A stretch of DNA of 64,000 nt. Source: Clostridia bacterium. GTDB lineage: Bacteria > Bacillota > Clostridia > CAKSNL01 > HGM11501. Position 1 is the first letter of the stretch. Each line of letters starts with the position of its first letter. This document shows positions 1-64,000 of this stretch, piece by piece. The stretch covers positions 17,004 through 81,003 of the forward strand of contig JAZNEB010000003.1 in NCBI GenBank assembly GCA_045588365.1, given 5' to 3'. Both the position numbers and the translations under genes were made by a program. The notes beneath the pieces are model-generated. The model saw nothing but the letters and a program-made list of their open reading frames with translations, ran no database searches and was not told where the DNA came from.

Positions 1-1
1 C

Positions 2-523
2 CTTATAGAGTTTGAGGCGCTAACGCCTTCTTTCGGAATTCCTTTGGAGGGGGGACAGTCTCTCTACGGAGCGCTGAATGGGGCAATTCATTTTTCAGGA
101 AAGGTTTACAGAAGCTCGGGAGCAGGGGACAAATTCAGCATGAACGTTTCAAAGGACCTTCTGTTTGAAAGCGGCGGAGAAATGAATTTCGGATTTGACT
201 ATTACTTTGAGGGAACTCCCATTACCACAAGAATTGAAAATGAACATGAAAAAATGAGCCATGCGGCAGAAATAACCGTAGAGGACGGAAGCATCGTAAA
301 ATTCCGCATGATTTTGAGAGAGTATGAAAAGACAGACAGAGAGAATGAGCTTATGAATATTTACGGTGCCATAGATAAAGTGGCGCTGGATAATGCGGAT
401 TCCGAAAATCCCGTATGGATAAATGATATGTTCTTATCCTATGAAGAGACGGGAGAAAAGGACGTTTTATCACCTGTCTGGTCAGGCGTTGTAAACGGAG
501 AACGAACTGTTATTTCGGATTAA
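2..523 (+). CDS. 5'-truncated CDS, probable YycH-like two-component system regulatory protein (C-terminal part)
   Basis: Frame open from window start; ends in L-x-Y...L-x-P-V-W motif; directly upstream of a YycI-like gene. Confidence 0.5.
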   Translation, partial: LIEFEALTPSFGIPLEGGQSLYGALNGAIHFSGKVYRSSGAGDKFSMNVSKDLLFESGGEMNFGFDYYFEGTPITTRIENEHEKMSHAAEITVEDGSIVKFRMILREYEKTDRENELMNIYGAIDKVALDNADSENPVWINDMFLSYEETGEKDVLSPVWSGVVNGERTVISD

Positions 524-554
524 GCCTCATGGGGACAGGCTCCCCTTGGCTTTA
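521..554 (+). repeat. 34-bp palindromic REP-like element, copy 1
   Basis: TAAGCCTCATGGGGACAGGCTCCCCTTGGCTTTA; near-identical copies at 15106 and 35989. Confidence 0.8.
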
Positions 555-569
555 GAAAGGAGACTTTTT

Positions 570-1331
570 ATGAACTGGCCGAAAATGAAAACAGCCCTTA
601 TAATGATGTTTTTAGTCATTGACCTTTTTCTTATGGTGTGGAATGTCTCCTTACACAAGGAAAGTCTTGCTGTTGAAAAAAACACCGTTGAAAACACCAT
701 AAAGCTTCTTTCTGACAGGGGTATAGAGGTTTCCGAAGACCTCATTCAGCCGGAAATTCCCGAAATAGGCTCTGTAACAGTAAAGAATTCCATGGCAAAT
801 CAGGCTGAATTTTTAAGCGATATTTTAGGTCAGGGCTATCTTAAAGAGGGAAACAGATTTTACACGGAAAGCCGAGAGGTTTTAATAAAAAGCAACAGCT
901 TTGAAATTAGAGAAAAAAAGGAAATAGAAAGTCTTGACGAGGCGGAAAAATGGCTTTCCTCCATGGGCTTTGACCTAAAAGATACTGTAAGAACAAAATA
1001 TAAAAACGGTTATATTTTCAGAACAATGCATAAGGGCTTTGAGGTATTTAAAAGCCGTATAACCGTGGAAAATAAAGACGGTCAGGCTCATGCCGAAGGC
1101 TCCCTTTTTTATATAGCCGAGGCGGATAAAGGAAAAAGTGAGAACATTCATGTGATATCCGTTTTGCCCAAGCTTATAAAGGAGAATGTAGGGGGACAAA
1201 GGATAACCTCTGTAACTACAGGCTATCTGCCTGTAATTGATGAGGGAGTCTTTTCAGAATCAAAGGCAGGTGCGGTTTACAGAATTCTCTTGTCTGACGG
1301 GCGGGAGTTTTATTACAGTGCTGAAAAATAA
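570..1331 (+). CDS. yycI: YycI-like two-component system regulatory protein
   Basis: N-terminus MNWPKMKTALIMMFLVIDLFL resembles the YycI membrane anchor; SD AAAGGAG before ATG 570. Confidence 0.6.
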   Translation: MNWPKMKTALIMMFLVIDLFLMVWNVSLHKESLAVEKNTVENTIKLLSDRGIEVSEDLIQPEIPEIGSVTVKNSMANQAEFLSDILGQGYLKEGNRFYTESREVLIKSNSFEIREKKEIESLDEAEKWLSSMGFDLKDTVRTKYKNGYIFRTMHKGFEVFKSRITVENKDGQAHAEGSLFYIAEADKGKSENIHVISVLPKLIKENVGGQRITSVTTGYLPVIDEGVFSESKAGAVYRILLSDGREFYYSAEK

Positions 1332-1334
1332 TAT

Positions 1335-1411
1335 GTGCCCGTAGCTCAGTTGGATAGAGCAATGGCCTCCGACGCCATGTGCCGTGCGTTCGAATCGCAT
1401 CGGGCATACCA
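1335..1411 (+). tRNA. tRNA-Arg(CCG)
   Basis: Cloverleaf GTGCCCG...CGGGCAT-ACCA; anticodon arm ATGGC-CT CCG AC-GCCAT; GTTCGAATC T-loop. Confidence 0.96.
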
Positions 1412-1446
1412 AAAAGGACGACACCCTTTAGGGTGGCGTCCTTTTT
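1412..1446 (+). terminator. Rho-independent terminator after tRNA-Arg
   Basis: AAAAGGACG-ACACCC-TTTA-GGGTGG-CGTCCTTTTT hairpin plus T run. Confidence 0.75.
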
Positions 1447-1466
1447 AATATCCAATGAAGCGATTC

Positions 1467-1668
1467 GAACTTGTCAAAGGCAAAAATTGCCGAAGCAATT
1501 TTGCCGGAGCTTTTGCATTGCATGAGCAATGCGAAAGTCGAATCGCATCGGTCCGCACGGATTATGGGATTACAGATGTAAAGGCAAAAGCGGAACTTGT
1601 CAAAGGCAAAAATTGCCGAAGCAATTTTGCCGGAGCTTTTGCATTGCATGAGCAATGCGAAAGTCGAA
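1467..1668 (+). repeat. Two identical 76-bp direct repeats (1467-1542, 1593-1668), each with two hairpins
   Basis: GAACTTGTCAAAGGCAAAAATTGCCGAAGCAATTTTGCCGGAGCTTTTGCATTGCATGAGCAATGCGAAAGTCGAA twice, 50-bp spacer. Confidence 0.92.
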
Positions 1669-1715
1669 GTGTAAATAAACCCCGCCGAATGGCGGGGTTT
1701 ATTTCAAGTTCAAGT

Positions 1716-3125
1716 TCAGTTTTCATTTCCAATAGGAAGCTTATAAAGAGGGCTTAAGTGTGAAACAACATAAATTTCCCCATGGGGAGTAAGTAAATCT
1801 TCGGAAGAACAAATCCAGGGATGGATTTTCGTAAAGGTTTTACCGTCAAAGGTGAAATAGCCGTCGTTTACGGGTGAAGTCTCGTGCCCTGAGTCGGTTC
1901 CGGGGAAAGGCGCCCACTCGCATTTTAAGTAAAGAACGCCCTTTGCCAAACCCAAAAGCTTTATTGAATTATAGTCAGGGAAGCTTTCGTTTATCAGAGA
2001 AAGCTTCCCGTCTGAAATCTTATAAAGCTTAAAGTCAGAGCGATAATGCTTAGAGACCGTCTGACCGTAGCTTTTAGCTGAAAAGTATATGTCCCCGTCC
2101 ATAATGGCTGCCTCATAGGGAGTCATAAATGAGCCTGTAAGTATCGGCCCTTTATCTGTAATTACATAAAGATACTGATTACGGGACCAGTATTGATTGT
2201 TTTCGTTTATTTCGGTTACGAAACGTTCTGCCTCAAGGAAGGTTACGCCATTTTTTGTGATGGTAGAGCCTGAAATGCTCTGGGTTAATCCCTCGGTTTT
2301 TTGAATTTCCTCATCGGTTCTTGCTTCGATGTCAGAAAGAATTACCCCATCAAACATCACCTTGCCGTCCTTTATATCCAAATCGGCTTTTGCCCTGCCC
2401 TTGCTTACGGCGGCGGATTCATCAAAGGATGAAACCCTTTGGATTTCCCCTGTAGAAAATGAGATAAAGTCAAACCAGAGCTCGTTTTCCTGAGTAAAGG
2501 AGCCGTCCGAAAGAGGGATTTGGGTGTTTTTTGCCATAGAAAGATATATTCCCTCATCCTCCTTATAAACACCCCCTGAAAAGTAGGGTCCCCCCGACTT
2601 TCGGTAAGAGCCTGTCTTTAAGGACAGTAAATTGTTTTCCCATGATATATCAAGGTAAAAATCATTTGAAGCAAAGCTAAATGTCAGAGGGAAATATGTA
2701 ACGTTGCGGAAATTAAGCAGAGGGTATTCCTCCTTTGAATTGTCAATTTTCCGTCCGTTTACATAAATGGGATATTCGGCAATCTTTGCCATATATGTTT
2801 TTTTATTCCTTGTGGTTTCGTAAATGGGCAAGGGATAAATAAGTCTGTTTCCGTAATAAGGGTTATGGGCTATAAAAAGCCCGTCCTTTTCTGTATAACC
2901 CGAAGCCAGATTCAAGGCATGGCAATAGTCATAGGTCATGGGAAAATATGTAATATCCTTATAGTTTAAGAAAGGATAGATTGAATCATAAAAGTAAATG
3001 GAGCCGCCGTCTATATGCACCTCATAGTCGGGGATTTTAACCTCCACCTCTTTTGCAGAGGAGAGGATGAAAATGAAAGATAAAGCGGTAACGCAAAAAA
3101 CAATGGCTTTTATAAATTTTTTCAT
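1716..3125 (-). CDS. Secreted hypothetical protein with two N-terminal copper-amine-oxidase-like (stalk) repeats
   Basis: SD AAGGAG and ATG 3125 (MKKFIK..., signal peptide); two YPxLxY/FxxxTYFPxT repeats. Confidence 0.6.
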   Translation of the reverse strand: MKKFIKAIVFCVTALSFIFILSSAKEVEVKIPDYEVHIDGGSIYFYDSIYPFLNYKDITYFPMTYDYCHALNLASGYTEKDGLFIAHNPYYGNRLIYPLPIYETTRNKKTYMAKIAEYPIYVNGRKIDNSKEEYPLLNFRNVTYFPLTFSFASNDFYLDISWENNLLSLKTGSYRKSGGPYFSGGVYKEDEGIYLSMAKNTQIPLSDGSFTQENELWFDFISFSTGEIQRVSSFDESAAVSKGRAKADLDIKDGKVMFDGVILSDIEARTDEEIQKTEGLTQSISGSTITKNGVTFLEAERFVTEINENNQYWSRNQYLYVITDKGPILTGSFMTPYEAAIMDGDIYFSAKSYGQTVSKHYRSDFKLYKISDGKLSLINESFPDYNSIKLLGLAKGVLYLKCEWAPFPGTDSGHETSPVNDGYFTFDGKTFTKIHPWICSSEDLLTPHGEIYVVSHLSPLYKLPIGNEN

Positions 3126-3227
3126 AGATATGGCTCCTTTCTTTTGCACTTTAATTATACCATAGGGGAGAAAACAATGCAATAAAAAAATCGGCAGACT
3201 CCACGTTCTGCCGATAGGTGCCAAACA

Positions 3228-3446
3228 TTATTTTCTGTCGTCTGCGATAACGCCTCTGTCCTTAAAGAGGAGGGTTATGCACCATATGCCTGCAAGACCT
3301 ACGAGAGAATAAATAATTCTGCTCATTAAAGCAAGCTGTCCGCCGAAAAGAGTGGCTACCAGATCCACCTCGAAAAGGCCGATGGAACCCCAGTTCACGG
3401 CGCCGACAATTACAAGCACCAATGCAACTATATCTGCTATCATCAT
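3228..3446 (-). CDS. DUF378 family small membrane protein
   Basis: LVIVGAVNWG...DLVATLFGG...SRIIYSLVGLAGIW signature. Confidence 0.88.
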   Translation of the reverse strand: MMIADIVALVLVIVGAVNWGSIGLFEVDLVATLFGGQLALMSRIIYSLVGLAGIWCITLLFKDRGVIADDRK

Positions 3447-3498
3447 TAAAATCACTCCTTACAACATAAATTATGTCCTAAGGAGAGTTTTTTATGCA

Positions 3499-4875
3499 TC
3501 AAACCTTAAAAATAATTTGTGCAACCTTAAAATAAACCAAAAGTGAAACGGAGTCAACTATGGTTGTTATAAAGGGCGAAGCCATAATAGCAGGGTCAAA
3601 GCCGATTTTCTTTGCACCGATGGGAAGCAGGCAACCGATAGATTTTGCAAAAATAACCGTTACAAAAAGACTTATACTTACTGCCAGAGCCATGGAAATT
3701 ACTGTATCTAAAGGAAAATCTTTCCCGATAAAATATTTATCCAGGACTATTCTTGCGAAATTCACCAAAGCTAAAACGATTCCGCACAAAAGGGAAATTC
3801 TGATCTCCTTAAACCATGCCTTAAGAACGTCAAGCCCCTTTATTTCCCCAAGAGCCAGGCTTCTTATAACCAGTATTGAAGCCTGAGAGCCCGAATTACC
3901 CCCTGTATTCATGAGCATGGGGATAAAGGCAATTAAAAAGGCAAGATTTGAAAGCTTCGCTTCGAAGGAATCGATAATAGCACCTGTAACCGTGGCAGAA
4001 AGCATCAATATCAAAAGCCAGGGAATTCTGTTTGTAAAGTGGCGGAACACTCCTGTTTTAAGATACGAATCCTCCGATGGTGTAACCGCAGCCATAATTT
4101 CGAAGTCCTCGGTGGTTTCTTCTTCCAGAACCGTTACGGCATCGTCAACGGTGATGATACCCACAAGACGGGTTTCATTATCCACCACGGGCATAGCCAA
4201 AAGACCGTATTTTGTGAACATTGCCGCCACATCTTCCTTATCGTCTGTGGTCTGGCAGAACACGGCTTTCTGAATCATAATGTCTTCTATCAAGGTGTCC
4301 TCGGGGCTTAAAATAATGTCCTTCAAGGTAAGAACACCCGAAAGAATTCTGTTCTTTTCGGTTACATAAAAGGTTGAAATATCTTCGACGCTGTCTCCGA
4401 ATTTTCTTATATGAACCAGTGCTCCCTTAACGGTCATTTCCTTTTTCAGGTCGATAAACTCGGTGTTCATCAAGCTTCCTGCGGAATCCTCGTCATACTT
4501 TAAAAGCTGATTTATGGCATTTCTTTTTTCTGCCTTGGTGTGCCTTAAAATTCTGTTAACCACATTGGCGGGCATTTCCTCCAAAAGGTCAACGGTGTCA
4601 TCCAAGAAGAGCTCATCCAAGATGTTCTGAAGCTCCCTGTCGGTGATGGCAGTAACAATGCTCTCCTGAAGGTCAGAGCTCATGGAGGCAAAAACCTCCG
4701 CCGCCTGCTCCTTTGGAATGAGGCGGAAAATTTTAACAGCCAAATCCTCGTTTACTTCTTCAAGGGCTTCCGCCAGGTCAACTTCGTTTAAATCTTTGAT
4801 AAAATCCTTTAATTCCTGAAATCTTCTTTCTGCAAGTAAGAGCTCCAGTGTTTCTGAAAAATTCTGTTCAAACAT
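3499..4875 (-). CDS. mgtE: Magnesium transporter MgtE
   Basis: N domain, CBS pair (SAGSLMNTEF, GIITVDD), TM motifs RIPWL, GGNSGSQ, DPAIMASPFITTIVD. Confidence 0.96.
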   Translation of the reverse strand: MFEQNFSETLELLLAERRFQELKDFIKDLNEVDLAEALEEVNEDLAVKIFRLIPKEQAAEVFASMSSDLQESIVTAITDRELQNILDELFLDDTVDLLEEMPANVVNRILRHTKAEKRNAINQLLKYDEDSAGSLMNTEFIDLKKEMTVKGALVHIRKFGDSVEDISTFYVTEKNRILSGVLTLKDIILSPEDTLIEDIMIQKAVFCQTTDDKEDVAAMFTKYGLLAMPVVDNETRLVGIITVDDAVTVLEEETTEDFEIMAAVTPSEDSYLKTGVFRHFTNRIPWLLILMLSATVTGAIIDSFEAKLSNLAFLIAFIPMLMNTGGNSGSQASILVIRSLALGEIKGLDVLKAWFKEIRISLLCGIVLALVNFARIVLDKYFIGKDFPLDTVISMALAVSISLFVTVIFAKSIGCLLPIGAKKIGFDPAIMASPFITTIVDSVSLLVYFKVAQIIFKV

Positions 4876-4930
4876 AAAAAACCGCCTTTCCGCAAAGCCG
4901 GAAAGACGACAAAAGATGCTGCATAGTTAC

Positions 4931-5002
4931 CTATGCAGAGACATGGACGCATTCCGACGATGCAATATTAAAAAAACATAATCGACTACTGTCCGCGTCC
5001 AT
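4931..5002 (-). CDS. Putative 23-aa leader peptide (MDADSSRLCFFNIASSECVHVSA) upstream of mgtE
   Basis: Strong SD GGAGGTG then ATG at 5002; in-frame TAG at 4931 lies inside a hairpin; below the ORF-track size cutoff. Confidence 0.6.
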   Translation of the reverse strand: MDADSSRLCFFNIASSECVHVSA

Positions 5003-5031
5003 TAAAACACCTCCAAAACTATTATATGAAA

Positions 5032-5060
5032 ATTATAGCACTTTCGCTCATGTTAGTCAA
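5032..5060 (-). promoter_or_regulatory. Sigma-A promoter of the mgtE leader
   Basis: TTGACT-17bp-TATAAT with extended TG. Confidence 0.75.
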
Positions 5061-5104
5061 TAGAATTATTTTTCACAAAATTATCATAAATATACTTGTT
5101 TTAC

Positions 5105-5133
5105 TTGACTAAATCATGGTTTTAATATAAAAT
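5105..5133 (+). promoter_or_regulatory. Sigma-A promoter of the obgE operon
   Basis: TTGACT-17bp-TAAAAT. Confidence 0.55.
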
Positions 5134-5171
5134 AATATAGATATAGTATGCTAAAAAAGGAGAGATGACAA

Positions 5172-6443
5172 GTGTTTCAGGATAAAGCGGAAATTTTAAT
5201 AAAAGCGGGCAACGGCGGCAACGGACTTGTTTCTTTCCGCAGGGAAATGTATGTGCCTGCAGGCGGTCCTGACGGAGGAGACGGAGGAAAAGGCGGAGAT
5301 ATTGTTTTCGTTACTGATCCCGAAGTGAACACTCTGGCAGACTTTAAATTCAAAAGAAAATATTTCGCCGAAAACGGTGAAGACGGAAGAGCTAAAAAGT
5401 GCTTTGGTAAAAGCGGTGCGGATTTGATTATAGGCGTGCCTGAGGGAACCCTGATAAGAGATAAGGAAACAGGTAAAATTCTGGCGGATATGACGGGTGA
5501 AAACAAGAGGGTTGTTGTGGCTAAGGGCGGCAACGGCGGTTTTGGGAATCAGCATTTTGCAACACCTGTAAGACAGGCTCCTCAGTTTGCCAAAAGCGGA
5601 ATTAAAACTAAAGAGCAGACGGTTATTCTTGAGCTTAAAATGATTGCGGATGTGGGACTTGTGGGCTTTCCCAATGTGGGTAAAAGCACGATTTTGTCCA
5701 TGGTAACAAAGGCTCAGCCTAAAATTGCAAACTATCACTTCACCACTTTAGCTCCTAATTTAGGAGTGGTATTTATGGGCGAGGGCAGAAGCTTTGTTAT
5801 GGCGGATATTCCCGGAATAATTGAGGGCGCTCACCAGGGACTGGGACTGGGACATGACTTTTTGAGACACATTGAAAGAACCAGGATTATAATTCATGTG
5901 GTTGATGTATCAGGCAGCGAGGGAAGAAATCCCATAGAGGATTTTCTCGATATAAATAATGAGCTTCTTTTGTACAATCCCTCCCTTGCAAATCTTCCTC
6001 AGGTTGTGGCGGCAAATAAAAGCGACATTGTCTATGACGAGGATATGAAAAATGAATTTTTAGCTTATCTTAAAGAAAGGGACATCCCCTGCTTTTTGAT
6101 TTCGGCAGCAACAAAACAGGGACTTACTCCACTGCTTAACTATGTGGAAAGCAAGTTAAAGGAGCTTCCTCCCGTTCCTGTGTTTGAAAGCGAAATGGCA
6201 TACGACCTGGAAGAAGAATTTTCTGACGATTTTCTTGTTACAAAAGAGGGCGGAATCTATTATGTGGACGGGCCCTTTGTTGAAAGACTCGTGGGCAGTG
6301 TCAACTTTGAAAATGATGAATCTGTTGCCTACTTCCAGCGAACCTTAAGACGACGGGGAATTATTGATGAGCTCGTTAAACAGGGCTGCAAAGAGGGAGA
6401 CACAGTAAGAGTTTTGGATATTGAATTTGATTATATGGATTGA
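5172..6443 (+). CDS. obgE: GTPase ObgE/CgtA
   Basis: Gly-rich Obg domain, GFPNVGKS, YHFTT, DIPG, NKSD; C-terminal OCT domain. Confidence 0.98.
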   Translation: MFQDKAEILIKAGNGGNGLVSFRREMYVPAGGPDGGDGGKGGDIVFVTDPEVNTLADFKFKRKYFAENGEDGRAKKCFGKSGADLIIGVPEGTLIRDKETGKILADMTGENKRVVVAKGGNGGFGNQHFATPVRQAPQFAKSGIKTKEQTVILELKMIADVGLVGFPNVGKSTILSMVTKAQPKIANYHFTTLAPNLGVVFMGEGRSFVMADIPGIIEGAHQGLGLGHDFLRHIERTRIIIHVVDVSGSEGRNPIEDFLDINNELLLYNPSLANLPQVVAANKSDIVYDEDMKNEFLAYLKERDIPCFLISAATKQGLTPLLNYVESKLKELPPVPVFESEMAYDLEEEFSDDFLVTKEGGIYYVDGPFVERLVGSVNFENDESVAYFQRTLRRRGIIDELVKQGCKEGDTVRVLDIEFDYMD

Positions 6444-6451
6444 GGTATCAT

Positions 6452-6745
6452 ATGTTAACCAGTAAAGAGAGAGCATTTTTAAGAGGTGCGGCAAATCAGA
6501 TTGGCGCAACCTATCAGATAGGAAAGGGCGGCATCACCGAAACCGTGTGCCAGAGCCTGAATGAAGCCCTGGAGGCTAATGAGCTTATAAAAATAAAAAT
6601 TCTGGAAAATGCCGACATTCCCACAAAGAGTGCGGCGGTTACGGTGGCGGCAGCTACAAACTCCAATATTGTTCAGTGTATAGGCAGGGTTTTCGTTTTA
6701 TATAAACCCCACAGGGAAAAAGAAAAGAGGAAGTATCTTAAATGA
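6452..6745 (+). CDS. yhbY: YhbY family RNA-binding protein
   Basis: MLTSKERAFLR...QIGKGG...ELIKIK...IGRVFVLY; conserved position after obg. Confidence 0.92.
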   Translation: MLTSKERAFLRGAANQIGATYQIGKGGITETVCQSLNEALEANELIKIKILENADIPTKSAAVTVAAATNSNIVQCIGRVFVLYKPHREKEKRKYLK

Positions 6746-7299
6746 GAAAAATTGCCCTTTTCGGCGGGAGCTTTGACCCCATTCACAAGGGACATATTGA
6801 AATTGCAAAAATTGCCATGGAAAAGGAAGGTTTGGACCAAGTGATTTTTATCCCCTCCGGCAAAAGTCCTCATAAGGAGGGGCTTGAAGCATCATGTGAA
6901 GACAGGCTTTCAATGACTTATCTTGCCACAGAGGATATAAAAGGCTTTTCGGTTTCTGATTTTGAAATTAAAAAGGAAACCCGATGCTATACCTTTGAAA
7001 CCATTACGGCTTTTAAGGAATTTTATCCCGGAGATGAATTGTATTTCATTATAGGTGATGACCAGTATAAGGTTTTTTCCTCCTGGCACAAATATAAGGA
7101 GCTTTTGGACCTTTGCAAATTTATAGTGTTTACAAGAGAGGGCGAAAATATTTTGCCGCCTTTTCTGGGAATAAATATAAAGCCGATTTTAATTTCCTCC
7201 AGCGGTATAAGGGAGAAAATTAAAAAAGGAGAAAGCGTTAAAGAATTGTTGCCGGAAAAGACAGAAAAATATATAAGGGACAAAAAGCTTTACAGGTGA
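6742..7299 (+). CDS. nadD: Nicotinate-nucleotide adenylyltransferase
   Basis: GGSFDPIHKGH, SPHK and ISSS motifs. Confidence 0.96.
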   Translation: MRKIALFGGSFDPIHKGHIEIAKIAMEKEGLDQVIFIPSGKSPHKEGLEASCEDRLSMTYLATEDIKGFSVSDFEIKKETRCYTFETITAFKEFYPGDELYFIIGDDQYKVFSSWHKYKELLDLCKFIVFTREGENILPPFLGINIKPILISSSGIREKIKKGESVKELLPEKTEKYIRDKKLYR

Positions 7300-7303
7300 T
7301 AAA

Positions 7304-7870
7304 ATGGAAGAACTTATAAATGAGCTTAAAAAAATCCTTGCGGAAAAAAGATTCACCCATACAATGGGAGTGGCGGAAACAGCCGGGAAGCTGGCTGAGC
7401 ATTACAGGCTTTCGGGCGAAAAGGCGTATCTTGCGGGGCTCTTGCACGACTGTGCTAAAAATCTTTCAGATGAAGAGCTTTATGAGCTTTCCGCTTATTA
7501 TAAAATAGAGCTTGATGACGTATCAAAAAAAGAACCCTCGCTTCTTCACGCTTATGTGGGAGCGCATCTTATAAAAGATAAGTACAAAATTTCGGACGAA
7601 GAAATTTTTGACGCAGTTTATTATCACACCACGGGAAAAGAGAATATGTCTCTTTTTTCCAAGATAATATTTTTATCGGATATGATTGAACCCGGAAGAT
7701 GCGGACTTGAGTTTTTGGAAAAGGCAAGGGCTTTGGCGTTTACCGATATAGACATGGCACTTATTTTGGCCATGGAGGGAACAATAAATTATGTAATTAA
7801 AAAGGGAGGACTTTTGCATACGGATACCGTAAAGGCAAGAAACTTCCTTATTGAAAGCCGAAAGGATTAA
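7304..7870 (+). CDS. yqeK: HD-domain Ap4A hydrolase YqeK
   Basis: RFTHTMGV, LLHDCAK, HTTG, DMIEPGR; follows nadD. Confidence 0.93.
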   Translation: MEELINELKKILAEKRFTHTMGVAETAGKLAEHYRLSGEKAYLAGLLHDCAKNLSDEELYELSAYYKIELDDVSKKEPSLLHAYVGAHLIKDKYKISDEEIFDAVYYHTTGKENMSLFSKIIFLSDMIEPGRCGLEFLEKARALAFTDIDMALILAMEGTINYVIKKGGLLHTDTVKARNFLIESRKD

Positions 7871-7874
7871 AAAA

Positions 7875-8210
7875 ATGGAAATTAAAGAAAAAACAGCTCT
7901 GGTGAAAAAAGTACTGGAGGATAAAAAAGGAATAGACGTAACGGTGCTTTCCCTGGAAAATCTATCCTCGGTTACGGACAGCTTCGTAATCGCATCGGGA
8001 ACATCAGGCCCCCATGTAAAGGCTCTTTCCGACTATGTGGAGGAGGCTATGGGAGAAGCGGGCTTTGACCCCTTGCGAATAGAAGGTTATAAAAGCGCAA
8101 AATGGATATTACTTGACTACGGAGATCTGGTAATTCACATTTTCTCCGAAGAAGCAAGAGAATTTTACAGCCTGGAATGGCTCTGGGCTGATGCACCTAA
8201 AGAAGAATAA
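7875..8210 (+). CDS. rsfS: Ribosome silencing factor RsfS
   Basis: DKKG..D, WILLDYGDLVIHIF, REFYSLEWLW. Confidence 0.95.
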   Translation: MEIKEKTALVKKVLEDKKGIDVTVLSLENLSSVTDSFVIASGTSGPHVKALSDYVEEAMGEAGFDPLRIEGYKSAKWILLDYGDLVIHIFSEEAREFYSLEWLWADAPKEE

Positions 8211-8230
8211 CAAAAGGTTGAAAGGAAGTA

Positions 8231-10645
8231 GTGAAAATGTACGATTTTAAGAAAATAGACAAAAAATGGCAGGATTTCTGGGATAACAACGGTTCCTTCG
8301 TTGCGAAGACAGGCGAAGACAAGAAAAAGAGCTTTCTTTTGGTTGAATTCCCCTATCCTTCCGGTCAGGGACTTCATGTAGGACACCCCAGAAGCTATAC
8401 GGCGCTTGACTCTGTGGCAAGAAAAAGAAGACTTGACGGGGAAAATGTTCTTTTCGCCATCGGCTGGGATGCTTTCGGTCTTCCTGCAGAAAACTATGCA
8501 ATCAAAAACCACATTCACCCCAGTATAATTACAGCCCAGAATATTGCAAACTTCAAGCGTCAGCTTAAGTCCATCGGTTTTTCCTTTGACTGGACAAGAG
8601 AAATAAATACCACAGACCCCGAATATTATAAGTGGAGCCAGTGGATTTTCCTTAAAATGTTCGAAAAGGGTCTTGCATATAAAAAGGAAATGCCCATTAA
8701 CTGGTGCACAGGCTGTAAGTGCGGACTTGCCAACGAAGAAGTTGTAGGCGGCAAGTGCGAACGCTGCGGAGGAGAAGTTATCCAGAAACAGCAGAGCCAG
8801 TGGATGCTTAAAATTACAGAATATGCACAAAGACTTCTTGACGATTTGGACGAGCTGGATTACGCCGAGAGAATAAAGGCTCAGCAGATAAACTGGATTG
8901 GCCGTTCCGAGGGTGCAGAGGTGGACTTTGCCATTGACGGAACTGCCGACAGTTTAAGAGTTTATACCACCCGTCCCGATACACTCTACGGTGCGACTTA
9001 TATGGTTGTATCTCCCGAGCACCCTTATATAGAAAAGTATAAAGACAAAATCTCCAACATAGACGAGGTTTTAGCATATAAGGCTGAGTCTGCCAAGAAG
9101 TCAGAGTTTGAAAGAACAGAGCTTGCCAAGGACAAGACAGGCGTTGTGCTTTCAGGCCTTATGGCGGTAAATCCCGTAAACGGCAAGAAAATTCCCATCT
9201 GGACCAGCGACTACGTTTTAATGAGCTACGGAACAGGTGCAATTATGGCGGTTCCTGCTCATGACACAAGAGACTATGACTTTGCAAAGAAGTTCGGCAT
9301 AGAAATTATTCAGGTTATAGACGGAGACTGCGACATCGAAAAGGAAGCTTTTACCGATGTTGAAACAGGTACCATGATAAATTCGGGAATCTTGACAGGT
9401 CTTTCCTGCAGAGATGCCCAGAAGAAGATTATCGCATGGCTTGAAGAAAACAAATTAGGAGAAAAGAAGGTAAACTTCAAGCTCAGAGACTGGGTATTCT
9501 CCCGTCAGAGATATTGGGGCGAGCCTATTCCCATTGTTCACTGCGACGAGTGCGGATATGTTCCCGTTCCCTATGAAAATCTGCCTCTCACACTTCCCGA
9601 TATTGAGAAGTTTGAGCCCGGTCAGAACGGCGAATCTCCCCTTAACAACTGTGAGGAGTGGGTAAATACCACCTGTCCCAAGTGCGGAAAGGCAGCTAAG
9701 AGAGAAACCGATACCATGCCTCAGTGGGCAGGTTCATCCTGGTACTTCTTAAGATATACAGATCCCAAGAACAATGATGCCCTTGCATCTAAAGAGGCGC
9801 TGGATTACTGGATGCCCGTTGACTGGTACAACGGCGGAATGGAGCATACAACACTTCATTTGCTCTATTCAAGATTCTGGCATAAGTTCTTGTATGACAT
9901 CGGCGTTGTTCCCACCAAGGAGCCCTATGCAAAGAGAAGCTCCCACGGTATGATTTTAGGCGAAAACGGCGAGAAAATGTCAAAGTCCAGAGGAAACGTT
10001 GTAAACCCCGACGAAATGGTTGATACCTACGGTGCAGACGCTTTCAGAACCTATGAGCTGTTTATAGGTGCCTTCGACCAGGCAACACCCTGGTCCACTC
10101 AGGGACTTTCCGGTTGCCATAAGTTCTTGGACAGAGTATGGAACTTAAAGGAAATGGTTAAAGAGGGAGATAACTATTCTTCCGATATGGAAACCTCCAT
10201 GCACAAGACCATTAAAAAGGTTACCGAGGACATTGAAAAGATTAAATTCAATACGGCTATTGCTGCATTGATGGCACTTGTTAACGAATTTTACAAAAAG
10301 GGAAGTGTTACAAGAGCAGAATATAAGACACTCATAACACTTTTAAATCCCTTTGCTCCCCATATTACCGAAGAGCTTTGGGAAGAGCTTTCCTTCGGCG
10401 GAGTTCTTTCCGATACCACCTGGCCTAAATTTGATGAGGAAAAGACCGTTGACGATCAGGTTGAGCTTGCGGTGCAGATTCAGGGAAAAATAAAAGCCAA
10501 GATTATGGTGGCATCAGATGCATCAGAGGATACCGTGAAGGAAGTGGCACTTTCCGATGAAAAGGTTAAAGAGGCTCTTTCAGGAAAGACCATTATGAAA
10601 GTAATCGTTGTTCCCGGAAAGCTTGTAAATATCGTTGCTAAATAA
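8231..10645 (+). CDS. leuS: Leucine--tRNA ligase
   Basis: [13 protein letters not shown] (HIGH), KMSKS, editing domain [12 protein letters not shown]. Confidence 0.98.
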
Positions 10646-10674
10646 GATTTCTCTTTGGAGAAAGGTAGATTATA

Positions 10675-11946
10675 ATGAAAACAAACTATGACAGTCTCAT
10701 GAAGGTCAATCCGCTTCTTGCAAAAAATTGCATAGAGGCGGAGGCCTTGGTCAAGACTTTCCCGAAAAAAGCGGCAATTTTATATAAAAAGGCGTTAAAT
10801 ACCTTTCTTGCCGTAATATGTGGCGATAACGATATTGCCTTTGACCGCCCGGGTGATCTGACTCTTATAAATATGATAGGAAAGGCATATTCCTACGGTG
10901 TAATAAGCAGGTACGAAAAGGGAGTTTTAGACGACTTGCGCTACTCGGCATATCTGGCGGAAAACCATGGGGCTGAAGACAAAGAACCCGATACAAAGGA
11001 ACTGTTGGAAAAGATCATCGCTTTTTATGTTATGGTTATGCGTTATTATCATCTTGAAAGCGAGGAATATTCTGAAGACAACCTTCCTTTGGGAAAATGC
11101 CATATGATAAGCGTAAAGAAAAACTTTGAAATGGATACTGCCTATGATAAGGTCTATCTGGCAAGTGAGGAGGATGGAGGCTTTGCGCTGGTTGCTCAGT
11201 ATGTGCGCCACCGCTCTGAGCTTGCGGACGAGGTTTTTGAGTTTCTGGAGACAGAAGATTTAAATAAAATTTTCTCCTCCTGCAAAAAGGTATTGAAGCC
11301 TGAAATTATAAGTCATCAGGAGGGAAATAATATAATTTCCGTGAAAACCAGCGTCCCTGAGGGCTTTGTAAGTCTTTCCTTTGAAGATTTTTCAAATCTT
11401 TACACAGAGCAGAGAGTTAAATTCATAGTTAACTTAGCCGAGGTTTTGTATAAGCTTCATACCTCTGACAAGCCCCTTTCTCTGGGAGGCTTTGAAACGG
11501 AGGATATATGGGTTTCCTACAAGGGCTTAAAGTGTGTTATATCGGGACTTGAATCTAAAATCAAAAGCTGTGAAGCTACGGAAGAAAATATATTAAATGA
11601 CGTTAAGAGCTTTGCTTTGGTTTGTGCAACCCTTTGCCCTGAATATGAAAAAATTCCCGTTGCGGGACTTATGATAAAGCATGTCCTTATGGGAAGCGGA
11701 AAAGCACTGATGGATAAAATCTATCCGGTTTTAAAAAAGGAAGCCGCTCATTTGGGTATGGAAGGTGTAACGTTAAAAGAAGCACAGATAAAACCCCCGG
11801 TGGATATTTACGAAAATCTCAAAGAAGAGCTTTCGGAAATAGAGGGAAAGGATTACAGCATAGAAGATTTTAATGCAGAAGAAAAAGAAGAAGCAACTGA
11901 AGATTTTACAGAGATGTACAGTAAAGTTTTTAAGCAGATGCATTAG
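10675..11946 (+). CDS. Hypothetical protein; N-terminal DUF4145/HEPN-like region plus degenerate kinase-like region
   Basis: 423-aa ORF with SD; domain guess by eye only. Confidence 0.55.
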   Translation: MKTNYDSLMKVNPLLAKNCIEAEALVKTFPKKAAILYKKALNTFLAVICGDNDIAFDRPGDLTLINMIGKAYSYGVISRYEKGVLDDLRYSAYLAENHGAEDKEPDTKELLEKIIAFYVMVMRYYHLESEEYSEDNLPLGKCHMISVKKNFEMDTAYDKVYLASEEDGGFALVAQYVRHRSELADEVFEFLETEDLNKIFSSCKKVLKPEIISHQEGNNIISVKTSVPEGFVSLSFEDFSNLYTEQRVKFIVNLAEVLYKLHTSDKPLSLGGFETEDIWVSYKGLKCVISGLESKIKSCEATEENILNDVKSFALVCATLCPEYEKIPVAGLMIKHVLMGSGKALMDKIYPVLKKEAAHLGMEGVTLKEAQIKPPVDIYENLKEELSEIEGKDYSIEDFNAEEKEEATEDFTEMYSKVFKQMH

Positions 11947-11960
11947 TATCTGATTAAGGA

Positions 11961-12458
11961 GTGAGAAAAATGGAAAGACGGGATAAACACAACTATTATC
12001 TTGATATTGCTCAAACTGTTTTGGAAAGAGGAACCTGTCTTCGCAGAAATTACGGTTCTATCATCGTGAAAAATGACGAGATAATTTCAACGGGTTATAC
12101 AGGTGCTCCCAGAGGAAGACAAAACTGCCTTGATTTGGGCTATTGCCGCCGTGCAAAGCTCAATGTTCCCAGAGGTGAACGCTATGAAATGTGCAGAAGC
12201 GTACATTCGGAGGCAAATGCCATTATAAGTGCGCCAAGAAAGGACATGATTGGCGCAACACTTTACCTTGTGGGCAGGGATGCCGTAACGGGAGAGCTTG
12301 TGCCCGATGCCAGCAGCTGTGCAATGTGTAAAAGAATGATAATAAATGCAGGTATTGAGAAAGTAATTGTCAGAAATACCAATGATACATTTACTGAGGT
12401 TTTGGTTTCCCAGTGGATAGAAAATGACGATTCACTTGGAGATACTACAGGTTATTGA
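11961..12458 (+). CDS. dCMP deaminase family protein
   Basis: HSEANAI and CAMC zinc ligands; TCLRRNYG. Confidence 0.92.
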   Translation: MRKMERRDKHNYYLDIAQTVLERGTCLRRNYGSIIVKNDEIISTGYTGAPRGRQNCLDLGYCRRAKLNVPRGERYEMCRSVHSEANAIISAPRKDMIGATLYLVGRDAVTGELVPDASSCAMCKRMIINAGIEKVIVRNTNDTFTEVLVSQWIENDDSLGDTTGY

Positions 12459-13426
12459 GTATGATACATGAGGATATAAAAAAACGAATTAAATATCTCA
12501 TAAAAAACGATACGGTTTTTCACGCCAATATATTTGAGGGTCCCGAAGGTATAGGTAAAAAAACCCTTGCCCGATACTTTGCTCAGGCTATCCATTGCGA
12601 AAGTGATGATGCTCCCTGCGGCAAATGTCCATCCTGCATTAAGCATCATACTAAAAACCACCCCGACTATATGGAGGTGGTTCCTGAAAGCGGAAAAAAG
12701 ACCATCAGCGTGGGAAAGATAAGGGAAGCTTTTTCAGACCTTTATATAAAGCCTTTGATTTCGGAAAAGAAGATAATTTTTATTCCCGAGGCAGACCTTT
12801 GTGAGACGGCAGCTCAGAATGCAATGCTCAAAAGCTTTGAAGAGCCGCCTCCATACGGGATTATAATTCTGGCAGTCAAAAACCCCTCGGCTTTGCTTCC
12901 TACCATAAGGTCAAGGGCAACTTCATACTCATTAAATCCCGTACCTATAAGGGAAATTGAAGAATTTATAAAAAATACCTATCCCGAAAAAAGCGAAAAA
13001 GCTTCGTTTTTATCGGAATTTTCAGGGGGAATAATAGGAAAAGCCGTAGCACTTTCGGAGGATGAGGAATTTTCTTCTTTAAGAGAAGAAACCTTAAAGC
13101 TCCTTTCTTCCTTTGGTGAAAGCAGATTAAGTGCTTTCCGCCTTTCGGACTTTTTCAAGGAAAACCCCGATAAAGAGCCTTTGATTTTTGATATAGTTCT
13201 GTCTTTTTTCAGGGATATATCGGCATATTCCGAGGGTTCTTCTAAATTGATTAACGAGGATAAGAAGGAGCTTATCAGTAACCTTTCTTCAAAGATAAGT
13301 AAAAAAGGAGCCGCCCTGGCTCTTTACAGACTGGCGGAGTCTAAAAACGATAAATCAAAAAATGCAAACTACGATTTGTGGATAACAAATCTTCTGCTTG
13401 CATTGTGGGAGGATATTCATGGTTAG
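12455..13426 (+). CDS. holB: DNA polymerase III delta' subunit
   Basis: GPEGIGKK, C..CGKCPSC, NAMLKSFEEPP, LLPTIRSR. Confidence 0.93.
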   Translation: MSMIHEDIKKRIKYLIKNDTVFHANIFEGPEGIGKKTLARYFAQAIHCESDDAPCGKCPSCIKHHTKNHPDYMEVVPESGKKTISVGKIREAFSDLYIKPLISEKKIIFIPEADLCETAAQNAMLKSFEEPPPYGIIILAVKNPSALLPTIRSRATSYSLNPVPIREIEEFIKNTYPEKSEKASFLSEFSGGIIGKAVALSEDEEFSSLREETLKLLSSFGESRLSAFRLSDFFKENPDKEPLIFDIVLSFFRDISAYSEGSSKLINEDKKELISNLSSKISKKGAALALYRLAESKNDKSKNANYDLWITNLLLALWEDIHG

Positions 13427-14291
13427 AGTTGTTGGAGTAAGATTCAGACCTGCAGGAAAGATATATTTTTTTGATCCTGACGGAAATGAATGTAAAGAGG
13501 GCGAATACGTCATCGTTGATACTGCCCGTGGCGTGGAATATGGCACTGTGGCACAGAAAAACCACGAGGTTATGCCCTGTCAGGTGGTAGAGCCCCTGCG
13601 TAAGGTTTTAAGAAAAGCTAACGAAGAAGACGTAAAGAAAATCGAATCAAATCATAAAAGAGAAGAAGAGGCATATAAAATATGTGCAGAAAAAATCATT
13701 GAGCATCAGCTGGAGATGAATCTTGTGGATGTTCAGTGTGCCTTTGACGGAAGCAATATGCTCTTTTACTTCACCGCAGACGGAAGAGTTGACTTCCGTG
13801 AGCTGGTAAGGGAGCTGGCAGGTGTTTTCCGCACAAGAATTGAGCTTCGCCAGATTGGTGTCAGGGACGAGGCTAAAATGGTTGGCGGTGTAGGAATCTG
13901 CGGAAGAACCCTTTGCTGCCACGGATATCTGGATTCCTTTGTTCCCGTATCCATCAAAATGGCAAAGGAGCAGGGACTTTCATTAAATCCTACAAAAATA
14001 TCGGGAAGCTGTGGAAGACTTATGTGCTGCCTTAAATATGAGCAGGAGGCATATGAGGATTTAACTAAGGTTATGCCCAAGGTGGGAGCTTTGGTTGAAA
14101 TTCCCGGGGGACAGAAGGGAACTGTTGAAAAGATTGCCCTTTTAAGAAAGATAGTTACCGTAAAAATTGAAGGTAATGAATCTTCTGACTTAAAGGATTT
14201 TCATGCAGAGGAAATTAAAATTTTAAGAAACGGAAAAGCAAAGCCTATAGACGATAACATAAACGAGGCAGAGCTTAAGGGACTTGAATAA
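13419..14291 (+). CDS. ricT: PSP1-domain protein RicT (YaaT)
   Basis: RVDFRELV, IELRQIGVRDE, CGRTLCC, SGSCGRLMCCL. Confidence 0.93.
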   Translation: MVRVVGVRFRPAGKIYFFDPDGNECKEGEYVIVDTARGVEYGTVAQKNHEVMPCQVVEPLRKVLRKANEEDVKKIESNHKREEEAYKICAEKIIEHQLEMNLVDVQCAFDGSNMLFYFTADGRVDFRELVRELAGVFRTRIELRQIGVRDEAKMVGGVGICGRTLCCHGYLDSFVPVSIKMAKEQGLSLNPTKISGSCGRLMCCLKYEQEAYEDLTKVMPKVGALVEIPGGQKGTVEKIALLRKIVTVKIEGNESSDLKDFHAEEIKILRNGKAKPIDDNINEAELKGLE

Positions 14292-14329
14292 AAAAAAGCT
14301 TCGTAACTTTAAGTTACGAAGCTTTTTTT
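14291..14329. terminator. Bidirectional terminator
   Basis: A-run, AAGCTTCGTAAC-TTTAA-GTTACGAAGCTT, T-run between convergent genes. Confidence 0.85.
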
Positions 14330-15092
14330 AATTTTGTCTTAAATGCTCATACATCATAATGCCTGCGGAAACGGCGGCATTTAAGGATTCTGCCTTTCCG
14401 TTCATGGGAATTATGCATTTTTCATCTGAGTTTTCCAAAACGTAGGGAGAAACACCGTTTGCCTCATTGCCTATAACAATGACGCATTTTCCCTCTAAAT
14501 TGCAGGAATAAAGGTCTTTTGAATCTTCTTCTAAAGCTCCTGAGATTATCCTGTACCCATTTTCTTTAAGAATCGGGAAGACATCCTCCGTTACGGCATC
14601 CTTCATAATGGGAAGATTGAAAATTGAGCTCATGGTAGAACGGACAGTTTTTGAATTGAATAAATCAACAGTTTCTTTTGACAAAATAACTGCCGCATCA
14701 CCTCTGGCATCGGCGGTCCTTATAATTGTGCCTAAGTTACCCGGGTCCTGAATGCGGTCAAGGTAGATAATAAGAGCAGGTTCTCCTTTTAATATATTAA
14801 GAAGGGAAGGACTTTTTATTTTTGCCACCGCCAGCATATCCTGAGGAGACTCCGTATCCGTAATATCAGAAAAGGTTTTTGCATCCGTGGAGAAAACGGG
14901 AATATCTTGGGGAAATTCGGGCAGGACGCCGTCTCTTACAATTATATAAGAAATTTCAGCACCGTTTTCTATGGCGTCAGAAACGCTTCTTTTTCCTTCC
15001 ACTATAAATGAATTTTCCTTTTCACGGAAAGAGCGTTTGGAAAGCTTTTTGATATATTTAATTTTATCGTTAGTGGGTGATAAAAGTAACAT
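14328..15092 (-). CDS. TrmH/SpoU family RNA methyltransferase
   Basis: IQDPGNLGTIIRTA, IGNEANG, ESLNAAVSA. Confidence 0.94.
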   Translation of the reverse strand: MLLLSPTNDKIKYIKKLSKRSFREKENSFIVEGKRSVSDAIENGAEISYIIVRDGVLPEFPQDIPVFSTDAKTFSDITDTESPQDMLAVAKIKSPSLLNILKGEPALIIYLDRIQDPGNLGTIIRTADARGDAAVILSKETVDLFNSKTVRSTMSSIFNLPIMKDAVTEDVFPILKENGYRIISGALEEDSKDLYSCNLEGKCVIVIGNEANGVSPYVLENSDEKCIIPMNGKAESLNAAVSAGIMMYEHLRQN

Positions 15093-15105
15093 ATATGATT
15101 TCTCC

Positions 15106-15139
15106 TAAGTCTTGTGGGGACGGGCTCCCCTCGGCTTAA
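15106..15139 (+). repeat. 34-bp palindromic REP-like element, copy 2
   Basis: TAAGTCTTGTGGGGACGGGCTCCCCTCGGCTTAA. Confidence 0.75.
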
Positions 15140-15176
15140 ATAAAAAAGCGAAGGAAATCCTTCGCTTTTATTTCAC

Positions 15177-15533
15177 TTATGCAAGTGCGCTTTTTGCCTT
15201 TGCAACGAGCTCAGCGAAAGCTGCGGGATCGTTTATAGCAATTTCAGAAAGCATTTTTCTGTTAAGAGCGATGTCAGCCTTCTTAAGACCGTTCATAAAT
15301 CTTGAATAGTTGATATCGTTCATCTTGCAAGCTGCACTGATTCTGGTAATCCAGATTCTTCTGAAATCTCTCTTCTTATTCTTTCTTCCGATGTAAGCAT
15401 AATCAAGAGCCTTCATTACAGACTGCTTTGCAACTCTGTACTGCTTGGAACGTGCACCGATATATCCTTTAGCCAGCTTAAGTACTTTCTTATGTCTTTT
15501 CTTTGCGCTTAATGCGCCTTTTATTCTAGCCAT
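15177..15533 (-). CDS. rplT: 50S ribosomal protein L20
   Basis: MARIKG...[13 protein letters not shown]...[10 protein letters not shown]. Confidence 0.99.
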
Positions 15534-15551
15534 CTTTTCTTCCTCCTGCTA

Positions 15552-15749
15552 TTATTTGTAGGGAATAAGGGTCTTCATTACCTTTGCATTGGGAATGCTT
15601 AAGTAACCGCCCTTTCTGAGTCTTCTTTTTCTCTTAGTGCTCTTCTTGTTCAATATATGGCTCTTGAAAGCCTTTCCGCGCTTGATTTTGCCGTTCTTGG
15701 TTAATCTTAAACGCTTTGCTGCGCCTCTGTGCGTTTTAATCTTGGGCAT
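15552..15749 (-). CDS. rpmI: 50S ribosomal protein L35
   Basis: [13 protein letters not shown]. Confidence 0.99.
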
Positions 15750-15808
15750 AGTAATAAACTCCTCTCAGTTAGATTTTTATCTAAAGCAACAAAATTCTGT
15801 CGCCTTAT

Positions 15809-16327
15809 TTACTTTTTTTCAATGGGGGATATAATCATAAACATGTTACGTCCCTCAAGCTTGGGCTTCTTTTCAACGTTGCCGCATTCAGAAAGTGTGT
15901 CTGCTACCCTCTCAAGAAGCTGCTGTCCCAATAAAGAATGATTAACTTCTCGTCCTCTGAAACGAATGGTAACCTTAAGCTTATCTCCGCCGTTTAAGAA
16001 CTTTTTAGCATGATTCATCTTGGTCTCAAAATCGTGGGTGTCAATAGAAGGAGTCATCTTGATTTCCTTTGTATCAACAATGTGCTGGTTTTTACGGTTT
16101 TCCTTTTCTTTCTTCATCTGCTCGAAACGATATTTGCCGTAATCCATGATTTTGCAAACGGGAGGTTCTGCACCGGGAGACATCAAAACCAAATCAAGCT
16201 CCTTTTCGTCTGCAAGAGCCTGCGCCTCGGCAAGGTCCAAAATGCCCAGCTGTTCTCCGTCGTTACCTATGAGTCTTACGCTTTTTGCCGTAATTTCTTC
16301 ATTGATCATCAATTCCTTGATACTGAT
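15809..16327 (-). CDS. infC: Translation initiation factor IF-3 (probable ATC start)
   Basis: INEEI, PPVCKIMDYGKY, FRGRE; GGAGGTG lies 6 nt before ATC at 16327. Confidence 0.96.
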   Translation of the reverse strand: MSIKELMINEEITAKSVRLIGNDGEQLGILDLAEAQALADEKELDLVLMSPGAEPPVCKIMDYGKYRFEQMKKEKENRKNQHIVDTKEIKMTPSIDTHDFETKMNHAKKFLNGGDKLKVTIRFRGREVNHSLLGQQLLERVADTLSECGNVEKKPKLEGRNMFMIISPIEKK

Positions 16328-16339
16328 AAAAAACACCTC

Positions 16340-16460
16340 CGAAAAAATAAAAATCTGCGGCAGAATCCCACCACAGAAAAATACACATGAAAAAAATCAT
16401 AAGTATTTACCGAATCTGCTATGGCAGCCGGTGAGAAGTGGAAGCTTCTGCTTGTTGTGC
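16340..16460 (-). promoter_or_regulatory. Ribosomal protein L20 leader
   Basis: AAGCAGAAGCTTCCACTTCTCACC...GTGGTGGGATTCTGCCGC upstream of infC-rpmI-rplT. Confidence 0.8.
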
Positions 16461-16652
16461 TCAAATAGTATACCACAAGAAAAAATGAATGTCAAGTGTT
16501 TTTTTAAATAAAATAATAGGGGAATTATTCTTCACTTTTTTTCAAAAAAACACTATGCAAAAGAAGATTTTTATGATAAAATGTTATAAAATGGCCTAGG
16601 AATTTAAATTTAAGGCTATTTTACTCAAATTGATAGAGGGGTGCATTTTTGT

Positions 16653-17342
16653 ATGAAGAAAATTTACGAAGGAAAAACAAAAGACGTTTACTCTTTGGAA
16701 AACGGCAATGTAATGCTTAAGTTCAAAGACGACTGCACAGGTAAAGACGGGGTTTTTGATCCCGGCGAAAATACAGTAGGTCTTACAATCGAGGGTATCG
16801 GCAAGGCAAATCTTGAAACCTCCATTCACTATTTTGAGCTTTTGAAAAAAGCAGGCATCAAGACACATTATGTAAGTGCCAATATAGATGAAGCAACAAT
16901 GGAAGTTCTTCCCGGCAAGGTTTTCGGCCACGGACTTGAGGTTATCTGCCGTCTTGTTGCAACAGGAAGCTTTATAAGAAGATACGGCGAATATATAGCT
17001 GACGGAACTCCTCTTCCCGGCGGATATGTTGAATGTACCTTCAAGAATGACGAAAAGGGCGATCCCTTAGTTACAAGTGAAGGTCTTGCTGCTCTTGGTG
17101 TAATGACAGAAGAGCAGTTTAAGAGCATGAAGGAGCAGACTCTTAAAATAACAAAAATCGTTGCAGACGATTTAAAGACCATGGGACTTGACCTTTGGGA
17201 CATAAAGTTCGAATTCGGATATAATAATAATGAAGTTATCTTAATCGACGAAATTGCATCAGGCAATATGAGAGTTTATAAGGATGGCAAGATTGTTGAT
17301 CCTGTTGAGCTCACAAAGATAATTTTATCAAGCATTAAATAA
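16653..17342 (+). CDS. purC: SAICAR synthase
   Basis: [24 protein letters not shown] motifs. Confidence 0.92.
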
Positions 17343-17357
17343 AATATAAAAAATAGG

Positions 17358-17486
17358 TTTGTTTTGGGGCGAGGTGGAATTCCTCACCGGCGGTAAAGAG
17401 GCATTTAAGCCTACGAGTCCGAGAGCGAAAGCTGATTTGGGTCAGATTCCCAAACCGACGGTAAAGTCCGGATAAAGGAACAAAAA
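17358..17486 (+). promoter_or_regulatory. FMN riboswitch aptamer
   Basis: GGGGCGAGGTGGAATTCCTCACCGGCGGT...CCGACGGTAAAGTCCGGAT; followed by terminator 17500-17532 and ribU. Confidence 0.9.
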
Positions 17487-17556
17487 GTTGCTTTTAAGTA
17501 TGCCCTTTTGCGTTTTGCAAAAGGGCATTTTCCATTCAGACCGGAAAGAGGTTTTT

Positions 17557-18111
17557 ATGAAAAAGACAAGATTTATAACAATTACGGCTATGCTTTCCGC
17601 CTTTGCCTTTGTGCTTCAGGTTCTTGGAAGCATTATGGGACTTAAGGTGGGAGGTTTTCTGGAAATTGAATTTTCCGACCTTCCTGCAATTATAGGAAGC
17701 CTGGCGGTGGGGCCCATCTGCGGGGTTTTTGTGGAGCTTATAAAAAATCTGCTCCATTGCCTTATCTCCTCCACAGGCTATGTGGGAGAACTTTCCAATT
17801 TTGTACTTAACGGAGTTTTTGTATTCGTTTTGGGTCTGGCTTACAGGGTAAACCGAACAAAAAGCAGTGCTGTTATGGGCTTTGTGGCAGCCACAGCAAC
17901 ATATACCCTTTTGGGAATATACAGCAATTTTTATGTAATGGTTCCTTTTTATTCCAATCTTTTCAATCTCAACTTAACAAAGGAAGCTATTTTTACTATG
18001 GTGCTTACGGTAATTACGCCCTTTAATATAGCAAAGGGAACTGTTCTTGCCATAATAACTCTTTTAATCTATAAAAAGCTTTCGCCGATAATCAAGGGAA
18101 CTGCGAGGTAA
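17557..18111 (+). CDS. ribU: ECF transporter S component, riboflavin (RibU-like)
   Basis: FLEIEFSDLPA...GP..G..VELIKNLL, GELSNF, PFNIAKG; downstream of FMN riboswitch. Confidence 0.85.
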   Translation: MKKTRFITITAMLSAFAFVLQVLGSIMGLKVGGFLEIEFSDLPAIIGSLAVGPICGVFVELIKNLLHCLISSTGYVGELSNFVLNGVFVFVLGLAYRVNRTKSSAVMGFVAATATYTLLGIYSNFYVMVPFYSNLFNLNLTKEAIFTMVLTVITPFNIAKGTVLAIITLLIYKKLSPIIKGTAR

Positions 18112-18137
18112 TTTGTCTGGGTGTTCACGGCATATGC

Positions 18138-18498
18138 CTTAAGGTTCAAATCCTTGCATTAACATAAAAAAGGAAGAACCCTTGGCGGGCGGTAAACACA
18201 CAAAAAGTTGTTAGCGTCAGCGAGACTTTTTGTGAAAAGGAGAAGCAAGGGAGCGGGCGGAAGAATTTTTTAGAATAAAAAATCGAAGCAAAGCTCACCT
18301 TTGCTTCGACGTGGTCGGGATGACAGGATAGCATATTGCTTTGCAATCTGCCCAGCTTGTCCACCCAAATGCTTTGCATTTCGGTACCGGACATCGCAGC
18401 TTTTTGCTAAAAACGATATTTAATCGTTTTTATACGCAAAAACCTTCTTAAGGTTCAAATCCTTGCATTAACATAAAAAAGAAAGAACCCTTGGCGGG
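18138..18498. repeat. tRNA-Pro-linked repeats: 52-bp direct repeat (18138-18189 / 18447-18498) and 18-bp copy of the tRNA 3' end (18312-18329)
   Basis: CTTAAGGTTCAAATCCTTGCATTAACATAAAAAAG(G/A)AAGAACCCTTGGCGGG twice; TGGTCGGGATGACAGGAT twice. Confidence 0.9.
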
Positions 18499-18511
18499 TT
18501 CTTCCTTTTTT

Positions 18512-18588
18512 TGGTCGGGATGACAGGATTTGAACCTGCGGCCCTCTGCTCCCAAAGCAGATGCGCTACCAAACTGCGCTACATCCCG
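18512..18588 (-). tRNA. tRNA-Pro(TGG)
   Basis: Reverse complement CGGGATGTAGCGCAGTTTGGTAGCGCATCTGCTTTGGGAGCAGA...GGTTCAAATCCTGTCATCCCGACCA. Confidence 0.97.
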
Positions 18589-18834
18589 TTATATTAAGTT
18601 TTATATCTATATGCCGCAGGTTCCCTTTGGCCCTCTCGGCTTAAACGGGGATTAAAACTTAAAAACCACTCATAATTATAAAAGAAATTTTGCCGATTGT
18701 CAAGGAAAATCCGTTTTTTAAAAGGATAAAAAATGGGATTTATTACAAATGATATTTAATTGTTTTGTTAAAAATTTAATCTTATAAAAACAAATGCTTC
18801 GGGCAAATTAAATTTGAACGGAGCGTGATTTTTT

Positions 18835-19839
18835 TTGAAACGAAAATTTTCATTTATTTTAGCCATAATTACTTTATCCTATGTAATTTGTGATTTTCAT
18901 ATAAAAGAAAAAAGCGTGTCTGCCTGGGCATTTGACCAAAAAGGGTATATTCTTGGCGGAGATATAGTGGGAATAAAGCTTTTTTCCAAAGGTCTTATGT
19001 GCATTGACTTTGAGGAGGGAAGCCCCGGAAAGGAAGCGGGGCTTAAAAGGGGAGACATTATCCTTGAGGCAAACGGAATCCAGTTTAACGGAGCCGCTGA
19101 TTTTACCAAAATTATAAAAAATTCAGAGGGTGAAATTGAAATCACCTTTGACAGAGACGGAAATATAAACCGTACAAAAGTAAAGCCTCAAATTGATTCT
19201 TCGGGAAACAAAAAAATCGGCTTGTGGGTGAGAGACAGTATAGCGGGGGTTGGAACGGTTACATTTTACGATGAAAAAAGCGGTAAAATGATATCCTTGG
19301 GACACTCGGTAACCGACTCTGAAGCCGAAAGAAGCTTCATGGTAAGAAAAGGGTACATTACCGATTGCGAAATACTCTCCGTTACAAAAGGGGAGCCGGG
19401 TACTCCGGGTGAAATTTGCGGAAGCTTTCCCGAGGATGAAAAAATTCTGGGATATATAGTGGATAACACCGAAAGAGGACTTGTTTCTAATTCAAGTGGT
19501 ATTAAAAAAGAAAATAAAACCGAAGTAAAGCCTGGATTAAAGGGCGAGGTAAAAGACGGAGAAGCCCTTTTGTACTCGGCAATAATAGAAGGGGAGGTTC
19601 GCCCCTATGCCGTAAGCATCAAAAAGCTCTACGGAGCAAGAGGGGACTTTTTGGTTGAAGTTAAAGACGAAAGGCTTCTTTCTCTGACAGGAGGAATTGT
19701 TCAGGGAATGAGCGGAAGCCCCATAGTTCAAAGCGGCAAGCTCATCGGCGCAGTAACCCACGTTTTCGTAAACGAGCCACAAAAGGGGTATGGAATATAT
19801 ATTGAAAATATGCTCACCGAGGCAGAGAAAATTAAATAA
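18835..19839 (+). CDS. spoIVB: SpoIVB peptidase (S55)
   Basis: PDZ domain, GLWVRDS.AGVGTVTF, GGIVQGMSGSPIVQ, GAVTHVFVN. Confidence 0.95.
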   Translation: MKRKFSFILAIITLSYVICDFHIKEKSVSAWAFDQKGYILGGDIVGIKLFSKGLMCIDFEEGSPGKEAGLKRGDIILEANGIQFNGAADFTKIIKNSEGEIEITFDRDGNINRTKVKPQIDSSGNKKIGLWVRDSIAGVGTVTFYDEKSGKMISLGHSVTDSEAERSFMVRKGYITDCEILSVTKGEPGTPGEICGSFPEDEKILGYIVDNTERGLVSNSSGIKKENKTEVKPGLKGEVKDGEALLYSAIIEGEVRPYAVSIKKLYGARGDFLVEVKDERLLSLTGGIVQGMSGSPIVQSGKLIGAVTHVFVNEPQKGYGIYIENMLTEAEKIK

Positions 19840-19870
19840 AATAAGCCCGCCTATGGCGGGCTTATTTTAT

Positions 19871-20620
19871 TTAATTTGTGCATATAAATGTTGTTTTATT
19901 AAAATTCTGTTTCAGGCTTTCAGGAAGATTTTTGTCGCTTATAAAATAATCAATATCAGAAAGTGTAAGTCCGATAAATTTCCCTTCGGTTTCAAATTTA
20001 TCGCTTCCGCAAAGATATACCAGCTTGTTTGAATATTTTCTAAATGCTTGAAGATTAAACATACCGCCTTCGCCTAATGAAAAAATCTGTCCTTTGGAAT
20101 TAAATGCGGTTGAAGAAAAGAAAGCAATATCAATATTATATTTTGACAATGATTCCAGCATTAAATTGCCACCTAAAATTCCGGGATATTCCACGACTTT
20201 TCCGCCTGTGCAATAAGTATTTATGCCGTGCTCGCTTAAAAAATCCGCAAGAAGCATATTGCAGGTTACTACAGTTATACCTTTTTTGTCGGTAAGGAAA
20301 TGTCCCATATACTGAGTAGTCGACGAGCCATCAAGAAAAACAACATTGCCGTTTTTTACTAATGATGCAGCTTTTTTGGCAATAGCATTTTTTGCGGATT
20401 TCATACTGTGCTGCCTGAATCTGAATGGAGTAATATTGGCATCTTTGTATGTAACACCGCCGTGGCTCCTTGTAATAAGACCTTGCTGTTGCAAGAGAGT
20501 TAAATCTCTCCTTATACTCGCAGGACTGTATTTGATTTCTTTTACAAGATAGTCAACTGTTACATAATGATTTTTTTTGAGTATTTTCAGTATCTCGTCC
20601 ATTCGCTCCTGTTGATACAC
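19871..20620 (-). CDS. DeoR/GlpR family transcriptional regulator
   Basis: SPASIRRDL HTH; FLDGSSTT; divergent from the MATE gene. Confidence 0.92.
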   Translation of the reverse strand: MYQQERMDEILKILKKNHYVTVDYLVKEIKYSPASIRRDLTLLQQQGLITRSHGGVTYKDANITPFRFRQHSMKSAKNAIAKKAASLVKNGNVVFLDGSSTTQYMGHFLTDKKGITVVTCNMLLADFLSEHGINTYCTGGKVVEYPGILGGNLMLESLSKYNIDIAFFSSTAFNSKGQIFSLGEGGMFNLQAFRKYSNKLVYLCGSDKFETEGKFIGLTLSDIDYFISDKNLPESLKQNFNKTTFICTN

Positions 20621-20734
20621 AATAACACCTCTTTTGATTATTGTTGATTATTCTGAAAACTTTTCGCCGATATTGATTTTTTATCTTTTTTTAATTATAC
20701 TTATTTCAAAGGCAAAAGTCAAGGAGGGAAACGG

Positions 20735-22120
20735 ATGAAAAAGCTTGAAAAACTGTATGAAGGGAATATGCAGAAAAAATATCTTATGTTTGCAATTCCG
20801 CTTATTTTATCAGCACTTCTTTCACAGTCGTATAATTTTATCAATTCAATGATGATTGGTAAGCTTATAGGCAGTGAGGCTTTTGCAGCAACTGCCGTTA
20901 CCGCAGAACTTATTGAATTGTTGAATTCTATTTTCTTTGGATACCTTGCTGGTATAGGAATATATGTTTCTGTGCTTTTCGGCAGAAATGAATATGGTAA
21001 AATGCTGAATGTAATCAAAATGAATTTTTTGCTTGAAGCTGTTTTTGCACTAATAATATCTCTTGTATGCAATCTGTTTTGCAAGCAAATTTTCGATATC
21101 CTGAACGTAAATGAGGAAGTTTATAAAAATGCAGAAATTTATTTCAAAATATATACTTGGGGATATTTGGTTTTCCAGTTTAACTGGGGCTTTACATATA
21201 TTTCAAACGGTATGGGCTTAACAAAAATTCCTCTCTTGTTTTCGGTTATAACAGGAATTCTCAATATCGCCTTAAACTATTTGTTTTTATCTGTCTTAAA
21301 TAAAGGAATAGGATACAGTGCTTTGGCCACTGTGATTTCGTCTTTAATTACCACACTTATTTATTTTTGTATTTATATAAAAATGCTTAAAAATATGGGA
21401 ATAAAATTGAGTGGCATGAGGATAAACAAAGTATTACTTATAAATTCTGCAGACTACGGAATGCCTACTATGTTCCAGCAAATGGTAATGTATGCTTGTA
21501 CGGCATTGGTTTCCCCTCTTACAAATACCTGTGCAACAGCGGCTATTTCGGGGTATGCGGTAGCCAATAAAGCAAGAAGCTTAATTGCCGCAATATATCA
21601 GAATTCAGGCAAAGCAAACACCACCTTTGTTGCTCAGACTATGGGTGCGGGAAAAATTGATAAGATAAAAAAAGGCATAATAATCGGAGTAACACAGGGA
21701 CTGGTCTTTTTTGGCATAACAATGGTATTATTTATGCTTTTTGCCGATGAATTTACTGCTTTGTTTTTAGACCCTGAAAAAGATGCAGAAAGTATTAAGG
21801 TAAGCGTAAACATGATAAGGTTTTTATTTCCGCTTATGTTTTTCAATGTTTTCAACAATCTTTTTCACGGGATTTTCAGGGCAGTAGGCTCAGGAAGGCT
21901 TATGTTTATATCAACACTCATCTATGCAGTTTCGTATGTGATATATGCCTATGTTCTGTTTTCTTTATTACCTTACGAAACACGAATCTATAGTGTGCAT
22001 TTAGCTCTTGGCATGGCATATATTACAGAAGTGATATTTGCAACATATATCTTTGTTACGGGTAAATGGAAAACTTCGGAATATATAAAGCTTGAACATG
22101 AGGCCTTAAAGAATAATTAA
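20735..22120 (+). CDS. MATE family efflux transporter
   Basis: AIPLILSALLSQSYNFINSMMIG; about 12 TM segments with internal two-fold repeat. Confidence 0.88.
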   Translation: MKKLEKLYEGNMQKKYLMFAIPLILSALLSQSYNFINSMMIGKLIGSEAFAATAVTAELIELLNSIFFGYLAGIGIYVSVLFGRNEYGKMLNVIKMNFLLEAVFALIISLVCNLFCKQIFDILNVNEEVYKNAEIYFKIYTWGYLVFQFNWGFTYISNGMGLTKIPLLFSVITGILNIALNYLFLSVLNKGIGYSALATVISSLITTLIYFCIYIKMLKNMGIKLSGMRINKVLLINSADYGMPTMFQQMVMYACTALVSPLTNTCATAAISGYAVANKARSLIAAIYQNSGKANTTFVAQTMGAGKIDKIKKGIIIGVTQGLVFFGITMVLFMLFADEFTALFLDPEKDAESIKVSVNMIRFLFPLMFFNVFNNLFHGIFRAVGSGRLMFISTLIYAVSYVIYAYVLFSLLPYETRIYSVHLALGMAYITEVIFATYIFVTGKWKTSEYIKLEHEALKNN

Positions 22121-22186
22121 AAGCAAAGAAAAACGCTCATCAGAGGATGAGCGTTTTAATATAATAAACTGAAAGCGGGTGGTATT

Positions 22187-23092
22187 ATTTATTCCTATTT
22201 TGATGCTCATTGCGATACCTTAATTAAAATGTATAAAAAGGGACTTGGTTTTGAAAGCGGAAATCTAAAGGTGAATATAAAAAATCTTTCAGGCTATGAA
22301 AAAGTTTTTCAGGTTTTTGCCCTCTTTAACGAGGGGGATTTAAGGGAAGAAGATATGCTTTCTGCCTTTTGCTATTTTAAGGGTGAGTGCAAAAAGCAAA
22401 AGAATGTGAAAATATGTACCCGTATAAATAAAGGGAAGAAAAAAGGAATTTTTGCCATATTTGCAATAGAGGGCCTTGGAAATCAGATAGATTTTAAGCT
22501 TGAGTCCGTAGAACGATTTTATGATGCTGGTGTAAGAATTATGGGGCTTTGCTGGAATAATGACAACTGCCTTTGCGGCGGATGTATGGGAGCAAAGGGG
22601 CTTACTCCCCTTGGAAAAGAAACCCTTAAAAAGATGGAAAGGCTTAAAATTATTTTAGACGTTTCCCATATGTCCGACAAAAGCTTTTTTGAAAGCCTGG
22701 AGTATTATTCTCTGCCCTTTTGTGCAACCCATTCTTTAAGCAGAACGGTACATAATAACAGGAGAAATTTAACCGATGAAGAGTTTTCTGCCCTGGTAAA
22801 AAGAGGCGGTGTGTGCGGAGTTAATTTCTGTCCCGAGTTTCTGGGTGGCGAAAAGCCGGGGATTGATAGAGTAATAAAGCATATAGAGCATTTTTTATCA
22901 CTGGGAGGCGAAGAAAATATCGGCATCGGCAGCGACTTTGACGGAATTAAAAAAACGCCCCAGGGCCTTTCTGATTCTTCAGAAGTATATAAGCTTCTTG
23001 ATGCTATGCTTTCAAAAAACTATCCTTACGGGCTGGTAGAAAAAATTGCTTTTCGTAATTTCAAAAACTTTTTTCTGAAATTTACAAAATAA
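22187..23092 (+). CDS. Membrane dipeptidase (M19) family protein; probable ATT start upstream of the ORF-track ATG
   Basis: In-frame DAHCDT upstream of ATG 22229; AIEG, DVSH, THS, IGSDFDG. Confidence 0.85.
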   Translation: MYSYFDAHCDTLIKMYKKGLGFESGNLKVNIKNLSGYEKVFQVFALFNEGDLREEDMLSAFCYFKGECKKQKNVKICTRINKGKKKGIFAIFAIEGLGNQIDFKLESVERFYDAGVRIMGLCWNNDNCLCGGCMGAKGLTPLGKETLKKMERLKIILDVSHMSDKSFFESLEYYSLPFCATHSLSRTVHNNRRNLTDEEFSALVKRGGVCGVNFCPEFLGGEKPGIDRVIKHIEHFLSLGGEENIGIGSDFDGIKKTPQGLSDSSEVYKLLDAMLSKNYPYGLVEKIAFRNFKNFFLKFTK

Positions 23093-23289
23093 AAAAGGAC
23101 GTAATTTTACGCCCTTTTCTTTCTGTACGTTAAGGGGGAATTCGCAATCCCCCTTGCCCCCTTTATTTATTAAACCTTATCATTAAATATAGAGGCATCT
23201 TTGCTTGTTTTTAGCAATATTAATATTCTTTGGGTCTTCTGAAAACTGTGGTAAATACTTTCCTGAACGGCACTTCTCTTTTTCAAGCA

Positions 23290-23790
23290 TTACATATTCA
23301 GAATTTTCATGTATTCAAAAAAAGAGGTAAACACTTTCCTGAAAGGCACTTCTTTTTTTGATTTAATTCTTATGACGCTGACCCTTTCATCTGAAAGAAC
23401 CACATCGGGCAAAACCACATCTTCATAAAGGTAAAAAGTGGCCTTATTTCCCTTTTCGAGCATTACATATCCTTCTTCTGACCAGATGTATAGATTGTAC
23501 TTTTTTAAGCTCGAGTCTCTGCTGTTAATTATGCTTGGAAATATGGTTACAAGCTCATCATCAACTACATAGTCAAAGCTATATCTGCCACTGTGATAAT
23601 TTATCCTGTATGTTCCGTCACGGTAGAACACACGCGTAAAGTCATGCCCTACTTCCAGTTCCCTTTCATAGTCCATACTGCGATGAAACCAATCAAGTCC
23701 CTTTGAAAGTAAATTATCTCCGAACAAAAACATAATACATAAAAGAACTATAAAAACAGTTAGAACCTTATGCCTCTTTACAAAGTTCAT
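23290..23790 (-). CDS. Hypothetical protein with N-terminal membrane anchor (candidate immunity protein)
   Basis: ORF with SD GAGGTG; hydrophobic N-terminus; co-oriented after 23795 gene. Confidence 0.65.
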   Translation of the reverse strand: MNFVKRHKVLTVFIVLLCIMFLFGDNLLSKGLDWFHRSMDYERELEVGHDFTRVFYRDGTYRINYHSGRYSFDYVVDDELVTIFPSIINSRDSSLKKYNLYIWSEEGYVMLEKGNKATFYLYEDVVLPDVVLSDERVSVIRIKSKKEVPFRKVFTSFFEYMKILNM

Positions 23791-23794
23791 AAAT

Positions 23795-24253
23795 TCACCT
23801 CAAAACACTTTTGAGTTTTTTAATAATTTTGTGGAATATCTTTTCATGAACGAGAAATATGAAAGCCAGCGTTACAGTCAGCACGACAATATCATATATA
23901 GCTATATGTATAATCATTTCTATAAAGGACGGAATATTTATTGGTGAATTCAGAAAGAGCATAAAAATCACATTCAAAATAACAAGCTTAAATATCAAGA
24001 CACCCAGCATATTAAAATATGTCTTTAAATACATACCCTTTCGAAAAAATTTTTGATTCAATAGGGCAAGGTATACAGGGGACAAGATTATGCATAAAAC
24101 AAGAAAAAACGGAGCGCTATATGTGACTATATTGAACGGGAAAATATCCATTCTTTTATCGCTGGCATAAAGCCCGAAAGCACTCAATAAAAGAAAGATA
24201 ATTTCCGCAATGCATGGCATTATATTAAGCACCATTCTCTGTGTTTTTCCCAT
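23795..24253 (-). CDS. Hypothetical four-TM membrane protein (candidate immunity protein)
   Basis: Four hydrophobic segments; starts 16 nt after the PG-binding gene stop. Confidence 0.65.
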   Translation of the reverse strand: MGKTQRMVLNIMPCIAEIIFLLLSAFGLYASDKRMDIFPFNIVTYSAPFFLVLCIILSPVYLALLNQKFFRKGMYLKTYFNMLGVLIFKLVILNVIFMLFLNSPINIPSFIEMIIHIAIYDIVVLTVTLAFIFLVHEKIFHKIIKKLKSVLR

Positions 24254-24269
24254 AAAAAATCCCCTTTTC

Positions 24270-25628
24270 TCATTTTAATAATGTTTTAATATACGGCAGA
24301 TATTCCTGCACTTTTTTAGCGTATTCAGAACTTCCGTTATATAGAGTAATCGGGGTAGCCCACTTCTCATAAGTTAAATTTCCCGTTTCGCTATAATCCC
24401 TGATGACTCCGCTATTTTTAGCCTCCATCAGAAGAACCAATGCAATTGTCTCAATGTTAAATTTATCATCTGTAATCAGCTTACGCATAATGGCGCTATC
24501 ATCCATACCTTCGAGTTTGGAAGGGTTGTATGCCTTCCATGCAGCTTTAGCCGTCCCTATTTGAATAGCACCCAAACCGGTCGAATGCTCGCTCCCATCA
24601 ATTTCATGCCATATATAAACTCCCCAATCAGGAGAATTTTGTGTAAGCTGCTCCTTGAATATTATACCTCCAATTATTTCGGCCGGAACACCATGTTTTT
24701 CAGCCATTTCATTGATATAATCTTTATTATCTGTAACTTGATTAATTGTAGCATTTAAGTATAAATCCACTCCTAAATTTCCTACTATTCCACCTAACCC
24801 TCTCATTCCCAATATAATAGGATATTGTTTAGTTGCTATTGATTTTAGTTTTCTTTTTGCCTCCGAAAATTCCTTTTTTGTTTCAGGTTTTGTTGTTTCT
24901 TTCGTCTGTCTTTCTTTCAATTCTATATTTGAAAAATATTCATCCACAGTTTTATTATCCATAAGAGTATAGGATATATCTTTATTTTCTCTGCTTTTTC
25001 CTGTTTCCCCCGGAGCATAATTGTAAAGCTCTATATTTCTTCTTGCATCGGGCGTATTTAACCCTCGTTTATTTCCCCCTTTTTTATTAAAGGGTGTCTT
25101 TTCTCCTTCCGGTACATACGTCCCCCAGATATCCCATTCGGTTCCGGGAACATAAGGTCCCCAAGGCTTTATCTTGTTTTCCTGCTCGTTCTTGCCTCGG
25201 GTCTCCTGCCCGATTCCCTTTACAAGAGGGAAATTCTCAATTTGTGGTGTATTCCATACATCGGGGATTTTTTCGTCATTTTTGCCCCAACAATTTTCGG
25301 CAGAAGCTTTGTCTTTCCGCTCTTCCTTTTTCTTCTTTTTCCTGTAAATGGAATCCCAGGTTTCGTCGCCCACAATTCCGTCCACGGATAATCCGTTTTC
25401 TCTCTGGTAGTCCATTACCGCATTGGCAGTGTTGGCTCCGTATCTTCCGTCAACAAAAAGCTTTTCGCCGCTTTTATCGGTGTAACCCTCTTCATTCAAG
25501 AAGCTCTGCACGCCCTTTACGGCGTCAGAGTTAAAGGTTTGAGGATAAAGCTCTTCATTTTCCTTTTTGAGCTTTTTAAAATCATCGCTTTTAAGCTCTG
25601 ATGCTTCTATACTGTTTTCTCTGTACAT
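24270..25628 (-). CDS. Peptidoglycan-binding protein with C-terminal lysozyme/lytic-transglycosylase-like domain
   Basis: VDGRYGANTANAVMDYQRENGLSVDGIVGDETW (PG_binding_1); IIFKE, GLGAI and YNG motifs. Confidence 0.75.
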   Translation of the reverse strand: MYRENSIEASELKSDDFKKLKKENEELYPQTFNSDAVKGVQSFLNEEGYTDKSGEKLFVDGRYGANTANAVMDYQRENGLSVDGIVGDETWDSIYRKKKKKEERKDKASAENCWGKNDEKIPDVWNTPQIENFPLVKGIGQETRGKNEQENKIKPWGPYVPGTEWDIWGTYVPEGEKTPFNKKGGNKRGLNTPDARRNIELYNYAPGETGKSRENKDISYTLMDNKTVDEYFSNIELKERQTKETTKPETKKEFSEAKRKLKSIATKQYPIILGMRGLGGIVGNLGVDLYLNATINQVTDNKDYINEMAEKHGVPAEIIGGIIFKEQLTQNSPDWGVYIWHEIDGSEHSTGLGAIQIGTAKAAWKAYNPSKLEGMDDSAIMRKLITDDKFNIETIALVLLMEAKNSGVIRDYSETGNLTYEKWATPITLYNGSSEYAKKVQEYLPYIKTLLK

Positions 25629-25731
25629 TTTGTACCTCCTTAATTATAACATATCCCGTTGCCTTTAGCAACAAATTTTTCCGGGTGGCGTTTCGAACCG
25701 TCACACCTGCAAAGTTAACCTCACAGTTAAT

Positions 25732-25760
25732 ATTATAACATAAAAAGTTATATTTGTCAA
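25732..25760 (-). promoter_or_regulatory. Consensus sigma-A promoter of the PG-binding gene operon
   Basis: TTGACA-17bp-TATAAT. Confidence 0.8.
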
Positions 25761-25842
25761 GAGGCATTTTGCTTTTCACGTTATTTTCGATTGTTTGTAT
25801 AGCAAAAAAAAGGACTTCGGCCTGGCTGCCGAAGTCCTTTTT

Positions 25843-26880
25843 TTAAGTATCTAAATAAGTATCTAAGTTACTTCTTAAAATTACCAGAGGATTTATATAT
25901 ACTTTCTTTTCAATTTTTTTGTGCTCAGCTATATGTTCATAGAGCAGGCGCACCGCAATTCTTCCGTGCTTTTCCAAATCCTGGAATATGGTGCACTGGG
26001 CAACTCCCTCTTTAAGATAGTGAACTACCGCACTGTCAATATCGGTGCAGACCGCTTTCAAATCAAGCTTTTCTTCCTTAATGATTTTACCTATAGAGGC
26101 GAAATTGCTTGTAGCAGAATAAAGCCCGTGAAGATTTTTGGAGTCCCCCAGAATTTTTTTAATAAGATGAAGGGCGATTGTATCGTCGTCGTGAGTTTCG
26201 TAAACGCCCACGGAATTAAGACCGAAGGTATCAAGTGCATCAATAAAGCCCTGGATTTTAAGCTTATGCTCCACATTATCCTTGTTTCCTACGAAAATTG
26301 CCACGTTGGCATTTTCCTTTGTGAAAAGCCGGAGTAGCTCTGCCGCCATCTGGCCCGAACGGTAGGCATCTACCTGAACGGAGCAAAGATATTTGTTTGT
26401 GGTGGACTGGGAGTCGCCAATTAACACGATGGGAATATTCCTCTTTTCCAGCTCTCCGAAAATTTTGTCAAGACCAAAGGGGAAGAACTCACATAAAATA
26501 ATGCCCTGAACTCCGTCTTCAATGCATTTGTTAAGGGCATTGACGGTATCAATACTGGAATAAAGGTTGTCTATAACGTAATAGCGCTTTTCTACGTTGT
26601 AATCGGAAAGCCGTTCAAATTCCCTGTCAAGCCCCTTTTTCATAAAAGAAAAGTAGTCATGCACGTCCGAGGGGATAACAACTCCGATAACAATGGTATT
26701 TCGTGCCATACTCTGGGCAACCTTGTTAATGCGATAGCCCATTTCATCTGCTGTTTTCAAAATTTTCTCCCGAAGCTCTTTGTTTACACCGCTTTTATTG
26801 TTTAGTGCCTTGCTTATTACGGCGTAGGACACACCGAGTTTTTCGGAAATGTCTTTTATGGTAATTCTTTTCTGTTCCAT
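25843..26880 (-). CDS. LacI family transcriptional regulator
   Basis: ITIKDISEKLGVSYAVISKALN HTH plus periplasmic-binding-protein-like domain. Confidence 0.93.
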   Translation of the reverse strand: MEQKRITIKDISEKLGVSYAVISKALNNKSGVNKELREKILKTADEMGYRINKVAQSMARNTIVIGVVIPSDVHDYFSFMKKGLDREFERLSDYNVEKRYYVIDNLYSSIDTVNALNKCIEDGVQGIILCEFFPFGLDKIFGELEKRNIPIVLIGDSQSTTNKYLCSVQVDAYRSGQMAAELLRLFTKENANVAIFVGNKDNVEHKLKIQGFIDALDTFGLNSVGVYETHDDDTIALHLIKKILGDSKNLHGLYSATSNFASIGKIIKEEKLDLKAVCTDIDSAVVHYLKEGVAQCTIFQDLEKHGRIAVRLLYEHIAEHKKIEKKVYINPLVILRSNLDTYLDT

Positions 26881-26960
26881 AATTTATCCTACCTTTTAGC
26901 ATATGCTTAAGAACAATTATATCACACTAAAAATGAGGTGTCAAATAAAAAGTAAGAAAA

Positions 26961-27130
26961 TGGAAAACGTTTAACAAAAAATAATAGTTCAGAAGGAAAA
27001 ATAATCTGAGACAAAAATGCCCTTAAAACCCCGTAAAAAGCGGAAAGTAGCGGATTTACAGGGAAATTTTTTAATTTTAAGAAAAAATTTTTCAAAAAAC
27101 TTTCAAAAAACTATTGCAAAACGTTTTACA
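26961..27130. promoter_or_regulatory. Two LacI-type operators (26961-26976, 27115-27130); the second overlaps the -35 of a TTGCAA-17-TATAAT promoter
   Basis: TGGAAAACGTTTAACA and TGCAAAACGTTTTACA, CG-centred palindromes. Confidence 0.7.
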
Positions 27131-27196
27131 ATAGTGTATAATGCAATTGTTCTTAAGGGTTATTTTATAAATTATATTTTTATGGGAGGTATTAAA

Positions 27197-28219
27197 ATGA
27201 ACAAAGCAGAATTACAGATTAAGTTTGAAGCAGGCCGCAAGGCTATCCGCAAAGCAGTTGATTTCCAGCTTGGCTTTTTGCAGGAAGACGGCGGTTACAT
27301 ATGGGACGGTTATGTTCCCGATGCATTCCACAAGCAGGCATATTCCTGGAACCTTGTGGGAAATAATGAAGAGGCTCATCGCCTTTTGTCCTGGATAAGA
27401 GACAACCGTCTTCGTGAAAATGGTTCTCTTATACTTACAGAGGACCCCAATGATACAGAAAACAATGTTGACGTGTATAAGCATGCATGGACCTGTCAGG
27501 GTGCACATCGCCTTGGCCGTTTCGATGTTTCTTATCCCGTTTACAATTTCTTAAAGACTCTGGCTATGCCCTGCGGAGGATATCCCCTTCACAAGGGTAT
27601 GCCCCTGGCTCGTATGATGACAACTGCATGGGTTGGAACAACAGCTATCTATTTCAATGACTTAGAGATGGCAAACAAGTGTGCTGACTGGTGCATCAAG
27701 GTTCTTAATGACCAGCCCGATGCAAACAGATTTTACTATATGACAACTCCCGACGGAAAGCTTGCTTTAGAAGCTGACGGCGGCGAATTCATCGACAACA
27801 AGAAACTTAAGCAGTGCTACTGGGAATGCGGTTTCGCAATGATACTTATGAATCGTTTGTATCAGATAACAAAGGATGAAAAGTATTTAGAATATACCAA
27901 GCGTTACATGGAATTCCTCTTCACCTGTGCTGAAGATACATGGAGCTATTGGGGAAGCGGTAAGGCTGCGCTCGGCTGTGCTATGTACTACTCATTCACA
28001 GGAGATGAGAGAGCAATGGAAGCTGCTGTTAAGTTTATCGACTTCGTTGTTGAAACGCAGGTTAAGGTTAAGGATAAGGACGGTAAATATGCAGGCGGTC
28101 TCTGGTATGATGACGAGCCCGACATTTTACTTATCTATATCGACCATGCTGCATGCTTCTCAGGCTGGGTTCTTGACAGCATCTCTTACATAGAATCAAG
28201 AATGGGAATTTTGAAATAA
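27197..28219 (+). CDS. Hypothetical helical enzyme, possibly (alpha/alpha)6 barrel
   Basis: SD GGGAGG and ATG 27197; repeated helix...Q..DGG.W patterns; function unknown. Confidence 0.7.
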   Translation: MNKAELQIKFEAGRKAIRKAVDFQLGFLQEDGGYIWDGYVPDAFHKQAYSWNLVGNNEEAHRLLSWIRDNRLRENGSLILTEDPNDTENNVDVYKHAWTCQGAHRLGRFDVSYPVYNFLKTLAMPCGGYPLHKGMPLARMMTTAWVGTTAIYFNDLEMANKCADWCIKVLNDQPDANRFYYMTTPDGKLALEADGGEFIDNKKLKQCYWECGFAMILMNRLYQITKDEKYLEYTKRYMEFLFTCAEDTWSYWGSGKAALGCAMYYSFTGDERAMEAAVKFIDFVVETQVKVKDKDGKYAGGLWYDDEPDILLIYIDHAACFSGWVLDSISYIESRMGILK

Positions 28220-28238
28220 TTTATTTAGGAGGTACACC

Positions 28239-29615
28239 ATGTATACAGATAAGGAAATTAAAGAAATAAAAGAATATGCTGCGAAACACGTTTGCACACA
28301 CTACGCAGTAAATGCAGATATCGACAAGCATCCCAAGATTTACGACAGAAGCGAAGGCGTTTATGTTTATGACATTCACGGAAATCGCTATCTTGACACC
28401 TTCGGTTCACTTTTGACCACAATCTGCGGTCACAACAATCAGGCAATCATGGATGCAATGAACGAACAGTTCAAGAAGATTGACTTCTTCCCCAACTTCG
28501 GTGATGACTATTGTATGCCTGCAATCGAGCTTGCAAAGAGACTTGATAAGGTTATGCCCAAGGGCCTTTCCTCTTATTTCTTTGTATCCAGCGGTTCCGA
28601 AGCTAACGATGCGGCTGTTAAGATGGCTCGTTCCTACCACGTAAACAGAGGGGACGACAAGAGATATAAGGTAATTGCAAGACAGGGTTCTTACCACGGA
28701 ACAACTGTTACAACAATGTCTCTTACCTGCCTTGACTACTTCAGAAAGAACTATGAGCCCATGGTAAATCCCTTTGTTATAAGATCAAAGGGTGCTAACT
28801 GTAAGCACTGCCACTTAGGCAAGAAAAAGGCTAACTGCCAGATGGATTGTATCGAATATTTGAGACAGCTCATAATAGACAACGATCCTGAGACAATCTC
28901 CTGCCTTATCATGGATCCCCTTCCCGGTTCCAACTCAGGTTATCCTGTTCCTCCCGAGGGATACTTACAGCAGGTTAGAGAGCTTTGCGACGAATTTGGT
29001 ATTATCCTTATCTTCGACGAAGTTCAGGTTGGTATCGTAAAGAGCGGTGCAATGTTCGTATCTGAGCTCTTCGGCGTAACTCCCGACATTCTTACAACAG
29101 CTAAGTCCCTTACAAACGGTATGATGCCCATGGGTCTTTGCGCTATGAAGCAGAAGATTATGGATTCCTTCCGTGAAAAGCCCGGCAATGAGTTTGTAAG
29201 CGGTAACACCTTTGGTGCTCACAACCTTGCTTGTGCAGCAGCTATCGCAACACTTGATTACATAGAAGAAAACAAGCTTGTTGAAAGATGTAATATGTTA
29301 AGCGCATACATCAAAGAGGGAATCGAAAAGCTCATGGCTAAATACAATTTCGTATCAGGCTATGAAGGACTCGGTCTTATGCTTTGCATCGAGCTTGCTT
29401 ACACCAAAGACGGTGAGCTTGTTCCCTTAAATCCCGACTACCACGTTGGCACATTTATCAACGACTTCTGCTATGACAACGGTCTTATAATGAGAAACAA
29501 CGACGACTTAATCGTTGTTGCACCTCCCATTGTATTCACAAAGGAAAATGTTGACGAAATGATGGCAACATTTGACAAGGCATTGGCAGCAGCAAAAGAA
29601 AAGTTCAATCTGTAA
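28239..29615 (+). CDS. Class III PLP-dependent aminotransferase
   Basis: SSGSEAND, SYHGTT, IFDEVQVG, PDILTTAKSL (PLP lysine). Confidence 0.94.
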   Translation: MYTDKEIKEIKEYAAKHVCTHYAVNADIDKHPKIYDRSEGVYVYDIHGNRYLDTFGSLLTTICGHNNQAIMDAMNEQFKKIDFFPNFGDDYCMPAIELAKRLDKVMPKGLSSYFFVSSGSEANDAAVKMARSYHVNRGDDKRYKVIARQGSYHGTTVTTMSLTCLDYFRKNYEPMVNPFVIRSKGANCKHCHLGKKKANCQMDCIEYLRQLIIDNDPETISCLIMDPLPGSNSGYPVPPEGYLQQVRELCDEFGIILIFDEVQVGIVKSGAMFVSELFGVTPDILTTAKSLTNGMMPMGLCAMKQKIMDSFREKPGNEFVSGNTFGAHNLACAAAIATLDYIEENKLVERCNMLSAYIKEGIEKLMAKYNFVSGYEGLGLMLCIELAYTKDGELVPLNPDYHVGTFINDFCYDNGLIMRNNDDLIVVAPPIVFTKENVDEMMATFDKALAAAKEKFNL

Positions 29616-29774
29616 TAAAAAAGGAATTATTAAAAAGCCGAGGAAAGCTTTACTTTCCTCGGCTTTTGTTTTATAAGTAGAATGACGGAATATGGAAAAT
29701 TAGATAAACTATGTGTTGCACAATACTCCTGTTTGTGCTAAAATGATGTTACTATAGATAAAGGAGAGAGTGAA

Positions 29775-30065
29775 ATGGAGAGTGAAATGAATTATTTTCC
29801 AATTATTTTAGGGGTGCTGTTATGGTCTGTTATTCCGGGAATCATAGCAAAAGCAAAGAAAAGATCCTTTTGTTCATATTATTTTTTAGGTCTACTGATT
29901 TCTCCTCTTTTTGCAACCGTTGTAATCCTTTTTATGGATAAAGTTGTTGACTACTCGGATGTATTGTTTTCTTATAAATGCTGTGATAAATGTGGCGAAA
30001 GATTGATTATAAATGCTAACTATTGCCGCAAATGTGGTGAACCGACAGAAAAACAGGAGGTATAA
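29775..30065 (+). CDS. Small membrane protein with C-terminal zinc ribbon
   Basis: Two TM segments; CDKCG...YCRKCG. Confidence 0.75.
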   Translation: MESEMNYFPIILGVLLWSVIPGIIAKAKKRSFCSYYFLGLLISPLFATVVILFMDKVVDYSDVLFSYKCCDKCGERLIINANYCRKCGEPTEKQEV

Positions 30066-30067
30066 TT

Positions 30068-30889
30068 ATGAAAAGAGGAATATTCCGTATAATAGCAGGC
30101 GTCATTCTGATATTACTACAGATTTTGATTTTTATCAGGGCTTCTTACGACAGTTTTGGCTATGGCAGCATCAGGTACAGTTCAATCTTTTATTCCGCAG
30201 GTTGCTATGGGCTTGCTTTATTGATTTTTGGAATACAGGCATTTTCTTCGGGAGAAAGGGCAACACTTGTATTGCACAAACAGCAAACTGTTTTTGATAA
30301 GGTGATTAGGTGGGCAGTCGTTGCCTGGTTTGCATGGGAATTGATTAAAGTTACAAAATATTTTATAAGCATTTATTATTTTAGTTTAGTGAATCTTTTT
30401 TGGTATATATTTTTGATTTTCTTTATCATTTATCTGATTTTTTATTACAACAAAAGGGCTTGTTGTTTATTTTCTGCGGCTTTGCTTTTTTACAGTATAA
30501 ATGGTCTTTCTTCTATCGGTTCGAGTATATATTATATATTAGATGAACCGGTACGCATATTGCAGAGTGTCTTAAATATTATTAACAGTTTGTTCTATAT
30601 AATTATTGCCGTAAGGCTTTACAGAGAGAAATTTTCTGTAAAGCGAATTAAAATTTTAGGATATGCGACTTTTATTATACATATTTTAGCCGATTATATA
30701 CTTGGTATGGTTATTTATGAAACTTTTCTCTCTCCGCTATTTTTGATTACACCCGGAATAATTTTTTATTATATATCTATTGCCCAGATGAATGAGCCAG
30801 AATACGAGAAAATTGTAAAATGCAGGATGTGTAAAAGTGATTTGTTAAACGACAGTATATATTGTCATAAATGTGGAGAAAAACAATAG
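30068..30889 (+). CDS. Multi-TM membrane protein with C-terminal zinc ribbon
   Basis: About 8 hydrophobic segments; CRMC...YCHKCG; SD AGGAGG. Confidence 0.75.
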   Translation: MKRGIFRIIAGVILILLQILIFIRASYDSFGYGSIRYSSIFYSAGCYGLALLIFGIQAFSSGERATLVLHKQQTVFDKVIRWAVVAWFAWELIKVTKYFISIYYFSLVNLFWYIFLIFFIIYLIFYYNKRACCLFSAALLFYSINGLSSIGSSIYYILDEPVRILQSVLNIINSLFYIIIAVRLYREKFSVKRIKILGYATFIIHILADYILGMVIYETFLSPLFLITPGIIFYYISIAQMNEPEYEKIVKCRMCKSDLLNDSIYCHKCGEKQ

Positions 30890-30981
30890 AGACATAAAAG
30901 ATTTACACAGTTAAAAAAGAGATAACTTCTTAATTTGGACTTGAATAAAGCCGAGGAAAGCTTTACTTTCCTCGTCTTTTT

Positions 30982-31677
30982 TTATTCTGTTATAACACCG
31001 CTTAAATCATCTTTGTTGCAGAGTGTATTTAAGTATTTTTTACCGAATTTGGATTTATCGCAAAGAAGATAGCTTTCTTTTGAATTTGTTATCATAATTT
31101 TCCGCATTACATTTTCAAGGATGGAGTTGTCGGAGACAACACCGTCCTCGCTTAATCCACGGCAGGAGAAAAATGCCACATCCGCATTATAGTTTCTTAA
31201 AGTCGCCTCGGCATCAGGCCCTATATAAGAAAAAGATTCGAGAGTCATTTCACCGCCGGTACAAATGGTCTTTATGCCAAGAGCGGCGGCATCCAAGGCA
31301 GTTTTCGCTCCGTTTGTAATTAAAAGAATGTTTTTAAATGAGGCAAGATGGGGAATAAGGTGATATGCAGTTGTGGAGGCATCAAGCATAATGACGTTAC
31401 CGTCTTTTATATGAGATAATGCCTTTAATGCAATTTCCTTTTTCACCTGCTGATGCTCTAAGTCCCTTATGAAAAGAGGAATTCTTTTATCCGCATAGTT
31501 AATTTTTAATTTAACAGTTCCCCTTTTGCAAAAAACGATGTCCTTTTTCTCAAGGGCTGTTATATCCCTTCTTACCGTGGGCTCACTTATAAAAAGCTTT
31601 TCGGAAAGCTCCCTGACTGAAAAATCCCTTTCTGATAAAAGATTTATATACTGTTGTTCTCTTTCGTAGATAGACAT
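30982..31677 (-). CDS. DeoR/GlpR family transcriptional regulator
   Basis: ISEPTVRRDI HTH; MLDASTT; DKSKF. Confidence 0.92.
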   Translation of the reverse strand: MSIYEREQQYINLLSERDFSVRELSEKLFISEPTVRRDITALEKKDIVFCKRGTVKLKINYADKRIPLFIRDLEHQQVKKEIALKALSHIKDGNVIMLDASTTAYHLIPHLASFKNILLITNGAKTALDAAALGIKTICTGGEMTLESFSYIGPDAEATLRNYNADVAFFSCRGLSEDGVVSDNSILENVMRKIMITNSKESYLLCDKSKFGKKYLNTLCNKDDLSGVITE

Positions 31678-31795
31678 ATAATCACCTTTTTTTCATTTCT
31701 ATCATTATTATAATCAAATTATGATTATTTTGTCAATATAAATAACAGATATTGAATATTTTTTGATTTGTGATACTATTATATGGGGTGATTTT

Positions 31796-33109
31796 ATGAG
31801 TATTGAACTTTTGGACAATATTAACGGAAAAGAATGTTCCTGCAAAAAGGAGCATGTATTTAATTGCAGGATAATATCAGGAGAGGGAGCAATTAAAAAG
31901 CTGCCCGGGGAAGCAAAAAATTATAACGCAAAGAAGGTTTATCTTATCGCAGATAAAAACACCTATGCTGTTGCAGGAGAAACAGCTAAGAAGCTTTTAG
32001 AAGAAAGCGGAATAAAGGTATTTACATACATTTTTAAAAGCGAAGAGTTAGAACCAGACGAAGCCAATGTGGGACTTGCCATAATGAACTTTCCCAAGGA
32101 ATGTGATTTGGTTTTGGGCGTTGGCTCGGGAGTTATAAACGATATAAGTAAAATAACAGCCAATGTATCGGGAAAGCCCTATATAATAGTTGCAACGGCA
32201 CCTTCCATGGACGGTTATGCATCGGGAAGCTCTTCCATGACCATGGAGGGACTTAAAATTTCATTAAACAGCAAGTGCCCCGACTCTATTATTGGAGATA
32301 CGGATATTTTGTGCACCGCTCCCATAAAAATGATGCAGTCGGGTCTTGGCGATATGCTTGCAAAATATGTGAGCATTTTGGAATGGAGAATAGCAAACCT
32401 CATTACGGGAGAGTATTACTGCGAAAAAATAGCCGACCTTGTAAGAAAGTCTCTTAAAAAGTGTGTTGACAATGCAGGAGGCCTTCTTAAAAAGGATAAA
32501 AAAGCGGTAGAGGCAGTTTTCGAGGGCTTGGTGTCGACAGGTGTAGCCATGAATATTGCAGGGGTTTCAAGACCTGCTTCAGGAATAGAACATTATATAT
32601 CCCATGTATGGGATATGAGAAAGGTATCTTTCGGAACTTATGCAGATTCCCACGGAATTCAGTGTGCTATGGGAACTTTGATTGCAGCGGGTCTTTATGA
32701 AAAGCTCGCTTTAATAACTCCCGACGCCGAAAAAGCAAAAAATTATGCAGAAAGCTTCAGCTTTTATGACTGGAGTGAAAAGCTCAGGGAATTTTTGGGC
32801 AAGGGAGCCGAAGCTATGATTGCTTTGGAGGAAAAAGAAAAGAAGTATGATGAAAAAAAGCATAAGGAAAGACTTAAAAAGATAATTGATAACTGGGAAT
32901 CTATCTTAACCATGATAAAAGAGGAATTGCCGTCATATAATGACCTTTTGGCATTGTTTGAAAAAACAGGTCTGCCATCTAAGTTAGAGGACATAAATAT
33001 AGACGAGGAAATTTTGCCCCTTACCATAAAGGCATCAAAGGATATAAGAGATAAATATGTCTTGTCCCGACTTTTATGGGATTTGGGTGTTTTGGATGAG
33101 ATAATTTAA
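31796..33109 (+). CDS. sn-glycerol-1-phosphate dehydrogenase (AraM/EgsA-like)
   Basis: GSGVINDISK, TAPSMDGYAS, SRPASGIEHYISH, HGIQ. Confidence 0.88.
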   Translation: MSIELLDNINGKECSCKKEHVFNCRIISGEGAIKKLPGEAKNYNAKKVYLIADKNTYAVAGETAKKLLEESGIKVFTYIFKSEELEPDEANVGLAIMNFPKECDLVLGVGSGVINDISKITANVSGKPYIIVATAPSMDGYASGSSSMTMEGLKISLNSKCPDSIIGDTDILCTAPIKMMQSGLGDMLAKYVSILEWRIANLITGEYYCEKIADLVRKSLKKCVDNAGGLLKKDKKAVEAVFEGLVSTGVAMNIAGVSRPASGIEHYISHVWDMRKVSFGTYADSHGIQCAMGTLIAAGLYEKLALITPDAEKAKNYAESFSFYDWSEKLREFLGKGAEAMIALEEKEKKYDEKKHKERLKKIIDNWESILTMIKEELPSYNDLLALFEKTGLPSKLEDINIDEEILPLTIKASKDIRDKYVLSRLLWDLGVLDEII

Positions 33110-33117
33110 GGAGAAAA

Positions 33118-33297
33118 ATGATGGAATTTAACTACGCAAAAAATATAGATGTCATAGAAGAAACCGATGTTTTGGTTGTTGGCGGAGGCCCTTCAGGAAT
33201 CAGTGAGGCTTTAAGCATCAAAGAAGGTGTTTCTCCAAGAGAGCTTGGAGCAGAAAAGGTAAGAGAAGCTCTTAAAAGACAAGGGGTGGAACTGTAG
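33118..33297 (+). pseudogene. Internally deleted FAD-dependent oxidoreductase remnant (59 aa)
   Basis: N-terminal DVLVVGGGPSG fused in frame to a C-terminal-type ALSIKEGVSPREL...LKRQG; SD AAGGAG. Confidence 0.7.
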
Positions 33298-33299
33298 AT

Positions 33300-35141
33300 A
33301 TGAAAAAAATAAGATACGAAGAATACGAGTTTGCAGTAATAGGTGGCGGTATGTCAGGGCTTTGCGCAGCCTTGGCTGCTGCGAGACACGGAGTAAAAAC
33401 AGTTTTAATTCACGCCCGCCCCGTTCTTGGTGGCAACGCCTCAAGCGAAATCAGGATGCATATATGCGGAGCCGATGAAAACGGTCATAAACCACATCTT
33501 ACCGAAGGTGGTATTTTACACGAAATATTATTAAAAAACAAAAGCAGGAACGACCACTTCAGCTATGCACTCTGGGATATGACCTTATATGAAATTGCCA
33601 GAGAAGAACCGAATTTAACGGTGTATTACAATACGAGTATGACAGATTGCAAAACGGAGAATGAAAAAATAGTTTCTGTAATGTGTTATCAGGGAACAAC
33701 TGAGTTTCATATAGAAATAAAGGCGGAATTTTTTGCAGACTGTACGGGAAACGGAACCTTGGGCTATTTTGCAGGAGCAGAATATAAAGAGGGCAGCGAA
33801 AGCAAGGCGGAATATTCAGAGCCTCACGCTCCCGAAGAGGCAAATAATGAAAGAATGGGAAACACCATTTTATTTAAGGCAGTAAAAAGAGATAATCCTG
33901 TAAGTTATAATCCCCCTGCAGTCGCTAAAAAGCTCACAGAGGAACAGTTAAAATACAGACTTCACTCGGCATTCCATACGGTAGATGCTTCATCTGCAAG
34001 TGATCCCGAAGCCTTTACCCGTGCAACCACGGGAAGCAATACGTCGGTTGATTACGGCTATTGGTGGATAGAGCTCATGGGCGAAGGTGATGATTTTGTG
34101 GGTCAGTATGAAGATATAAAGGATGAGCTTTTATCCTATGTTTACGGTATGTGGGACCATCTTAAAAACGGAGGAGAGCACGGCGCCCAATATTACGAGC
34201 TTGAATGGGTGGGCATGCTCCCCGGTATGAGAGAAAGCCGCCGTTTGGTGGGGGATTACCTCCTTAACGAAAACGATGTTTTTGAAAACCGCATTTTCCC
34301 AGATGCCGTTGCATACGGCGGCTGGCCTGTTGATGTTCACTGTGCCAACGGTCTTTTGGATTTTCACATTTTGCCAAGTGAAGTTTATGCTTTTCCCGGT
34401 GCTTATACAATCCCCTGGAGATGCTATTATTCAAAGAATATAAAAAATCTTTTGATGGCAGGAAGAAATATAAGTACAACGAGAATGGCTCTTGGAAGTA
34501 CAAGAATTATGGGAACCTGCTCCGTAGGCGGTCAGGCGGTGGGAACGGCGGTCAGCCTTATGAAAAAGTATAATTGCCTGCCCCGTGAGCTTTCTTCTCA
34601 CATAAAGGAGCTTCAGCAGCTTATATTAAAGGACGACGGATTTATCCCGGGAGTTTATAACGAGGATGAAAGGGATTTAGCTCTTACCTCGAAAGTTACG
34701 GCATCATCAGAAAAAGAAGGATATGAACCATCTTCAGTAATAAATAAAGTGAGCCGTCCCACAAACGAGGGGGAAAATGCCTGGCATTCGGATAAAATAT
34801 CGGAAAATGGAGAATGGCTTAATTTTGAATTAAAGGAAAAGGCGAAGGTATCTTTAGTTCAGCTGACCTTTGATTCGGGCTTTGCCTATCCCATAAAAAT
34901 AACCTTGTCCGATAAAAGACGAAATATGCAAAGAAAGGGAATACCCCCTGAACTGGTAAAGGATTTTAAGGTGGAGCTTTCTTTAAAAGGAAAAACCGTT
35001 TTGGAAAAAGAAATCCGTGATAACAATGTGCGACTTTGCAGGGTTGATATTGAGCCAACAGAATGCGACAGAGTTAAAATCACATTCCAAAAAACCAACG
35101 GAGCAGAGGAAATCCGGGTTTTTGAAGTAAGAATAAATTAA
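33300..35141 (+). CDS. FAD-dependent oxidoreductase with C-terminal F5/8-type (discoidin-like) domain
   Basis: VIGGGMSG, LGGNASSEIR, DCTGNG, RESRRLVG, RIMGTC. Confidence 0.88.
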   Translation: MKKIRYEEYEFAVIGGGMSGLCAALAAARHGVKTVLIHARPVLGGNASSEIRMHICGADENGHKPHLTEGGILHEILLKNKSRNDHFSYALWDMTLYEIAREEPNLTVYYNTSMTDCKTENEKIVSVMCYQGTTEFHIEIKAEFFADCTGNGTLGYFAGAEYKEGSESKAEYSEPHAPEEANNERMGNTILFKAVKRDNPVSYNPPAVAKKLTEEQLKYRLHSAFHTVDASSASDPEAFTRATTGSNTSVDYGYWWIELMGEGDDFVGQYEDIKDELLSYVYGMWDHLKNGGEHGAQYYELEWVGMLPGMRESRRLVGDYLLNENDVFENRIFPDAVAYGGWPVDVHCANGLLDFHILPSEVYAFPGAYTIPWRCYYSKNIKNLLMAGRNISTTRMALGSTRIMGTCSVGGQAVGTAVSLMKKYNCLPRELSSHIKELQQLILKDDGFIPGVYNEDERDLALTSKVTASSEKEGYEPSSVINKVSRPTNEGENAWHSDKISENGEWLNFELKEKAKVSLVQLTFDSGFAYPIKITLSDKRRNMQRKGIPPELVKDFKVELSLKGKTVLEKEIRDNNVRLCRVDIEPTECDRVKITFQKTNGAEEIRVFEVRIN

Positions 35142-35163
35142 AAAATAAAAGTCCTATGGACTT

Positions 35164-35976
35164 TTATTTTTTTGTTTTTATATAGTTTTTTGGAGATGCC
35201 CCTGTTTCTTTTTTGAAAAAGCGACTGAAATAAAGGCTGTCGGAAAAGCCTAAGGACGAGGCAATTTCAGATACGGATAAAGTTGTATCTGATAAAAGCT
35301 CTATGGACTTGCTTTTGGTAAGCTCTGCTATATAGCGGTGTGGGGTCATTCCTTTTAGACTTTTGAAAGAACGGAGAAAATGATACTCGCTTAAATTGCA
35401 CATTTTAGCAAGGTCCGAATTATTTATCTCATTCATATTTTTGCTTTGCATATATAAAATTACTTTATCCATAGGATTTTCAGGAGAGTGAACTCTTTTT
35501 GATATAAGGGATAAAAGCATATAGATAGAAGAGGATAAATAATCCTCCGTGGTAAAATCCTTTGATGCCACTGCCTTTGCCATATCCTCCATTGTTTTTT
35601 TAAAAGGGTAAAAATCTCCTACGTTAAAGATTTTTTCTGAAAGATTAAGCCTTGAAAGAAGAGAAGCGACTCCCTTGCCCGTAAAGTGAATCCAGTAATA
35701 ATCTGTATAAGAGCCCTTCAGAAATTCATAATGGTTTTTTTCCCCGGGGCAGATTAAAACCACGTGCCCGCTTTTAATATCAGTCAATTCTCCATCAACT
35801 AAAAAACGGCCTTCGCCTCTATCTATGTATATTATCTGATAGTCCAGTCTGCCGTACTCACGTCTGATACAAACATCTACGTCGATTTCTTTTGTATAGC
35901 CGAAGTTATTTACAGAAAGATAGTCCTCGGATTTTTTATCGGTGTTTAAATACCCTTTTCCATAATAGCTTATCAT
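35164..35976 (-). CDS. AraC family transcriptional regulator
   Basis: YWIHF cupin; LSVSEIASSLGFSDSLYFSRFFKK. Confidence 0.94.
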   Translation of the reverse strand: MISYYGKGYLNTDKKSEDYLSVNNFGYTKEIDVDVCIRREYGRLDYQIIYIDRGEGRFLVDGELTDIKSGHVVLICPGEKNHYEFLKGSYTDYYWIHFTGKGVASLLSRLNLSEKIFNVGDFYPFKKTMEDMAKAVASKDFTTEDYLSSSIYMLLSLISKRVHSPENPMDKVILYMQSKNMNEINNSDLAKMCNLSEYHFLRSFKSLKGMTPHRYIAELTKSKSIELLSDTTLSVSEIASSLGFSDSLYFSRFFKKETGASPKNYIKTKK

Positions 35977-35988
35977 AAAAAACCTCCT

Positions 35989-36022
35989 TAAGCCTTATGG
36001 GGACAGACTCCCCTTGGCTTAA
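35989..36022 (+). repeat. 34-bp palindromic REP-like element, copy 3
   Basis: TAAGCCTTATGGGGACAGACTCCCCTTGGCTTAA. Confidence 0.8.
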
Positions 36023-36189
36023 GCAGATACTAACGCATCTGCTTAAAGCTTTAGTGAATTATATAATAAAAAGCTTTATCTGTCAAACAAAAAAGCAATT
36101 TTATCCATATAAAAATCACTTTTATGTATGGAAATTACAGTGTTTATTTATTATACTGTACTCAAAAAATCTATATCGGAGGGCTTCTT

Positions 36190-37932
36190 ATGATAAGCTA
36201 TGATGAGAAACATTTTTATATTAACGGCGAAAAAACCAAGATAGTTTCAGGAGCTATACACTATTTCCGTATAGTTCCCGAATACTGGCAGGACAGACTT
36301 CTTAAACTTAAAGAAATGGGATGTAACTGTGTAGAAACTTATATATGCTGGAATCTTCACGAAAAAACCGAGGGAAACTTCGACTTTTCGGGAGCACTTG
36401 ATTTCGGGAAGTTTTTAGATATGGCAAATGATATGGGACTTTACGCCATTGTACGTCCCGGCCCCTATATATGCTCCGAATGGGATATGGGAGGTCTTCC
36501 CTGGTGGATACTTAAATACCGTGATATTGAGTTAAGATGTAAAAACGAGCGCTACCTAAAACTTTGCACTCCTTATCTTGAAAAGGTGTGTGAAATAATA
36601 AAGCCCCGACTTCATTCTCATGGTGGTAACGTTATATTGTTGCAGATAGAAAACGAATACGGAAGCTACGGAAACGACAAAGGTTATCTAAAGTGGCTTT
36701 GTAACTTCTATTTGGCAAGAGGAATAGATTGCCCTTTTATAACCTCTGATGGGGAGACGAATTTCCTTCTTCGTGCAGGTACGCTCCCGGGAGTTTTGGC
36801 GTCGGTAAATTACCGTAATGAATCAGAAAAGTGTGTGGGAAGGTTAAAGGCTTTCAGGAAGAACCAGCCCGGTGCTGTAATGGAGCTATGGAACGGAATG
36901 GGAATGCGCTGGGGAACCAAGTTTGAACGAAGAAATGTTGATGAAGTAAAAGAATCGGTTAAAAGTGCCCTTAAATATGCTGAGCTTGTTAATCTCTACA
37001 TGTTCCACGGAGGTACAACCTTTGGCTTTATGAACGGAGCCCTTGATTTCGGAAAAGAATTTTTAGTGCAGATGTCAAGCTATGATGTGGATGCTCCTTT
37101 GGATGAGTGCGGCAGAAGAACAGAAAAATATTATGCAGAGCAGGAAGTAATCTGTAATGAGATGGGAAAGACAATTGAAAACTCTGCCACGGATACAGTT
37201 CTTTACCCTTATGAGTGTATAAAGACCGGCGAGGCTTCTCTTACAGAAAGCGGAGCTTATGTAAAAACACAAAAATCCGTAATGCCTATGTCTATGGAGT
37301 TTTACGACCAGGGATATGGTTACATAGTGTACGAAACGGATATTTTCGTGGATAAAAATGAAGGGATAGTTAATCTTCCTGAAATTCACGACGTGGCTCA
37401 TATTTATATTGACGGGGAATATAAAAAGACTCTGGAGCGTTATAGCATAGAGAAAACCGTAGAAGCAGAAGCCGGAGAGCATCGCCTTTCGATATTGGTG
37501 GAAAATTTAGGCAGAGTAAACTTTGGAACTAAGCTTAAGGACTATAAGGGCTTGGTGGGAAATATCATTCTTCACGATAATTTATATGGAGCAAATCATA
37601 CATTATCGGGCTTTATGGTGCACTCACTGCCTCTTGAAACACTGCCCAAAGAATACAAGGGAAAAGCCAAGGTAAACGAGCCTGCATTTTATGAATATGA
37701 AATTACTGCCGAAAAGGTTTATGATACAGTAGTAAACTTAAAGGGTTTTACCCGTGGAGTTGCTTTTATCAATGGGATAAATCTGGGAAGACACTGGAAT
37801 ATAAAAAATTCGGACAATAAGCTTTTTATCCCTGCACCTTTCATTAAAGAGGGAAAAAATTCACTTGTGATATTTGACATTTTAGCAAAGGACGAAGAAA
37901 AACAGGTGGTTTTCGGCGAAGTTAAAGGGTGA
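36190..37932 (+). CDS. Glycoside hydrolase family 35 beta-galactosidase
   Basis: SGAIHYFR, RPGPYICSEW, QIENEYG, NLYMFHGGT. Confidence 0.93.
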   Translation: MISYDEKHFYINGEKTKIVSGAIHYFRIVPEYWQDRLLKLKEMGCNCVETYICWNLHEKTEGNFDFSGALDFGKFLDMANDMGLYAIVRPGPYICSEWDMGGLPWWILKYRDIELRCKNERYLKLCTPYLEKVCEIIKPRLHSHGGNVILLQIENEYGSYGNDKGYLKWLCNFYLARGIDCPFITSDGETNFLLRAGTLPGVLASVNYRNESEKCVGRLKAFRKNQPGAVMELWNGMGMRWGTKFERRNVDEVKESVKSALKYAELVNLYMFHGGTTFGFMNGALDFGKEFLVQMSSYDVDAPLDECGRRTEKYYAEQEVICNEMGKTIENSATDTVLYPYECIKTGEASLTESGAYVKTQKSVMPMSMEFYDQGYGYIVYETDIFVDKNEGIVNLPEIHDVAHIYIDGEYKKTLERYSIEKTVEAEAGEHRLSILVENLGRVNFGTKLKDYKGLVGNIILHDNLYGANHTLSGFMVHSLPLETLPKEYKGKAKVNEPAFYEYEITAEKVYDTVVNLKGFTRGVAFINGINLGRHWNIKNSDNKLFIPAPFIKEGKNSLVIFDILAKDEEKQVVFGEVKG

Positions 37933-37996
37933 TTTTCCTTGCATTTTTTAATCCTCTATGGTAAAATGGTCGTGAATAAAATGTTGGAGGGTAATT

Positions 37997-38842
37997 ATGA
38001 GAGAGAGATTAGCATTATACACCATCCCTTACAAGGGAATAAAGTCCTTTTTTGAAATGGTTGACATTGCCAAGGAGCACGGACTTTCCAAGCTTGAGAT
38101 ATTAAACCATCTGGAGCTTACAACTCCCGATATTGAGTTTGCAAAAAAGCTTAAGGAATACGCCGACGAAAAGGGAATTACCTTCCCCTGCGTATCCGTG
38201 GGAATTCAGCTTATGACAGAAGACCCCACAAAGAGAATTGAGGCACTTAAAAAATATGCGGAGATTGCGGCAATTTTAGGCTCGCCCTATCTTCATCATA
38301 CCATCGCTTTTTCCTGGGAAAATCCCGACGAGGTATATTCCCACAAGGAAGAATATTTTGCAAAAGGCATAAAGGCGGTAAGAGAGGTTTATGACTATGC
38401 CCAGTCTATCGGGGTAAGGGTTATAAACGAGGAGCAGGGCTTCATTTTCAATGGTATGGAAAACTTCAAGCAGTATATAAATGAAGTTGACAGAAACGTG
38501 GGTATGGTTGCGGACTTCGGTAATATCCAGTTTGTTGACGAGGATCTTGAGCCTATGATTTCAGAGTTTGCCGACAGAATAGTCCACGCTCACGTTAAGG
38601 ACTATCGTATGGTTAAAGAAGGGGATTATAAGGATTTGGACGGCGGCTATTTAACTCTTCACCACAATAAGGTAATTGAAACCGACCTTGGCGCAGGCTC
38701 TGTAAAAATAAAGGAAATCATAGAGGAGCTTAACAAAATCGGATACAAGGGCACAATAGCTTTAGAGGCAAAGTGCAGAACCAGAGAAGACGGAGACATT
38801 TTGGAGCAGAACATTCTCTTTATGGAAGAATTGCTTAAGTAA
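37997..38842 (+). CDS. Sugar phosphate isomerase/epimerase (AP endonuclease 2 TIM barrel)
   Basis: DFGN, HAHVKD, GYKGTIALE. Confidence 0.85.
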   Translation: MRERLALYTIPYKGIKSFFEMVDIAKEHGLSKLEILNHLELTTPDIEFAKKLKEYADEKGITFPCVSVGIQLMTEDPTKRIEALKKYAEIAAILGSPYLHHTIAFSWENPDEVYSHKEEYFAKGIKAVREVYDYAQSIGVRVINEEQGFIFNGMENFKQYINEVDRNVGMVADFGNIQFVDEDLEPMISEFADRIVHAHVKDYRMVKEGDYKDLDGGYLTLHHNKVIETDLGAGSVKIKEIIEELNKIGYKGTIALEAKCRTREDGDILEQNILFMEELLK

Positions 38843-38844
38843 TA

Positions 38845-38882
38845 AAAAAATAAGCCTTACCTTTCGGTAAGGCTTATTTTTT
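38845..38882. terminator. Rho-independent terminator
   Basis: AAAAAATAAGCCTTACC-TTTC-GGTAAGGCTTATTTTTT. Confidence 0.88.
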
Positions 38883-38892
38883 ATGCCCGGGA

Positions 38893-39118
38893 GCCAAACG
38901 CTTTGTTGCATTTGGCGTTTATGTAGAGCGTTAAAAGAAGATAAAAGTAGCCGAAAAAATGTCTTACGACCTTTCGCCGACTTAAGCTCCTCGGCACTTG
39001 GTGCCTGCGGAGTTTCGCTGGCTGGGGCTAATTCGCATTTTTCTGTTGTAACGTCCTCTGCCTTGAACGGCTACGGACGTTATCGAAGTGCCAACCACTT
39101 TGTTGTGTTTGGCACTTC
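38893..39118. other. Structured non-coding element bounded by two related hairpins
   Basis: GCCAA.C.CTTTGTTG..TTTGGC at 38893 and 39090, plus internal hairpins. Confidence 0.55.
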
Positions 39119-39119
39119 T

Positions 39120-39126
39120 TGTCGAA
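39120..39126 (+). promoter_or_regulatory. Spo0A (0A) box upstream of spo0A
   Basis: TGTCGAA matches TGNCGAA; TTGCAA-17-TAAAAT promoter follows. Confidence 0.55.
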
Positions 39127-39255
39127 CGAAATTGGTAAAAAATGGAAAAAACTTCTTGCAAAAATTGGTAATTTATGGTAAAATGCAATTAGGACAAGGA
39201 AAGAATAAAAAACAGAAGAAAAATGAAATTAAATGAAGAAAGGATTTGTAAGAAA

Positions 39256-40026
39256 ATGAGTGAAAAGGTAAAGGTTTTGGTAATTGACGACAACAAGGAG
39301 ATTGAGGAAGGAATAAGAGGCTACATAGAGAGCAAAGGGGAAACGGAAATTGAGCTTCTGGGCTTTGCCCAGAATGGTAAAGAAGGACTTGAGAAAATAA
39401 GCCTCCTTTCTCCCGATGCCATAATACTTGATATAGTAATGCCCGTAATGGACGGAATCGGTGTTTTAAAGGCCCTTTCAAAATGTGCGAAGAAGCCTGC
39501 AATAGTGGTGCTTTCCGCCCTTTCGGGAGAATATGTTTCAAATATGGTGTCCTTATACGGAGCAGACTATTATATGACCAAGCCTGCATCTTATGAAACT
39601 TTGTTTGAAAGAGTAAAAATGCTTTGTAACAGCTTTTCCTATAAAAAGGAAGACAATATAAAAGAAGATGAGAACCGCCTGGAATTAAAGGTAACAGGTG
39701 TAATTCACGATGTGGGAATTCCTGCCAATATAAAGGGCTATCAGTATTTAAGAGATGCCATTATGATGACGGTTCACGACAATGAGCTTATGCATGCTGT
39801 TACAAAACAGCTTTATCCCATGGTTGCAAAAAGACATAAAACCACGGCGTCAAGAGTGGAAAGAGCTATACGCCACGCCATTGAGGTTGCCTGCACCAGA
39901 GGAAATGAGGAGTTTTTCTACAAGCTTTTCGGCTATACCGTAAGCACATTAAAGGGAAAGCCCACAAATTCGGAATTCATCGCCTTAATTGCAGATAAAT
40001 TAAGACTTGAAAAGAATATAGGATAA
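39256..40026 (+). CDS. spo0A: Sporulation master regulator Spo0A
   Basis: Receiver LDIVMP; [16 protein letters not shown]; [14 protein letters not shown]; KPTNSEFIA. Confidence 0.98.
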
Positions 40027-40158
40027 GAAAAAAGCCTTTGTGCCGAAGCACAAAGGTTTTTTTATCACAAAAAAATTAGAGTTTTATAAGTAATCAATTT
40101 AAAAGGGGAGGTTATGTTGACTAAAAGCATTAAAAATGATAATATAATCTAAAAAAGC

Positions 40159-40599
40159 CTCCCTTGTGTAAAGGGAGGGGGACCACCGAAGGTGGTGGAG
40201 GGATTGTAATGGAATATAAGCACAATAAAGAAATTGTACCGCTTGCAAAGATACTCCGAAAGAATATGACAAAGGAAGAAAAGCATCTTTGGTATGATTA
40301 CTTAAGAGAATACCCCGTTAGGTTTATAAGACAGAAAGTTATAAGAAAGTATATTGTTGATTTTTACTGTGCCAAAGCAAAGCTTGTTGTTGAATTGGAT
40401 GGATCCGGGCATTATGACGATAAAGGTATAGAAAATGACGCTTTGAGAACAGGTTTTCTAGAACAATTTGGATTAAAAGTTATAAGAATATCAAATCTTG
40501 ATATAAATAAAAACTTTGAGGGAGTATGTATGTTTATTGATAATGAAATAAAACAATCCCTCAGTCAACTTCGTTGACAGCTCCCTTTACACAAGGGAG
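40159..40599. mobile_element. Candidate REP-flanked nuclease element: inverted structured ends 40159-40207 and 40553-40599
   Basis: Perfect 19-bp IR CTCCCTTGTGTAAAGGGAG / CTCCCTTTACACAAGGGAG and 10-bp IR GAGGGATTGT / ACAATCCCTC around a DUF559 gene. Confidence 0.7.
40209..40577 (+). CDS. DUF559 / Vsr-like PD-(D/E)xK endonuclease
   Basis: AKILRKNMTKEEKHLW, RQKVI..YIVDFYC..AKLVVELDGSGH, LKVIRISN. Confidence 0.92.
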   Translation: MEYKHNKEIVPLAKILRKNMTKEEKHLWYDYLREYPVRFIRQKVIRKYIVDFYCAKAKLVVELDGSGHYDDKGIENDALRTGFLEQFGLKVIRISNLDINKNFEGVCMFIDNEIKQSLSQLR

Positions 40600-40759
40600 C
40601 CTTTTTTTGTAAGTGTTGGGGTTTACAAAATTATCTTGATATTCAATAATCTTTGTGATATAATCATTATGCATAGAATTAGTTTGGCGACTATCGGAGT
40701 TTGCGTTTTTTATGCGTCTGCTTCGGTAGGCGCATTTTTTTATGGAAAGGAGGATTTTG

Positions 40760-40972
40760 ATGCCTTGGACATTATTGGTGGTGCTTTTCTGGGTGGCGTT
40801 GCTGGCTTTAGCAATATATGTATATTTCATTCCTTCAATTGTTGCAAATAACAAACAACATCCCCAAAAGACGGCTATTTTATTGTTGAACATATTTCTG
40901 GGGTGGACTTATCTTGGTTGGGTAGTTGCCCTTGTATGGGCAAATGTAAAAGAAAAGAATGAATTTAAATGA
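40760..40972 (+). CDS. Superinfection immunity protein (T4 Imm-like family)
   Basis: YFIPSIVA...H....ILLLNIFLGWT.LGWVVALVWA; SD AAAGGAGG. Confidence 0.85.
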   Translation: MPWTLLVVLFWVALLALAIYVYFIPSIVANNKQHPQKTAILLLNIFLGWTYLGWVVALVWANVKEKNEFK

Positions 40973-41214
40973 TAAGAGAAGATGAAACAGACGAAAAATT
41001 GTCCGTTTCATCTTCTCTTGATTTTTTATGTAAAAAGTCAATTTCTTCTTGTAATCTCAACAAACCAATTATTCCACAGAAAATAAAGTTATAGGTTTTT
41101 CTTCCTATAACTCGATTTTCTGTAAAACGGACTTTTCGTTGAAATCTCAGAGAGAAATTGAATTGTAAAGGCATTTTTATATGCATAATTGGTTGTGTTG
41201 TAAAGTTCCACACA

Positions 41215-41472
41215 TTATAAACAATATTAGAGATTTTATAAAACCGATTATAAAAAATGCTTGCTCTTTGATAAAAGATTGCAGAAGATTTATAAAAAAT
41301 ATTTGGAGTTTTATAAATCATTGACCGACTTTTTATAAAATTAATGCGGATATTTTATAAAAGTTGCTTGATTACTTTATAAAATCAGCATATGGGTTTT
41401 ATAATTTCTGTCCTGCCCTTTTATAAACAGTTGCCGATGTTTTATAAAAGATGGACATTTTTTTATAAAAAC
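41215..41472. repeat. Periodic array of TTTATAAA-like cores at 21-22 bp spacing
   Basis: ATAA at 41250, 41271, 41292, 41313, 41335, 41357, 41379, 41401, 41423, 41444, 41465 (also 41217, 41238). Confidence 0.8.
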
Positions 41473-41672
41473 TGTTAGAAATGCCGATTTAACAACAACA
41501 TAAACAATTTTTACCGCTTATTATATAAGTGTCATCTATAAGTGTCGGAAAATTGTAGAAGATTTTCCGACACCATTATTTTTGTTGATTTCACCCCCTA
41601 AAAAGTATAGTTTTTTAGAAAAATTAATAAGTATAAGGGGGTGGTAAATGGTCAAAAGTGTTGGAGTATAAT

Positions 41673-42125
41673 TCATATTTGATTATTCAAAACAGTTGCC
41701 ATTATTAAGATTATTATATATATTAAGTACATATATTTTTTAGCAAGTTGTTTTTCAATAATGCAGACATAATTTTTATCAAGAAAAAAATCTATTAAAA
41801 AGAATAGACAATATAGAGTAATAGCTACAAATAAAGGTATAGACAAAACATTGTATTCAAATGCAGTTTTAAAATCAAAATTTAAGATTGATATGAACCC
41901 TCTTGTCATACCACAACCAAAACAAGAAATACCAAAAATGCTTTTTATAGGGCATAAAGACACAGAAAAAATCTTTGTTAAAAAGACCAATATAACAAAA
42001 AAGACAAACCCTACACTCAAAGAATGTAAGGTGTGTCTTTTTATTTTTGATAGTTGTTTGTATTTAGACCAAAGGATACCCATAACTATCTCTAAAACCA
42101 CCAGACAAGATAGAAATAAGGTCAA
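41673..42125 (-). CDS. DUF2752 family membrane protein (true start may be near 42083)
   Basis: CPIKSIFGISCFGCGMTRGF signature. Confidence 0.85.
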   Translation of the reverse strand: MTLFLSCLVVLEIVMGILWSKYKQLSKIKRHTLHSLSVGFVFFVILVFLTKIFSVSLCPIKSIFGISCFGCGMTRGFISILNFDFKTAFEYNVLSIPLFVAITLYCLFFLIDFFLDKNYVCIIEKQLAKKYMYLIYIIILIMATVLNNQI

Positions 42126-42507
42126 TTATTGTTCCGATTGCACATAAACCATATGTAAAGAAATGCAAAACACCACTACCTACTTTTCCAACATACATTC
42201 TGTGAAGACCACCAAGACCAAAGAAACCTAAAATACATAAAATCAATGCAACCATTTTACTCTTTCTAGGACCAAATCCAAAACCACCATTGAGATTAGT
42301 ATTGGTGTTTGTGCTTTCATTTGAATTAGTAATATTAATAGTTGGTTGACCCCCACTTGATTGTTTTGCCTCATCAAGGACATTGCCAAGGTCATCTTTA
42401 CAATACATTCTTCCTTTTACTTCTACAAGACAATCTTTGCAGAATGGTTTGCCACAGTATGCACACATTCCTTGTGCATCAATTTCTGGGTGATTAGTAC
42501 ATTTCAT
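42064..42507 (-). CDS. B-box-like zinc finger plus TM2 domain protein
   Basis: CTNHP....CAYCGKPFCKDC; KSKMVALILC...GGLHRMYVGK...IDLISI. Confidence 0.88.
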   Translation of the reverse strand: MKCTNHPEIDAQGMCAYCGKPFCKDCLVEVKGRMYCKDDLGNVLDEAKQSSGGQPTINITNSNESTNTNTNLNGGFGFGPRKSKMVALILCILGFFGLGGLHRMYVGKVGSGVLHFFTYGLCAIGTIIDLISILSGGFRDSYGYPLV

Positions 42508-42794
42508 TTTTTATCTCCTCCGTTTTTATCTTCTTCTGATAAATAATTTTTAACTTTATAAAATATTGACCTAGCCACAAAAAGAACAGTTATTCCAACA
42601 ACAACACAACTAATGAAACCACCTAATATTAAGACAGGTATCATATTAGAAAAATTAAGGTTTTCAAAATCAAACAATGTTGTATTAGAAGAACCGACTA
42701 AAAGGGCAATGCCAACAGTCAATACTACACAAATTACAGACAAAATAATCAATAGCATAATTTGTGAAAAAAATGACTTGTTTTTCAAGCTCAT
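42504..42794 (-). CDS. Hypothetical two-TM membrane protein
   Basis: SD AGGAGG; stop overlaps the start of the TM2 gene. Confidence 0.7.
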   Translation of the reverse strand: MSLKNKSFFSQIMLLIILSVICVVLTVGIALLVGSSNTTLFDFENLNFSNMIPVLILGGFISCVVVGITVLFVARSIFYKVKNYLSEEDKNGGDKK

Positions 42795-42938
42795 CGCCTC
42801 CTGTTATGACATATTATAACAGAAATCTACATAACTGTCAATAGAAAATACAGATTTTAGTTAATGTTTTAAGATTTTGTATTCTGTTAATGATAAGTGT
42901 GTAGTGTTAAAATTAAAATAAAGGTAGGTGTTAATGTT

Positions 42939-43277
42939 TTGAACTATGAATTATTAGGAAACCAGATTAGGAAACAAAGAAAAGAGAAAAAATATACATT
43001 GGAGCAATTAGCAGAGAAATTGGATGTCTCAACTACTTTTATAGGACAAATAGAAAGAGCAAAAGGAATACCTTCGCTTGAAACATTGGTAAAGATTGCA
43101 AATGTTCTTGAAATATCAATAGACAGTTTGCTTTTTGGAGATTTGAATAACAAATCTGGAAGCAACCATTTTGTGAAGAAAGTTGCAGAATTAACACAAA
43201 CCTTTACACCTAAAGAAAAGGAACTATTGTTAAGAAATATAGAAATAATCAATGAGTATAGGAACAATGCTAAATAA
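42939..43277 (+). CDS. XRE family HTH transcriptional regulator
   Basis: TLEQLAEKLDVSTTFIGQIERA..PSLETLVKIA. Confidence 0.9.
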   Translation: MNYELLGNQIRKQRKEKKYTLEQLAEKLDVSTTFIGQIERAKGIPSLETLVKIANVLEISIDSLLFGDLNNKSGSNHFVKKVAELTQTFTPKEKELLLRNIEIINEYRNNAK

Positions 43278-43438
43278 GGCATTGTTTTTTCTTTTTAAAA
43301 GTGTAAAATCAATTTTTCTGCGTAATCTCAACAAAAAAATTATTCCACAGAAAATAAAGTTATAGGTTTTTCTTCTATAAATTGACATGGCAAAAAAAAT
43401 ATGTTATAATAATTAAATTAAAAAAGGAGGGCGTTTTT

Positions 43439-43990
43439 ATGAACAAAGAAATAAACGAAATTGCGGAAAGATTAAAAGGGCTTCGTGAAGCCTGCGGATA
43501 CACCGTGGAAGAACTTTGCAGTGAGCTCTCCTTCGATGTTGAGCTCTATAAAAAATATGAAGAATCGGGAGAGGACATTCCCATAAGCACCATTTATGCC
43601 ATTGCCAATAAATTCGGGGTGGACTTTGCAGAGATTATAACCGGCCGTTCTGCCAGACTTAACACCTATCAGGTGGTCCGCCGTGGGGAGGGCGAGGACA
43701 TAAAGCGCTATCCCGGCTATCATTTTGAGGATCTGGCATTCCGCTATGTGGGAAAGATTATGCAGCCCTTACTGGTAACATTGGAGCCGTCAGATGAGCC
43801 TGCCGCACTGGTAAGTCATTCCGGACAGGAATTCAATATGGTTTTAGAGGGACAGATTGAGCTTGTTTTTGACGATAATTCAATTATCTTAAATCCCGGG
43901 GACTGTATCTATTTTAATCCAACCCATAAGCACGGACAGCGTTGCTATGGAGACGTTAAGGCAAGATTTTTAACTGTAATTGCCGAGTAG
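43439..43990 (+). CDS. XRE-family regulator with cupin domain
   Basis: HTH N-terminus; HSGQEF..VLEG; GDCIYFN...HG. Confidence 0.9.
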   Translation: MNKEINEIAERLKGLREACGYTVEELCSELSFDVELYKKYEESGEDIPISTIYAIANKFGVDFAEIITGRSARLNTYQVVRRGEGEDIKRYPGYHFEDLAFRYVGKIMQPLLVTLEPSDEPAALVSHSGQEFNMVLEGQIELVFDDNSIILNPGDCIYFNPTHKHGQRCYGDVKARFLTVIAE

Positions 43991-43999
43991 GAGGATATT

Positions 44000-45661
44000 A
44001 TGCTTGAAAAATTTTTACCGAGAACCGAGTTTGAATCCTACGAGGATTTTAAAGCTAACTATAAAGTAACATACCCCGATAATTTCAATTTCGGCTTTGA
44101 TATAGTTGACGGCTGGGCAGAAGAAAAGGGCGACAACAGAGCACTTTTATGGTGCAACGATAATGGGGAAGAGATAGTTTTTACATATAAGGATATGAGC
44201 CGCCTTTCATCAAAGGCAGCAAACTATTTTAAGTCTCTTGGGCTTAAAAAGGGCGATGTTGCCATTTTAATTCTTCGCCGTCGCTGGGAATACTGGGTTT
44301 CGGCAGTGGGTCTTATGAAGCTTGGTGTAACCTTTATTCCGGCAACTCTTCAGCTTACCAAAAAGGACATTGCCTACAGGGCAAATGCCTCCGGGGCATC
44401 AATGATTATTTCCATTAAGGACGATTATGTAAACGAGCAGATTAATCTTGCCAGAAGTGAAATGCCCGGGGTTTCGCACTATTTAATGGTGGGAGACAGT
44501 GAAAAGGAAGGCTGGATAAATTTCAATAAGGAATTTATGAAGGAAAGCGAAGTTTTTCCCCGAACGGAAAATTCCGCAGGCGGAAAAGACATTATGCAGA
44601 TATATTTCACTTCCGGAACAACGGGTATGCCCAAGATGGTTATGCATAACTATCTGCATCCCCTGGGACATATCGTAACCGCAAAATACTGGCAGAGAGT
44701 TGAAGAAAACAAGCTTCATATGAGCGTTTCAGACTCGGGCTGGGCTAAGTTCGGCTGGGGTAAAATCTACGGTCAGTGGATTTGCGGAGCCACCATTTTC
44801 TGCTATGATATGGATAAGTTTATACCGAAAAATCTTCTTTCCGTTATGGAAAAATATAAGCTCACCACCTTCTGTGCACCTCCTACTATGTATCGCTTTA
44901 TGCTTCAGGAGGACGTTAAGAGCTTTGATTTATCCTCAGTTAAAAACTGGGCAACAGCAGGAGAGCCTTTAAATCCGGAAGTATTTAACCGTTGGAAGGA
45001 AGTTACCGGCGGAGAAATCAAAACCGGCTTCGGACAGACCGAAGGCACAGTTCTTCTGGCGGACTTTCAGTGGTTCCCGCCTGTGCCCGGTGCTATGGGC
45101 AAGCCTTCGCCCATATATGACCTTCGTCTGTTCAATGAAGCAGGTGAAGAGTGTCAGAAGGGTGAAGAGGGAGAAATTGTTATATGCGATGTTATAAACA
45201 ATCCTCCAGTTGGTCTTTTTGTAGGCTATTATAAAAATGAAGAGCAGACTAAGGAGGCAATGGGCAGCGGAGACTATAACTTAAAGGACGTTGCCTGGGC
45301 CGATAACGACGGATATTTCTATTTTGTAGGAAGACACGATGACGTTATAAAGTGTTCGGGCTACAGAATAGGCCCCTTTGAGGTTGAAAGTGCCTTAATC
45401 GAGCATCCTGCTGTTTTGGAGTGTGCCATAACCGCAGCTCCCGACCCCGTAAGAGGACAGGTAGTAAAGGCAACGGTTGTTCTGACCAAGGGATATACTC
45501 CCTCTGATGAGCTTGTTGCTGAGCTTCAGAATCACGTTAAAAAGGCAACCGCTCCCTACAAATATCCCAGAATAGTTGAATTTGTGTCAGAGCTTCCTAA
45601 GACCGTTGGCGGCAAAATCAAGCGTGCTCAGATAAGAAAAGAAAGCGGCGAAAATAAATAA
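44000..45661 (+). CDS. AMP-forming acyl/acetyl-CoA synthetase
   Basis: YFTSGTTGMPK, GFGQTE, GRHDDVIK.SGYRIGP, LPKTVGGKI. Confidence 0.92.
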   Translation: MLEKFLPRTEFESYEDFKANYKVTYPDNFNFGFDIVDGWAEEKGDNRALLWCNDNGEEIVFTYKDMSRLSSKAANYFKSLGLKKGDVAILILRRRWEYWVSAVGLMKLGVTFIPATLQLTKKDIAYRANASGASMIISIKDDYVNEQINLARSEMPGVSHYLMVGDSEKEGWINFNKEFMKESEVFPRTENSAGGKDIMQIYFTSGTTGMPKMVMHNYLHPLGHIVTAKYWQRVEENKLHMSVSDSGWAKFGWGKIYGQWICGATIFCYDMDKFIPKNLLSVMEKYKLTTFCAPPTMYRFMLQEDVKSFDLSSVKNWATAGEPLNPEVFNRWKEVTGGEIKTGFGQTEGTVLLADFQWFPPVPGAMGKPSPIYDLRLFNEAGEECQKGEEGEIVICDVINNPPVGLFVGYYKNEEQTKEAMGSGDYNLKDVAWADNDGYFYFVGRHDDVIKCSGYRIGPFEVESALIEHPAVLECAITAAPDPVRGQVVKATVVLTKGYTPSDELVAELQNHVKKATAPYKYPRIVEFVSELPKTVGGKIKRAQIRKESGENK

Positions 45662-45732
45662 AAATAAAAAGTCAAGGTTAACCCTTGACTTTTTTGTCGT
45701 ATTGTGTTATACTGCATCTAATTAAATACCCG

Positions 45733-45843
45733 TTGAAGCTTTCAGGATAAAACTGGAAGTCTAGGGAACTCTGGAGAATCTCATTTTTTGGGTGCCGAAG
45801 GGGCAAGGCCAAGGCCGAAACTCTCAGGCAAAAGGACAGAGCG
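45733..45843 (+). promoter_or_regulatory. Glycine riboswitch (single aptamer with upstream ghost hairpin)
   Basis: CTCTGGAGA...GCCGAAGGGGCAA...AAACTCTCAGGCAAAAGGACAGAG upstream of an Ala/Gly symporter. Confidence 0.9.
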
Positions 45844-45925
45844 AAAAAGATTTACTTTTACGTCTTTTTTCTTTGGAGTTATGGGTGTTTAATCCATAAC
45901 TTATTTTTTTGGGAGGAAAAAACTC

Positions 45926-47296
45926 ATGGATCAATTACTTAACATTATTGTAAAGCTTAACGGCTGGCTTACGGACTATCTTCTGATAATCCTTTTGGTA
46001 GGCGTAGGTATCTGGTACACAGTGAAAACACGCTTCGTTCAGGTTCGTTGCTTTGGCGAAGGAATGAAGAAGGTTTTCGGCAACATAAACCTCTTTGGCG
46101 GAAAGCAGAAGTCGGGCTTAAGCTCATTCCAGGCTCTTGCAACAGCCATTGCAGCACAGGTTGGTACCGGTAATATCGTTGGTGCTTCAGGTGCTATTTT
46201 ATTAGGTGGCCCCGGTGCTATTTTCTGGATGTGGGTTATCGCATTTTTCGGTATGGCAACAATCTATGCCGAGGCTGTATTGGCTCAGGAAACAAGGGAA
46301 GTTGACGAAAATGGCGAAATTCACGGCGGTCCCGTATACTACATAAGACGTGCATTTACCGGCGGATTCGGAAAATTCCTTTCTGCATTCTTTGCTATTG
46401 CCTGCATACTGGCGCTGGGCTTTATGGGCTCAATGGTACAGTCTAACTCCATTGCAGAAAACTTTGATTCCGCATTCGGAATTGCTCCCTGGATTACAGG
46501 TCTTATTCTTGCAGCAATCTGCGTAATCATTTTCATCGGCGGTATTCAGAGAATTGCATCCGTAGCAGAAAAGATCGTTCCCATTATGGCAACATTATTC
46601 TTGCTTGGAGGACTTGTAGTTCTCATAACAAACATCAAGGATGTTCCCGGAACCTTCGGTATGATATTTAAGTATGCATTTACCCCTCAGGCTATCATCG
46701 GCGGTACCTTCGGTGCGGCTCTTAAAGCAGCTATCAGCCAGGGTGCCAAGAGAGGTCTTTTCTCAAACGAAGCAGGTATGGGTTCTACTCCCCACGCTCA
46801 CGCAACAGCTAATGTAGAAAAGCCCCATGACCAGGGTGTGGTTGCTATGATAGGTGTGTTTATTGACACATTCGTGGTTTTGACAGTGACAGCTTTGGTT
46901 GTAATCACAGTTCTTTATGCAAACGGAAGCACCGCTTGGCAGGAGGTTTCCAAGACCAATGCGATGCAGGTGGCAATGACAGAAGGATTCCCCTCATTCT
47001 TAAGCAGTGTAGGCAGCGGATTTGTTGCAGTTTGCCTCTTCTTCTTTGCATTTACAACAATTTTAAGCTGGAACTTCTTCGGTAAAATCAACAGCCAGTA
47101 TCTTACAAAGAACAGCAAGGTTGGAACCTTAATCTATTCTATAATTGCTGTATGCTTCATATTCTTAGGCTCACTTCTTAAAAACGACCTTGTTTGGGAG
47201 CTTACAGACTTCTTTAACTACTTAATGGTACTTCCCAACGTAATTGCACTCTTTGCACTTACAAAGCTTGTAGTTAAAAATTCTAAAAATAAATAA
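45926..47296 (+). CDS. Alanine/glycine:cation symporter (AGCS family)
   Basis: AQVGTGNIVG, GGPGAIFWMW, GGPVYY, RGLFSNEAGMGS. Confidence 0.95.
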   Translation: MDQLLNIIVKLNGWLTDYLLIILLVGVGIWYTVKTRFVQVRCFGEGMKKVFGNINLFGGKQKSGLSSFQALATAIAAQVGTGNIVGASGAILLGGPGAIFWMWVIAFFGMATIYAEAVLAQETREVDENGEIHGGPVYYIRRAFTGGFGKFLSAFFAIACILALGFMGSMVQSNSIAENFDSAFGIAPWITGLILAAICVIIFIGGIQRIASVAEKIVPIMATLFLLGGLVVLITNIKDVPGTFGMIFKYAFTPQAIIGGTFGAALKAAISQGAKRGLFSNEAGMGSTPHAHATANVEKPHDQGVVAMIGVFIDTFVVLTVTALVVITVLYANGSTAWQEVSKTNAMQVAMTEGFPSFLSSVGSGFVAVCLFFFAFTTILSWNFFGKINSQYLTKNSKVGTLIYSIIAVCFIFLGSLLKNDLVWELTDFFNYLMVLPNVIALFALTKLVVKNSKNK

Positions 47297-47402
47297 AAAT
47301 TAAAAGGCGGCAAAAGCCGCCTTTTTTGTTACTGAAAATAATTGACTTTGGCTGAATTATATAGTAAAATATGGGTAAGAATAATTATAAGGAGTGAAGG
47401 TA

Positions 47403-47915
47403 ATGTTAGATAAAAAGGTATCGGAATTAATCAATCAGCAGATAAATAAAGAATTATATTCAGCTTATTTGTATCTGGATTTTTCCATTTTCTATGAAGA
47501 AGCAGGTCTTTCCGGCTTTGCTAACTGGTATATGATTCAGGCGCAGGAGGAAAGAGACCACGCTATGATTATGCTTAAGTATCTTCAGAATAACGGCGAA
47601 AAGGTAACTCTGGAGGAAGTGGCAAAGCCTGATAAGGTTATGAAAGAGCTTATTGATCCTCTTAAGTTCGGTTATGAGCACGAACAGTATGTAACAAGTC
47701 TTATAAACGACATTTATGCAGCAGCATATAATGTAAAGGACTTCAGGTCCATGCAGTTTCTGGATTGGTTTGTTAAAGAGCAGTGCGAGGAAGAAAAGAA
47801 TGCAGACGATATGATTAAAAAGTTCCAGCTTTTCGGCAACGATTCCAAGGGACTTTATTCTCTGGATTCTGAGTATGCAGCAAGAATCTACACAGCACCC
47901 TCTTTAGTATTATAA
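47403..47915 (+). CDS. ftnA: Ferritin
   Basis: [34 protein letters not shown]. Confidence 0.93.
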
Positions 47916-47932
47916 GAAAGGAAGATGTAATT

Positions 47933-48088
47933 ATGAAAAAATATGTTTGCCCCTGTGGATACGTTTACGACCCTGAAACAGGAGATCCCGATTCCGGTAT
48001 TGCAGCCGGTACAGCATGGGAAGATGTTCCCGAAGACTGGGTTTGCCCCGTTTGCGGACTTGGTAAGGACGCATTTTCCGAAGAATAA
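47933..48088 (+). CDS. Rubredoxin (51 aa, not in ORF track)
   Basis: [51 protein letters not shown]. Confidence 0.93.
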
Positions 48089-48123
48089 CAAAATAAAAAA
48101 TCGGTGAATTTTCACCGATTTTT

Positions 48124-48747
48124 TTATTTTATTATACTGTGGAAGGCATCAACCCAGAGCCTTGCAAGGATCTCGTGTCCTGCTTCTGTGGGATGAACTC
48201 CCTCTCTGGTCCAGAAAGGCTCGGGACAAAGGGAAACAGCCTTATCAAACGCATCCTGAGTAGGAACAAATTTAAGATTATATTTTTCGGCAATTCTTTT
48301 GGCTGCAGCAGCTCTTTTTCGAACCTCCGGGTAAAAATAGTCCCAGTTATTTTCGGTTGAGGCTGCTTTAACCAAGAAAGGCTCGATAATCATAATTTTG
48401 ATATTGGGAAGAGCGGTTAAAACCTCATCTATGAGCATATCATAAATTACCTCATATTTTTCGGCACTGACACCGTTTTTGCTGCCGATTTCGTGCCACA
48501 CGTCGTTTACGCCGATTAAAATGCTCATTACGTCAGGCTCTAAATTTATAATGTCGGATTTAACTCTGGCGTATAGGTCGATGATTCTGTTTCCGCTGAT
48601 ACCACGGTTCTGAAACTGAAACTTTCCGGGATGGTCATAGTTTAGTCTGCCTGTTACCATCGTGGCATAGCCATGACCCTTCCAGATGTCGTTTTCCTTG
48701 CTTCTTGCACAGTCGGTTATGGAGTCGCCCTGAAAAAGAATCTTCAT
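48124..48747 (-). CDS. SGNH/GDSL hydrolase
   Basis: FQGDSITD, NRGISG, GVND, EGVHP. Confidence 0.93.
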   Translation of the reverse strand: MKILFQGDSITDCARSKENDIWKGHGYATMVTGRLNYDHPGKFQFQNRGISGNRIIDLYARVKSDIINLEPDVMSILIGVNDVWHEIGSKNGVSAEKYEVIYDMLIDEVLTALPNIKIMIIEPFLVKAASTENNWDYFYPEVRKRAAAAKRIAEKYNLKFVPTQDAFDKAVSLCPEPFWTREGVHPTEAGHEILARLWVDAFHSIIK

Positions 48748-48812
48748 TAAAAATCACCTCGGGGAAATTTTAGCATAAAGGCTTATATTTGTCAATAAAA
48801 TCGAAAAAAAAC

Positions 48813-48841
48813 TTGACAAAAACCTGATTATATCTTATAAT
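48813..48841 (+). promoter_or_regulatory. Sigma-A promoter of tRNA-Thr
   Basis: TTGACA-17bp-TATAAT. Confidence 0.8.
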
Positions 48842-48863
48842 ATAATTCGTCAGTTTAATATTT

Positions 48864-48939
<76 letters not shown>

Positions 48940-49028
48940 GAAAAAGACTTGCCAACAAGCAAGTCTTTTTTATCTATATAAGGAACGGAAAAAGGACACC
49001 CATCGGGTGTCCTTTTATTTTTCTTTAA

Positions 49029-50285
49029 TCAGCCTTCAAAGCCTTCAACGTACTTTCTGTTGAATTCAAGAGCCTTAGCCTTTAAGCTTTCTGTGTTTTC
49101 TGCAATGTGTGTTGCAACGTCCTTGTTATGAAGAACCATATCGTTTCTGAATGCTACACCGATTGCATGAACGCCTGTATAGAACAGTCTGGGAAGATAA
49201 TAAGCTTCTGCGTGGTTTTTCTTAAAGAGCTCATAGTCTTCGGGAACCATGTTTTCCTTATATCTTGCATCAGCCTGTACGCTCTTTTCGTTTGTCATAT
49301 AGCAAGCAAGCATAAATGCACAGGGAAGCTTTTCTTCAGGAATTCCCAAGGGGAAGAGGAAGTGAGAGTCAGTAAGATATACACCGATTTCACCATCCAT
49401 GTTGGGGAAGTGGATGTATCTTACTACGTCAGAAGTCTCTTCGGAAAGATTGTTCTTCATAAGGTCGGGCATAACTTCGTCTCTCATAATAAGCTGTCTG
49501 GTGGAAACAAGTTTGCCGTTGTTGGGGCCGCCAAAGGCTTCATATCTCTTGTCGGACATAAGTGTTCCCCAGAAATTAAGCCATTCGTAGTTTTCGGGGC
49601 TGTCATATGTAACGGTAACTTCGCCTGTTTTTGTATCCATGGTGGACATATACATTCCGCCAACGTGAGGTCTTGCCCATGTAGTAGCAGACATTGCACC
49701 CAGTGCCTTTGCAGCTGCGTTAAGCTCAAGGTAGGAATCCAGATTCCAGTTGTCTTCAAGATAATACTCATAGGGAGTCTTTAAACCAAGCTCCTTCATC
49801 CATGTTTCGTTGTAGGAAAGGTAGAATGTTTCCTGCATGGGAAGTGAGCTTACGCCGTAGTATTCGCCCATCCACTTAGCGCCTTCAACAGTAACTTCGT
49901 CAATCATGTCATTGTTCTCATAGTCTATATACTCTGTAATGGGAGTGTATAAACCTTCTGTGAAAGTTAAGGGGAATACGGAGATACCGAAGCAGTACTG
50001 AATTTCCCAGGGGTCTCCTGCAACGATGCTTGCAACAAGGTCATCACCAGTTCCGTCGCCGCCGCCAATCATAAAGGAAACCTTAGTGCCATATTCTTCT
50101 GTAAACTTTTCTGCACCCTCTGCGAACTCATAGTTTAAGGGGTCATCGTTGAAAAGTCTGTAGCCTGCAACACGGATTTCCATGTCGCCCCAGTCTTCTG
50201 TGTTGAATGTTACGCCTTTGGAGCAACCAACCAAAGCTGCAACAAGACCTAAGCATACAACAAGTGCCAATAATCTTTTTGTCAT
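49029..50285 (-). CDS. Orphan ABC transporter substrate-binding lipoprotein (carbohydrate-type)
   Basis: Lipobox LVGC; W.G.YYG...YNETWMKELGLKTPYEYY...W pattern; no adjacent permeases. Confidence 0.75.
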   Translation of the reverse strand: MTKRLLALVVCLGLVAALVGCSKGVTFNTEDWGDMEIRVAGYRLFNDDPLNYEFAEGAEKFTEEYGTKVSFMIGGGDGTGDDLVASIVAGDPWEIQYCFGISVFPLTFTEGLYTPITEYIDYENNDMIDEVTVEGAKWMGEYYGVSSLPMQETFYLSYNETWMKELGLKTPYEYYLEDNWNLDSYLELNAAAKALGAMSATTWARPHVGGMYMSTMDTKTGEVTVTYDSPENYEWLNFWGTLMSDKRYEAFGGPNNGKLVSTRQLIMRDEVMPDLMKNNLSEETSDVVRYIHFPNMDGEIGVYLTDSHFLFPLGIPEEKLPCAFMLACYMTNEKSVQADARYKENMVPEDYELFKKNHAEAYYLPRLFYTGVHAIGVAFRNDMVLHNKDVATHIAENTESLKAKALEFNRKYVEGFEG

Positions 50286-50380
50286 ATAAAACCCTCCAAA
50301 AATTTTTTTGTGCCAATGAAGCACATTTTCCAGTGTATTATATCATATTTTTTCAAAAAGTAAAGAAAAAGTTTGAAAAT

Positions 50381-52246
50381 TTATTGATTTTTGTGCAAAT
50401 ATTGATATACACTTTCCCCTGCGGTTTTTCCTGCAACCTTTATAAGCTCTTCTCTGGATGCCTCTTTCATTTTATTTACCGATTTAAATGTTTTTATAAG
50501 CTTTTCGTACCTTGCTTTTCCTACACCGTTTAAGGACAAAAGGGGGCTTTTAACCATGGATTTTTGGGACAGGCGCCTGTGATAGCCGATGGCAAGGCGG
50601 TGAACCGAATCCTGAATGGCACTTATAAGCCTGAAGGAAGCACTTTGAGGGTTTATCGCTATTTCTCCTTTTTCTGAAACAAGACCTCTCGTTCTGTGCT
50701 TTTCATCCTTTACCATACCGAAAACGGGAATGGAAAGACCTATTTCTGAAAGGACCCTTTTTGCCAGATTGGTCTGCCCCAATCCTCCGTCCATTAAGAT
50801 GAGGTCGGGAAGAAGAGCGAACTTAACCGCATCTTCCTCCATTTCCCCTTTTTCTATTTTTTCATATTCCTTTAAGGCGTGTGCAAAGCGTCGGGTAAGA
50901 ACTTCGTAAAGGGAGGCGTAGTCATCTCCGCCCACACCGCTTTTGATTTTGAAAAGACGGCTGTCCTTTTTGGAATATTTACCGTCCTGGAAAACTGCCA
51001 TAGCACCTACGGCATCTGTTCCTGCACTGTGAGAAATGTCATAGGCTTCGATTCTTAAGGGGGGATTTTCCATGCCTAAAAGCTTTCCTAAATCTCCTGC
51101 GGCGCCTTTTCTTAAAGACATTTTCTGCCGCTGTTCAAAAATATCATTGAGGCTTTTTTTAGCATTTTGCTTTGCCATCGCTGCAAGCTCGTGAAACTTA
51201 CCTCTGACCGCTTTTCTGACAGTTACCCTGCTTCCTTTAACAGAGGAAAGGTGTTCCTCTAACATAGCTGTCTCTTCGGCATCGTCAGAAAGAACAATTA
51301 GCTTCGGAATTTCCACGTTTTCCTTGTTGTAATACTGGGAAAGAAACTCCTCCATGAGAATTTTGTCATCTATGCCGCTGGCTCCCTCAAAGGAAAAAAT
51401 CTCTCTGCCCGTCATTTTCCCGTCTCTTATATAAAGCACACAGAAAGCCACATCATTGTCTCTGGCGGCAAAGGCAAAAACGTCTGCTTCGGCATTTTTC
51501 AAAATGGTTACACTTTGCTTTTCTGACACATGCTTTATGGAATTTATCTTATCCCTTAAGGAAGCGGCCCTTTCAAAGTGAAGTTTATCTGCCGCTTCGT
51601 TCATTTCTTCGGTCAGGCGAAAGATAAGACTTTTGTGCTTGCCCTTTATAAATAAAGCCGCCTCGCGGATGGTCTTTTCGTATTCCTCACGGCTTATTTT
51701 ACCCGTACAGAGTCCCATGCATCGTCCCATGGAAAAATAAAGGCAAGGCCTTTCCTTTCCGAAATCCTTCGGGAAATTTTTGTGGCACTGTGGGAGAGCA
51801 AAAATTCTTTTGGTAACATCTATAAGCTCCCGACAGAAAAATGCACTTGTATAAGGCCCGAAATATTCCGCCCCGTCATTTTGGACTTTTCTGGTGAACT
51901 CTATTTCAGGGTAGGGAGCTTTTGTAATTTTAATGAAAGGATAGGTTTTATCGTCTTTTAATAATATGTTATAGAAAGGTCTGTGTTCTTTGATAAGGTT
52001 GCATTCTAAAACAAAAGCTTCTCTTTCCGTGGCGGTTATAATAAATTCGAAATCGGAGATGTTCATAACCATTGCCGAAACCTTCGGGGAGTGATTTGCA
52101 CTTTCGTGAAAATACTGTCTCACACGATTTTTTAATACTTTGGCTTTTCCTACATAAATAATTTTCCCGTCCTTATTTTTCATAAGATAAACCCCTGGCT
52201 TTTCGGGCAGAAGATTGAGCTTTTCCTTTAAATTCACAGAAACCAC
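50381..52246 (-). CDS. uvrC: Excinuclease ABC subunit C
   Basis: PGVYLM..IIYVGKAK.LKNRV GIY-YIG; RIEAYDISH; DGGLGQ; HhH. Confidence 0.97.
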   Translation of the reverse strand: MVSVNLKEKLNLLPEKPGVYLMKNKDGKIIYVGKAKVLKNRVRQYFHESANHSPKVSAMVMNISDFEFIITATEREAFVLECNLIKEHRPFYNILLKDDKTYPFIKITKAPYPEIEFTRKVQNDGAEYFGPYTSAFFCRELIDVTKRIFALPQCHKNFPKDFGKERPCLYFSMGRCMGLCTGKISREEYEKTIREAALFIKGKHKSLIFRLTEEMNEAADKLHFERAASLRDKINSIKHVSEKQSVTILKNAEADVFAFAARDNDVAFCVLYIRDGKMTGREIFSFEGASGIDDKILMEEFLSQYYNKENVEIPKLIVLSDDAEETAMLEEHLSSVKGSRVTVRKAVRGKFHELAAMAKQNAKKSLNDIFEQRQKMSLRKGAAGDLGKLLGMENPPLRIEAYDISHSAGTDAVGAMAVFQDGKYSKKDSRLFKIKSGVGGDDYASLYEVLTRRFAHALKEYEKIEKGEMEEDAVKFALLPDLILMDGGLGQTNLAKRVLSEIGLSIPVFGMVKDEKHRTRGLVSEKGEIAINPQSASFRLISAIQDSVHRLAIGYHRRLSQKSMVKSPLLSLNGVGKARYEKLIKTFKSVNKMKEASREELIKVAGKTAGESVYQYLHKNQ

Positions 52247-52300
52247 CTCTCTTTATCAAAAAAGGACGACCACCAGGTCGCCCTTTCATATATTACTCAA

Positions 52301-52561
52301 TTACTCAAAATTTGATTCGATGAGTGCAACCAGTGCATCAACGGCAGCAACTTCGTTTTCGCCAACTGCGGAAATCTTTATGGAAGAACCTCTTGTAATA
52401 CCCAGGGAAAGAACTCCCAATAAGCTCTTGGCATTAACTTCTCTCTCATCCTTTATAACCTTGATTTCTTCTTTGAAATCATTTGCTTTCTGAATAAAAT
52501 ATGTTGCCGGTCTTGCATGGAGGCCAACCTGATTTTTAATCACAACTTCTTTAGAATACAT
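52301..52561 (-). CDS. ptsH: HPr phosphocarrier protein
   Basis: GLHARPA (His15), NAKSLLGV (Ser46). Confidence 0.93.
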   Translation of the reverse strand: MYSKEVVIKNQVGLHARPATYFIQKANDFKEEIKVIKDEREVNAKSLLGVLSLGITRGSSIKISAVGENEVAAVDALVALIESNFE

Positions 52562-52699
52562 AAAAAAACCTCTCTTATGAGCAGAATAGTAGATTATATA
52601 AGACTATTATACAACTTTTAAAAGTTTCTTTCAACTGTCGTTTTTCATAACATAAAACGCTTTTGGGGATGAAAACTTATACAAAATACCCAATAAAGC

Positions 52700-53191
52700 T
52701 TATATTCCAAGCTTTTTTATTACATTTTTTTCAAGCTTTCTCTTGAAGTGAACAAATGCTCCTTCGCCCCCGATTTTAATGGGGCTCACATATATTGTAT
52801 GAAGGCCCAAAAGATTGGCTCCCAAAATATCGCTGTAAAACTGGTCGCCAATGGCGGCAACCTCTTTCTTTTTTAATCCGGTTTTTTTAAGCATCCTTCT
52901 GTATGCAAAGGTTAAAGGCTTTGCTGAACGGTGGGAGGATAAAAATCCGTCCTCATTAAATCGGGAAACTCTGTCCTTGTTATTATTGGAAATAAGGCAG
53001 ATAATAATACCGGATTTTTTTAAAGAATCGAAAAATCTTTTAGCTCTCTCATCGGGCTTTTCTGTATGGGGATCAACAAGGGTGTTATCTATATCGAGAA
53101 AAACCCCTTTTATTCCTTTTTCCTTGAAAAATTCTCCCGAAAGGTCATCTATTGAACTGAAAATTTCATCGGGTATAAGGTACTTATTCAT
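52700..53191 (-). CDS. yqeG: YqeG family HAD IIIA phosphatase
   Basis: LDIDNTL, ISNN, KP, IGDQFYSDILG. Confidence 0.9.
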   Translation of the reverse strand: MNKYLIPDEIFSSIDDLSGEFFKEKGIKGVFLDIDNTLVDPHTEKPDERAKRFFDSLKKSGIIICLISNNNKDRVSRFNEDGFLSSHRSAKPLTFAYRRMLKKTGLKKKEVAAIGDQFYSDILGANLLGLHTIYVSPIKIGGEGAFVHFKRKLEKNVIKKLGI

Positions 53192-53311
53192 AAAAATCCT
53201 CCTGAAAAAATGGGCAAAATCACAAAAAAAGCTATTTTGTCGTTTGTTTCATTGACTTTTGACAAATGTGGTCTTATAATGAAAGTATAATACGATTATG
53301 AAGGTGAAACC

Positions 53312-53656
53312 ATGTTATTTTCGCAAAAACTCAAAAAAATAATGGCGGAGAAAAAGCTTACGACCTATTCCATACAGAAAGCCACGGGCATTTCTCAGGG
53401 AAATGTTGACTCCTGGCTCAAAGGCCGTTCCAAGCCCAGGAATGTAAACTTAAACAAGCTCTGCACATTTTTAGAGGTTCCTGTGGAATATTTTACCAAG
53501 GATCCTCCGAAGGAGACAAATCAGACTTTGCATAAAAGAATAACCAAGCGTCAGGCATCCAATTTGAGACAGAGCATCTGCAACATGGTAAATGACAAGG
53601 TGGCCCCCGGTGATCTTGTGCTGCTTGAAAGAATTGTAAAAAGCTTTATCGAATAG
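53312..53656 (+). CDS. XRE family HTH protein
   Basis: TGISQGNVDSWLKGRSKP...LCTFLEVPVEYF. Confidence 0.85.
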   Translation: MLFSQKLKKIMAEKKLTTYSIQKATGISQGNVDSWLKGRSKPRNVNLNKLCTFLEVPVEYFTKDPPKETNQTLHKRITKRQASNLRQSICNMVNDKVAPGDLVLLERIVKSFIE

Positions 53657-53700
53657 TATTATAGCACAAAAGGATAAAACTTTCAAGTGAAAAAGGATGA

Positions 53701-54327
53701 GTGATTTTGTTCGGGAGAGATTGGGACATTTTATTGGGAGCTGATATCAGAGCTTTACCTCTGCCTATAAGTGCCACGCTGGATTATCTTAATATAAAGC
53801 ACATAAAGTACAGTCTTTATGACCAGCTTCTTGATGAGGAGACATTTTCAAGATATTCTGGAAATGATGCATTTACCTATAAAAGAGAAAAAGATTTTGT
53901 CATATTTTATAACGATAAATTAAGTCAGAGCAACTTAAGAATAGCTCTGCTTCATGAAGTGGGGCATATCGTAATGGGACACACGGAATTTCCCAACGAC
54001 AGCTTCGACGGAAAATTTACCACCTTTAACGTTCTTTCAGAAAAGGAATGGGATGTGGTGGAGGACTCGGCATATAATTTTGCATTGAAGCTTTTATCTC
54101 CCGCATCGGTTTTGTGGGCACTTAAAATAAAAACTGCCCACGAAATTGAAGAGCTTTGCGATATTCCGAAAAAATTCGCCAAAAAGAGAAATGAGCGGAT
54201 GAAGGAGCTTTATCAGAGGGAAAAGGTGTTTTTGGCAACCAAAGGGAAAACCTGCTTTTTGCAAAGCCCCAGGGAAAGAGCGGTTTATGAAAACTTCAGG
54301 GAATTTATAGAGGAACATAAAAAGTAA
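53701..54327 (+). CDS. ImmA/IrrE family metallopeptidase
   Basis: IFYND...RIALLHEVGHIVMGH (HExxH); AYNFALKLLSP. Confidence 0.85.
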   Translation: MILFGRDWDILLGADIRALPLPISATLDYLNIKHIKYSLYDQLLDEETFSRYSGNDAFTYKREKDFVIFYNDKLSQSNLRIALLHEVGHIVMGHTEFPNDSFDGKFTTFNVLSEKEWDVVEDSAYNFALKLLSPASVLWALKIKTAHEIEELCDIPKKFAKKRNERMKELYQREKVFLATKGKTCFLQSPRERAVYENFREFIEEHKK

Positions 54328-54348
54328 GGGAAGTATCCCTTACTTTTC

Positions 54349-54505
54349 TTGACTTTATTTGATTTTCGTGGTATTATATTTATGCGGTAGGGCTCGTTTT
54401 TTCGGACCTTATTGCCCCAACTATTTACTGACCTTGGAGCATAAGCTTAGGGGAAAGGCTTTAAAAGATAAGTCTTTCCTTATGCCGAGGCATAAGGAAT
54501 TTTTA
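54349..54505 (+). promoter_or_regulatory. Promoter (TTGACT-17-TATTAT) and leader with terminator and competing hairpin upstream of hydG
   Basis: TTCCTTATGC-CGAG-GCATAAGGAA-TTTTT terminator; overlapping GGGAAAGGCTT / AAGTCTTTCCT stem. Confidence 0.6.
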
Positions 54506-54522
54506 TTTGAAAGGGTGTTTTT

Positions 54523-55974
54523 ATGAATTTTTTGGAAAAATATAAAGAGGATTTCAGGCCCTACGACGAAATGGAGAAGGACTTTATTGATGACAATCTG
54601 ATATGGGAAAAATTAAACGCTCATGAAAATCCGTCTAAAGAGGAAGTCAGAAGGGTCCTTAAAAAGGCTGACAAATGTGTAAGGTTAGAGCCTGATGAAA
54701 TGGCAATTTTAATCCAGAACAAGGATCCTGAAACCATAGGTGAAATGTTTGCTCTGGCAAACAAGCTTAAAAACGAGGTTTACGGGGACAGAATAGTGTT
54801 CTTCGCACCCTTATATTTAAGTGATGAGTGTGCCAATAACTGTACTTACTGCGGATTTCGTTCCTCAAATAGCTCCATGCATAGGAAAACCCTTACCATG
54901 GATGAGATTGAAGAAGAAGTTAAAATCATGATTGACGAAGGTCAGAAGCGTACCATTTTGGTATATGGCGAATCGCCTCATACCGAGGTTTCATACATGG
55001 TGGACAGCATAAAAAAGGTTTATGCCACGAAAACGAAAAACGGAGAAATCCGCCGTGCCAATATAAATGCAGCGCCCTTAAGGGTGGAGGAGCTTAAAAA
55101 GCTCAAGGAAGCGGGGATAGGAACATTCCAGGTTTTCCAGGAAACCTATCATCATGAAACTTATAAAAAGGTGCATCCCGAGGGAACAATAAAAGGGCAT
55201 TACCGCTGGAGACTTTACGCAATGGACAGAGCTCAGGAGGCGGGGGTTGACGATTGCGGACTTGGTGTTCTTTTCGGTCTTTACGACTGGCGTTTTGAGC
55301 TTATGGGTCTTATGTATCACACTATTCATTTAGAGGAAACCTTCGGGGGAGTAGGGCCTCACACCATTTCCTTCCCGAGAATAACTCCCGCAAAGGATAC
55401 GCCCTATGCGGAAAATCCCGAATATCAGGTGTCTGACGAAGACTTCAAAAAGCTGGTTGCCATTTTAAGACTTTCCATTCCTTATACGGGACTTATATGT
55501 ACAGCCAGGGAAAATGACGAGGTGAGAAGCGAGGTATTAAATTACGGCGTTTCCCAGATAGATGCGGGCACGAGAATTGGCGTAGGGGCATATTCCAAGT
55601 CCAAGAAAGCCAATTCCATGGCGGAAAAAGAACAGTTTACAATAAATGATTCAAGAAGTCTTGATGACGTGGTATATGAAATGTGCGAAAGAGGGTCAAT
55701 TCCTTCTTTCTGTACCGCCTGCTACAGAGCAGGAAGAACAGGCGAGCAATTTATGAAGGTGGCAAAGAGTAAGTTCGTGCACAATTTCTGTATTCCCAAT
55801 GCAATTTTGACGTTTACTGAATATCTTATAGATTATGCCTCACCAAGGACCAGAGAAATAGGGGAAAAGGTCATAGCTGAGCATATGAAACTCTTTTCGG
55901 GAACTCCCATGGAAAAGAAAATAGAAGATATGGTAAACAGAATCAAAAACGGCGAAAGAGATTTGAGATTGTAA
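54523..55974 (+). CDS. hydG: [FeFe]-hydrogenase H-cluster radical SAM maturase HydG
   Basis: CANNCTYCGF (CX3CX2C); FQETYH; C-terminal CTAC-x22-C distinguishes it from ThiH. Confidence 0.92.
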   Translation: MNFLEKYKEDFRPYDEMEKDFIDDNLIWEKLNAHENPSKEEVRRVLKKADKCVRLEPDEMAILIQNKDPETIGEMFALANKLKNEVYGDRIVFFAPLYLSDECANNCTYCGFRSSNSSMHRKTLTMDEIEEEVKIMIDEGQKRTILVYGESPHTEVSYMVDSIKKVYATKTKNGEIRRANINAAPLRVEELKKLKEAGIGTFQVFQETYHHETYKKVHPEGTIKGHYRWRLYAMDRAQEAGVDDCGLGVLFGLYDWRFELMGLMYHTIHLEETFGGVGPHTISFPRITPAKDTPYAENPEYQVSDEDFKKLVAILRLSIPYTGLICTARENDEVRSEVLNYGVSQIDAGTRIGVGAYSKSKKANSMAEKEQFTINDSRSLDDVVYEMCERGSIPSFCTACYRAGRTGEQFMKVAKSKFVHNFCIPNAILTFTEYLIDYASPRTREIGEKVIAEHMKLFSGTPMEKKIEDMVNRIKNGERDLRL

Positions 55975-56027
55975 CAAAAAAGCGGTTGAGTTTTGTGGTG
56001 GCCACAAAACTCAACCGCCTTTTATTA

Positions 56028-56663
56028 TTATAAATCACTTGCCTCCGTGCTGATAAGCCATTTTCCGTCCTTTTTTACAACAACAATTTCCAAGCTGTCT
56101 GTTGTGGTGGGAATTTCCATTTCTTCTAAGGCATCTCCCATGAGAGAAAAAATCTCGGGCATAACAGCATCGAAAATTTCCTCTTGGGAACTGTTAAAGG
56201 TTATTACTCCTGCTTCTACAAGCTCCAGGGCAAGATTAACAATTACATCCTGGTCAAATTTTTCCGTGAGAAGCTCTTCATAATCTGTATTTTCATCGGG
56301 ATATGTGAAATCCACAATAAAGGAAAAGCCCTCATCTTTTTTTGCGGTTTCCTTGATTTCATAGGACATAGCAGAGGTAGCCCTATCAATAGCAATGTCG
56401 ATAATGGTTTCAAAGCCGTCGGAATATTTCTCGAGTTCTGCGGGTATGTTTTCGTAAATCTTTTCCGGGCTCAAGCCTTCAAAAGCCTCATCCAATACGG
56501 AAGCATCGTCAACGTATGCCTTCGCTCCTTCTATGTCCAGGGCTACAACGCAGTCAAAAAAGCCTTCCAGTGATTTTCTTGCCTCGTCCTCTCCGATGCC
56601 TGAGCAGGAAACTAAAGTTGCAAGAAGCAATAATGCAAGAAGTAATGATAAAATCTTTTTCAT
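56028..56663 (-). CDS. Hypothetical lipoprotein
   Basis: Lipobox LVSC; C-terminal K.DGKW. Confidence 0.75.
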   Translation of the reverse strand: MKKILSLLLALLLLATLVSCSGIGEDEARKSLEGFFDCVVALDIEGAKAYVDDASVLDEAFEGLSPEKIYENIPAELEKYSDGFETIIDIAIDRATSAMSYEIKETAKKDEGFSFIVDFTYPDENTDYEELLTEKFDQDVIVNLALELVEAGVITFNSSQEEIFDAVMPEIFSLMGDALEEMEIPTTTDSLEIVVVKKDGKWLISTEASDL

Positions 56664-56760
56664 AATTTTCTCTCCTTTATATTTTATAACATCAGTATAC
56701 TACAATTTACACAAAAAGACAAGACCTATTATAGGTCTTGTCTTTCGTCTTGTCTCAAAA

Positions 56761-57345
56761 TCAGAAATATCTCTTGAGTAATCCCTCAAGACCTCTACCG
56801 TGTCGAGCTTCGTCCTTTGCCATTTCGTGAACGGTGTCATGGATAGCGTCAAGGCCGTTTTTCTTAGCACAGGAAGCTAAGTCGAATTTACCCTGGGTTG
56901 CACCGTATTCACAGTCAACTCTCCACTTTAAGTTATCCTTTGTGGTAGCTTTCATGTTAGGCTCTAAATCCTCACCTAAGAGCTCTGCAAACTTTGCAGC
57001 GTGCTCTGCTTCTTCAAAAGCAGCCTTTTCCCAGTAAAGACCGATTTCGGGATAGCCCTCTCTGTGAGCTATTCTTGCCATGCAAAGGTACATACCTACC
57101 TCTGCACATTCGCCGTTGAAGTTAGCCATAAGCTGTTCAAAGATATATTTCTTATCTTCCTCAGATATATCGGGGTTGTTTTTTACTGTCTTTGCATAAA
57201 TGCCGTATTCATGCTCTGCCGCTAAAGCTGCGCCTTCTTCCATAACCTTGAACTTTTCTGTAGGAACCTTACATACGGGGCACTTTTCGGGAGCGGAATC
57301 TCCCTCGTGAACATAACCACAAACTGAACATACAAACTTTGCCAT
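56761..57345 (-). CDS. Reverse rubrerythrin / NADH peroxidase
   Basis: N-terminal CSVCGY...CPVC rubredoxin domain; EEAEH and DEARH diiron motifs. Confidence 0.92.
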
Positions 57346-57380
57346 AAAAATTACCTCTTTCTTTATATTATTATTTCATT

Positions 57381-57761
57381 TTATTTTTTGCAATCGGGGC
57401 AGATGCCTCGAAAACTTACGGTGTAATCTGTTACCTCAAAGGGGGCATCTTTTATGATGCCGTCAACCGGGAGGCGGATGAAATCTGTGGGGATATCAAA
57501 AATTTTCATACATTCCGTGCAAGAAAGGTGAAAATGGGGGGAAGAGTTTCCGTCATAATGAGCGGTTTTTTCCTGGCCTTCGATTTTTTGTATAATTCCC
57601 TTGCTTGCCAGCTGCTCTAAATTTCTGTAAACAGTGGCAAGAGAAAGCTCGGGGATTTCATCTTTAAGGGACATATAAATCCACTCGGCGGTAGGATGAC
57701 AAGTAACACTTCTCAAAAGCTCGAGTATTCTGTTTCGTTTAATACTGTTTCGTGTATTCAC
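57381..57761 (-). CDS. Fur/PerR family transcriptional repressor
   Basis: HPTAEWIY, SLATVYRNL, HFHLSCTEC, CPDC; GTG start after AGGAGG. Confidence 0.92.
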   Translation of the reverse strand: MNTRNSIKRNRILELLRSVTCHPTAEWIYMSLKDEIPELSLATVYRNLEQLASKGIIQKIEGQEKTAHYDGNSSPHFHLSCTECMKIFDIPTDFIRLPVDGIIKDAPFEVTDYTVSFRGICPDCKK

Positions 57762-57776
57762 ATTGTCCTCCTTTCT

Positions 57777-57795
57777 AATAATGATAATCATTATC
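57777..57795. promoter_or_regulatory. Fur/PerR box (autoregulatory)
   Basis: AATAATGATAATCATTATC, 18/19 match to the classical GATAATGATAATCATTATC. Confidence 0.8.
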
Positions 57796-57958
57796 GTTAT
57801 TGTTAATATAACACACCAAAAGAAATTTGTCAACAGTTTTTTGAAAAAAATTTAAAATAGAGCAAAAAAACAAAGAAATGAGAGCAAGTTGACAAAAAAA
57901 CAAAGGAAATTGCAAGAAAATGGTGATATAATAAGCCTGTGAAACGGAGGTAGTAAAA

Positions 57959-59350
57959 ATGAAAGTGGAAAACAACGTAGCTACAGATGTTAAAATAGCA
58001 TACATAGGCGGCGGTTCAAGAGGCTGGGCGTGGGGTCTTATGAGCGACCTTGCATCCACCGATGCCATGAGCGGAGATGTATATCTTTATGATATTGATT
58101 TTGAAGCTGCTTATGCCAATGAAATAATAGGAAACAAATACAACGATGCGGAGGGGGCTAAATCCAAGTGGAACTATCATGCCACTAAGACAATAGATGA
58201 AGCTCTTAAGGATGCAAATTTTGTTGTAATATCAATTCTTCCCGGAACCTTTGATGAAATGGAGTCGGACGTACACGCTCCCGAAAAGTACGGAATTTAT
58301 CAGCCCGTAGGCGATACAACGGGTCCAGGCGGTGTGATAAGAGCGCTCCGCACAATTCCTATGTTTGAGGTTATAGGAAAGGCAATAAAAGAAAACTGTC
58401 CCGATGCATGGGTAATAAACTACACAAATCCCATGGCGGTTTGTGTAAATACATTGTACAGAACTTTCCCTGAAATCAAGGCGTTCGGATGCTGCCATGA
58501 GGTTTTCGGAACACAGAGCCTCCTTATAAGAGCGCTTAAAGAGGAAACAGGAATTTCCGCTATAAGAGAAGAAATCAATGTAAACGTTATTGGTGTAAAC
58601 CACTTTACATGGCTCAACTCCGCAAAGTATAAGGAACTTGACCTTATGCCCATATACAGAAGATTCTGTGAGAAAAACATTGACAAGGGTCTTGCTGAAA
58701 ACAGTGATGTAAACTGGATTAACAAGCAGTGGCTCACAAAGGACAAGGTGAAGATGGACCTTTTCTTGAGATACGGCGTTATTGCTGCGGCAGGGGACCG
58801 TCATCTGGCAGAATTCTGCGAAGGAGCATGGTATCTTAAGGACCCCGAAATGGTGGAGAAAAAGTGGAATTTCGGTCTTACCAGCGTTAAATGGAGAAAG
58901 TACGACCTGGAGAACAGACTTGCCAAGTCCAAGAGACTTTTGAGCGGCGAGGAAAAGGTTGTAATTAAAAATACAGGAGAAGAAGGCGTAAATCAGATGA
59001 AAGCCCTTCTTGGTATAAGTCCTCTGGTTACAAACGTAAACGTTCCTAACAAGGGACAGATTCCCAATCTTCCCATGGGTGCGGTTGTGGAAACAAACTC
59101 CGTTTTCCGTGCGGATGAAGTAAGACCCGTATTTGCAGGTGAAATTCCTCAGAATATCTATACACTTATAGCAAGAAATGCAGGGGCACAGATGCAGATT
59201 GTGGAGGCAGGTATTACAAGAAACGTAAATCTTGCTTTTGATGCTTTTGTAAATGACCCGCTTATGACACTTCCTCTGGCTGAAGCAAGAAAGCTCTTTG
59301 ATGAGATGATTGAAAATACAAAAAAATATCTCACAATGTATAATATATAA
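57959..59350 (+). CDS. Family 4 glycoside hydrolase, probable alpha-galacturonidase (LplD-like)
   Basis: IGGGS, GDTTGPGG, NYTNP, GVNHF; CHEV motif typical of LplD-type GH4. Confidence 0.85.
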   Translation: MKVENNVATDVKIAYIGGGSRGWAWGLMSDLASTDAMSGDVYLYDIDFEAAYANEIIGNKYNDAEGAKSKWNYHATKTIDEALKDANFVVISILPGTFDEMESDVHAPEKYGIYQPVGDTTGPGGVIRALRTIPMFEVIGKAIKENCPDAWVINYTNPMAVCVNTLYRTFPEIKAFGCCHEVFGTQSLLIRALKEETGISAIREEINVNVIGVNHFTWLNSAKYKELDLMPIYRRFCEKNIDKGLAENSDVNWINKQWLTKDKVKMDLFLRYGVIAAAGDRHLAEFCEGAWYLKDPEMVEKKWNFGLTSVKWRKYDLENRLAKSKRLLSGEEKVVIKNTGEEGVNQMKALLGISPLVTNVNVPNKGQIPNLPMGAVVETNSVFRADEVRPVFAGEIPQNIYTLIARNAGAQMQIVEAGITRNVNLAFDAFVNDPLMTLPLAEARKLFDEMIENTKKYLTMYNI

Positions 59351-59487
59351 TAAGGTAGGGATTTATATTTTGAAAGGCTTCGCAAAACTTTGCGAAGCTT
59401 TTTAAAATTATCTTGACAAAGGGTAACTTTGGTTATATAATAGAAGCGATACCTTGTAAGGTTTTGCTAATTTTTAAGGAGTGATTA

Positions 59488-61203
59488 ATGATGAAAAAAT
59501 CTATAGCAATCCTTTTAACTGTACTTATGGTTATTGGTATGGTTGGAAGCGTAAGTGCGGTAACCGTCGGCAGTCTGATTGCAGAAGGCATTACAATCAA
59601 CTGTAGTGTTGAAACCGACATTATGGTAAGAAAGGCAGGCACAACAAAGTATAATAAAACCACAGAGCTTAATGCTACACAGGCATCCGGCGGAAATTAC
59701 TTTGATTTCAGTGCAGTTGTTGATCTTGCCAACGTAAAGACAAAATTCAACAACACAAAGGCACTTATGGAGAAAAAAATAGACAAGGCTGTTGAAAACA
59801 GTGATGCATTGGATAAGGCAGCTTTGAAGGCTGAATATATGGCAGCTCTTGACCTTCTTGTAATTGAAGGCTATTTTGATATTACTATAGCATATGATGA
59901 TGGCCTGATTATGCCCGAAACGATGACACACGATATGTTAGTGGCTGATGAAGAGCTCTTCACATGGGACGTTCCTTCCGATAACGGAGAAGGAACCATC
60001 ACTTTGAGAGTTAATGTTGCAGAAGGTGTTACTGTAGCTATGGCGGCAGCTGAGCTTTTCTCAAACAACCTTGTGATGACTTGCGAAGATGTCAAAGTTG
60101 AAGAATTGGGCGAATATACAATCTCCGGTACATTCTCCGGCGCTACCAATATAGTTGAAGGCGGAGTTACACTTTCTGATGCTACTTATGTGGCAGTTCA
60201 GGATTCTTCCGATGCTGACGGAGCTCTTTCTGCTACAGTAAAGGTTATAGAATCTTCAGGCTCCAGCACATCTTCCAGAGAAGAAAGACCTGCGTCTACA
60301 ACAACTCCTCCCGCAACAGAAGACAAGGAAACAGTTTCCACTTCTGTTACAGGCTCTACCGCAACAGTAACCAAGGTTAATACAGAAAAGGTAGAAGAAG
60401 GCTCAAGCGTTGCAGTTGACACAACTGCTTCCGGCAAGAAGGTTACAACAGTTAAGATTTCTGCACCTTTAGCAGAAGATATTGCCGATAAGAAGGCTGG
60501 CCTTGAGGTTGCCCTTGACGGAGCAGAGGTTGCAATTGATGCAGAAGCTCTTGCTGAAATGACAAAGGACGCTAAGGCTACAGATAAACTTGAAATTTCT
60601 GTAAAAGCTGACGGCGATGAGATTGATGTTACATTAACTATGGGTAATGAAGATGTTGCTTCCAAGGCTAAGATAACAGTTGATTATAAGGTTCCTGAAG
60701 GCAAGGTTGCAAATACACTTGAAGTTGTTGACGAAAAAGGAAATACCGTTCCTGCAACTTACGATGCTGAGACAGGCAAGCTTACAATTGAAGCAGTAAG
60801 CGGAGAATATAAGGTTGTTACAGCTTCTGTAGAAAATGTAATCATTCTTACAATCGGTGAAGAAGAGGCGCTTGTTTACGGTGAAGAAAAGACAAACGAT
60901 GTTGCTCCCAAAATCACCAAGGACCGCACAATGCTTCCCATAAGATTCGTTGCAGAGAACCTGGGCGCTAAGGTTTCATGGGATGAAGAAACCAGAACAG
61001 TTACAATCAACGACGGCGCAACCGAAATTAAGCTTACAATCGATTCCGATGTGGCTTTAGTAAACGGAGAAGAGGTTAAGCTTGATTCCGAAGCTCATAT
61101 TGAAAATGACAGAACCTACATTCCTGTTCGTTTCGTAGCAGAAAGCCTTAAAGCGAAGGTATTCTGGAACGAAAAGACACAAGAGGTTACAATTTCCAGA
61201 TAA
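59488..61203 (+). CDS. Secreted surface protein with C-terminal copper-amine-oxidase-like (stalk) domain
   Basis: Signal peptide, S/T-rich linker, RTMLPIRFVAENLG and RTYIPVRFVAESL repeats. Confidence 0.85.
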   Translation: MMKKSIAILLTVLMVIGMVGSVSAVTVGSLIAEGITINCSVETDIMVRKAGTTKYNKTTELNATQASGGNYFDFSAVVDLANVKTKFNNTKALMEKKIDKAVENSDALDKAALKAEYMAALDLLVIEGYFDITIAYDDGLIMPETMTHDMLVADEELFTWDVPSDNGEGTITLRVNVAEGVTVAMAAAELFSNNLVMTCEDVKVEELGEYTISGTFSGATNIVEGGVTLSDATYVAVQDSSDADGALSATVKVIESSGSSTSSREERPASTTTPPATEDKETVSTSVTGSTATVTKVNTEKVEEGSSVAVDTTASGKKVTTVKISAPLAEDIADKKAGLEVALDGAEVAIDAEALAEMTKDAKATDKLEISVKADGDEIDVTLTMGNEDVASKAKITVDYKVPEGKVANTLEVVDEKGNTVPATYDAETGKLTIEAVSGEYKVVTASVENVIILTIGEEEALVYGEEKTNDVAPKITKDRTMLPIRFVAENLGAKVSWDEETRTVTINDGATEIKLTIDSDVALVNGEEVKLDSEAHIENDRTYIPVRFVAESLKAKVFWNEKTQEVTISR

Positions 61204-61460
61204 CGTGAGATTAAACCCGAGTGGTTTTAAGCCACTCGGGTTTTTCTTCTGTAAGGATATTCGGCAAAATCTACCAAAGGAAAATGTAAGCGCCGAAAAA
61301 TAATAATTTAAATTTTCGTAAAAAAACTATTGCTTTTTTAGAAAATGTGTGATAAAATGTATTTTGCTTAAAAATACAAAGGACGAAAGTGATCAACCGT
61401 TCAGGATTATTTGAAGTTCTAACCCAAATGTATTAAATTCATGCTTTGGAGGTGAAACTA

Positions 61461-61724
61461 ATGCCCAATATTAAATCGGCAAAGAAGAGAGTTCTTGTTA
61501 TAAGCAAGAAGACACTCAGAAATCAGATGATTAAGTCTGCTATCCATACTGCACTTAAGAAGGCAGATGCTGCCATCGTTGCAGGAGATAAGGAAGCTGC
61601 TACAGCTGCAGTTACTTACGCAGTTAAGAAAATGGATCAGGCTGTTGCAAAAGGCGTTTTCCACAAGAACACAATCGCAAGAAAGAAAGCAGCTCTTGCA
61701 AAGCGTTTCAACAAAATGGCGTAA
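61461..61724 (+). CDS. rpsT: 30S ribosomal protein S20
   Basis: MPNIKSAKKR...KGVFHKN. Confidence 0.98.
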   Translation: MPNIKSAKKRVLVISKKTLRNQMIKSAIHTALKKADAAIVAGDKEAATAAVTYAVKKMDQAVAKGVFHKNTIARKKAALAKRFNKMA

Positions 61725-61872
61725 GTTCTTTAATAAAAATAAATTAAGTCAGTTTCCCACTGTACGATTTGTAACAAAAATCTACTAAACGTAGATTTTT
61801 TTGTTGTGTAGGAAAACAGAAGATAAAAGCCCCGTATATATCGGGCTTTTCCATACAAAGGAGTGAAACCCC

Positions 61873-63024
61873 ATGAGAAGACTTTTTACATCCGAATCAG
61901 TTACCGAAGGACATCCTGATAAATTGTGCGACCTTATATCGGATACCGTTCTTGATGCCTATCTGGAAAAGGATCCTGATTCCAGAGTTGCCTGTGAAAC
62001 CACAGCCTCAACAGGTCTGATTACGCTGATGGGAGAAATTACAAGTAAGGCTGTAATAGATGTTCAGCCTTTGGTCAGAGCAGCCATAAAAGAAGTGGGT
62101 TATACCGATTCTGCCATGGGCTTTGATGCGGATACCTGCTCTGTTATGAACTCTATCCACGGTCAGTCTCCTGATATAGCCATGGGCGTGGGTGATAACA
62201 ATGACGAAAACAGCGGGGCGGGAGACCAGGGACTTATTTTCGGTTACGCTTGCTCTGAAACTGAAAGCTTAATGCCCCTTCCCATTTATCTTGCTCATAA
62301 GTTATCCAAGAGACTTACTGATGTCAGAAAAGAAGGAATTCTTACATACCTCCGTCCTGACGGCAAAACACAGGTAACAGTAGAGTATGATGAATTTGAT
62401 AATCCCAAGAGAATAGATACAATTGTTGTTTCTACTCAGCATTCGGAAGATGTAACCTTGGAAACCATAAAGAAAGACATAAAAAAATATGTCATTGAGC
62501 CTGTCATTGAAAAGGGTATGATTGACGAGGACACGAAATATTTCATCAATCCCACAGGTCGTTTTGTAATAGGCGGACCCTATGGTGATTCGGGACTTAC
62601 AGGAAGAAAGATTATCGTGGATACCTACGGAGGATATGCACGCCATGGCGGTGGCGCTTTCTCGGGAAAGGACCCCTCCAAGGTTGACAGAAGTGCTGCA
62701 TACATGGCAAGATACGTTGCCAAGAATTTAGTTGCGGCAGGTCTTTGCTCCAAGTGCGAAATACAGCTTGCCTATGCCATCGGCGTGGCGGAGCCTGTTT
62801 CTGTAAGAGTTGATACCTTTGGGACGGGAGTTCTTTCGGAAGATAAGATAGAAGAAATCGTAATGAACAATTTCGATTTAAGACCTTACGGTATTATAAA
62901 GACCTTGAATTTAAGAACACCCATATATAAGAAAACATCCAACTACGGACATATGGGCAAAGAGGGACTTCCCTGGGAAAAGACAGACAAGGCAGAGCTT
63001 CTTAAAAAAGCTGCAAATATTTAA
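61873..63024 (+). CDS. metK: S-adenosylmethionine synthetase
   Basis: [28 protein letters not shown]. Confidence 0.98.
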
Positions 63025-63149
63025 GCTGATGCACCGGAAAGCGAAAAAAGTCGTTTTTCGGTGCATTAAATTTTATTTTTCACTTGACAAAGAAATGGTT
63101 ATGAATTATACTGTTTTTAGTGTTTTAAATATTGAACGGAGGAAAAACA

Positions 63150-63770
63150 GTGCCGATATCCGATTATGAAAGTCTTAAAGATGAGGAGCTTCTTGTAAAG
63201 AGTCGCTCGGGTGATAATCAGGCTCTGGATTTGCTTATTTCAAGGTACATCGGACTGGTAAGACAGAAAGCATTCCGCTTTTTTTTAGTGGGTGCGGATA
63301 AGGAAGATTTAATTCAGGAAGGGTTAATCGGACTTTTCAAAGCAACGAGAGACTATAAGATAGAGCTTAATGTTCCCTTCAAAAGCTTTGCTGAAACCTG
63401 TATAAAGCGTCAGCTTGCTACGGCAATAAAAGCAGCAACACGTCTTAAGCACAGCCCCTTAAATAACTCCGTTTCCTTAAGTCAGCCTCTTTTTGAAGAA
63501 GAAAGCGATGCTGAGCTTATAGATATGATTTTTGAAAACTCAGTCCCCAATCCCGAGGAAATTTTAATAAATAAAGAGCGCTTCGGTCATATGGGGGAGA
63601 AAATAAAGGACCATTTAAGTAAGTTTGAGCTTAAGGTTCTGGGGTACTATTTAGAGGGGATATCCTATCAGGAAATCGCCGTATATCTTAAAAAACCCGC
63701 TAAAGCCATAGATAATGCACTTCAGAGAATTCGCCACAAGGTGGAGAATATTTCGAAAGAGCGCAATTGA
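63150..63770 (+). CDS. sigH: RNA polymerase sigma-H factor
   Basis: GADKEDLIQEG.IGLFKA.RDY; SYQEIA; IDNALQRI. Confidence 0.93.
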   Translation: MPISDYESLKDEELLVKSRSGDNQALDLLISRYIGLVRQKAFRFFLVGADKEDLIQEGLIGLFKATRDYKIELNVPFKSFAETCIKRQLATAIKAATRLKHSPLNNSVSLSQPLFEEESDAELIDMIFENSVPNPEEILINKERFGHMGEKIKDHLSKFELKVLGYYLEGISYQEIAVYLKKPAKAIDNALQRIRHKVENISKERN

Positions 63771-63864
63771 TTTTGTAATATGCCCTACTGTGAAAGCAGG
63801 GGACCGGTGCAACTCCGGTCGGGGTTAAATTTATACTATTTTTTTCAAAGTGAGGAGATCAAAC

Positions 63865-64000
63865 ATGTACCAGGACAAGACATTGGTATGCAAGGATTGC
63901 GGAAACGAATTTGTTTTCACAGCCGGCGAACAGGAATTTTATGCAGAGAAAGGTTTTCAGAATGAGCCTCAGCGTTGCAAGGATTGCAGAGCTGCTAAGA
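63865..64000 (+). CDS. Small zinc-ribbon protein (zf-trcl type), 3'-truncated
   Basis: MYQDKTLVCKDCGNEFVFTAGEQEFYAEKGFQNEPQRCKDCR; SD GAGGAG. Confidence 0.9.
   Translation, partial: MYQDKTLVCKDCGNEFVFTAGEQEFYAEKGFQNEPQRCKDCRAAK

What the first reader, a model, noticed from the sequence alone, without database searches (positions are those of the whole stretch)
40151..40607. DUF559 endonuclease enclosed by inverted REP-like ends with structure-conserved GAA hairpins: candidate minimal selfish element
Seen: each end has an outer palindrome (CTCCCTT-GTGTA-AAGGGAG, a perfect 19-bp inverted match between ends), a middle hairpin and an inner 10-bp arm (GAGGGATTGT / ACAATCCCTC). The middle hairpins differ in stem sequence (CCACC-GAA-GGTGG on the left, GTCAAC-GAA-GTTGAC on the right read on the minus strand) but keep a C-GAA-G loop. 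The left end supplies the gene's SD and the right end contains its stop codon. Known: GNA triloops form very stable ssDNA hairpins, and REP-flanked RAYT (HUH) genes have a similar layout. Inference: a PD-(D/E)xK nuclease occupies the RAYT position and may recognise or spread its own structured repeats.
Basis: partly seen in the sequence, partly recalled or inferred. Interest (0 to 1): 0.8.

Follow-up and report, generated by a model that had tools for sequence, protein, structure and literature searches.

The report
Hairpin-armed DUF559 nuclease gene cassette
A tiny nuclease gene of unknown function sits just after spo0A between two inverted, strongly folding DNA arms, and the same gene-plus-arms unit and its gene-less copies are scattered through gut Clostridia, so it looks like an undescribed kind of selfish DNA, though no experiment shows that it moves.

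Summary
A 122-aa DUF559 gene (40209-40577) lies between inverted composite arms (40151-40207 and 40553-40608).

Each arm has three parts:
- an 8-bp pyrimidine/purine hairpin;
- a second hairpin whose stem varies with compensation, often with a GAA loop;
- a purine tract that is the mirror image of the first hairpin's purine arm.

The left tract is the gene's ribosome-binding site. The right arm holds the stop codon and a terminator.

Both arms are present at 71 of 82 homologous loci. Those loci lie in unrelated contexts, show no target duplication, and have arm cores far better conserved than synonymous sites. Gene-less doublets and solo arms occur in relatives, ruminant-gut contigs and viral contigs.

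None of 19 relatives' spo0A loci carries the cassette. In five of them spo0A directly abuts the gene that lies 3.4 kb downstream here.

The REP/RAYT-like layout is therefore supported. Nuclease action on the arms and actual mobility remain inferred, and this genome holds only two cassettes and one remnant.

Four literature searches found no description. This scan has reported the same family many times on other DNA.

The parts
39223..40026 (+). spo0A, the upstream host gene. It is not part of the element.
   Evidence: Pfam Spo0A_C E 1.6e-41 and Response_reg E 6e-19. Orthologues in 19 relatives' loci have no cassette behind them.
40028..40063 (.). spo0A terminator hairpin. The homology shared with related cassettes starts immediately after it.
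   Evidence: Inverted repeat I4, 16 nt, 94%. Terminator-like site. blastn boundaries fall at 40063/40064.
40064..40150 (+). Upstream module shared only with the closest cassette subfamily. It carries a promoter-like site: TTGACT at 40117-40122, a 17-nt spacer, TAATAT at 40140-40145, with TG before the second hexamer.
   Evidence: blastn homology to L012, L007, L010, L009, L013, L014 and L023 starts at 40063-40064. The core is conserved in the alignment of 10 loci, while the sequence further upstream differs in each. Promoter scan.
40151..40207 (+). Left arm. It consists of an A-run plus G (40151-40157), outer hairpin (Y 40158-40165, loop 40166-40170, R 40171-40178), second hairpin 40182-40196 with a GAA loop, and purine third-strand tract 40197-40205, which is also the SD of the gene. 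Read on the minus strand, the outer hairpin plus T-run is terminator-like.
   Evidence: Family-wide conservation and three-way covariation.
40209..40577 (+). DUF559 nuclease gene, 122 aa, intact, with all family-invariant residues (among them D51, E62, D64, H68, R80, R93).
   Evidence: Pfam. Alignment A5 of 41 proteins. PDB 3HRL E 2.2e-17 and 3R3P E 0.028 by profile. E. coli YcjD hhalign probability 99.5%. dN/dS about 0.13 against L007 and L012.
40553..40608 (-). Right arm, the same architecture read on the minus strand. It consists of the complement of the third-strand tract (40555-40563, coding QSL), second hairpin 40564-40578 containing the TGA stop, outer hairpin 40580-40600, and T-run 40602-40608. 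On the plus strand it is an intrinsic-terminator-like site.
   Evidence: The right-arm core is 100% identical among the 42 parsed loci (pattern-selected).
40609..40620 (+). Short stretch past the T-run that is still shared with the closest subfamily. This is the outer limit of the shared unit.
   Evidence: blastn matches end at 40615-40620 in L007-L022. Alignment of right flanks.

Best explanation
Window 40151-40608 is one copy of a small selfish gene cassette. With its promoter module the local unit runs from about 40064 to 40620. It holds a DUF559 (restriction-endonuclease-fold) nuclease gene locked between two inverted arms.

Shown:
- Each arm is an 8-bp pyrimidine/purine hairpin, then a variable but always pairing second hairpin, then a purine tract that co-varies as the mirror image of the first hairpin's purine arm.
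- The arms supply the gene's ribosome-binding site, its last codons, its stop codon and outward-facing terminators.
- The gene-plus-arms unit recurs in unrelated contexts in gut Clostridia without target duplications.
- The arms stay nearly invariant while synonymous sites are close to saturation.
- The gene is under purifying selection.
- Gene-less doublets and solo arms are dispersed in relatives.
- The site after spo0A is unoccupied in all relatives examined.

Inferred:
- On single-stranded DNA each arm folds into a hairpin plus an intrastrand purine-motif triplex, with the second hairpin as connector. It does so on the top strand at the left end and the bottom strand at the right end.
- The nuclease recognises this fold and nicks at or near it.
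- The nick starts copying of the arm-bounded unit to new sites or into other arm copies. The same activity would act in trans on gene-less doublets.
- The system would then work like a REPIN/RAYT system, but with a different enzyme class and a different DNA fold.

The cassette probably reached this locus by horizontal transfer and recombination. Its left arm is a mosaic: the second hairpin is identical to that of the genome's other, only 58% identical, cassette.
For: Anatomy.

Own genome. There are 2 DUF559 genes, and both are flanked by the arms. The only other arm-like locus is a gene-less remnant on C22. The two proteins are 58% identical, yet the left arms match at 46 of 48 nt.

Family:
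- 326 relatives were found and the best 80 were fetched.
- Left arm in 74 of 82 loci, right arm in 76 of 82, both in 71 of 82. Two of the misses are cut by contig ends.

Three-way covariation in 129 arms:
- T.A+A 114 and C.G+G 15, with 0 discordant, at one position.
- C.G+G 56 and G.C+T 70, with 3 discordant, at the terminal pair.

Over all fetched DNA, 428 of 805 hairpin orientations have a mirror tract matching at 7 or more of 8 positions. Each hairpin is counted on both strands, so about half is the ceiling. The direct control gave 133 and the shuffled control 140. Half or more of the copies obey the rule in 30 of 43 purine-arm types (controls 11 and 6).

Second hairpin. Mean contiguous stem is 5.47 bp against 2.72 in shuffles; the highest of 200 shuffle means was 2.93.

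Constraint. pS is 0.645 and pN 0.155, while arm cores are 97-100% identical in 42 loci.

Flanks. AAAAG before the left arm (G in 52 of 52) and CTTT after the right arm (C in 51 of 52). 51 of 52 loci have no adjacent direct repeat.

Not vertical:
- spo0A neighbours a homologue in 1 of 80 loci, on the opposite strand and 40% identical.
- 0 of 19 relatives' spo0A loci hold a DUF559 gene.
- spo0A abuts the XRE-cupin gene in G008, G003, G002, G007 and G013.
- The C12-type cassette is 86% identical in G008, but its flanking genes there lie on other contigs.

Gene-less forms:
- Doublets L124 and L125, and solo arms in G029.
- Contigs of two gut runs join the arms across the gene with 21-29 other letters between.
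- 138 arms and 18 convergent doublets in 80 viral-contig loci.

DNA rather than RNA. Passages of Holder 2015 state that purine-motif triplexes do not form in RNA. That C-GNA-G mini-hairpins are unusually stable in DNA is recalled knowledge.
Against: - No biochemical or genetic evidence links the nuclease to the arms.
- There is no sign of recent movement in this genome. It has two cassettes only 58% identical in protein plus one remnant. The nearest foreign cassette is about 85% identical in DNA.
- No precise filled/empty pair was obtained. Against relatives the locus differs by a 3.4-kb mosaic indel, so the cassette may have arrived inside a larger piece. Three other attempts at empty sites also failed.
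- Arms thrive without the gene. There are 0 DUF559 hits in 80 viral-contig loci holding 138 arms. G006 has 6 hairpin hits and no gene, though it is only 76% complete. Something else may mobilise the arms.
- The mirror rule is imperfect in some arm types, for example 7 of 8 positions in the GGGGAAGG type. Purine-rich controls reach about 17%.
- The arm-core identities come from loci pre-selected by a pattern (42 of 63).
- Triplex folding is inferred only. The connector is 8-34 nt (the range the parsing pattern allowed), longer than the 1-6 nt loops of published triplex motifs.
- E. coli Vsr itself is not detectably similar (hhalign probability 0.3%).
- The arms also make sense at the RNA level, as a 5' stem-loop, a free SD and a terminator.
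Confidence: 0.5

Rival explanations
1. Homing into pre-existing arm doublets. The dispersed arm doublets are the resident 'alleles'. The DUF559 protein cuts a doublet that lacks the gene, for example at the near-palindrome formed where the two third-strand tracts meet. Recombinational repair from a gene-bearing copy then installs the gene between the arms. The arms would serve as both recognition site and homology. Only the gene is the selfish part.
For: - The gene always sits exactly between the two third-strand tracts.
- Minimal doublets exist in which the tracts meet with a 3-nt spacer (L168; own C22 remnant).
- Doublet spacers are otherwise unrelated to the gene: a 43-nt spacer recurs at 6 doublets in L217 and L223, and three forward copies are closely alike. 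The arms are therefore a general container.
- The window's left arm carries the second hairpin of the resident C12-type arms, not that of its closest gene relatives.
- The best non-DUF559 structural relative by profile is a homing endonuclease domain (3R3P, E 0.028).
- There is no target duplication.
Against: - The arms are only about 55 nt, which is short for homologous repair.
- Second-hairpin types mostly track protein clades, so gene and arms usually descend together.
- At least one doublet looks like an internal deletion of a full cassette, keeping the start context and the last codons (L125).
- This model does not explain how doublets themselves disperse.
Confidence: 0.2
2. Independent repeat plus passenger or caretaker gene. 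The hairpin/triplex arms are a repeat family spread by host replication or repair, or by an unidentified enzyme. The DUF559 gene is cargo that became trapped between two arms. Alternatively it is a caretaker nuclease that processes these replication-blocking folds and so reduces their cost. It would not move them.
For: - Arms are found without any DUF559 gene in 80 viral-contig loci and in G006.
- In four ruminant gut runs the arms are covered by far more contigs than the gene body (this is contig depth, other organisms are included, and diverged genes fail the 88% likeness limit).
- Holder 2015 found triplex-motif loci to be unstable and saw no transposase or integrase nearby (passages).
Against: - The interlock is tight and conserved. 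SD, last codons and stop codon are built from arm sequence at 71 of 82 loci.
- Every DUF559 gene examined in the genus, including those with different arm sequences, is flanked by Y-loop-R hairpins of its own type on at least one side.
- Chance capture would not recur with the same geometry.
Confidence: 0.2
3. Invertible or regulatory module. The inverted arms let the segment flip, or they act mainly as RNA and transcription signals (5' stabilising stem-loop, terminators on both sides) for a defence-type or repair nuclease. The patchy distribution would come from ordinary horizontal transfer.
For: - 'DUF559 domain-containing protein' is listed as enriched among predicted programmed-inversion targets, with odds ratio 14.3. 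I saw one table passage of PMC9881135.
- Both outer hairpins are terminator-like facing outward.
- The promoter would start the mRNA at the left arm.
- One locus has a flipped outer loop (L050).
Against: - The mirror (triplex-type) covariation and the dispersed gene-less arms in both orientations have no RNA-level explanation.
- No recombinase lies nearby.
- PADLOC gave only weak partial matches.
- No inverted form was seen in the contigs laid, but no run held this locus well.
Confidence: 0.07
4. Ordinary vertically inherited small gene whose flanking palindromes are just its terminator and that of a neighbour.
For: Both outer hairpins look like terminators.
Against: - The gene is absent after spo0A in 19 of 19 relatives' loci.
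- The same arms flank homologues in unrelated contexts.
- Arms are conserved far above synonymous sites.
- The distribution within the genus is patchy: 8 of 14 genomes of the order have a DUF559 match.
Confidence: 0.03

Closest known systems
REP / REPIN sequences with their RAYT genes (Bertels and Rainey 2011; I read the abstract of PMC3337134, and saw PMC3116915 in search listings only)
   Same: - One small enzyme gene is flanked by inverted, hairpin-forming repeats.
- Gene-less inverted doublets with a spacer and solo repeats are dispersed in genomes.
- Folding in single-stranded nucleic acid is presumed.
- No target duplication was seen here.
   Different: - The enzyme is a DUF559 restriction-endonuclease-fold nuclease, not an HUH tyrosine transposase.
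- The arms are composite: two hairpins plus a mirror purine tract.
- The gene's SD and stop codon are built into the arms.
- Copy number in this genome is 3 loci, not hundreds.
- There are two diverged gene copies and a patchy distribution, rather than one vertically inherited copy.
- The hosts are gut Clostridia.
Intrastrand triplex motifs of bacteria (BoxC / PIT elements / TMECO; Holder et al. 2015, PMC4666352; I read the outline, passages and section 15)
   Same: There are three consecutive blocks, pyrimidine, purine, purine, with the third the mirror of the second. They are conserved and dispersed, associated with variable loci, and of unknown origin.
   Different: - The second connector here is itself a covarying hairpin of 8-34 nt (the range the parsing pattern allowed), outside the 1-6 nt loops of the published search.
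- The motifs come in inverted pairs around a gene.
- That paper reports no nuclease or transposase partner.
- Triplex formation of these arms is untested.
Vsr-like 'EDxHD' homing endonucleases (I-Bth0305I, PDB 3R3P; PMC3239194, abstract and introduction read; Dassa 2009, PMC2677866, seen in search listings only)
   Same: A selfish, restriction-fold nuclease of the same structural clade. 3R3P is the second-best PDB match of the family profile (E 0.028). A review table groups Vsr, DUF559 and 3R3P together (PMC3424549, passage).
   Different: - This gene is free-standing and intergenic, not inside an intron or intein. No intron family was found by Rfam.
- It is a single 122-aa domain without the extra DNA-binding domains.
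- It is bounded by structured inverted arms.
- The similarity is marginal.
E. coli YcjD and PDB 3HRL (DUF559 proteins of unknown function)
   Same: Clear homologues. YcjD: hhalign probability 99.5%, 43% identity over 100 columns. 3HRL: E 2.2e-17.
   Different: No function is known for either. The score against the NCBIfam YcjD equivalog model is below its cut-off (63 against 218 bits). By eye, the ycjD flanks show a 16-bp hairpin over the start codon and a duplicated gene tail, not the arm architecture seen here (not analysed further).
IS200/IS605-type single-strand transposons (from my own knowledge)
   Same: The ends are subterminal hairpins recognised as folded single-stranded DNA. There is no target duplication. 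The elements are small.
   Different: No TnpA or TnpB is present. The ends here are true inverted repeats with a triplex-type tract. The transposition chemistry is unknown.

Membership tests
DUF559 (Pfam PF04480) | Match to the family HMM above the gathering score | tested here: met
   E 7.3e-28, 97.1 bits against 20.6, residues 12-113. The own genome has 2 such genes.
DUF559 (Pfam PF04480) | Equivalog of E. coli YcjD (NCBIfam NF007294) | tested here: not met
   63.1 bits against a cut-off of 218. It is nevertheless a homologue of YcjD (hhalign 99.5%).
Vsr mismatch endonuclease | Detectable sequence similarity to E. coli Vsr | tested here: not met
   hhalign of the 41-sequence profile against Vsr gave probability 0.3% over 12 columns. 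The fold-level relation rests on a review table. No structure could be predicted.
Vsr mismatch endonuclease | Gene paired with a cytosine methyltransferase (dcm-vsr arrangement, as in E. coli) | tested here: not met
   The neighbours are spo0A and an Imm_superinfect-family membrane protein.
EDxHD homing endonucleases | Similarity to the I-Bth0305I catalytic domain | tested here: inconclusive
   Profile against 3R3P gave E 0.028, 17.5 bits, over positions 30-111. The single sequence found nothing.
EDxHD homing endonucleases | Residence in a self-splicing intron or intein, or in a fractured gene | tested here: not met
   The gene is intergenic and free-standing, with its own promoter-like site and terminator. 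No intron family was found by Rfam at E up to 10.
REP/REPIN-RAYT | Gene flanked by inverted hairpin-forming repeats | tested here: met
   Both arms at 71 of 82 loci.
REP/REPIN-RAYT | Dispersed gene-less inverted doublets and solo repeats | tested here: met
   Doublets L124 and L125 and solo arms in relatives. 18 doublets in 80 viral-contig loci. The own genome has only one remnant.
REP/REPIN-RAYT | Enzyme is an HUH (IS200/IS605 TnpA-like) tyrosine transposase | tested here: not met
   The only ORF between the arms is DUF559.
REP/REPIN-RAYT | Tens to hundreds of repeat copies per genome, with a single vertically inherited gene | tested here: not met
   3 loci in 1.98 Mb. 0-9 hairpin hits and 0-3 genes per genome in the order.
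Intrastrand triplex motifs (BoxC/PIT/TMECO) | Three consecutive blocks with the third the mirror of the purine block | tested here: met
   Three-way covariation. Mirror tract in 428 of 805 hairpin orientations against 133 and 140 in controls.
Intrastrand triplex motifs (BoxC/PIT/TMECO) | Short loops (1-6 nt) between the blocks, as in the published search | tested here: not met
   The first loop is 5 nt. The second connector is a hairpin of 8-34 nt, the range the parsing pattern allowed. The definition was read.
Intrastrand triplex motifs (BoxC/PIT/TMECO) | Triplex formation shown by CD, NMR or footprinting | not testable with these tools
   The folding tools model Watson-Crick pairs only. In those folds the third tract stays unpaired.
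DDE-type transposon / MITE | Terminal inverted repeats with a target-site duplication | tested here: not met
   Inverted ends are present, but 51 of 52 loci have no adjacent direct repeat. No transposase is present.

The most novel reading that the evidence does not exclude
DUF559 nucleases, a very common 'unknown function' family that includes E. coli YcjD, are the missing protein partners of bacterial hairpin/triplex repeats. They would read a folded single-stranded DNA shape, a hairpin whose purine arm is clasped by a mirror third strand, and nick it. That nick would drive a transposase-free way of copying arm-bounded DNA. Cassettes like this one would be the autonomous members and the dispersed doublets the non-autonomous ones.
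Probability: 0.3. Interest if true: 0.9.

Novelty: categorically new. Interest (0 to 1): 0.8.

Why it matters
DUF559 is one of the commonest uncharacterised nuclease families. Triplex and hairpin repeats of the BoxC/PIT type have had no known origin or enzyme for about thirty years.

A conserved physical interlock between the two gives both a concrete, testable hypothesis: does the nuclease cut the folded arm? The interlock has several parts. The RBS and stop codon are built from arm sequence. There is three-way covariation. The arms are held nearly invariant while the gene diverges.

If the answer is yes, this is a new class of mobile DNA and a structure-reading nuclease, a possible source of genome instability in gut bacteria and a possible tool.

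If the answer is no, the arms still show an unusually clear case of selection on a non-B DNA fold.

For this genome the practical point is smaller. The region after spo0A is a variable islet, and the cassette is an accessory insertion.

Tried and rejected
- Precise empty sites. Alignments of the window against G008 and of the C12 locus against G008 and G002, and genome searches with the flanks of the G008:C5 cassette and the G008:C14 doublet, all gave non-collinear flanks. The insertion boundaries and the status of AAAG/CTTT (element end or target) stay open.
- Island history. Pieces of the 3.4-kb stretch match scattered places in relatives, and no homologous islet with or without the cassette was found.
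- Sequencing runs. No run held the locus (share at most 0.15). The four runs laid were contigs matching mainly the arms. An RNA run covers the arms and part of a related gene, but that does not show transcription.
- Rfam. No credible family over 39900-40800.
Fold, active-site geometry and monomer versus dimer are untested.
- Vsr similarity was not detected.
- Phage and plasmid collections gave only short arm matches: 3 phage records and 1 plasmid record.
- PADLOC and PHROGs gave only weak partial matches.
- An 11-nt inner-arm match at window about 5974 has no hairpin beside it and appears to lie in coding sequence. I take it as chance.
- Own mini-ORF upstream (SD plus a 12-codon ORF at 40114). 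It is not conserved in the subfamily, so I reject it in favour of the promoter reading.
- Whether L007-L021 are orthologous loci or independent insertions. Their right flanks are alike for 200 nt or more while their left flanks differ. The protein-based check was not run, so this stays open.
- E. coli ycjD flanks did not show the same arm layout by eye, and I did not pursue them.
- Supplements of the papers were not available. ITxF tables could show whether such long-connector motifs were ever listed.
Full report
**Observation**

The repeat finder gives an inverted pair 40151-40177 / 40581-40607 (27 nt, 96%) and an inner pair 40184-40207 / 40553-40576 (24 nt, 79%). The 19-mer of the outer palindrome occurs exactly twice in the window, once on each strand. 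The expectation is 0.04, and 0 of 100 shuffles had two matches.

The ORF between the arms (ATG 40209, TGA 40575-40577, 122 aa) is DUF559, with E 7.3e-28. Upstream lies spo0A (39223-40026) with its own terminator (40028-40063). Downstream lies a small Imm_superinfect-family membrane protein.

Each of the four arm strands folds as DNA into two hairpins. Z-scores are -4.9 to -6.8, and 0 of 200 shuffles folded as well. The inner tract is left unpaired.

The inner tract of the left arm (40197-40205) contains the GGAGG Shine-Dalgarno sequence 7 nt before the ATG. The right arm encodes the last residues (QSLSQLR) and the stop codon. Its outer hairpin plus T-run is terminator-like on the plus strand, and the left outer hairpin is terminator-like on the minus strand.

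**The own genome**

The assembly (1.98 Mb, 25 contigs, 92% complete) has two DUF559 genes. It has four matches to the outer palindrome at up to 3 mismatches. Two flank the window gene, one lies just upstream of the second gene on contig C12, and one is a gene-less remnant on C22.

The C12 copy has the same architecture. Its outer loops differ from the window's but are again each other's reverse complement. The stem of its right outer hairpin carries compensatory changes. The inner arm plus second hairpin is duplicated in tandem at its right end.

The two proteins are 58% identical, yet the left arms agree at 46 of 48 nt. The repeat is therefore not abundant here: 3 loci in all.

**The family**

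A scan of one genome per species found 326 stretches encoding relatives, and the best 80 were fetched. They are 61-91% identical, all from Clostridia assemblies, and many lie near contig ends.

Printing their flanks shows the same layout almost everywhere. A lenient pattern finds the left arm in 74 of 82 loci (the 80 plus the two own copies), the right arm in 76 of 82, and both in 71 of 82. Two of the misses are cut by contig ends, and three have an interrupted outer hairpin.

The second hairpin is conserved as a structure, not as a sequence:
- 85 distinct arms have 43 distinct 5' stems.
- The mean contiguous Watson-Crick stem is 5.47 bp against 2.72 in shuffles. The highest of 200 shuffle means was 2.93.
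- 36 of 85 have a GNA triloop (GAA in 25).
- 76 of 85 have a C-G closing pair.

The inner arm is the mirror image of the purine arm of the outer hairpin, and the three strands co-vary. A lead from earlier notes of this scan pointed me to this, and I tested it here.

In 129 parsed arms:
- One position reads T.A with third-strand A 114 times and C.G with G 15 times, with no discordant case.
- A second position reads 126, 2 and 1.
- The terminal pair reads C.G with G 56 times and G.C with T 70 times, with 3 discordant cases. This includes left arms of the 'right' type and one right arm of the 'left' type.

I then applied the rule to every pyrimidine-rich 8-bp hairpin in all DNA fetched. The mirror tract matches at 7 or more of 8 positions within 8-45 nt in 428 of 805 hairpin orientations. 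Each hairpin is seen on both strands, so about half is the maximum. A direct-repeat control gave 133 and a shuffled control 140. Half or more of the copies obey the rule in 30 of 43 purine-arm types, against 11 and 6 in the controls. Several quite different arm sequences are among them.

This is the sequence logic of an intrastrand purine-motif triplex. It is unusual in using the second hairpin as the connector.

Holder et al. 2015 describe such motifs (BoxC/PIT/TMECO) with loops of 1-6 nt. They state that purine-motif triplexes do not form in RNA, and they report that they never found transposase or integrase remnants beside them. The words 'nuclease' and 'endonuclease' do not occur in the paper.

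C-GNA-G mini-hairpins are recalled to be unusually stable in DNA. Taken together with that, the arms look like DNA-level rather than RNA-level structures. Actual triplex formation is not shown.

**Constraint**

Among 63 full-length genes, 42 loci fitted the strict arm pattern. Over their 861 pairs the proportion of synonymous differences is 0.645 and of non-synonymous differences 0.155. The 31-nt arm cores, loop included, are 96.8% (left) and 100% (right) identical. The pattern pre-selects, so these identities are upper estimates.

The window gene against L007 and L012 has dN/dS of about 0.13. One relative has an internal stop (L050). The gene is therefore under purifying selection, and the arms are under much stronger constraint or are homogenised.

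**Ends and target**

Outside the outer hairpins the consensus is AAAAG on the left (G at -1 in 52 of 52 loci) and CTTT(TT) on the right (C at +1 in 51 of 52). 51 of 52 loci have no adjacent direct repeat. Whether AAAG/CTTT is the tip of the element or a split target cannot be told without an empty site.

**Is it vertically inherited here? No.**

- Of the 80 homologous loci, one has spo0A nearby, on the other strand and 40% identical.
- Of 19 relatives' spo0A loci, none has a DUF559 gene within the fetched flanks.
- In G008, G003, G002 and G007 (same genus) and G013 (same family), spo0A is followed directly by the XRE-cupin gene. In the window that gene lies 3.4 kb further on, at about 43439. 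G004 has a different 1.3-kb insert there.
- The window thus carries a variable islet with the cassette at its left edge, directly after the spo0A terminator. Pieces of the rest of the islet match scattered places. The cassette may have come alone or inside a larger piece.
- Within the order, 8 of 14 genomes have a DUF559 match (0-3 per genome) and 10 of 14 have the outer palindrome (0-9 per genome; the backwards control gave 0). G006 has 6 palindromes and no gene at 76% completeness.
- The C12-type cassette is 86% identical over 438 nt in G008, but it lies on a contig whose flanking genes have their orthologues elsewhere in the own genome, and vice versa.

**The local unit**

The closest subfamily (L007-L023, 86-91% protein identity) shares DNA with the window from 40063/40064 (seven loci) or from 40084/40112 (nine others) to 40615-40620 in most; three matches end elsewhere (40606, 40672, 40540).

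The extra left part carries a conserved promoter-like site, TTGACT-17-TAATAT with an upstream TG. It would start the mRNA at the left arm. Further upstream the loci all differ. Their right flanks resemble each other for 200 nt or more, and L016 shares the window's right-hand promoter.

The window's left arm is a mosaic. Its outer loop and its last bases match this subfamily, but its second hairpin is that of the resident C12-type arms. That hairpin is also found in G008. This suggests a short-patch exchange between arms within the lineage. It is a single case.

**Gene-less forms**

- Relatives hold doublets: a left arm, a 27-33 nt spacer and a right arm. One of them keeps the start context and the last codons of the gene (L124, L125). 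They also hold solo right arms that share a remnant of the gene's 3' end (G029).
- In four ruminant gut runs, 154-472 contigs match, mainly at the arms. Contigs of two runs join the arms across the gene with 21-29 other letters between. No run held the locus itself.
- The exact 19-mer occurs in 90 viral contigs. The 80 loci returned (730 kb) hold 138 complete arms, 18 convergent doublets with spacers of 3-62 nt (one 43-nt spacer recurs six times), and no DUF559 gene by tblastn.

The arms are thus a general container, and the nuclease gene is one of its possible contents.

**The protein**

- The family profile matches PDB 3HRL (a DUF559 'endonuclease-like protein', E 2.2e-17). Next, weakly, it matches the catalytic domain of the homing endonuclease I-Bth0305I (3R3P, E 0.028).
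- E. coli YcjD is a clear homologue. E. coli Vsr is not detectable.
- A review table places Vsr, DUF559 and 3R3P in one clade of the PD-(D/E)XK superfamily.
- Invariant residues in 41 sequences include D51, E62, D64, H68, R80 and R93.

**Mechanism**

Shown: the cassette is an evolutionarily mobile, tightly interlocked unit, and its arms are selected as folded DNA.

Inferred: the nuclease recognises and nicks the folded arm and thereby promotes copying of arm-bounded DNA. I rate this at about 0.5.

Rivals:
- Homing of the gene into resident doublets (0.2).
- An independent repeat with the nuclease as passenger or caretaker (0.2).
- An invertible or regulatory module (0.07). One table of Milman et al. 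lists DUF559 among predicted inversion targets.
- An ordinary vertical gene (0.03).

**Known or new**

Four full-text searches returned no description of such an element. They covered DUF559 (25 papers) and combinations of Vsr-like, inverted repeat, hairpin, REPIN, RAYT, intrastrand triplex, homing endonuclease, very short patch and selfish. Supplements could not be seen.

The scan itself has noted the same kind of cassette many times on other DNA: 281 notes in at least 265 genomes hold the search words. Those notes gave me the triplex and homing-endonuclease leads, which I re-tested on this data. They are not independent evidence.

Noticed in passing
window 40677-40740, with promoter-like site 40636-40664: A 64-nt leader lies between a near-consensus promoter and the Imm_superinfect-family gene and ends in a terminator hairpin. 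It is 100% identical in two congeneric genomes and 88-92% identical in others, with compensatory changes in the hairpin. There it precedes different membrane or secreted-protein genes. It has high contig depth in gut runs, including an RNA run, and no Rfam match. It is a candidate attenuator, riboswitch-like leader or small RNA.
   Followed up: partly
window 40027-43400: The 3.4 kb between spo0A and the XRE-cupin gene is a variable islet that is absent from five relatives. It holds Imm_superinfect, DUF2752, TM2 plus zinc-ribbon, a small membrane protein and an XRE regulator. Its pieces match scattered places in relatives.
   Followed up: partly
L005:1440-1570 (own genome C22, about 11230-11360): A gene-less remnant. 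It has a complete left-type arm whose third tract runs straight into a degenerate right inner arm, preceded by a second pyrimidine/purine hairpin that shares a direct repeat with it.
   Followed up: no
L119, L120, L122, L123 (genome G029); L121 (contig end) carries only the arm: Four solo right arms share the same flanking sequence, a remnant of the nuclease gene's 3' end. A truncated cassette has therefore multiplied or is part of a larger repeat.
   Followed up: no
L017:1390-1500 and L041:1410-1500: In two unrelated loci the left outer hairpin is interrupted by the same insert of about 27 nt in its loop. L017 also has an extra arm inserted between the promoter and the gene.
   Followed up: no
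L050:1501-1866: This relative has an internal stop codon. The loop of its right outer hairpin is in the opposite orientation to all the others.
   Followed up: no
L245:11300-11830 (E. coli K-12 ycjD): The start codon of ycjD lies in the 3' arm of a 16-bp hairpin. About 40 nt of the gene's 3' coding end recurs roughly 70 nt downstream, beyond a pyrimidine/purine-rich insert (read by eye).
   Followed up: partly
L247:947-1159 (G008:C14): A different dispersed repeat of about 190 nt lies beside the arm doublet. It has copies on several contigs of the own genome and of relatives.
   Followed up: no
L236, L237, L243, L244 (genus paralogues): A second DUF559 lineage in the genus has arms of a different sequence (outer hairpin of the GGGGAAGG type). 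They have the same geometry, and the third tract fits the mirror rule at 7 of 8 positions.
   Followed up: partly
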